Assembly (NCBI GenBank): GCA_036477555.1
Contig: JAZGDH010000079.1
Location: 1 to 27,033 of the forward strand
DNA length: 27,033 nt
Direction of reading: 5' to 3'
DNA from: Acidobacteriota bacterium
Lineage (GTDB): Bacteria; Acidobacteriota; Polarisedimenticolia; Gp22-AA2
Shown: in pieces, positions 1 to 27,033 of the stretch
Layout of the letters: every line of letters starts with the position of its first letter
How positions within the stretch are numbered: position 1 is the stretch's first letter
Program-made: the position numbers and the translations under genes
The notes under the pieces: model-generated
The model's input: only the letters and a program-made list of their open reading frames with translations
Databases searched by the model: none
What the model was told of the DNA's origin: nothing

Positions 1-618
1 ACCGTCGAAAAATCGGTCTACATCCAGTCCGGGCGGCCGATATTCGCCACATCCAGCGACCGGGACGATCGCCTGGGGAACTTCTTCCTCAAGCAGGGAC
101 AGGTGTCGCTGGAAGACCTGCTGACCGCCATCGACGAATCGATGCATCAGAAAAAACGCCTCGGCACGCTGCTCGTCGAGGGGGGAGCCATTCAGCCCCA
201 CGATCTCGTCGAGGCGGTGATGAACCAGGCACGGAACATCATCTGCAATCTGTTCCTCTGGACCCGGGGACGGTACCGCTACGCACCGGGAGCCCTTCCC
301 AGCGATGAGGTGATCACACTCAAACTGAGCGCCAGCGAAATCGTCCTCGAGGGGGTCAAGCGAATCCAGAGCTGGGAGAGGATCTGGGAGGCGGTCGGAG
401 GGATGGAGACCCGTTATCAGACGTGTGACGGGATCGAGCGGCAGGTGAAGGAGATGAAACTGGATCTGCCGGAGTGGACCCTGCTCTCACACTGCGATCG
501 CCCCACCACGGTGCGTGATCTCTGCAGGACGTCCGACATGAATGACTTCGAGATCTGCCGGCTGCTCTGGGGGCTGGTCACTCTCGGGATCGTGCAGAGG
601 ACCTCGGAGTCAGGGTAA
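1..618 (+). CDS. DUF4388 (PatA-N-like) domain protein with tandem MshEN-like motif; 5' end lies outside the window
   Basis: Frame 1 is open from base 1 (TVEKSVYIQSGRPIFATSSDRDDRLG...) to TAA at 616-618. It shows the typical DUF4388 pattern (K-x-VYxxxGxxxFA; LFxWxxGxYxY; LLxxxD...) and two RLGxx-xxxxG-xxxxxL repeats. Confidence 0.7.
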   Translation, partial: TVEKSVYIQSGRPIFATSSDRDDRLGNFFLKQGQVSLEDLLTAIDESMHQKKRLGTLLVEGGAIQPHDLVEAVMNQARNIICNLFLWTRGRYRYAPGALPSDEVITLKLSASEIVLEGVKRIQSWERIWEAVGGMETRYQTCDGIERQVKEMKLDLPEWTLLSHCDRPTTVRDLCRTSDMNDFEICRLLWGLVTLGIVQRTSESG

Positions 619-1635
619 CCGATCCACCATTCCGGCGGTTCGCTGGACCAGTTCTTCCGCCGCCGGTGCCGCCGTGCCGACCTTCCCGACCACCAGGCCC
701 GCAGCCTGATTGGCCAGCATCGACGCCTCGGTCACCGCCGCTCCCGCGGCGAGAGCGAGAGCCAGCGTCGCGGCGACCGTATCTCCGGCCCCGGTGACGT
801 CGAACACTTCGCGCGCGGTCGTCGGGATCGAGAGCGCACCGCCCTCCCCATCCAGCAGCAACATCCCACGCTCACCGCGCGTGATCAGGAGGTGGGGACA
901 GGCCAGCATTTCGAGCAACTTTCTCCCCGCCACGATCAAATCTTCCTCGGTCCGGACCGGCAACCCGGCGGCCTCCGTCGCCTCGCGGGTGTTGGGTGTC
1001 ACGATCGTGGCCGGTCGGTAGTGCCTGAAGAGGGGCACCTTGGGATCGATGACGACAGGGAGCCGCCGCCTCGCCGCTTCGGGGAGGACGGCCCGGAGCA
1101 GGCGTTCGCTGATACACCCCTTCGCATAATCCGAAATCACGACCACCTGGACCCGATCGAGAAGACCGGTGGCGCGCCTCTCGAGGTCGGCCGCGGTCCC
1201 GGCCGGAAGTGGATCGTCCTGCTCCCGATCGACGCGGACCACGTGCTGGCCATGCGCGATGACGCGCATCTTCACCGTCGTCGGCCGATCGACCGTCGTG
1301 ATCAGTCCATCAGTCGGGATGCCGGCTTCGCCACAGGCGCTCTCCAGCTCCTCCCCCTCGCGGTCGTCCCCCCTCACACCGACCGGGATGGCGCGCCCGC
1401 CGAGCATGACGATGTTGCGGGCGACGTTCGCCGCGCCGCCGAGCGCGCGATTCTCCCGCTCGTGTCGAACGACCGGCACGGGCGCCTCAGGAGAGATGCG
1501 CGACACCCGCCCCCAGATGAAACGATCGATCATCAGGTCACCGACCACGAGTGCGGAGATCTCCCCGAACCGCCCGATGAGATCGATTGCGCGCGCGGTG
1601 TCCAGAGGAGGAGCGGTATTTTTTCGAGTGGTCAG
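610..1635 (-). CDS. rfaE1: D-glycero-beta-D-manno-heptose-7-phosphate kinase (RfaE/HldE domain I, PfkB family), stand-alone
   Basis: VGDLMID...RISPEAPVPVV, GGAANVA, SDYAKG, TPNTRE and DVTGAGDT are hallmark motifs. The frame stays open upstream of the GTG at 1548; the start is placed tentatively at a CTG at 1635 with GAGGA 6 nt upstream. Confidence 0.9.
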   Translation of the reverse strand: MTTRKNTAPPLDTARAIDLIGRFGEISALVVGDLMIDRFIWGRVSRISPEAPVPVVRHERENRALGGAANVARNIVMLGGRAIPVGVRGDDREGEELESACGEAGIPTDGLITTVDRPTTVKMRVIAHGQHVVRVDREQDDPLPAGTAADLERRATGLLDRVQVVVISDYAKGCISERLLRAVLPEAARRRLPVVIDPKVPLFRHYRPATIVTPNTREATEAAGLPVRTEEDLIVAGRKLLEMLACPHLLITRGERGMLLLDGEGGALSIPTTAREVFDVTGAGDTVAATLALALAAGAAVTEASMLANQAAGLVVGKVGTAAPAAEELVQRTAGMVDRLP

Positions 1636-1817
1636 GAGTGATCCTCGGGTTCGATGGTCGCCTCCTCGGCCAGCATGACCGGGATATCCCCATCGACGAT
1701 CGGATATCGCCGGCTGCAGGATCGGCAGACGAGGCTTTTTTCGTCCGCGGAAGGGATCACCTCCGTCTTACAGACGGGACAGGCCAGAATCTCGAGCAGC
1801 TTGGGATCAATGACCAT
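1632..1817 (-). CDS. Trm112-family (YcaR/UPF0434-like) small zinc-ribbon protein
   Basis: MVIDPKLLEILACPVCK...LVCRSCSRRYPIVDGDIPVML; GGAG 6 nt before the ATG. This family is commonly found beside LPS genes. Confidence 0.9.
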   Translation of the reverse strand: MVIDPKLLEILACPVCKTEVIPSADEKSLVCRSCSRRYPIVDGDIPVMLAEEATIEPEDHS

Positions 1818-1843
1818 GCAGGTCTCCGGGAGCGACGACCGGC

Positions 1844-1852
1844 CTTATAGCA
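1844..1852 (-). promoter_or_regulatory. Putative extended -10 promoter (TGc TATAAG) for the Trm112-rfaE1 genes
   Basis: The minus strand reads TGCTATAAG about 27 nt upstream of the Trm112 start. Confidence 0.4.
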
Positions 1853-1979
1853 CCGCCTCGAAAACCTTGTCAAACGACCGCTCCCGGTGACCCCCGGAGG
1901 GCCGAGGCCGTGGCGCCTCACCCGCGCGGCACCTCACACCGCCCTCGGGGCTGTTCGCCGGCGCGCCCCGGGCTGTAAG

Positions 1980-3098
1980 ATGCCACTGTCGATGTCTGAT
2001 CCCACCGTTCCGGTATCCGCTGCCGACCGCCTTCTGGTCATCCGACTGGGTGCGGTCGGGGACGTGCTCCGCACGCTCCCGGCCCTCCACCTGATCCGGA
2101 AGACCTACGCCTCGGTTCACGTGGCATGGATCGTCGAGGACCTGTCTCGGGATCTCCTCGAGGGACATCCCGAGATCGATCAGGTGATCCGCTTTCCACG
2201 CCGGGAGTTTTCGGCTGAAGCGCGACGTCCTTACCTGCTGGCGGCCAGGCTCGGGAGCCTCGGCCGGGAACTGCGCCGGCATCGGTTTACTATCGCTGTC
2301 GATTTTCAGGGGAGCCTCAAGAGCGGCATCCTCTCACTCCTGTCCGGTGCGAAGGCGCGCCTCGGCTTTGCTCCCGGCCACGCCCGCGAGATGAGTTCGC
2401 TGTTCGCCAACCGATGGGTCAGACCGCGCTCCCGCTGGATGAACCGGGTCGAGCGGAACCTCCTGATGTCCGAAGCGCTCGGAGCCTCGGGGGACGAAAT
2501 CATCATGGATGTTCACGAGACCGAGGCCGAGGCTCGCGAGGCGGAGATGATCCTGAGGCAGGTGGTCCCCGAGGTGGAGCCACTCGTGGTGCTCTCTCCC
2601 GGCACCAGCCGGCGCCAGGCGTACAAGCGGTGGCCGATCGATCGATTCGCCCGCCTCGCGGTGCGCCTGCGCGATCGTCTCGGCGCCGTGCCCCTCATCA
2701 CCTGGGGGCCCGGCGAGGAGCAAATGGTATCCGGCATCGTGCGTTCCTCGGGAGGAGCCGCCGTACCCTCCCCGGCGATCGGCCTGCGGGTGCTCGCGGC
2801 TCTGTTGCGCCGCGCTTCGCTGTTCGTCGGCGCAGACACCGGGCCGATGCACCTCGCGTGGGGAGTGGGGTGCCCCGTCGTGGCCCTGTTCGGACCGACC
2901 GACCCGCGTCTCAATGCCCCGCTCGGTGAGAATCACGTCGTCCTTTGCGGTGACACGACGACCGATGCGATCTCGACCGACGAGGTGTTCGGGGCGGTGC
3001 GGGATGCGCTCGCACGTTCTGGCGGCCGACTGCGGTCCGAGCCACCGCGGTTGTCGAGGTCGACCGTGTTCGCGGCGCGATCCGGCGGGGACTCATGA
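1980..3098 (+). CDS. Glycosyltransferase family 9 (LPS heptosyltransferase, WaaC-like)
   Basis: LLVIRLGAVGDVLRTLPAL, AVDFQGSLKSG, FVGADTGPMHLA and VALFGPTDP. The start is probably the ATG at 1980 or 1992, not the GTG at 1887. Its stop overlaps the next ATG (ATGA). Confidence 0.9.
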   Translation: MPLSMSDPTVPVSAADRLLVIRLGAVGDVLRTLPALHLIRKTYASVHVAWIVEDLSRDLLEGHPEIDQVIRFPRREFSAEARRPYLLAARLGSLGRELRRHRFTIAVDFQGSLKSGILSLLSGAKARLGFAPGHAREMSSLFANRWVRPRSRWMNRVERNLLMSEALGASGDEIIMDVHETEAEAREAEMILRQVVPEVEPLVVLSPGTSRRQAYKRWPIDRFARLAVRLRDRLGAVPLITWGPGEEQMVSGIVRSSGGAAVPSPAIGLRVLAALLRRASLFVGADTGPMHLAWGVGCPVVALFGPTDPRLNAPLGENHVVLCGDTTTDAISTDEVFGAVRDALARSGGRLRSEPPRLSRSTVFAARSGGDS

Positions 3099-4225
3099 GA
3101 CCGATCCCTCCGTCGGCGATCCGCAGGATCCTGATCCGGGCGAATAACTGGATCGGCGATGTGGTGATGATCTCTCCCGCCGTCCGCGCGCTTCGCGAAC
3201 ACTTCCGTGGCGCGCGGATCGCCATCCTTGCCAAACCCTGGGTGCTCGAAACGCTGCGGGGGAATTCATTCTACGATGATCTGATCGAGTACGATGATGA
3301 GGGTCACCACGCCGGGGTGGGCGGGTTCCTGAGGCTGGTCGCACGGCTGCGGAAAGAACGGTTCGATCTCGCGATCCTCTTTCAGAAGGCGTTCGAGGCT
3401 GCTGCGATCGCCCGACTGGCCGGCATCCCGTCCCGGGTCGGTTATGCCACCGATATTCGCAGCGCGCTGTTGACCCATCCCCTTCCGTTACCGCCGGCCG
3501 ACACTCATCACATCGATCTCTTCCTCGGGATCCCTGCGTCCCTCGGCTGCGCGATCAGCGACCCGCTTCCCTTCTTCCAGGTCGGTGCCGGCCCCCGTGC
3601 GCGCGCGGTCGATTTTCTCCGCAAAGCCGGCACCGAGGACGATCGACCGCTGGTGGCACTGCACCCGGGCGCCTCAAAGGCACCGCGAGCCTGGCATCCG
3701 GAACGGTTCGCCGCTCTGGGGCGCCGGCTCGGACAACGGATTGGAGCCCGCGTCCTGCTGCTCGCCGGTCCCGGCGATCGAAGATTGAGTGAGGAGATCC
3801 GCCGGGGCCTGCCCCGGGACTGCATCGTGCCGACAGGGAGTGACCTGACCGTCCAGATGATGGCCGGCCTGATCGAGCGCTGCAAACTTTTCATAGGGAA
3901 CGACAGCGGTCCGATGCATCTGGCGGCCGCCCTCGACGTGCCGACACTCGCGTTCTTCGGACCCGGCGCGCCGCGCCGCACTGCGCCGAGAGCCCGTTCG
4001 AATCGAATCACCTGCTTGAGCCGGGACTATCCGTGCGCACCCTGCCGGCAGGATTTCTTCCAGGAGTGTCCCCCCGCCCCCTCCGGCAAGCCTTTCTGCC
4101 TCGAAGAGATTCGTGTCGAGGAGGCGGAGGCGCACGCACTTGCGCTACTCGATGCCGGACCGATCCGTGCGCCGCTCGGCGGAGGACGCGCCGGATGCCA
4201 GCCATCCGACGCGGTGCAGACCTAA
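3095..4225 (+). CDS. waaF: Lipopolysaccharide heptosyltransferase II (GT9)
   Basis: ILIRANNWIGDVVM, LHPGAS...W, FIGNDSGPMHLAAALDVPT and C-x-PC...C...C motifs are typical of WaaF. Confidence 0.85.
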   Translation: MRPIPPSAIRRILIRANNWIGDVVMISPAVRALREHFRGARIAILAKPWVLETLRGNSFYDDLIEYDDEGHHAGVGGFLRLVARLRKERFDLAILFQKAFEAAAIARLAGIPSRVGYATDIRSALLTHPLPLPPADTHHIDLFLGIPASLGCAISDPLPFFQVGAGPRARAVDFLRKAGTEDDRPLVALHPGASKAPRAWHPERFAALGRRLGQRIGARVLLLAGPGDRRLSEEIRRGLPRDCIVPTGSDLTVQMMAGLIERCKLFIGNDSGPMHLAAALDVPTLAFFGPGAPRRTAPRARSNRITCLSRDYPCAPCRQDFFQECPPAPSGKPFCLEEIRVEEAEAHALALLDAGPIRAPLGGGRAGCQPSDAVQT

Positions 4226-5014
4226 TCGCGATCGGTGTCTCTGGAGCGCCCGCTGGAATCGCTTCAACAAGATACGATCGTTCTGGCAGTACCGCCTCAG
4301 GAAAATCAACTCTTCGCGCGCCGACAGCCGAAAGCGGCCGGCGATCCACTTCTCGTACGAGCGCAGCAGCCGCGCGAGATTTCGAAAACGCCCGCGGAAT
4401 CCGATCTGGTGGTAAAAAGCACCGCCGTCCAGATCGACGATCTGCACCCGATCCCCACCCGCGCCACGCCCGAACAGAATATTCGTGACGTTCAGGTCGG
4501 CATGCAGGAAACCGATGTCGTGCATCTTGCGGATGAGATCGGCACTCTTCTCGAGAGCGATCCGCCGGCGGCGCCACGGCGCGTTAGCGCGCGCCACTTC
4601 ATAGAGATTCTGGGCTTCCCGGACGGCGCCCGTGATGATGGCATGCGCGTGCAGCGGCCCCAGCACCCGCCGCCAGCCCACCGCGAGGACCTGGGGCGTC
4701 GTCACGCCGGCCCGGTCGAGGCGATCCGCAGCCACGAGTTGGTCGCGAATCCTGCGCGTACCTGGATAGAGACTCCGGATCATCGGACCGACCAGACCGC
4801 CGTGCTGGGCGCGCTTGCCGACGGCCTCCACGTCACCGAGGCGCATGCGCAGGAGTGCTCCCCGGCCGCCCCCCGCCCCGCGGCGGCGCTCGGCCCGCCC
4901 GAGCAGGAGCCGATCCGCGTCACCGCGCTGGATCTCCTCGGCGCATTCGTGGCGGGCGATCCAGCATGCCACCGGCGATCGCACTTCAGCGTAGCCGATA
5001 GGCAACCTCGCCAT
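4145..5014 (-). CDS. LPS/Kdo kinase-family protein (KdkA/InaA-like)
   Basis: GGRG glycine loop, GVTTPQVLA, catalytic HADLNVTNIL and IVDLD (DFG-equivalent), and a RNLARLLRS C-terminal helix. Start set at the ATG at 5014, 8 nt after the tatC stop. Confidence 0.8.
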   Translation of the reverse strand: MARLPIGYAEVRSPVACWIARHECAEEIQRGDADRLLLGRAERRRGAGGGRGALLRMRLGDVEAVGKRAQHGGLVGPMIRSLYPGTRRIRDQLVAADRLDRAGVTTPQVLAVGWRRVLGPLHAHAIITGAVREAQNLYEVARANAPWRRRRIALEKSADLIRKMHDIGFLHADLNVTNILFGRGAGGDRVQIVDLDGGAFYHQIGFRGRFRNLARLLRSYEKWIAGRFRLSAREELIFLRRYCQNDRILLKRFQRALQRHRSRLGLHRVGWLASGASSAERRTDRSGIE

Positions 5015-5022
5015 GTGGGGAC

Positions 5023-5811
5023 TCAAGATCCTTCCTGCCCATCCCCCGCCCCGTCCCGTTCGGTGTCGGGGCCCCGCGGACGCCCGAAGACCCGGGCCAC
5101 CAGAATCCCGACTAGGTAGAGGAGGATCATCGGCCCGGCGAACACGCACTGTGTCACGATATCCGGCGTCGGGGTGATGATCGCCGCGATGATGAAAATT
5201 ATCAGAACGGCGTACTTAAACTTCCGCCATAGAAAGCCAGGCGTGACGAGGCCAAGCCGCGCCAGAAAATAGATGACGGTCGGCAGCTCGAATACGATCG
5301 CCAGCCCCAGAATGATTCTGCTCTCGAAGCCGAACAGATTACTCACCCGCAGCGCAGGCTCGAAATCCTCGCCGACCTGCAGCAGGAACCGGCCCGCCGT
5401 AGGGAACCCGACGTAATAGCCGAATGCCCCCCCCGCGAGAAAGAAGACCGTCGAGAACAGAATGAACGGCAGTGCGTAGTGCCGTTCGCGTGGGTAGAGC
5501 CCGGGGGAAATGAACTTCCACGCCTGGTAAAATATGAAGGGTGCAGAAATAAACAGCGCGACGACGAAGGCCACTCTCATATAAAGCAGGAACGGCTCGG
5601 TGATGTCGATGAAGACCGGGCGATGGTCCCCCAGGAACGGCTGGATCGGGACGAGGAAAAACGTCAGGAGGCGCCTGGCGTTGGTCAGCGCCAGCAGGAA
5701 TGCGACACCAACACTGAGGAGTGACAGAAGGAGGCGCTTCCGGAGCTCTTCGAGATGCTCCAGAAACCCCATCGTGGGAAGGTTACTGCGATTCTTTTCC
5801 GGTTTCGGCAT
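5023..5811 (-). CDS. tatC: Twin-arginine translocase subunit TatC
   Basis: [34 protein letters not shown] and IITPTPD, plus about six hydrophobic segments. Confidence 0.97.
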
Positions 5812-6058
5812 CGGGGGCTGCGGGCGTCCCGTCCTTCTCTTCGGTCGGATCGGGCGGTTTCTCGTCGGAGCGCTTCGGCTTCTCCATGCGGGACACCTCG
5901 GTGTCGAGCGTCGTTCTCAGGTCGGTGGCGGCCCGGCGGAATTCTCCCAGTCCGCGGCCGATCATCCGGCCCAGCTCGGGCAGTTTTCGGGGCCCGAAGA
6001 TGAGGAGCGCCACCACGAAGATGACGATCAACTCGGGCCCGCCGATCGATCCGAACAT
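5783..6058 (-). CDS. tatA: Twin-arginine translocase TatA/TatB-family subunit
   Basis: [42 protein letters not shown]; strong GGAGGAGG RBS before the ATG at 6058. TatA versus TatB cannot be resolved from this sequence alone. Confidence 0.85.
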
Positions 6059-6084
6059 GCTCTGCCTCCTCCGCGCCGGCACGA

Positions 6085-6093
6085 ATCTTAGCA
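6085..6093 (-). promoter_or_regulatory. Putative extended -10 promoter (TGc TAAGAT) for the tat operon
   Basis: The minus strand reads TGCTAAGAT about 27 nt upstream of the tatA start. Confidence 0.4.
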
Positions 6094-6168
6094 CCTTCGG
6101 CTCTCGCGGGGGTTGCGGTCCAGGCTCCCGGGCGCCGGTTTCCTGACGTTTTCCACCTGCCGCTTTCC

Positions 6169-6197
6169 TTTACAGGACACTCCCCGGACACTATAAT
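6169..6197 (+). promoter_or_regulatory. Sigma70-type promoter for the S41 peptidase
   Basis: TTTACA (6169-6174), 17 nt spacer, TATAAT (6192-6197). Confidence 0.7.
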
Positions 6198-6229
6198 TTC
6201 ATCACGTCACGCAAGAGAGGGGACTCCGA

Positions 6230-7801
6230 GTGAAACATCGTTCGCTTGTGGGGGGGATCGCTTTCATCGTCGCCGGCGCCGTCATCGGCGGAATGTTCGT
6301 CGGTCGCGCGGAATCCGGGACCGACACTTCCCCTGACAGGCTCGGCACCTATACCCAGCTCGTGAGTCTCGTTCAGGCCCGGGCGGCGGACGAGGTCGAC
6401 CCGCGGGTTGCCATCGAGGGGTCGATCCGCGGCATGCTCCGCTCTCTCGACCCGCACTCCAACTACCTGGATCCCGAAGATTACCGGGGCATGCTCGAGG
6501 AGCAGCACGGATCCTTCTCCGGCCTCGGAATCGTCATCTCGAAACCTTCGCTCGACAAGCCTCTCACCGTGATCTCCCCACTCGAGGAGACCCCGGCCTG
6601 GAGAGCAGGGATCCGGGCGGGAGATGTCATCTCTCAAATCGAAGGGGTCGACACGCTCGACATGGACATCGACGACGCCCTGAGGCTCCTCAAGGGTCCC
6701 CGAGGCACCCGGGTCTCGATCACGGTGACGCGTCCCGGTTACGACGAGGTGCTGCACTTCACCATCACCCGCGACAAGATCAAGACCCGCAGCATCCGGC
6801 AGGCGTTTCTCGTCCACCCGGGCACCGGCTACATCAGGATTGAGAACTTCACGCGGACCACCGATCGCGAGCTGGAGCAGAGGCTCCGGGATCTTCGCGC
6901 AGCGGGCATGGAGCGCCTGATCCTCGACCTGAGGCGCAATCCGGGCGGGCTGCTGGAGCAGGCGGTGAGGGTGTCCGATCGGTTCCTGAAGAAGAGCCAG
7001 ATGATCGTCTACACGCGCGGCCGGATCAGAGGCTCGGACCAGGAGTTCAGATCCACCGGCGAGGGAGTGCGTAACGAGCTGCCGCTGGTCGTGCTGGTGG
7101 ATAAGTACAGCGCCAGCGCCTCGGAAATTGTCGCCGGCGCGCTTCAGGACCATGATCGGGCCCTGATCGTCGGGAACACAACCTGGGGCAAGGGACTGGT
7201 GCAGACCGTCTACCCGCTCAGCCACGACGCCGCACTGGCTCTGACGACCGCGCGCTACTACACACCAAGCGGCCGTCTCATTCAGCGCGACTACCATTCG
7301 CTCGAGGACTACCTCAGCTACGAGGAGAACCTGGACGAGGCGATCACACCCAGCAGCGAGGTGCGTCGCACCGACGGTGGTCGAACCGTGTATGGTGGCG
7401 GCGGCATCCGACCCGACGTGATCGTGCCGATTCCGGAGAGATCCCGGTTCATCGATCGGCTCGAGCGCGGCCAGATGTTCTTCCATTTCGCCATCCACTA
7501 CAACACGAAGCGCAAGCTGATCCCGCGCGGCTTCGAGGTGACTGACGCCACCATCGAGGAGTTCAAACGGTTCCTGACCGCGCGCAAATTCGAATGGACC
7601 GATGAACAGATCATCGAAACCCGCCAGCGCCTCTCGAACGAGATCGAGGAGGCGATCGCCTCCGCACTGTGGGGACTCGAGGCCGGATACAAGGTCTACG
7701 CGCGAACGGATCCCCAGATCCAGAAGGCCCTCGAGCTCTTCCCCGAGGCGCGTCAGCTCGCCGAACTCTCCGACGGGCCGGAGACGGTGACCCCGCGCTG
7801 A
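6230..7801 (+). CDS. ctpA: S41 family C-terminal processing peptidase with PDZ domain (CtpA/Prc-like), N-terminal signal or anchor
   Basis: LDPHSNY, GSFSGLGI, GIRAGDVI, LILDLRRNPGGLL, catalytic SASASEIVAGAL and TWGKGLVQ, TARYYTPSGRLIQ. Confidence 0.93.
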   Translation: MKHRSLVGGIAFIVAGAVIGGMFVGRAESGTDTSPDRLGTYTQLVSLVQARAADEVDPRVAIEGSIRGMLRSLDPHSNYLDPEDYRGMLEEQHGSFSGLGIVISKPSLDKPLTVISPLEETPAWRAGIRAGDVISQIEGVDTLDMDIDDALRLLKGPRGTRVSITVTRPGYDEVLHFTITRDKIKTRSIRQAFLVHPGTGYIRIENFTRTTDRELEQRLRDLRAAGMERLILDLRRNPGGLLEQAVRVSDRFLKKSQMIVYTRGRIRGSDQEFRSTGEGVRNELPLVVLVDKYSASASEIVAGALQDHDRALIVGNTTWGKGLVQTVYPLSHDAALALTTARYYTPSGRLIQRDYHSLEDYLSYEENLDEAITPSSEVRRTDGGRTVYGGGGIRPDVIVPIPERSRFIDRLERGQMFFHFAIHYNTKRKLIPRGFEVTDATIEEFKRFLTARKFEWTDEQIIETRQRLSNEIEEAIASALWGLEAGYKVYARTDPQIQKALELFPEARQLAELSDGPETVTPR

Positions 7802-7852
7802 CGCATTCTTCCGCCTCGACCATTCGCACTCCGTGATCTATTCCGTGATTCT

Positions 7853-8512
7853 TCAGTTGGCGCTGGTCAGCAACCGGCAGGTGTCGGAATACGAACGCCT
7901 GTGGAAGGCGCAAAGCTCGTTGCGGCGCTCGGGAACCGTCATACCGTCGAGCAGCCGCGCGTGTCGATCCGCCAGACCGGCCGCTTCCCGGTAACGCTCC
8001 GCGCTCTCACCCTTTTCCCCGGAGTATTTCCCGAACAGATGATGGCGGGCCCAGAGGCGCAGGCCCTCCGGCAGGCGTGTCCGGCCGGTCTGCCGACCCA
8101 GGAGATGGAGGACGACGAGATATTTAGTCAGGTTGGCGTGATGCTCGAGCTCCAGCAGACTCACCGGGCGCCTCTCCGCCACCCGTCCCGCCAGGGTCAG
8201 CAGATGGTCGAGTTCCTCGATAAGCACCGAGAACTCGTCGATGTTCACGTCGCCGAGCCCGATCAATGGATTAAATTGCTCGAGATGCCGGACCAGCGCA
8301 TCCGGATAATAGATGGCCAGGCGAATCGAATCATGCTCCTGTCGCACCATCATCCGCGCACCGGAGGAGCGTTCGTGCTGCCCGTCTCCGTAGAGAACCT
8401 CGTATCCCTCGTCGCCGATCAGAAAAGGGCCGATGTCGTGAATCACCGGCCGCATTCCGTAGCTCCGTTCGATGATCGATTTCAGTACGACGATCAGGGG
8501 GGCAGCGTTCAT
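7853..8512 (-). CDS. Uncharacterised protein with EELDH...SLLELEHHA motif (possible zincin-like fold)
   Basis: 219 aa ORF with normal composition. Its ATG overlaps the stop of the upstream ATPase (ATGA at 8509-8512). Function unknown. Confidence 0.75.
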   Translation of the reverse strand: MNAAPLIVVLKSIIERSYGMRPVIHDIGPFLIGDEGYEVLYGDGQHERSSGARMMVRQEHDSIRLAIYYPDALVRHLEQFNPLIGLGDVNIDEFSVLIEELDHLLTLAGRVAERRPVSLLELEHHANLTKYLVVLHLLGRQTGRTRLPEGLRLWARHHLFGKYSGEKGESAERYREAAGLADRHARLLDGMTVPERRNELCAFHRRSYSDTCRLLTSAN

Positions 8513-10365
8513 GGAGTCTCGTCCTCGTACACGAAGCCGCCTCCGCTCTCGTCGACGGTAATCCGCCGCGGTCCGTGACGCAGGCGCGCATGCCGTTGCA
8601 CCTCCAGGCGCAGGGCCACTTCATCGACCGGTCGCTCGCCGCGCCGGGCCAGCCGGATCTGCCGGATCAGCTGTCGCGTCGCGTCGGGCATCGGCCCCGT
8701 TCCGTGCTGCAGGCGGCGGCTGACTTCGACGTTGCAGATCCGATCGGTCTCGGCGGTGAGGTGCCGCGCCCCATGTTCGAGACTGAACCCGCGGTCGAGA
8801 ATGGCGGCCCGTGCCGCCGGCGTGACTTCGAGCTCGATTCCGTGGCGGTCTCGATAGCGGGTCGCAATGCGGGCGATCTCCTGATCGAGAATGCGTCCGG
8901 CCGAAGAACGGGACAGCGACGAGAAGTGAATCACCTTGAGCCGGTTGAGGAACTCGGGAGGAAGCCCGCGCGTCATGGTGCGTGCCGCGGCGGCCCGACC
9001 CGGAGCCCGCGTCCCCCTGCCTCCGTACCCGATCGCCTCGCCTCGCATCGACTCTTCGCTGTAACCGAGATTCGATGTGTAGGCGATCAGGGTGGCGGGA
9101 AAACGGAGCAGCCGGCCCTTGTTATCCATCGTCGATCCTCGATCCATGATCGACAGGAAGAAACGGGGCAGCTGCGGGTGCGCCTTTTCCACCTCATCCA
9201 CCAGCACGAACGAGAGCGGCGACATCCGCGCCTTCTCGTGAAACTCCGACAGGAGGCCCTCCTCATCGCTGCGGATGAAGCCTCGAGTTGATCCTTTCAG
9301 CTCGCTGACGTCGGAGGGATGGGTGTACTGCGGGCCTTCCAGCACGAGGAAAGGTATTTCGGTCTCCCACTCCTCCTCCAGCAGCCGGACGAGGGTCTCG
9401 ATCAGATAGTTCTTACCCACCCCGGTCGGGCCGACGAGAAGGTAGCTCTGCGGTCGTGGCCGCGGTCGTGTTCCCAGGGCGGAGACCAGCAGATCGTCAC
9501 AGAGACTGTCGACGGCGGCATCCTGATCGACCACCTCGTCCTTCAAGCGCTCGCGCAGCGCGGCGACGTCGAGCGACGAAAGAAGGATCTGGCGCTCGTA
9601 GCGGGTCAGCCTCTCACCACGTTCGAGATCGGACATGTCGTCGAGGACTCCGTCGGTGGATCCTTCCGCCGCGGCCTCCCGTGGAGCCTTCGATTCTGCC
9701 GCCGTCGTCGGCGTCAGGGCGGTCGGCTTCGGCAATTCAACTTCGCGCGTCAGGCGGGAGGCTGGAGCCTGCTCGGGAGGGAGCGACGGCAGGGCCGGCT
9801 CCCACCCGCGGAAAGCTTGAAGGACCTGAGCATAGACCCGGAAGCGGGACGCGCACTGGCGGAGAAAGATCACCTCTTCATCGATCGGCAGCCGTTCCAT
9901 GAGATTGTGATCGTAAAAGTCGCGCAGCGTCCGATCCTGAGCTAGCAGTGAAAGCACCCGGCTGGCGAGACCGTAAGAGCGTGGGCCGAGGTCGGAGAGA
10001 TCAATGCCGCGGAAGATCGTCTTGCCAGCCAGTCCGACGTCGTAGAGGCATTTGTCGCCGTAGGTTTTCAGCAGATCGGGGACGCTCCAGGCCCGCACCA
10101 TCTGCGCTTCGTCTCTGGCGGCGGTGTCTCGTGGGTCGATCAGCACCGACGGCTGCCGCTCCCCCGCAAAGATGCGGTCGAGCGTTGCCGAGTCGTAGCC
10201 CTCGGTCAGCAGGAGCGAGCTGCGCATGAGGATTTCGAGCAGATACTTCATCTCCAGCTCGTCGAGCCCCGGATCGGCCAGCGCACCCTCGGCGAGACTC
10301 CGGAGCCGAGATTCAATCTCCTCGGGTGAAAGCGGCTCTGCGAATGGTGGTGTGGTGGAACTCAT
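8509..10365 (-). CDS. Single-module Clp/Hsp100 (D2-type) AAA+ ATPase fused to an unknown N-terminal domain
   Basis: Walker A GPTGVGKN (9409-9432), Walker B VDEVEKAH, sensor-1 TSN, PEFLNR, HGAR and a ClpB-D2-small-like C-terminus. There is no D1 module or Clp-N repeat. GAGGG RBS before the ATG at 10365. Confidence 0.85.
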
Positions 10366-10403
10366 GGCCCGTCCCTCTGCTCCATCTCTATGCGCTTGAA
10401 GGA

Positions 10404-10431
10404 ATTATAGGTTCCCCGGGGCGAGGATCAA
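10404..10431 (-). promoter_or_regulatory. Sigma70-type promoter for the AAA+ ATPase pair
   Basis: Minus strand TTGATC (10431-10426), 16 nt spacer, TATAAT (10409-10404), about 38 nt upstream of the ATG. Confidence 0.6.
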
Positions 10432-10499
10432 CCTTATTCCGGCGATTGGACGTAGGACCGCTCGGAACGCTTCAGGAGGTATCTCGGATGACAATTCTA

Positions 10500-10528
10500 T
10501 TGACATCTAACCCCAATTTTTCTACTAT
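10500..10528 (+). promoter_or_regulatory. Sigma70/sigmaA promoter of groES-groEL
   Basis: TTGACA (10500-10505), 17 nt spacer, TACTAT (10523-10528). Confidence 0.85.
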
Positions 10529-10554
10529 TAGCACTCGCCTTGGCAGAGTGCTAA
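10528..10554. promoter_or_regulatory. CIRCE element (HrcA operator), perfect consensus
   Basis: TTAGCACTC-gccttggca-GAGTGCTAA, an exact 9-N9-9 match directly after the -10 box of groESL. Confidence 0.97.
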
Positions 10555-10658
10555 CAGGGGTTCCCACAGCGAGCCGCCCCACCCCGGGGCTGGAAAAGGG
10601 GATCCGGGCGATATTCAAGCGTTTCCGTCACTACATAAGCTTAAGGAGGATCACAATC

Positions 10659-12660
<2,002 letters not shown>

Positions 12661-12722
12661 GGCATCGGCGCCCCCGCCCACGCGGCGGGAGTACCAAGCC
12701 ACAGGAGTACTGAGTCAGAAAG

Positions 12723-12754
12723 AAAGCCCCCCGGTTCAGCGGGGGGCTTTTCTT
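12723..12754. terminator. Intrinsic terminator, probably bidirectional, between groEL and the LolA-family gene
   Basis: AAAGCCCCCCG-gttcag-CGGGGGGCTTT hairpin followed by TCTT, with an A-rich run on the upstream side. Confidence 0.88.
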
Positions 12755-12773
12755 GTCTCGAGAGGAGAGGCTT

Positions 12774-13523
12774 CTAGAAACTCTGTTGACCGAGGGAGAA
12801 GCCGTTGAAGGTCTCGGAGACCTTCACGTCGGGGGGGAGATCGACGCGGAACTGATGCGCGGCGACGTCGACGTTCACACGCAGGTCGTGAAACGTCAGC
12901 AGCGTCGAATCCCCATCCTTCTCCTCATAGGCGACCTTGCGCGGCAGGAACGTGCCTTCGTCGACCCAGATCTTCATGAACGCCATGCTTTCCCGTATCT
13001 GCTTCTTTCGTGGCGTGAGGACGAGGAGGTAGGTGCCGGGCAGATCATTCGACTCGCCGAGCTGGAATTCGTAGTATTTAGCCAGGTCCTCGATCGATTG
13101 CCCGACGCCCAGAAACCGGAAGAGCCTCTTCCCGATGAACTTTTTGATCTCCACCTCTTCGGCCCGTTTCGCGGCGGGGTAGTAGGCGGTGTAACGCTTC
13201 TCGGTGATGACGAAAACCTTATGCTCGGGCTCAGTGTACTCCCAGCGCACCTGGTTGGGACGAGTGAAGAAGAATTCACCGCGCGAAATCAGCGGTTCGG
13301 CGAGAAGGTTCAAATCCTTGCGCTCGGTGAAGTTGGCAACCATGGTGTCGGTCTCGCGTTGAGCATGGTCGAACCTCTCCAGAACCATCTTCAAGGTGAA
13401 GCCTGCGGCTCCCTCAACATCAGGAGAGTTCCCCTTCTTCGCCGCCACGGCCGGCGTCGCCGCGATCAGCAGGGCACCGAAAAGCGCGACGATTACAATC
13501 CTGAAACCCTTGCAACAACTCAT
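12774..13523 (-). CDS. Outer-membrane lipoprotein carrier LolA-family protein
   Basis: Signal peptide (FRIVIVALFGALLIAATPAVAA), ANFTE, GEFFFTRPNQVRWEY, and a C-terminal FRVDLPPDV typical of the LolA fold. Start at ATG 13523 or 13538. Confidence 0.8.
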   Translation of the reverse strand: MSCCKGFRIVIVALFGALLIAATPAVAAKKGNSPDVEGAAGFTLKMVLERFDHAQRETDTMVANFTERKDLNLLAEPLISRGEFFFTRPNQVRWEYTEPEHKVFVITEKRYTAYYPAAKRAEEVEIKKFIGKRLFRFLGVGQSIEDLAKYYEFQLGESNDLPGTYLLVLTPRKKQIRESMAFMKIWVDEGTFLPRKVAYEEKDGDSTLLTFHDLRVNVDVAAHQFRVDLPPDVKVSETFNGFSLGQQSF

Positions 13524-13658
13524 GTTATGCGGCCTCATTTTGTGCGAACCTTGCTAACTTAACAAACGGGGATCGCGGCGTCAAGGAAGAGACCGATCCC
13601 GCGATTGACAGAACCGGAGGTCGCCGGGGATCATTCCCGGTTCACGGAGCGTGAATCG

Positions 13659-14576
13659 TTGAGTGGGTACTTCCTTCGCAGGATCTTCCTCGCCGTGCCG
13701 CTCCTGCTCGGCGTCGCGACGATCATATTCTCTCTCATTCACATGATCCCCGGTGACCCGGCGGAGGTGATGCTCGGCGCCGGTGCGGGCGCCGGCGACA
13801 TCGAGGACTTGAGGCATCGTCTCGGACTCGACCGTCCGCTCGGCCTGCAGTACATCGGGTTCCTGAAAGGCCTTATTCAGGGTGATCTGGGGATCTCACT
13901 ACACTACAGAGACCCGGTCTCCGGCCTTCTCGCACAACGACTCCCGGCAACCCTGCTGCTCGCGCTGGCGAGCATGATCGGGGCCGCCGCCATTTCGTTG
14001 CCGGCCGGGATCGCCTCCGCTTTGCGACCCGGAGGGGTGATCGATCGGCTCACCACGATCGGCTCCGTCGTGGCTCTCTCCATGCCCAGCTTCTGGCTCG
14101 GTCCGCTGCTCATCCTCCTGTTCGCCATTCGACTGGACTGGCTGCCTGTCTCCGGCATGCACGAACCCGGGGCGCTCATCCTCCCCGCCCTCACTCTGTC
14201 CGCGTCGATCGCGGCTCTTCTGACGCGACTGCTCCGCGCCTCCCTCCTCGAGGAAAGCGCCGCCCTTTACGTGCGAGCCGCGCAGGCCCGAGGGCTCTCC
14301 CCCACCCTCGCCGCCGTTCGCCACGCGCTGCGGAACGCCCTGCCGGTCGTCGTCACGGTGGCCGGCCTGCAGATGGGCTCTCTTCTGACCGGCGCCATCC
14401 TGACCGAGACGATCTTCTCCTGGCCGGGCCTGGGGAGACTTCTCGTGCAGGCGATTGCCTATCGCGATTATCCACTCGTCCAGGGGACCGTGCTCCTGTT
14501 CGCAGCAATCTATGTCGTCGTCAATCTGTGCGCCGATCTCACGCATGCGCTGCTCGACCCGAGGTCGGCATCGTGA
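13659..14576 (+). CDS. Peptide/nickel ABC transporter permease (DppB/OppB/NikB-like)
   Basis: PGDPAEVM, LGLDRP, GDLGISL, YVRAAQARGL, HALRNAL and TETIFSWPGLGRL...RDYPLVQG. Start likely the TTG at 13659 (the ORF track gives 13605). Confidence 0.92.
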   Translation: MSGYFLRRIFLAVPLLLGVATIIFSLIHMIPGDPAEVMLGAGAGAGDIEDLRHRLGLDRPLGLQYIGFLKGLIQGDLGISLHYRDPVSGLLAQRLPATLLLALASMIGAAAISLPAGIASALRPGGVIDRLTTIGSVVALSMPSFWLGPLLILLFAIRLDWLPVSGMHEPGALILPALTLSASIAALLTRLLRASLLEESAALYVRAAQARGLSPTLAAVRHALRNALPVVVTVAGLQMGSLLTGAILTETIFSWPGLGRLLVQAIAYRDYPLVQGTVLLFAAIYVVVNLCADLTHALLDPRSAS

Positions 14577-15406
14577 GACGCCCCCCTGCCACCCGCGCGC
14601 TCATCCCCGGCGCCGCGATCCTCGCCCTTCTGGCATTCGTCGCCGCGGCCGCCCCCTGGCTCGCCCCGGCTCCTCCCGACCGGCAGGACCTCACCCGGCG
14701 CATGGAGGGCCCCTCGGCCGAACATCCTCTGGGACAGGACGAACTGGGACGGGATCAGCTTGCGCGGCTGGTCTGGGGAGCGCGGATCTCTCTGACCACC
14801 GGTCTGCTCGTCGTTCTGCTGTCCGGGACCTTCGGCATCCTGATCGGGCTCATCTCCGGCTATGCCGGCGGGCGGACCGATGCGATTGTGATGGCGATCG
14901 TCGATCTCTTTCTCGGCTTCCCCGGCGTGCTGCTGGCGATCGCTCTGGTCGCGGTCCTCGGGCCCCGGCTGCCGAACCTGATCCTCGCGTTGTGCCTCAT
15001 CGGCTGGGTGGGATACGCACGCCTCGCGCGCGGGCAGACCCTGCGCCTGAAGAGGTTGCAGTTCGCGGAGGCGGCGCGCTCAGTCGGGGGGGGGAGGACG
15101 CGGCTTCTCTTCCGCCATATCCTCCCCAACCTCCTCGGGCCCTGCCTGGTGCAGGCAGCCCTCGGACTGGGCGGCGCCATCATGGCGGAGTCGGGGTTGT
15201 CATTCCTGGGGTTGGGGGTCCCCCCCCCGACGGCCAGCTGGGGCAGCATGCTGCACGCCGGCACTCAGAACCTGCTCGACGGCCCCCATATGACGATCGT
15301 CCCCGGAGCGGCGATCTTTCTGGCCGTCCTGGGCGCCAATCTCCTGGGTGAGGGGTTGAGGAGCAGGCTCGACCCGCGGGGCTCGATTGAGCGTCCGCTC
15401 CTTTGA
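14573..15406 (+). CDS. Peptide/nickel ABC transporter permease (DppC/OppC-like)
   Basis: HPLGQDELGRD, GARISL, EAARSVGG, RHILPN and ESGLSFLGLG...ASWG. The GTG start overlaps the upstream TGA. Confidence 0.92.
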   Translation: MRRPPATRALIPGAAILALLAFVAAAAPWLAPAPPDRQDLTRRMEGPSAEHPLGQDELGRDQLARLVWGARISLTTGLLVVLLSGTFGILIGLISGYAGGRTDAIVMAIVDLFLGFPGVLLAIALVAVLGPRLPNLILALCLIGWVGYARLARGQTLRLKRLQFAEAARSVGGGRTRLLFRHILPNLLGPCLVQAALGLGGAIMAESGLSFLGLGVPPPTASWGSMLHAGTQNLLDGPHMTIVPGAAIFLAVLGANLLGEGLRSRLDPRGSIERPLL

Positions 15407-15407
15407 C

Positions 15408-16520
15408 TCAGAGGGGGGAGTCGTTGCGCGCCGCGACGCCTTCGAGCACCCGCTGCTGGATGCGCAGCCAGTCGTCCTTGGGAACCTTCAGGAAAACCTT
15501 CACGATCTCGGGATCGAACTGCGTGCCGCTGTACTTCTCGATCTCCGCGCGCGCCGTTTCGTAGGGAAGTGCCTTGCGGTAGGGCCGATCGGATGTCATG
15601 GCGTCGAGGGTGTCGGCGACGCAGAAGATCCGCGCTCCGAGCGGGATCTCCTCCCCCTTGAGGTTGCGTGGATAGCCGGTTCCGTCAAAGCGCTCCTGGT
15701 GGCTCAGCACGATCTGGCGGGAGTTCTCCAGGAAGTTGATGCCGTGGAGGATTCGGTAACCGATCTCGGGGTGCTTACGCATCTCGACCCACTCCTCGGG
15801 CGTGAGCTTCCCCGGCTTGCGCAGGATGGCGTCCGGCACGCCGATCTTGCCGAAGTCGTGCAGGAGCGCCCCGCGGTAAATCTCGGTCAGCTCGGGGCCC
15901 TCGATTCCCAGCCGCTGGGCGATGTGCGACGTGTAGGCGGCGACGCGCAGTGAATGCCCCATGGTCTCGCTGTCGCGCGTGTCGAGCGCCGTCGCCAGCG
16001 CCTCGAGGGTCGTCTGGTACGCGTTCGCGATCCGCTGGTAGAGCTCCTCGACCTCATCATTCTTGCGCTGCAACTCGGCGGTCCGCTCCTGGACTCTGGT
16101 CTCGAGGTGGCGTTGATATTCGCGATTTTCCAGTATGAGGCGGCGTTTCTCGAGCGCGCGCTCGACGGTGATCCGCACTTCAGCCAGGTTGAACGGTTTG
16201 GTCAGATAGTCGTTCGCTCCGAGTCGGATTGAGTTGATTGCCGTATCGACATCCACCACACCGGTCAGCATGATCACTTCGGTATCGGGATGGATCTTCT
16301 TGATTTCCTGAAGGAGCGCGACGCCGTCCATCTCAGGCATGTCGATATCGCTGACCACCAGATTGAATCCGTTGCCCCGCATTTTATCCAGTGCCTCGAT
16401 GCCGTCGCACGCGATCTCACACTCATATCCGCTTGCGCCGAGCCCCTCCGACAGCACATCGCGGATGGCCTGCTCGTCGTCGACCACCAGGATTCGGCTC
16501 GGCTTTTCCATGTTCTCCAT
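15408..16520 (-). CDS. Response regulator with REC and HD-GYP domains (RpfG-like c-di-GMP phosphodiesterase)
   Basis: REC: VVDDE, SDIDMPEMDG, TG, TKPF. Coiled-coil linker. HD-GYP: ETMGH, LLHDFGK, KHPEIG, HQERFDGTGYP, ADTLDAMTSDRPYRKA. Confidence 0.93.
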   Translation of the reverse strand: MENMEKPSRILVVDDEQAIRDVLSEGLGASGYECEIACDGIEALDKMRGNGFNLVVSDIDMPEMDGVALLQEIKKIHPDTEVIMLTGVVDVDTAINSIRLGANDYLTKPFNLAEVRITVERALEKRRLILENREYQRHLETRVQERTAELQRKNDEVEELYQRIANAYQTTLEALATALDTRDSETMGHSLRVAAYTSHIAQRLGIEGPELTEIYRGALLHDFGKIGVPDAILRKPGKLTPEEWVEMRKHPEIGYRILHGINFLENSRQIVLSHQERFDGTGYPRNLKGEEIPLGARIFCVADTLDAMTSDRPYRKALPYETARAEIEKYSGTQFDPEIVKVFLKVPKDDWLRIQQRVLEGVAARNDSPL

Positions 16521-16596
16521 GCGGGTCGCTCCAGCGGCGGGGCGGGTACGAGCGGTCCGTCACCGCACGACCCCCCGAATTACCTCGACACGAATC

Positions 16597-16624
16597 AATT
16601 TAAGTAAAAAATGGTGTGTGTCAA
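16597..16624 (-). promoter_or_regulatory. Sigma70-type promoter for the REC/HD-GYP gene
   Basis: Minus strand TTGACA (16624-16619), 16 nt spacer, TAAATT (16602-16597), in an AT-rich intergenic patch. Confidence 0.55.
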
Positions 16625-16667
16625 TCACGGAGAACCGTCAAAAAATGCCTGTGCCTCAAGCAGAATT

Positions 16668-19379
16668 TCAGTTTTGAGATCGGTGCAGGGGTTTCATGTC
16701 GAGCCAGTTCGGGCCCGCCTTCAGATCGACGACGAGAGGGACGTCGAGGGGCCGAACCTTCGCCATCACCTCGCGTACGGTCGCCGCGATCCCCTCCAGA
16801 TTCCCTTCGGGGACCTCGAGAACAAGTTCGTCGTGCACCTGGAGAATCATCCGGGCCTTCGAGCCGTCCGCGACCAGCCGCCTGTGCAGGGCGACCATTG
16901 CCTCCTTGATGATGTCCGCGGCCGTCCCCTGAATCGTCGTGTTCACCGCAGCCCGAATCGCCTGCTGGCGAGCCACGCGGTTGGCCCCCTTGATCTCCGG
17001 GAAGTAACGGATCCTGCGCAGGAGCGTACGGACGCGGCCCTCGCTCTCCGCAAGCGCCACGGTCGCATCGATGTATGCCTTCACCTTCGGGAAGCGGTCG
17101 AAGTACTCCGCGATGAAACGGGTCGCCTCCTTGAATGGCATCCCCTGCTCCCGGGCCAGCCGGTGTGGCCCCATGCCGTAGATGATGCCGAAATTGACCG
17201 CTTTCGCCCGGCGTCGCATCTCATCGGTGACCAGGTCGCGATGCACCCCGAAGATCTCTGATGCGGTGCGGCGATGAATGTCCTCGCCGTCGTGGAAGGC
17301 GCGCTGCATCGCCTGATCACCGCACAGATGAGCCAGCACGCGGAGCTCGATCTGCGAGTAGTCCGCGGAGAGCAATACACATCCTGGGATGGGGACGAAA
17401 GCCCTCCGGATCTGCCGCCCCTGCTCGGTCCGGATCGGAATGTTCTGAAGATTGGGATCGCTGCTGCTCAGCCGTCCAGTCGCGGCAACGGTCTGGTTGA
17501 ACGTCGAGTGAACGCGTCCGGTGTCGGAGTGGACGAGTCCGGGAAGCGTATCGACATAGGTCGACTTCAGCTTTTGCAGGCTCCGGTACTCCAGGATCTT
17601 CCGTGGGAGTTCATGGGAGAGCGACAGATCCTCGAGGACTTCGACACCTGTCGAGAACGAGCGCGTCTTCTGGGTCTTTTTTCCGGGCCGCAGCCCCAGC
17701 TTCCCGAAAAGCACCTCCCCGAGCTGTTTGGGGGAGTTGATGTTGAACGCACCCCCCGCCAGAGAGTGGATTGCCGCCGTCAGGGTGGCGAGCTCTTCCT
17801 CCCAGCGCCTGGACAGTCCGCCCAGAAAATCACGATCGATGCCGACGCCGTGCAGCTCCATCTCGGCGAGCACGGAGGCGAGCGGCAGCTCGAGATCGAC
17901 GAGCAGTGAGGTCAGACCGTCCGCCTCGAGGCCGGCCTCGAGTCGATCCACGATCGCCATCACGGCGGCTGCGCGCGCGCAGGCGACTGCGGCGACCCGA
18001 TCGACTGCGATCCCGTTGAGAGGCACGGCCCGCGCTCCGGTACCCTGAAGCGACGCAAGGGTCGGAACGCTCAGCCCGGCGATGTCCTGCGCCACCGTCT
18101 CCAGCGTGTGGCTTCGCCGCGACGGATTGAGAAGATAGCTGGCGATCATGGTGTCGAATCCGAACTCGGCCACCCGGATCCCCCTCCGCGTCAGGAGAAC
18201 TCTGTCGCTCTTCACATCGTGCCCCAGGAGCCGCACTTCGCCGGTCAGCAACGGCCCGAGCCGATCGAGCGCCACATTCTCCGGTATTTGTGCTGGGGCG
18301 CCCGGCGCCTGGTGCGCGAGCGGGATGTAACAGGGCTCGGATCCGTCCGGACCCGAGAGAGCGACACCGACGATCCCGGCGCGTACCGGCTCGGCGTGAT
18401 CGCGCAGGACGTGGATGGCGCACGGTCCCCGCCCCGAGAGGCGCTCGATCGCGCCCTCGAGCTCCGCCGTGGTCAGGATGACCGTATGGCCTCCCCCCGA
18501 AGGCACGAGCGGGGCCGTGAACTCGCTGGCCAGCGAATCGAACTCGAGATCCAGAAACAGCGCACGCGCCGCGGAATCGTCGGGGCGCTCCACCAGGAGC
18601 GCCGAAGGCTCGAGCGCTATCGGGACGTCGAGACGAATCGTTGCGAGTTCACGACTTAACCGTGCGGAGTCGGCGTGGTTCTGGAGCCCCTCACGATAGC
18701 TCTTCCGTTGAACCGTGTCTGCCCGGCTCAGCAGGGTTTCGAGATCGCCGTACCGGCGGATCAGATCGCGCGCACCCTTGTCCCCGATGCCCGGGACGCC
18801 CGGGATGTTGTCCGAGGAGTCCCCGGCCAGCGCCAGGACGTCCCGCACCTGCTCCGGACGGACGCCGAAGAGGGTTTCCACACCCTCCTCGTCCAGCAGT
18901 AGATCCTTGATGGGGTTATAGACGAGCACTCCGCCTCCGACCAGCTGAAGGAGATCCTTGTCGGATGCGACGATGACGACCGGCCTTCCCTCGCGTCTGC
19001 CCCGCTCAGCGAGGGTGCCAATCAGGTCGTCGGCCTCGTAGCCGGCCATCTCCACCATCGGCACTCCGAGAACCCGGCAGACCTGCTTGACGTGAGGAAT
19101 CTGGGCCACCAGATCAGCGGGCGGCTCGGGGCGATTGGCCTTGTAGTCGGCATAGGCCTCGTGCCGGAAAGTCGGCCCCGCCAGATCGAATGCGACGGCG
19201 AGCAGACGCGGTTGCCGGTCGCGCAGCAACTTGCGCAGCATCGTCGTGAAGCCGTAAACGGCGTTAGTCGGAACTCCCTTGCTGGTGCGAAGAGCGCGGA
19301 TGGCAAAAAACGCACGAAAGAGATTGCTCGTCCCGTCGACGAGGAACAGGGTGTTCTCCGGGTCCGTGCGGGAGGGCAT
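16668..19379 (-). CDS. polA: DNA polymerase I
   Basis: 5' nuclease motifs (LVDGTSNLFRAFFA, EADDLIG, SDKDL, GDSSDNIPGVPGIG). Polymerase motifs: TGRLSSSDPNLQNIP, DYSQIELR, RRRAKAVNFGIIYG, QVHDEL. GAGGAGG RBS before the ATG at 19379. Confidence 0.98.
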   Translation of the reverse strand: MPSRTDPENTLFLVDGTSNLFRAFFAIRALRTSKGVPTNAVYGFTTMLRKLLRDRQPRLLAVAFDLAGPTFRHEAYADYKANRPEPPADLVAQIPHVKQVCRVLGVPMVEMAGYEADDLIGTLAERGRREGRPVVIVASDKDLLQLVGGGVLVYNPIKDLLLDEEGVETLFGVRPEQVRDVLALAGDSSDNIPGVPGIGDKGARDLIRRYGDLETLLSRADTVQRKSYREGLQNHADSARLSRELATIRLDVPIALEPSALLVERPDDSAARALFLDLEFDSLASEFTAPLVPSGGGHTVILTTAELEGAIERLSGRGPCAIHVLRDHAEPVRAGIVGVALSGPDGSEPCYIPLAHQAPGAPAQIPENVALDRLGPLLTGEVRLLGHDVKSDRVLLTRRGIRVAEFGFDTMIASYLLNPSRRSHTLETVAQDIAGLSVPTLASLQGTGARAVPLNGIAVDRVAAVACARAAAVMAIVDRLEAGLEADGLTSLLVDLELPLASVLAEMELHGVGIDRDFLGGLSRRWEEELATLTAAIHSLAGGAFNINSPKQLGEVLFGKLGLRPGKKTQKTRSFSTGVEVLEDLSLSHELPRKILEYRSLQKLKSTYVDTLPGLVHSDTGRVHSTFNQTVAATGRLSSSDPNLQNIPIRTEQGRQIRRAFVPIPGCVLLSADYSQIELRVLAHLCGDQAMQRAFHDGEDIHRRTASEIFGVHRDLVTDEMRRRAKAVNFGIIYGMGPHRLAREQGMPFKEATRFIAEYFDRFPKVKAYIDATVALAESEGRVRTLLRRIRYFPEIKGANRVARQQAIRAAVNTTIQGTAADIIKEAMVALHRRLVADGSKARMILQVHDELVLEVPEGNLEGIAATVREVMAKVRPLDVPLVVDLKAGPNWLDMKPLHRSQN

Positions 19380-19580
19380 TCCCGGACCTCCTCTTTCAGT
19401 CGAGGCCGACAGCGTGCCCGGCGGCACGTCGCGCTCCCGGCCACGTTCCTGACGCGTCCCCCGGCAGCGCGCAGCATCGTCACTCTGCGTTCAGTAACAC
19501 GGCCCGCTCCGCTGACGACGCACCGCAATCCCCTCAGATCGAAAATCAGGGGCTGCGGTCTCATGACCACGGACCGGTCT

Positions 19581-20870
19581 TCAACCCCTCGGCGCGGTGC
19601 CCGAACCGGGCGTGTCCTGTCGGGATCGGAGCCAGGGATAGAACGGAAACCTGCCGCACAGCTGCCGCACCCGATCGCGGATGTCGGATTCTTTCTTTTC
19701 GTCCGCCTCCCCTTCGAGCGCTTCGAGGATCCACGCCGCGATTCGTCGCATCTCCTCGGGACCCATCCCCCGGGTCGTGACGGTCGGTGTGCCGATTCGG
19801 ACTCCGCTGCAGACCATCGGCTTTTCGGGATCGAACGGTATGGTGTTCTTGTTCAGAACGATTCCGACCCGCTCCAGCCGCCCTTCGACCTCCACACCGG
19901 TCAGCTTCCGCGGTCTGAGATCGACGAGGAAGAGGTGCGTGTCAGTTCCGCCGGAGACGATGCGCAATCCGCCCTGGGTGAGACCGGCGGCGAGGACGGA
20001 AGCATTCTCAATGGTCCGTTGCTGATCGGCTCGGAACGCGTCGCTCATCGCCTCCTTGAAGGCGACGGCCTTGGCCGCGATCATGTGCATCAGGGGCCCT
20101 CCCTGGGTGCCCGGGAACACGGCGCTGTCGATCACCTTCTTGAAGCGGTCCCTGCACAGAATGAGAGCTCCCCTCGGCCCGCGCAACGTCTTGTGCGTGG
20201 TGGTCGTGACGAAGTCGGCATGCGGCACAGGATTCGGATGAAGCCCGGCCGCGATGAGCCCGGCGACATGAGCGATATCGGCGAGCACCAGAGCCTCCAC
20301 CTCATTGGCGATTCGCCTGATCCGCTCGTAATCGATGACCCTCGCGTAGGCGCTGGCGCCGACCACGATCATCTTCGGATGGTGCTCCCGCGCAAGCGCT
20401 TCGAGCGCGTCGTAGTCGAGTTGCTCTGTCTCTCGATTGACCCCGTAGGGCACAACGTGAAAATACCGCCCCGAGAAATTGATCGGATGGCCGTGGGTGA
20501 GATGCCCGCCGTGGGAGAGATCCATACCCATGATGGTGTCGCCCGGCTTGAGTGAAGCGAGGTACACGGACATGTTGGCCTGCGAGCCGGAGTGCGACTG
20601 GACGTTCGCGTGCTCCGCACCGAACAATTTGAGAGCTCGCTCGATCGCTAGTCGCTCGACCGTATCGCTGTGCTCGCAACCGCCGTAGTAACGCCGGCCC
20701 GGATATCCCTCGGCGTACTTGTTGGTGAACACCGAGCCCATCGCTTCGAGAACGGCGCGCGATGCGGAGTTCTCGGACGCGATGAGAACAAGCGTCCCTT
20801 CCTGGCGTTCGACCTCGGCTTTGATGGCGTCCGCGACTTCCGGATCGATTTCTCTCACTGCCTGCAGCAC
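19581..20870 (-). CDS. glyA: Serine hydroxymethyltransferase
   Basis: [41 protein letters not shown] and [18 protein letters not shown] 5 nt before the GTG at 20870. Confidence 0.98.
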
Positions 20871-21030
20871 GTCATCCTCCTCATCGGTTCCTCCCTGTCC
20901 AGTGATGCCCGACGACCATTTCGACCGGATCAAACCATATCCCGCATGCTGACGTCGCGCACCCCCGGGAGAGGCGAGAAGACGGCATGCTATCATGCGC
21001 CGCACCAGGCGGCGCGTCGAGGGGACCTGC

Positions 21031-21882
21031 GTGGAATCTCGTGATGACTTGCATTTCGTCGAGCGGGGCGAGAGCAACCGACCGACCCTGCTCTTTCTGC
21101 ATGGGATCACCGGCTCCGGCCGTTACTGGGATCGCAAGGTTCGCGATCTCGCCGCGGACTATCACCTGGTTCTTCCCGATCTTCCGGGATTCGGATTGTC
21201 GCCCAAGCCACATGTCGAGTACACGATGGATCTGTTCCGCGACAGCATTCGGAGCTTCATCGAACGCCGCGGACTGGCAATGCGCCCGCTCGTCATCGTC
21301 GGACACTCGCTCGGCAGCCTGATCGCCCTCGAATATGCGGCCCGGTACGGTGACCACCTGCAGCGCATGATCCTCCTCAGCCTCCCGCGCTTCACCAACC
21401 CTGCGATCGCGCATGAAGTCTTCTGGCGCGGATCGCCTCATTACCGTCGCCTGCTCAACGAGCACTCGTTGAAGGAGACGATCGCGCAGATAAAGCGGAC
21501 CGGCCTGGAACTGACCCTGCGCTACCTGTTCCGTTTTCCATGGACGGTTCTGATCGACAGCCACAAGTTCACCATCAAGTCGCTCACATCCACACTGGAA
21601 CACTGCCTTCTTTCCTATCAGGTGGATCGGGTGCTTCCCTCCGTGCCACCGATTCCCACCCTGCTGATCCACGGAGAGCAGGACTCCGTCGCTCCCCTCG
21701 CCCACATCAGACACCTGCCTGATGACTACCCGCAGATGCGACTACGGACGATCGCGGGGACCGGCCACCACCTGTTCTTGACCCACACGCAGCACAGCCT
21801 GGACCTCATCCATGGCTTTCTCAATGAGACCAGCGCCCACCTACCCAGGGCCCCTGCCCGTGCCGGATTTGAGAAAATTTGA
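21031..21882 (+). CDS. Alpha/beta-fold hydrolase
   Basis: [14 protein letters not shown], nucleophile elbow GHSLG, GEQD (Asp) and GTGHH (His). Start likely the GTG at 21031 after GAGGGG. Confidence 0.88.
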
Positions 21883-21960
21883 TTTGGATCGCCCCAAAAA
21901 AGATCAACAATACTACGATAACTTATTTATTATTAAATAGTTACAAATATATTTCAGTAC

Positions 21961-21989
21961 TTGACAGTAATACGCTCATACTTTATAAT
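21961..21989 (+). promoter_or_regulatory. Perfect-consensus sigma70 promoter of the clpB operon with AT-rich upstream region
   Basis: TTGACA (21961-21966), 17 nt spacer, TATAAT (21984-21989), then an AGGAGG RBS before the GTG at 22031. Confidence 0.92.
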
Positions 21990-22030
21990 GCACTATACAT
22001 TAAGTAGAACTTCCAGGAGGATCAGCCCTC

Positions 22031-24667
22031 GTGAAACTCGAAAAAATGACCGTCAAATCGCAGGAGGCTCTCCAGGCCTCCCGGTCGAAAGCGGATGAGC
22101 ACGGGCACCCGGAGATCACGCCCGAACATCTTTTCGACGCCCTGCTCTCCCAGGAGGGAGGGATCGTGCCGATCCTCCTGCACCGGATCGGCGCCGACGT
22201 CGAGGCGTTGAGGCGCACATCCCGCGAGGGACTGGAATCCGCTCCCCGCGTGGAGGGAGGAGCCACGCCACAGATCGGCCGGGCGCTCGTCACGGTCCTC
22301 GAAGCGGCCGAGCGCAGGGCCGAAACCTTTCATGACGACTTCGTCTCTGCCGAGCACCTGCTCCTTGCGCTGATCGAGGGACGCAATCCTGCCGCCGAAC
22401 TGCTGAAGAAAGCCGGCGTTCGACCCGCGCTTCTTCTCGAGGCGTTGAAGTCGATCCGGGGCTCCCAGCGCGTCACGTCTCAGAACCCCGAAAATTCTTT
22501 CCAGGCTCTCGAAAAGTACGCCCGCAATCTCACCGACCTGGCCCGGCGCGGGAAGCTCGATCCGGTGATCGGCCGGGACGAGGAGATCCAGCGGGTCATC
22601 CAGGCGCTCTCACGCCGCACCAAGAACAACCCGGTGTTGATCGGAGAGCCCGGGGTCGGCAAGACGGCAATCGTGGAGGGGCTTGCCCGTCGAATCGTCG
22701 ACGGCGACGTCCCGGAGAGTCTCAAGAGCAAGGAGATCGTCGCCCTCGATCTCGGCGCTCTCATCGCCGGCGCAAAGTACCGCGGAGAGTTCGAAGATCG
22801 ATTGAAAGCTCTTCTTCGGGAGGTCGAGCAGGGAGAAGGCCGGTACGTTCTCTTCATCGATGAGATCCACACCCTGGTCGGGGCCGGCGCGGCCGAGGGG
22901 GCGGTGGACGCCGCCAACATGCTGAAGCCGGCCCTCGCGCGCGGTGATCTGAAATGCGTCGGCGCGACCACACTCAACGAATACCGGAAACATATCGAGA
23001 AGGACGCCGCTCTGGAACGCCGGTTCCAGCCGGTTCTGGTCGGCGAGCCGGGACTCGATGACACGATCGCGATCCTTCGGGGACTCAAGGAACGATACGA
23101 GGTGCACCACGGCGTGAGGATTCAGGATGCCGCCCTGATCGCAGCCGCCACACTTTCCCAGCGCTACATCAGCGATCGTTTCCTGCCCGATAAAGCGATC
23201 GATCTGATGGACGAGGCGGCTTCCCGCCTGCGGATCGAGATCGATTCGATGCCCCGCGACATCGACGTCCTCGCACGTCGTTCGACCCGGCTGGCGATCG
23301 AACAGAAGGCCCTGGAGAAGGAGACGGGCGCCGCGAGCCGCGTGCGACGGACGGAGATACGCGGTGAACTGGCCCACCTGCGTGAAGAGATCAACGGGCT
23401 GAAAGCCCAATGGAGCTCCGAGAAAAGATTCATCGACGAGATCCGCTCGGTGAAGGAACAGATCGAACAATCCCGGACGCAGGCCGAACAGGCGGAGAAA
23501 GAGGGCGATCTCGCCCGCGCCGCGGAGCAGCGTTACGGACATCTCGCGGCGCTCGAGAAGAACCTAGAGGCGACGAACGAGCGCCTGCGCCAGATCCAGG
23601 CCGACGGTCACCCGATGCTGAAGGAAGAGGTCGATGAGGAGGAGATCGCCGCCATCGTCTCTCGCTGGACCGGCATACCGGTGAGCAAGATGCTGGAGGG
23701 AGAGCTCGATCGACTTCTTCACATGGAGAAGCGGCTTGGCCGTCGGGTCGTCGGGCAGGAGGAGGCAGTCGGGTTTGTCAGTAACGCGGTGCGCCGCGCG
23801 CGCGCCGGCCTGGCCGATCCCGATCGCCCTACCGGGTCGTTCCTCTTCATGGGACCGACCGGCGTCGGAAAGACCGAGCTGGCCAAGGCGCTCGCCGAGT
23901 TTCTCTTCGACGACGAACGGGCGATGATTCGTCTCGACATGTCGGAGTACATGGAGAAGCACAGCGTCGCGCGCCTGATCGGCGCCCCCCCCGGTTACGT
24001 GGGACACGACGAGGGCGGCCAGCTGACCGAGGCGATCAGAAGGCGCCCCTACGCGGTTCTCCTGTTCGACGAGATCGAGAAAGCGCATCCGGATGTGTTC
24101 AACGCTCTTCTGCAGATTCTCGACGACGGGAGACTGACCGACGGACGCGGGCGCCTCGTCGATTTCAAGAATACGCTGATCGTCATGACCTCGAACCTCG
24201 CCGGGCCCCTGATCCAGTCCTGGGGCGGGAACGATCGGGATGGACTGCGTGCTCGCGTCGAGGCGGAGCTGAAGGAATCTTTTCGTCCGGAATTTCTCAA
24301 CAGGCTCGATGAAGTGGTCCTGTTCAACCCTCTCGGCCCCGCGGAGCTCCGCCGGGTGGTCGACATCCAGGCGTCCCGCCTGATCCGGCTGATGCGGGAC
24401 CGCGGCATCACGCTGGAGATCACCCCTCGACTGCGTGATCATCTGGCCAAGGTGGGGTACGATCCGGAGTACGGCGCGCGCCCCCTCAAACGGAAGCTGC
24501 AGCGGCTGGTCCTCGATCCGCTGGCGCGGCAGATGCTGGAGGGGCGCTTCCGTCCGGATCGGACGGTCCGTGCCGATCTTGACGACACGGCGGACCAAGT
24601 ATGCTTCGAGATGGTCGCCGCACCTGTGCCGACCACCGAAACCGAGCCGGCCGGCGTGCGTGTCTGA
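22031..24667 (+). CDS. clpB: ATP-dependent disaggregase ClpB
   Basis: Clp-N domain, D1 ([23 protein letters not shown]), coiled-coil M domain (AAEQRYG), D2 ([31 protein letters not shown]). No IGF loop. Confidence 0.97.
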
Positions 24668-24730
24668 TACACGCGCAACCGGGCTCTCCGGTCAGCGATC
24701 GAGGACTTCGACGATGCAGGAGGAAGGAAG

Positions 24731-25177
24731 ATGACGATCTCCAGGTGGGATCCCTTTAAAGACATGATGATGATTCAGGAAAGGATGAATCGCCTCTTTC
24801 AGGAGACGATGGCCCGCCAGCGCGGCCAGGACAATCCGGAGGGTGGTGGGTGGGCGCCCGCCGTCGATATTTTCGAGACGGGGGATCAGATCATAGTGCG
24901 CGCCGATCTGCCTGGGATCGAGCAGGACGCCATCGAGATCCGTGTCGATGACGACACCCTCATCATTCGGGGCGAGCGTCCCTTCCCGGAGGACCTGAAG
25001 CGCGAAGATCTGCAGCGATCGGAGCGACCCTTTGGCGCGTTTAACCGCACGTTCAGCCTCCCGAGCAGCGTCGACCAGGGAGGGATAGAGGCGCGTCACA
25101 AACAGGGAGTTCTCGAGGTTGTTCTACCGAAGAGAAAATCGTCGAAGTCCGGAACGATTCGCGTCGAGGTGAAGTGA
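24731..25177 (+). CDS. Small heat-shock protein, Hsp20/alpha-crystallin family
   Basis: RWDPF...MNRLF, WAPAVDIFET, ADLPG, IRGER, ERPFGAFNRTFSLP, GVLEVVLPK. Confidence 0.95.
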   Translation: MTISRWDPFKDMMMIQERMNRLFQETMARQRGQDNPEGGGWAPAVDIFETGDQIIVRADLPGIEQDAIEIRVDDDTLIIRGERPFPEDLKREDLQRSERPFGAFNRTFSLPSSVDQGGIEARHKQGVLEVVLPKRKSSKSGTIRVEVK

Positions 25178-25235
25178 CCTGGAATCTCGGCTTCGACAAC
25201 CCTGCGGGAGTGTCGCGGAACCAGGCGGTGAACCG

Positions 25236-26075
25236 ATGAACATGTTCAAGACGACCATGCTTCTGGCCCTCCTCTCGGGCATCCTGATTGCCATTGGCGG
25301 GGCGACGGGGGGGCGATCCGGTCTCATCCTCGCGCTGGCCCTCGCGGCCGGCATGAACTTTTTCGCCTACTGGTTTTCCGACCGATTCGTTCTGCGGATG
25401 TACCGGGCGATCCCGATGTCCCGCGATCAGTCTCCGGTGCTTTACGACATTCTCGAGCGGCTGACGTCTCGGGCGAATATACCGATGCCGCGAGTCTACC
25501 TGCTGCCGATGGATGCACCGAACGCCTTCGCGACGGGGCGCGATCCCCAGCACGCGGCAGTTGCTGTGACGCACGGGATCCTGAAGCTCCTCAACCCCGA
25601 AGAGCTGGAAGGGGTGCTCGCCCATGAGCTGGCGCACGTCCGTAACCGTGATGTTCTGATATCGTCCGTCGCCGCCACTCTGGGCGCTGCGATCATGGTT
25701 CTCGCACGCCTGACGATGTTCGCTGAGCTTTTCGGCGGCGGGGGCGATGATCGGGGCGGCAGGGGCTCGAATCCTCTCGCGCTGCTCGCGACGATGATAC
25801 TCGCGCCGGTCGCCGCTCTGATGATTCAATTGGCCGTGTCGCGCTCACGTGAGTTCCAGGCCGATGCCTCCGGTGCGGAGTTGGCTCGCAGCCCGCACGG
25901 CCTGGCGAGCGCCCTGCAAAAGCTCGAAGAGTACGGGAAGAGGATTCCGATGCCGGCGAGCCCGGCGACGAGCCACATGTTCATCATGAGGCCACTCAGC
26001 CGCGAGTTACTCGCGGGACTGTTCCGGACACACCCGCCGACCCGGGAACGCGTCCGTCGCCTGCTGGGTCGCTGA
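25236..26075 (+). CDS. htpX: Membrane zinc metalloprotease HtpX (M48)
   Basis: PNAFATGRDP, GVLAHELAHV, SRSREFQAD and THPP, plus transmembrane segments. Confidence 0.95.
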   Translation: MNMFKTTMLLALLSGILIAIGGATGGRSGLILALALAAGMNFFAYWFSDRFVLRMYRAIPMSRDQSPVLYDILERLTSRANIPMPRVYLLPMDAPNAFATGRDPQHAAVAVTHGILKLLNPEELEGVLAHELAHVRNRDVLISSVAATLGAAIMVLARLTMFAELFGGGGDDRGGRGSNPLALLATMILAPVAALMIQLAVSRSREFQADASGAELARSPHGLASALQKLEEYGKRIPMPASPATSHMFIMRPLSRELLAGLFRTHPPTRERVRRLLGR

Positions 26076-26112
26076 GCCTTCAGGGAGACCCGATTCTCAC
26101 ACCAGGATGATG

Positions 26113-26796
26113 ATGAAAGACAAGAGACGGGACGGCAATGACAAAGAGCAGGAACGCGACTCCAGCTTCGCGGTGATCGACCGGCGCTCTTCGTTCGAGG
26201 GTGATACCGAAGGCGCTGCGGAGCCACGGCTCCCGACTTACGTGGAGGAGTTGAAGAAGCGGGCGGAGGAAGCGGAATCGCGCGCCCGGGAAATTTCAGC
26301 CGCGTACCGCAACATCGAGCAGGAGCGCGACGCCTTCCGCGAACGACTGAACCGTGACCTCGAACGCCGCCTGGATATTGCCCGGTCCGATGTCATGCGC
26401 AAGGTGCTCGGCGTGCTGGATGATCTCGACCGCGCCCTGGCCGCACCGGGCGGATGCGGTGATCCTGATGCTCTCGTCGAAGGCGTGACGCTGATCCGCG
26501 ATCATCTTCAGAGGGTTCTCACTTCGGAGGGAGTCGAAATCATCGAGACCGCCGGAAAGCCGTTCGACCCCTCTCACGCCGAGGCGGTCGCCATCGAAGA
26601 GACCGATCAGCCTGAGCGCGACAATTTCGTGGCGGAGGAGTTTCAGAAGGGATACATGCTGGGGGGAACGCTTCTGCGCCCGGCCCGGGTCAAGGTGGCG
26701 CGACGCCCGCGGCAGGATCCTGGCGGAGGTCAGGAGGCGACCTCCCCAACGATTGAGGATATGCCTCCGAAGCGTCCCTTTTCCGATCCGGACTGA
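26113..26796 (+). CDS. grpE: Nucleotide exchange factor GrpE
   Basis: Coiled coil, VLDDLDRAL, GKPFDPSHAEAV and FQKGYMLGGTLLRPARVKV. The third ATG (26113) fits the AGGA RBS best. Confidence 0.93.
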   Translation: MKDKRRDGNDKEQERDSSFAVIDRRSSFEGDTEGAAEPRLPTYVEELKKRAEEAESRAREISAAYRNIEQERDAFRERLNRDLERRLDIARSDVMRKVLGVLDDLDRALAAPGGCGDPDALVEGVTLIRDHLQRVLTSEGVEIIETAGKPFDPSHAEAVAIEETDQPERDNFVAEEFQKGYMLGGTLLRPARVKVARRPRQDPGGGQEATSPTIEDMPPKRPFSDPD

Positions 26797-27033
26797 GCGG
26801 TCCGAATAGATCCGCCGGCGAGACACCCTCACTCCCGCGCGGCGGCTCGATTCCCAGCAACTGGCTGACGAACGGTGCGATGTCGATCCATCGCATCCGT
26901 TCACGAACGGCTCCGCGTTTCAGTCCGGCTCCCCATGCATGAAATACACCGTGCATCATTTCGCCGTCCGGTCCGAACCCGTGCATCCCGCGTGCCGGTG
27001 GTCCGCCCGACCGGTCGGCGAAGTAGCTTCCGG
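26690..27033 (-). CDS. 3' end of an alkaline-phosphatase-superfamily / nucleotide pyrophosphatase-phosphodiesterase protein; 5' part lies outside the window
   Basis: The frame is open to the window edge: ...GMHGFGPD..MMHGVFHAWGAGLKRG...WIDIAPFVSQLLGIEPP...EG. This matches the NPP-type C-terminal GxHG...D(I/V)APT..LLG pattern. Confidence 0.7.
   Translation of the reverse strand, partial: GSYFADRSGGPPARGMHGFGPDGEMMHGVFHAWGAGLKRGAVRERMRWIDIAPFVSQLLGIEPPRGSEGVSPADLFGPLSPDRKRDASEAYPQSLGRSPPDLRQDPAAGVAPP

Follow-up and report, generated by a model that had tools for sequence, protein, structure and literature searches.

To our knowledge the unfoldases that feed ClpP are few, namely ClpX, ClpA, ClpC, ClpE and the recently proposed ClpIa. 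Skd3 (human CLPB), in which a single Clp D2-type module follows an N-domain of unrelated type, and the torsins are eukaryotic organellar proteins, and we know of no ClpP-docking loop in either, nor of an aromatic pore loop in the torsins. In FtsH, a zincin protease domain is coupled to an AAA+ ATPase. An IGF-type loop is an accepted marker of ClpP partners, and ClpB-type enzymes have been reported to be without it (PMC10149685). TorsinA has a Walker A variant ending in GKN (GxxxxGKN), and torsins have no Arg finger (PMC5628414); the Thr/Ser to Asn change in Walker A, when engineered into ClpB, reduced activity according to work cited in that paper.

Here we describe a two-gene operon that adjoins groES-groEL in a marine-sediment acidobacterium, within a window of 27,033 nucleotides, the whole stretch of DNA that was analysed. 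Gene 1 combines features of several of these systems, and gene 2 encodes a partner protein with a predicted gluzincin fold. Our literature search found no description of this module. We hold with moderate confidence that the operon encodes a ClpP-dependent unfoldase system, in which gene 2, held by the N-domain of gene 1, would act as a substrate subunit.

Organization and distribution of the operon

The operon and its neighbours are as follows:

6230-7801, plus strand: PDZ/S41 protease, converging on gene 2
7853-8512, minus strand: gene 2, 219 aa, predicted gluzincin-fold protein of an unnamed family (here the B-family)
8509-10365, minus strand: gene 1, 618 aa
10404-10431, minus strand: promoter-like TTGATC-N16-TATAAT, 38 nt upstream of the gene 1 start, 10/12 matches in a consensus scan
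10500-10554, plus strand: groES promoter-like site TTGACA-N17-TACTAT and a perfect CIRCE operator (10528-10554), context outside the module
10659-10946: groES, divergent from the operon
11005-12660: groEL, divergent from the operon

Both gene assignments come from open reading frames and their translations, and the two genes overlap by the ATGA of the minus strand (tcat at 8509-8512 on the plus strand). The original prediction had described this overlap, a separate TTGATC-N16-TATAAT promoter, a back-to-back arrangement with groESL and a converging S41 protease, all of which were confirmed. The promoter call is a pattern match only. The consensus scan gave two such sites in the region with 0.6 expected; the CIRCE operator had no chance match among 100 shuffles. 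A 191-nt contig in one metatranscriptome library is identical to part of gene 1 (8699-8889); that library has hardly anything more of the operon, and this is too little for a claim of transcription.

All 16 genomes sampled from the window's class carry gene 2, as do both genomes of another family, f10. In every locus whose upstream flank could be read, gene 2 comes after the fusion gene, and the two genes thus co-occur there. Frames of 783-1110 aa near gene 2 homologues were considered as candidate single-ORF fusions of the two genes and rejected as open stretches in the wrong frame, which high-GC DNA typically contains; the genes are separate, with the 4-nt overlap. In the class and in f10 alike, the operon is divergent from groEL in the loci with the upstream flank read, although the downstream neighbours differ between the two. 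The S41 protease is not adjacent in f10, so we treat this adjacency as synteny. The groESL linkage could also be inherited synteny; that two separate lineages place the operon opposite groESL suggests a role in protein quality control.

The ATPase and its candidate ClpP-docking loop

Gene 1 has four parts: a helical N-domain, a variable Pro/Ala linker, one Clp D2-type AAA+ module and a D2-small domain with an insertion. All of the following lie on the minus strand:

9796-10365, minus strand: helical N-domain, aa 1-190 (alignments A2 and A4)
9616-9795, minus strand: Pro/Ala-rich linker, about aa 190-250, a gap-rich, unconserved block of alignment A2 that differs in length between homologues
9409-9432, minus strand: Walker A GPTGVGKN, with Asn for the usual Thr/Ser and the P-loop Lys kept
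9268-9288, minus strand: pore-1 loop T-R-G-F-I-R-S, aligned with the G-Y-V-G loop of ClpA, ClpB and ClpC
9193-9210, minus strand: Walker B FVLVDE (D390, E391)
9025-9033, minus strand: I445-G446-Y447, candidate ClpP-docking tripeptide
8941-8943, minus strand: Arg finger R475 in PEFLNR, aligned with PEF(I/L)NR of Clp D2 modules
8764-8766, minus strand: sensor-2 Arg R534 in GAR
8512-8916, minus strand: D2-small domain

Pfam AAA_2 matched aa 307-478 (E 7.7e-27, 94.8 bits, cut-off 27) and ClpB_D2-small matched aa 484-538 (E 1e-9, 38.7 bits, cut-off 21.9). Both lie over their cut-offs, which places gene 1 among the Clp/Hsp100 D2-type proteins and confirms the predicted order of N-domain, Pro/Ala linker and one Clp D2-type module. 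The top NCBIfam scores were for ClpA (145 bits, cut-off 993), ClpV (134 bits) and ClpB (130 bits, cut-off 1232), all far under the cut-offs, and gene 1 does not have the two rings plus Clp_N of the ClpA and ClpB equivalogs. ClpC and Hsp104 chains in the PDB matched at E ~1e-32. Like the D2 ring of ClpA and ClpC, gene 1 has a Walker B motif, sensor 1, Arg finger, GAR sensor 2, aromatic pore loop and D2-small domain, and the residues D390/E391, sensor-1 N432, R475, R534 and pore-loop F363 are all invariant and aligned with ClpA, ClpB and ClpC. Unlike ClpA and ClpC, it has one AAA+ ring without D1, Clp_N or M-domain; its N-domain is unrelated to theirs and sits on a long linker, and its D2-small domain contains an insertion of ~45 aa. 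Comparison with the Clp paralogues of the same genome places this basic helical insertion at about aa 556-600, ahead of a terminal beta-hairpin (ITVD..GGxFVY). ClpX offers a parallel as a single-ring ClpP partner with an N-domain that binds substrates or adaptors, but it belongs to a different AAA+ lineage (27 bits for gene 1 with the ClpX model, cut-off 359) and gene 1 had no match to its zinc-ribbon N-domain.

The Walker A motif departs from the canonical GxxGxGK[ST], and the Asn is invariant in 24 homologues. This is the GKN form of TorsinA and a further difference from ClpA and ClpC. However, gene 1 keeps the Arg finger and GAR sensor 2, and the Pfam Torsin model gave only E 0.0011, on one homologue.

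The position of the IGY tripeptide, between sensor 1 and the Arg finger, is that of the [LIV]-G-[FL] loop, here with a non-canonical Tyr as the third residue. The tripeptide is invariant between variable flanks, with exchange of the third residue only, between Tyr and Phe (IGF in homologues P0155 and G003). HMMER aligned it to VGF of B. subtilis ClpC, and in a MAFFT alignment it shares a column with MGF of the organism's own ClpX, IGF of its ClpA and MGF of its ClpC-like protein; the [ILMV]-G-[FLY] tripeptide thus occupies the same loop position as in ClpA and ClpC, although in gene 1 the third residue is mostly Tyr. No such tripeptide was found at this column in the organism's own ClpB. Because IG[YF] occupies the docking column of ClpX, ClpA and the ClpC-like protein and is missing from ClpB, a single-ring ClpP partner, one of three models put forward originally, is the best reading of gene 1, and the invariant tripeptide lends this model direct support at the sequence level. 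The genome encodes ClpP. It also encodes ClpX, ClpA and the ClpC-like protein, so that an additional ClpP partner is not obviously needed. The Tyr in most of the tripeptides and the Asn of Walker A likewise speak against this reading.

Among the alternatives, we consider it unlikely that gene 1 is instead a ClpP-independent remodeller or disaggregase that works alone like ClpB, Skd3 or ClpG. Its task would be the extraction or recycling of proteins, among them perhaps the complex of the N-domain and gene 2, as another of the original models proposed. Such an enzyme would fit the single D2-type ring behind an unrelated N-domain, which is the architecture of human Skd3/CLPB, itself among the PDB matches, and the torsin-like GKN Walker A, which suggests a regulated, low basal ATPase activity; the operon also adjoins groESL. 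It fits poorly with the conserved IG[YF] at the ClpP-docking position, a feature that is absent from the organism's own ClpB and that ClpB-type enzymes are reported not to have (PMC10149685).

The gluzincin-like partner and its stand-alone relatives

In gluzincins, the third zinc ligand is a Glu ~18-20 residues after the second His. Two motifs of gene 2 are in register with the HExxH...E of M1 aminopeptidases, thermolysin (M4) and M3 enzymes:

8204-8218, minus strand: E99-E100-L-D-H103, in place of HExxH
8135-8152, minus strand: E121-L-E123-H-H-A126, with E123 20 residues past H103

The H103-E123 spacing agrees with the gluzincin rule and equals that of thermolysin. These motifs confirm the predicted EExxH...ExxA, and E99-E100-L-D-H103 and E123-H-H-A126 are invariant in 32 close homologues. 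Across 71 diverse B-family members, H103 and E123 are present in all and E99 in 70; position 100, the counterpart of the catalytic Glu, is Glu in 37 and Gly in 34, and is invariantly Glu within the subfamily that is paired with the ATPase. Gene 2 was modelled with confidence (pLDDT 89). The fold call rests on VIA-align, where the best-ranked structural neighbours of the model are gluzincin catalytic domains, consistent with a thermolysin-like fold. Foldseek returned nothing at E <= 0.001 against the PDB and only weak zincin-named rows (E 0.01-0.1) against the AlphaFold DB clusters. The zincin-like character attributed to gene 2 is thus borne out at the level of the modelled fold. By sequence, gene 2 fell into no peptidase family and no curated family of Pfam, NCBIfam or PADLOC, which sets it apart from the gluzincins, as does the EExxH motif.

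The third original model, a split FtsH-like machine in which gene 2 is an active metallopeptidase that cuts polypeptides handled by the gene 1 ring, would be compatible with ClpP docking, and we regard it as quite improbable. The gluzincin fold, the thermolysin-like spacing and the invariance of E100 in the ATPase-paired subfamily all speak for this machine. However, the first zinc ligand would be Glu rather than His, and we found no described zincin peptidase with EExxH in the literature; the departure of EELDH from the canonical HExxH makes peptidase activity doubtful and so weakens the model. Gly at position 100 in nearly half of the wider family (34/71) further indicates that catalysis is not family-wide, and gene 2 has no peptidase family match by sequence. 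The arrangement also differs from FtsH, since gene 2 encodes a polypeptide of its own, downstream of the ATPase gene; this partner is probably tethered to the N-terminal domain of the ATPase, on the entry side, unlike the FtsH protease domain.

A profile search with gene 2 recovered 1047 clusters in the B-family. In eight independent lineages, the B gene lies directly behind an unnamed gene of ~210-250 aa (the A-family), often with a 4-nt overlap, as the original prediction had suggested. Such stand-alone A-B pairs occur in metagenome-assembled genomes of Steroidobacteraceae, Verrucomicrobiota and Cytophagia and on metagenome contigs. A related-locus search with alignment A7 gave only two loci. 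The pair appears patchy in Verrucomicrobiota, as B was found in just 2 of 151 sampled genomes. The stand-alone B proteins matched the gene 2 profile at E 1e-17 to 1e-50 and, like gene 2, are encoded right after the partner gene. The pairs differ from the operon in that no AAA+ module is fused to A or consistently nearby, many B proteins read EGxSH, and many A proteins have an extra C-terminal helical tail.

The second part of that suggestion, that the N-domain is itself a relative of the stand-alone A protein, is only suggestive by sequence comparison. The N-domain has the invariant motifs GDKCLYDxG, LGxRxY and F..Q...RF (alignments A2 and A4). Pfam had no match in aa 1-250 of gene 1, and the N-domain belongs to no curated family of Pfam, NCBIfam or PADLOC; together with gene 2 and the literature search, this agrees with the claim that no named system has this architecture. 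The AF2 model of the N-domain alone folded poorly (mean pLDDT only 55), and fold searches with this model against the AlphaFold DB clusters and the Atlas, and with the Atlas's own model, found nothing significant. In hhalign comparisons of the N-domain with the A-family, E improved from 0.22 to 0.011 and then 0.0056 as the alignments grew more diverse, over ~137 collinear columns with three collinear motifs, which is below the usual significance. The score was reached by none of 460 column shuffles and by 9 of 300 block shuffles that kept local motifs. BLASTP gave no alignment between the N-domain and any of three stand-alone A proteins, and the language-model look-alikes of the N-domain and of one A protein showed no link between the two.

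Proposed mechanism and implications

Overall, the earlier interpretation is partly supported, and its three models are all proposals made from sequence. According to the reading that we prefer, the operon would give this bacterium its fourth unfoldase system that depends on ClpP. Gene 1 would probably form a single hexameric ring of the ClpA/ClpC-D2 type that threads substrates via its aromatic pore loop (GFIR) and docks on ClpP by its IG[YF] loops. The N-domain, on its long flexible linker, would be the fused counterpart of the stand-alone A protein, whose gene in other phyla always lies immediately ahead of a B-family gene, and would hold gene 2, whose gluzincin fold and Glu-His-Glu metal-type triad suggest that it binds a metal. 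Positioned where substrates enter the ring, gene 2 would then serve as a dedicated subunit for their selection or processing. Complex prediction for the N-domain (alignment A4) with gene 2 (alignment A1) gave a score of 0.00 and carries no weight for or against binding.

We reject as very improbable an anti-phage defence or other accessory system with the AAA+ protein as effector or sensor. In PADLOC the AAA core weakly matches PDC-M37B, a protein of a candidate system (E 2.4e-16, 120/390 positions), but gene 2, the N-domain and the A-family have no match. All class genomes that were sampled contain the operon, and where flanks were read it occupies the same locus beside core genes, unlike a mobile defence island.

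A more speculative reading, to which we give a low probability, extends the ClpP-dependent system to the stand-alone pairs. A-B could be a widespread metal-dependent two-protein module, with A fused to a Clp D2 ring in one acidobacterial lineage, giving a ClpP protease with a zincin-fold subunit at the entry port that binds substrates or clips a modification or tag during threading. A zincin-fold subunit over the ring would be analogous in layout to the proteasome, in which Rpn11 lies above the ATPase ring.

Two sequence variants are noteworthy in themselves: the zincin motif in its EExxH form, and a Walker A of the torsin-like GKN type in a Clp protein from a bacterium. If the proposed reading is true, a single-ring enzyme of ClpA/C-D2 descent that bears its own N-domain and has a zincin-fold protein as obligate partner would be a new architecture, with a new way of selecting substrates. 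The fusion would tie two unnamed families, one of at least 6500 proteins and the other of ~1000 clusters at 50% identity, to ATP-dependent proteolysis and, by pointing to protein turnover, would give thousands of unnamed A-B pairs a first hint of their function. It thereby offers a testable hypothesis for pairs of hypothetical proteins in Proteobacteria, Verrucomicrobiota and Bacteroidota and, by the taxon labels of the Atlas, also in Myxococcota and Gemmatimonadota.

The locus and the gene 1 ATPase

The two genes are joined by an ATGA overlap, in which the stop codon of gene 1 runs into the start codon of gene 2, and the original prediction of a pair placed back-to-back with groESL, converging with an S41 protease and preceded by its own promoter was confirmed, the promoter as a promoter-like pattern match.

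Features of the locus and of the window
8509-10365, minus strand: gene 1, ORF of 618 aa
7853-8512, minus strand: gene 2, ORF of 219 aa
9409-9432, minus strand: Walker A motif GPTGVGKN of gene 1
10431-10404, minus strand: gene 1 promoter-like site, TTGATC-N16-TATAAT (pattern match)
plus strand: groES promoter-like site, TTGACA-N17-TACTAT (pattern match)
10528-10554, plus strand: CIRCE (HrcA operator), perfect inverted repeat TTAGCACTC-N9-GAGTGCTAA (0 of 100 shuffles)
10659-10946, plus strand: groES, divergent from gene 1
11005-12660, plus strand: groEL, after groES
6230-7801: PDZ/S41 protease, converging on gene 2
22031-24667, plus strand: full-length ClpB (NCBIfam 1306 bits, above cut-off)

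The CIRCE element immediately adjoins the -10 hexamer of the promoter-like site for groES, and some 100 bp separate it from the divergent promoter-like site of gene 1. With ClpB located 12 kb away from the module, groESL, ClpB and the new Clp-type ATPase all fall within the window. The sole RNA evidence for the operon comes from a sediment metatranscriptome library, in which one contig of 191 nt is identical to gene 1 at 8699-8889; groES-groEL are far more densely covered in the metatranscriptome, by contigs that come from many organisms. Elsewhere in the window, a response regulator that joins a receiver domain to an HD_5 domain of the HD-GYP type (15408-16520, minus strand) is likely a c-di-GMP phosphodiesterase, and DNA polymerase I (16668-19427, minus strand) and serine hydroxymethyltransferase (19581-21110, minus strand) are ordinary core genes.

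Gene 1 had been described as an unknown N-domain, a Pro/Ala linker and one Clp D2-type AAA+ module, and indeed Pfam recognizes AAA_2 (aa 307-478) and ClpB_D2-small (aa 484-538) and matches nothing in aa 1-250. The predicted structure of the N-domain is a poor model, with which fold searches gave no significant match, and the Pro/Ala-rich linker (~aa 190-250) varies in length among homologues. The top NCBIfam models, ClpA (145 bits), ClpV (134) and ClpB (130), score far under their cut-offs of 885-1232 bits, as does ClpX (27 bits, cut-off 359), so gene 1 has a D2-type module yet is a member of no named equivalog. Across 24 homologues Walker B D390 and E391, sensor 1 N432, the Arg finger R475 (in PEFLNR), sensor 2 R534 (in GAR) and the pore-loop F363 are all invariant; the pore loop reads GFIR in gene 1, compared to GYVG in ClpB. 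The Walker A motif carries Asn for the usual Thr/Ser, invariantly in the family, and this GxxxxGKN variant has been described in TorsinA (PMC5628414). Unlike the torsins, however, gene 1 retains the Arg finger. In a homologue from f10, a second acidobacterial family carrying the fused form, Pfam weakly matches Torsin (E 0.0011). The small domain also contains a basic insertion of ~45 residues preceding the terminal hairpin.

A candidate ClpP-docking loop

HMMER aligned 'eaIGYgg' of gene 1 with 'kyVGFn' of B. subtilis ClpC. As an internal control, we aligned the gene 1 module with the Clp paralogues of its own genome, with identities checked by NCBIfam: ClpX (above cut-off), ClpA (a fragment, 918 bits), a ClpC-like protein (a two-ring fragment) and ClpB.

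Tripeptides in the shared alignment column block
Own ClpX: MGF
Own ClpA: IGF
Own ClpC-like protein: MGF
Gene 1: IGY
Gene 1 homologue G022: IGY
Gene 1 homologue P0155: IGF
Gene 1 homologue G003: IGF
Own ClpB: no tripeptide

Within the gene 1 family the Ile and Gly never vary and the third, aromatic residue is Tyr or Phe, with variable flanking residues. Whether this loop is present or absent is the accepted criterion for telling ClpP partners from ClpB-type enzymes (PMC10149685), and a ClpP gene is present in the genome, adjoining ClpX and Lon. Set beside this loop, a remodeller working independently of ClpP appears unlikely.

Gene 2 and its putative metal site

Gene 2 matches nothing in Pfam, NCBIfam or PADLOC. 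Its AlphaFold2 model, built with 32 homologues, is confident (pLDDT 89, pTM 0.88). Foldseek found nothing in the PDB and, among AFDB clusters, weak rows with the zincin names DA1, SprT, IrrE and M48; a search of 48,161 chains that does not rely on Foldseek put gluzincin catalytic domains in nearly all of its 40 best rows, in agreement with the predicted zincin-like nature of gene 2. The expected EExxH...E motif is present as E99-E100-L-D-H103, with E123 20 residues past H103, which is the thermolysin spacing. In the ZIP8 and ZIP14 transporters, compared here for chemistry only, EEXXH likewise replaces HEXXH, a change believed to broaden metal specificity (PMC5661630).

A profile search with gene 2 against 1.84 billion representatives returned 1047 clusters at E <= 0.001. 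In 71 diverse members E99 is kept in 70 and H103 and E123 in all, whereas position 100, which corresponds to the catalytic Glu in HExxH, is occupied by Glu in 37 members and by Gly in 34, splitting the family into an EE[LIV][DN]H subfamily, which includes gene 2, and an EG[VI]SH subfamily. From these residue counts a Glu-His-Glu metal site is plausible across the family, but canonical zincin catalysis is not. A split metalloprotease analogous to FtsH, which would be compatible with ClpP docking, thus seems rather improbable.

The fused form and the stand-alone pair

Among 201 sampled genomes of the phylum, gene 2 occurs in the window's genome, in 16/16 others of the same class (Candidatus Polarisedimenticolia (Acidobacteriota) in the source labels of homologues) and in 2/2 genomes of f10, and was not found in the remaining 182. 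The predicted co-occurrence holds, as the gene directly 5' of the gene 2 homologue is the N-domain-AAA+ fusion at every locus with available flank. The class order is LolA, groEL-groES, divergent gene 1-gene 2, convergent S41 protease and TatA-TatC. In f10 the divergent groEL is retained but the genes downstream differ, so the groESL linkage exceeds class-level synteny and that to the S41 protease does not.

Remote homologues of gene 2 (B) are encoded immediately 3' of an unnamed ORF of 208-288 aa (A), often with a 4-nt overlap, in 8 independent lineages.

Loci of stand-alone A-B pairs
L003: Verrucomicrobiota MAG
L046: second Verrucomicrobiota genome
L039: Cytophagia MAG
L006, L007, L010, L041, L043: metagenome contigs

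The gene ahead of B is thus either A or the N-domain fusion, and its placement and coupling to B are the same in both cases. One further locus (L009:952-1671, NCBI MAG GCA_016188575.1) carries the only solo B seen (E 4e-46 to the profile): its 950 bp of upstream sequence contain neither an A-family gene nor the AAA+ fusion. At L003 the pair is followed on the opposite strand (5692-9782) by an operon that encodes RDD, SpoIIM-like and DUF58 proteins and a MoxR (AAA_3) ATPase, not seen at other A-B loci. The A-family comprises at least 6513 proteins, many of them with the label Steroidobacteraceae, and is not covered by any model in Pfam, NCBIfam or PADLOC; a defence system is a very improbable reading of the module. 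Three A-family proteins (P0311, P0329, P0407) bear the JGI label 'heat shock protein HspQ', which looks unfounded, since the A-family proteins scanned had no match in Pfam.

BLASTP gave no alignment between the gene 1 N-domain and three stand-alone A proteins. With hhalign, E was 0.22 against a narrow A alignment, 0.011 against a diverse one (score 25.2, 136 columns) and 0.0056 with both alignments enlarged, and three motifs, GDxxL(F/Y)xxG, (L/M)GxxSYxxAS and LxxxAxxFxxxxxxL, always aligned in the same order. The real score was reached by 0/460 column-shuffled A alignments (mean 13.4, maximum 22.5) and by 9/300 shuffles of 8-column blocks, which preserve local motifs. Together with the equivalent gene position, these profile comparisons make homology of the N-domain and A likely. 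Of the adjacent pair of stand-alone genes proposed for the two non-ATPase domains, the pairing is borne out for gene 2, and homology of the N-domain with A is probable.

As had been anticipated for this architecture, we found neither a curated family nor a published description of the module. The best reading, to which we give about even chances, is that gene 1 would be a single-ring unfoldase docking on ClpP, whose tethered N-domain may hold gene 2, a dedicated subunit that would select or process substrates. The candidate ClpP-docking loop is the key new point of this analysis, and the fusion would connect the large stand-alone A-B families.

Follow-up and report, generated by a model that had tools for sequence, protein, structure and literature searches.

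A one-ring Clp-type AAA+ ATPase with a GKN Walker A motif and a predicted zincin-like partner beside groESL in Acidobacteriota

The window analysed here, a stretch of 27,033 nucleotides from an Acidobacteriota genome, carries two co-transcribed minus-strand genes for an AAA+ ATPase and a smaller partner protein. The ATPase gene is an open reading frame at 8509-10365 encoding 618 residues, and the region 8764-9432 singled out by an earlier sequence-only reading is its ATPase core; every motif coordinate in that reading proved correct on the minus strand. The protein consists of a family-specific helical N-domain, a linker, one AAA+ module of the ClpA/B/C D2 type and a 63-residue tail, laid out as follows:

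8509-10365, minus strand: whole gene, one-ring Clp/Hsp100-type AAA+ protein of the 'GKN' family (open reading frame, Pfam, 120 full-length homologues)
9796-10365, minus strand: N-terminal helical domain, about residues 1-190, with a conserved GDKCLYDVG...LG.RSY (model, alignment)
9586-9795, minus strand: variable Pro/Ala/Thr-rich linker, about residues 191-260, with no consensus in the family alignment (sequence)
8932-9447, minus strand: AAA+ large domain, residues 307-478 (Pfam AAA_2)
8752-8916, minus strand: D2-small (lid) domain, PF10431 (Pfam ClpB_D2-small)
8512-8700, minus strand: C-terminal extension past D2-small, residues 556-618, with a conserved G.F.Y patch at its end (alignment)

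Pfam detects two domains in the AAA+ module, AAA_2 (94.8 bits; cut-off 27) and ClpB_D2-small (38.7 bits; cut-off 21.9), and inspection of the Pfam matches and the sequence found a single Walker A and no Clp_N domain. The N-domain is all helical in an AlphaFold model (pLDDT 81) and has no match in Pfam or Foldseek; its best VIA Z of 6.4, to generic arrays (MIT, TPR, alpha-SNAP), is not significant for helical folds, and its Atlas TM is at most 0.41. Its conserved motif is also found in distant GKN relatives, which carry an LPY patch matching the G.F.Y of the C-tail. In the family alignment, R571, R578, F611 and Y613 of this tail are nearly invariant.

Motif conservation was counted over 120 full-length homologues of the ATPase, down to 41% identity, for these elements of the ATP site and pore:

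9409-9432, minus strand: Walker A GPTGVGKN, residues 312-319, Asn in place of the usual Thr/Ser
9271-9282, minus strand: pore-1 loop GFIR, residues 362-365, aligned to and in place of GYVG of ClpA/B/C
9193-9198, minus strand: Walker B Asp-Glu, D390/E391 (D in 119, E in 120)
9070-9078, minus strand: sensor 1 TSN, residues 430-432 (T 120, S 118, N 120)
8941-8958, minus strand: PEFLNR, residues 470-475, with Arg finger R475 (R in 119)
8764-8772, minus strand: sensor 2 GAR, residues 532-534 (G 120, A 119, R 119)

The Clp/Hsp100 D2 catalytic residues D390, E391, N432, R475 and R534 are each kept in 119-120 of the 120 sequences, and all catalytic elements (the Walker A Lys, Walker B Asp-Glu, sensor 1, Arg finger and sensor 2) are under strong selection. 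The Walker A departs from the canonical GxxGxGK[T/S] only at Asn319, an AAC codon at 9409-9411, which is present in 120/120 homologues with the Lys retained and in each of the 33 one-ring proteins of the wider clade. The pore loop residues G, F, I and R are kept in 120, 118, 117 and 119 homologues, respectively; compared with GYVG, the aromatic and hydrophobic pair is retained and the last residue is Arg. Because this loop and the complete set of catalytic motifs are preserved, the proposal of a one-ring translocase is a reasonable reading of the sequence. [quoted passage not shown] A ClpB whose canonical Walker A was made non-canonical, as in torsin, is described in work cited there as having lowered, not abolished, activity (PMC5628414).

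The second distinctive element lies in the loop that follows sensor 1. ClpX, ClpA, ClpC and ClpE dock ClpP by a [LIV]-G-[FL] motif on a flexible loop at this place, where the ATPase has:

8965-9069, minus strand: loop between sensor 1 and the Arg-finger helix, residues 433-467, of ClpA/C length
9025-9033, minus strand: I445-G446-Y447 at the position of the ClpP-docking loop (alignment column, conservation)

HMMER and MAFFT alignments both bear out this placement: IGY occupies the same column as VGF of B. subtilis ClpC and IGL of E. coli ClpA, as well as MGF and IGF of the ClpC-like and ClpA-like proteins encoded in the same genome. The loop is 7 residues longer than in the ClpB encoded in the window; BLASTP reproduced the claimed gap-free alignment to the ClpB D2 from Walker B to TSN and, as had been noted, ClpB has no counterpart of EAIGYGG after TSN, being deleted there by 7 residues. 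Conservation of the motif, which the earlier reading had left to be checked, is high (I 117, G 120 and Y 117 of 120), with Pro preceding it in 104/120. Adjacent loop positions are variable, and P-I-G-Y ranks among the best conserved positions of the whole ATPase. The conservation of IGY, GKN and GFIR is far beyond chance. Measured against [LIV]-G-[FL], the conserved motif agrees in its place and in the length of its loop but differs in the third residue, Tyr in 117/120. Some family members have Phe there, and [ILVM]-G-[FY] holds for almost all of the GKN clade, distant relatives with GYVG retained among them; [VL]-G-Y is present in two-ring Clp proteins too. Docking of the ATPase on ClpP is plausible, with docking on the partner protein described below as a live rival.

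Relationships to known Hsp100 proteins were assessed by sequence searches and a tree. The ATPase is 34% identical to the window's ClpB (22031-24667; BLASTP, E 2e-35), and its closest solved relatives in a PDB profile search are ClpC (190 bits), ClpB D2 (187), ClpA (175), Skd3 (112) and ClpX (41). NCBIfam equivalogs score far below their cut-offs (ClpA 145 vs 993, TssH 134 vs 885, ClpB 130 vs 1232 bits), and these scores, together with the one Walker A and the lack of Clp_N, rule out membership in ClpA, ClpB, ClpC or ClpV proper. The distinction from ClpX and HslU drawn earlier holds: a ClpX score of 27.2 bits (cut-off 359) and an N-domain that is all helical and without a Pfam match exclude ClpX membership, and no HslU appears in NCBIfam matches at E up to 0.01 or among the best 60 PDB profile matches. 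Skd3/CLPB shares the single D2-type ring and was rejected since Pfam detects no ankyrin repeats in the ATPase. The likeness to torsins stands for the single Asn and fails beyond it: Pfam gives no Torsin match up to an E of 0.1, the best 60 solved relatives include no torsin, and R475 provides a conserved Arg finger, which torsins lack (PMC5628414); kinship is rejected at the sequence level. In PADLOC, the ATPase matched PDC-M37B and DolB over no more than part of its AAA core, which we read as generic AAA_2 similarity rather than a place in a defence system.

In a tree from which torsin, Skd3 and B. subtilis ClpC were absent, every one-ring module with GKN falls into a single clade (support 94/92) apart from the sampled ClpA/B/C D2 modules. 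The suggested derivation from a ClpC D2 is thus not upheld, as the clade is not nested in ClpC. The other D2 modules group together at no more than 76/79, and ClpX, as the root, sits on a very long branch, which limits the placing of the GKN branching point. By sequence, the GKN ATPases make up an undescribed family of one-ring Clp-type unfoldases from uncultured Acidobacteriota. Full-length GKN relatives were also found on contigs labelled as DPANN archaea. A metagenome scan with an alignment of distant GKN relatives found GKN in 0/80 loci, ordinary ClpB/C-type loci dominating. Among 301 genomes of the phylum of one Woesearchaeota contig (L093), the single match was a one-ring protein with GKT, which is not a GKN family member; in the genome containing L093, a homologue of the partner is present and the ATPase is absent.

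The partner is encoded immediately downstream, its start codon overlapping the ATPase stop:

7853-8512, minus strand: partner, 219 aa, co-transcribed, start overlapping the ATPase stop (ATGA)
8204-8218, minus strand: invariant motif E99-E100-x-x-H103 of the partner
8144-8146, minus strand: downstream Glu, E123 of the partner

The motif reads E99-E100-L-D-H103 ... E123 and is invariant in 39/39 sequences and in all 58 loci. The Glu 20 residues after EExxH has the thermolysin spacing, in paired and solitary copies alike; relative to the gluzincin signature of HExxH plus a downstream Glu, a Glu replaces the first His. The predicted model is confident (pLDDT 91.4), and its best 34 VIA matches (Z 10.6 to 6.8) are all of zinc-metallopeptidase or zincin type except a DUF885 protein and a TFIID chain. 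The best VIA-align match, factor F3, has a Z of 10.6, moderate only, with an rmsd of 4.0 over 170 aligned residues. No match was found by Foldseek at E up to 0.001, in Pfam (with the single sequence or 39 members), in NCBIfam or in PADLOC, and Atlas scores were below 0.8. A zincin-like fold is predicted for the partner from its model.

The two genes are tightly associated. The partner lies directly downstream of the ATPase in 20/20 loci of relatives and in 46/58 GTDB loci; the ATPase was never found without it, and the partner occurs alone in 12/32 relatives. The ATPase is obligately paired with a partner that can exist by itself. Beside the pair, groES is present in 47/58 loci and groEL in 46/58, in a fixed arrangement; throughout the class, the pair is oriented divergently from a CIRCE-controlled groESL. 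The window has the following regulatory elements:

10404-10431, minus strand: candidate sigma-70-like promoter of the two-gene operon, TTGATC-16-TATAAT (consensus scan only)
10528-10554: CIRCE element

This fixed place beside a CIRCE-regulated groESL would put the pair in protein quality control and points to a function in the stress proteostasis of Acidobacteriota (Polarisedimenticolia). Taken together, the obligate pairing, the partner's existence alone and the groESL linkage, none of them part of the earlier reading, also open the possibility that the IGY loop has a receptor other than ClpP.

The reading we favour, at a probability of roughly 0.42, is a one-ring Hsp100 unfoldase that docks by default on ClpP through IGY and has the zincin-like protein as its obligate working partner. 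The ATPase would assemble as a hexamer and use ATP to thread proteins through its pore, and the IGY loops would seat this ring on a peptidase ring. The default receptor would be ClpP; it is encoded by the same genome (G000:C263:7155-7694, E 2e-83) and by each of the 20 relatives with a completeness of 90% or more. The co-translated zincin-like protein may select substrates or serve as an adaptor, or it may be a second peptidase with the same clients. Replacement of Thr by Asn in Walker A, invariant in the family, probably slows or gates hydrolysis, tuning it without abolishing it, and the pair would work in protein quality control. Several observations count against ClpP docking: clpP is near the pair in 0/58 loci, ClpX, the ClpC-like and the ClpA-like protein already give the genome three ClpP partners with the loop, and Tyr stands third in the loop motif where Phe or Leu is classical. 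As the ATPase never occurs without a partner that is itself solitary in 12/32 relatives, a machine centred on the partner fits no less well than one centred on ClpP.

Such a machine, which we consider unlikely, would be a two-component ATP-dependent metalloprotease: the ring would dock through its IGY loops, its C-tail or both on a putative partner oligomer and feed it unfolded chains, as a split analogue of FtsH in which ClpP has no part. Translational coupling, the absence of the ATPase without its partner and the unlinked clpP all fit, as do the confident partner model with its nearly uniform zincin/gluzincin catalytic-domain matches and the invariant E-E-x-x-H plus Glu at thermolysin spacing in paired and solitary copies. 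The Glu in place of the first zinc-binding His, however, makes catalysis putative; the Z of about 10 is moderate, neither sequence comparison with peptidase families nor Foldseek gives a match, and the partner functions without the ATPase in many genomes. Nor is an IGF-type loop known to us to bind any receptor except ClpP. In its fullest form, IGY loops docked on a zincin-like partner oligomer in place of ClpP would make the pair a new two-component ATP-dependent protease, a Clp-type ring feeding an EExxH metallopeptidase, with the first non-ClpP receptor for an IGF-type loop and GKN as an old one-ring lineage sister to the ClpA/B/C D2; this whole we regard as rather improbable.

A chaperone of the ClpB or Skd3 kind that remodels or disaggregates proteins independently of ClpP, acting on or with the partner (for example by unfolding, activating or recycling it) with IGY as an inherited loop now used for another contact, appears more doubtful again. 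One-ring D2-type machines without a peptidase do exist, as in Skd3, the locus is tied to groESL, and the asymmetric dependence, in which the ATPase needs the partner and not the reverse, suits a dedicated helper. Yet lineages that do not use ClpP are without the loop motif (ClpB here; ClpB and ClpIb in PMC10149685). The strong conservation of P-I-G-Y in the ATPase also speaks against a chaperone of this kind. Torsin cofactors are reported to supply the Arg finger that torsins lack. Very improbable is a torsin-like switch, in which a GKN ring nearly inactive alone is activated by the partner as torsins are by LAP1 and LULL1: the invariant GKN identical to the torsin Walker A (PMC5628414) and the obligate partner agree with it, but R475 is conserved in 119/120 homologues, neither Pfam nor the solved relatives point to a torsin, and the predicted partner fold is zincin-like, not AAA-like.

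The GKN ATPase is a well-conserved, class-wide one-ring Clp lineage with a new N-domain, a torsin-type Walker A clearly under selection, a ClpP-style loop and an obligate neighbour with a predicted peptidase-like fold. Bacterial AAA+ proteases are viewed as a short closed list (ClpXP, ClpAP/CP, HslUV, Lon and FtsH), which it would extend either by a fourth kind of ClpP partner, one whose co-factor is built in, or by a new pairing of unfoldase and peptidase. The GKN ATPase also offers a bacterial, genetically simple setting for a question from torsin biology, the effect of GKN on an otherwise complete AAA+ site, in a group (Polarisedimenticolia) with almost no experimental biology so far.

Among known systems, the D2 modules of ClpC, ClpA and ClpE are the best sequence matches, and both they and the GKN ATPase have AAA_2 plus D2-small. 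ClpC and ClpA share its sensor and Arg-finger motifs, post-sensor-1 loop length and hydrophobic-Gly-aromatic tip in the same column. Unlike these two-ring proteins, the GKN ATPase has one ring, no Clp_N, D1 or M-domain, its own N-domain and C-tail, a GKN Walker A, a GFIR pore loop, an IGY tip, a separate clade and an obligate zincin-like neighbour. The ClpB/Hsp104 D2 is also close, but ClpB is a two-ring protein with an M-domain, and its loop is shorter and lacks the docking motif. Skd3 (human CLPB), a disaggregase, likewise places a single D2-type ring after a non-Clp N-domain; its similarity is weaker than that of ClpA/B/C, and its ankyrin repeats have no Pfam counterpart in the GKN ATPase. 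To our knowledge, Skd3 has no ClpP-type loop motif. Torsins share the GxxxxGKN Walker A and canonical Walker B (PMC5628414), whereas the GKN ATPase is bacterial, has an Arg finger and an aromatic pore loop and shows no evident signal peptide. ClpX and HslU, the classical one-ring partners of ClpP and HslV, also have one AAA+ ring, and ClpX too uses an IGF-type loop, but the GKN ATPase has no zinc-finger N-domain and matches ClpX poorly. ClpI of Actinomycetota is a recently recognised extra Clp class that was likewise found by bioinformatics, with its role inferred from the presence or absence of an LGF loop (PMC10149685); unlike the GKN ATPase, it has two rings, an M-domain and a canonical Walker A, and belongs to a different phylum. 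FtsH, an AAA+ ring fused to an M41 peptidase, resembles the GKN system in pairing an AAA+ unfoldase with a zincin-fold protein, whereas the GKN system is encoded by two genes and has a Clp-type rather than classical-clade AAA module, EExxH in place of HExxH and no visible membrane anchor.

The range studied (8764-9432, minus strand) lies inside a single 618-aa ORF (8509-10365), and reading of this strand recovered every motif of the sequence-only reading where it had been placed:

9409-9432, minus strand: Walker A GPTGVGKN, with the Asn319 codon AAC at 9409-9411
9271-9282, minus strand: pore loop GFIR
residues 390-391, minus strand: Walker B D390-E391
residues 430-432, minus strand: sensor 1 TSN
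9025-9033, minus strand: IGY (residues 445-447)
residues 470-475, minus strand: PEFLNR, including R475
8764-8772, minus strand: GAR (residues 532-534)

Pfam assigned AAA_2 to residues 307-478 (94.8 bits) and ClpB_D2-small to residues 484-538 (38.7 bits), with no assignment for residues 1-300. Only the D2 halves of ClpA, TssH, ClpB, ClpK and ClpG were matched in NCBIfam, at about one-tenth of the cut-offs. As originally described, alignment with the window's own ClpB (34% identity, E 2e-35) was free of gaps from Walker B to sensor 1, and ClpB carries no EAIGYGG motif, having a 7-residue deletion precisely opposite it.

The IGY tripeptide occupies the ClpP-docking-loop position. HMMER aligned AIGYGG onto YVGFNV of B. 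subtilis ClpC, and MAFFT placed IGY in the same column as IGL of E. coli ClpA and the IGF and MGF of two-ring ClpA-like (contig C359) and ClpC-like (contig C79) proteins of the same genome, both genes being cut by contig ends; in both ClpB proteins of this alignment the loop is shorter and the motif absent. Presence or absence of an LGF loop discriminates ClpC from ClpB (PMC10149685). From 5.8 billion proteins searched we obtained at least 120 relatives of full length (590-690 aa, 41-91% identity), all from metagenome bins with the possible exception of 'Acidobacteria bacterium Mor1'; those with taxon labels were mostly Acidobacteriota or 'Candidatus Polarisedimenticolia' bins, and none was annotated beyond 'AAA family ATPase' or 'MoxR-like ATPase'. 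Across 120 aligned homologues, I-G-Y was conserved in 117, 120 and 117, usually just after a proline (104), while ten loop positions on each side had no majority residue; a fixed tripeptide in an otherwise variable loop is what characterizes a docking tip. Tyrosine at the third tip position is not unique to this family, since several ordinary two-ring Clp proteins in our tree have [VL]-G-Y tips. Separately, locus L178 (7301-9097, minus strand) in genome G123, which belongs to the phylum of the Woesearchaeota contig L093, encodes a 598-aa one-ring D2-type protein with canonical GKT and GYVG, an AIGY tip and a different N-domain; a Gly-Tyr tip on a one-ring D2-type protein is therefore not confined to the GKN clade.

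The remaining motifs were equally constant: Asn319 in 120 of 120, D390/E391 in 119 and 120, G-F-I-R in 120, 118, 117 and 119, T-S-N in 120, 118 and 120, R475 in 119, and G-A-R in 120, 119 and 119. By sequence, the site is thus a complete AAA+ active site except for the Walker A Thr-to-Asn change, accompanied by an aromatic-hydrophobic pore loop and a conserved docking-type loop. The intact catalytic set argues that GKN is functional and maintained by selection rather than a product of decay.

When the family profile was run against all PDB sequences, ClpC (190 bits), ClpB D2 (187), ClpC1, ClpE, ClpA (175) and Hsp104 ranked first, with Skd3 (112) and ClpX (41) lower; neither torsin nor HslU was among the best 60 matches, and Pfam Torsin did not match the ATPase at E up to 0.1. 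The proposed separation from ClpX (27 bits in NCBIfam, cut-off 359) and from HslU was thereby borne out. More distant one-ring relatives (28-34% identity) came from an exhaustive HMMER search over 1.84 billion cluster representatives; they too have GKN, an [ILVM]-G-F loop and, following sensor 1, N[IL]GYS. In most of these the pore loop is the canonical GY[VI]G, and three come from bins labelled Nanoarchaeota, Nanobdellota or Woesearchaeota. They have in common with the acidobacterial family both the N-domain motif GDSC.Y..GF.G...LG...Y and a C-terminal LPY patch, and are therefore full-length relatives.

We built a maximum-likelihood tree from 75 D2-type modules, with ClpX as root and with torsin, Skd3 and HslU not included; in it, GKN modules formed one clade (UFBoot 94, SH-aLRT 92; 93% of bootstrap trees), within which the GFIR family had 100% SH-aLRT support in a quick tree. 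This clade lay outside every sampled GKT module, including E. coli ClpA and ClpB and the genome's own ClpA-like, ClpC-like and ClpB modules. The GKN modules thus appear, on sequence, to be a lineage of their own and not nested in ClpC, so that the earlier label 'ClpC-D2-derived' did not survive; their precise origin is not supported, because monophyly of the GKT side reached only 76/79 and the root branch is long. In the same tree, P0139, P0143 and P0148 (∼1020 aa, three Walker A motifs each) formed their own strongly supported clade, suggesting three tandem Clp D2-like modules; AAA_2-type modules also occur in the giant proteins P0161 (4896 aa) and P0171 (7819 aa).

The gene order is groEL <- groES / ATPase -> partner / <- S41 peptidase - TatC, with the following features:

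11005-12660: groEL
starts at ∼10659: groES
10528-10554: perfect CIRCE inverted repeat, TTAGCACTC-N9-GAGTGCTAA, upstream of groES/groEL
within 10500-10554: groES promoter TTGACA-17-TACTAT, abutting CIRCE, upstream of groES/groEL
10431-10404, minus strand: the ATPase's own sigma-70-like candidate site
7853-8512, minus strand: partner ORF, 219 aa, start overlapping the ATPase stop (ATGA)
6230-7801, plus strand: S41 C-terminal processing peptidase with an N-terminal membrane helix
5023-5811, minus strand: TatC
22031-24667, plus strand: full ClpB (1306 bits, above cut-off)
25236-26075, plus strand: M48 peptidase

The perfect CIRCE beside the groES promoter indicates that the groESL operon is probably HrcA-controlled. 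The surroundings contain many proteostasis and export genes (S41, TatC, ClpB, M48), and in many relatives the S41 and TatC genes are syntenic with the pair. With the partner as query against GTDB species genomes, groES was present in 47 and groEL in 46 of 58 loci, at partner identities as low as 37%; clpP was present in none of the 58. In the window's genome, clpP, clpX and lon lie together on another contig (G000:C263:4391-7694), the ClpX loop reads MGF, and ClpP was found in all 20 relatives at least 90% complete.

The partner lies immediately downstream of the ATPase in 20/20 relatives' loci and in 46 of the 58 GTDB loci. Pfam, NCBIfam and PADLOC all gave no match for its ORF, and Foldseek returned none for its AlphaFold model (pLDDT 91.4, pTM 0.89). 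Exhaustive structural alignment against 48,161 chains gave Z scores from 10.6 (rmsd 4.0, 170 residues aligned) to 6.8; the top 34 rows were of zinc-metallopeptidase or zincin type, save a DUF885 protein and a TFIID chain, and included M1 aminopeptidases, LTA4 hydrolase, ACE, M3, thermolysin, M30 and M36. E99-E100-x-x-H103 is invariant on a long helix with E123 twenty residues on, which is gluzincin spacing with Glu in place of the first His. The model indicates that a zincin-like fold is probable. Solitary partner homologues outside Acidobacteriota (32-38% identity) keep EELDH, as in Poribacteria (L056), Schekmanbacteria (L084) and the Woesearchaeota contig PWLK01000019.1 (L093:2464-3126, labelled DPANN archaeon), whose genome yielded no GKN ATPase.

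In the set made up of the window's genome and 40 relatives, 21 genomes were found to have the ATPase and 32 the partner, including all ATPase genomes but one, in which the ATPase is a fragment lying at the end of a contig. The partner stands alone in twelve, among them the unpublished genome G014, without which the pattern is unchanged; three of the twelve are 99-100% complete (G003, G018, G022), and five, each at least 92% complete, lack any DNA that could encode GPTGVGKN. The dependence is therefore one-sided, the ATPase requiring the partner and the partner not requiring the ATPase. Seven GTDB loci that have only the partner keep it in the identical place, with the ATPase gone:

L042, L043, L045, L046, L047, L050 and L051, related Acidobacteriota: partner between groES and the S41 peptidase gene

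The ATPase seems to have been lost in particular lineages, because the pair is present in all sampled families of the class. The ATPase thus has an obligate neighbour with a predicted peptidase-like fold and a chaperone-locus address.

The ATPase would form a hexameric, ATP-driven protein translocase that passes substrates on to a peptidase. To our knowledge, ClpP is the sole receptor of such loops. For this reason, and because the motif is absent from lineages that do not use ClpP (ClpB, ClpIb; PMC10149685), we take ClpP as the default receptor, with a probability of roughly 0.4. Docking of the ring on the zincin-like partner, as a split FtsH-like protease, is a less likely candidate, favored by the strict dependence of the ATPase on that protein, the lack of clpP linkage and the Tyr of the loop tip. 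That the ATPase is a ClpP-independent helper of the partner seems slightly more doubtful still. A cofactor-gated, torsin-style switch is the least likely and quite improbable, because the ATPase has the Arg finger that torsins lack and its partner is not AAA-like. The torsin resemblance of the Walker A itself is sound, that of torsinA being GxxxxGKN (PMC5628414). Since making the canonical Walker A of ClpB non-canonical lowered activity without abolishing it (PMC5628414), it is a fair inference that GKN may slow or gate the ATPase activity.

A literature search found no paper on a bacterial GKN Clp-type ring or on the ATPase-partner pair. Compared for membership with ClpA, ClpB, ClpC, ClpV, ClpX, HslU, torsin and Skd3, the ATPase fell outside every one tested. 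Nearest in spirit is ClpI, also described by bioinformatics, although ClpI is two-ringed and the ATPase one-ringed; in its inferred mechanism, the system that the ATPase would most resemble is the ClpA/C D2 ring.
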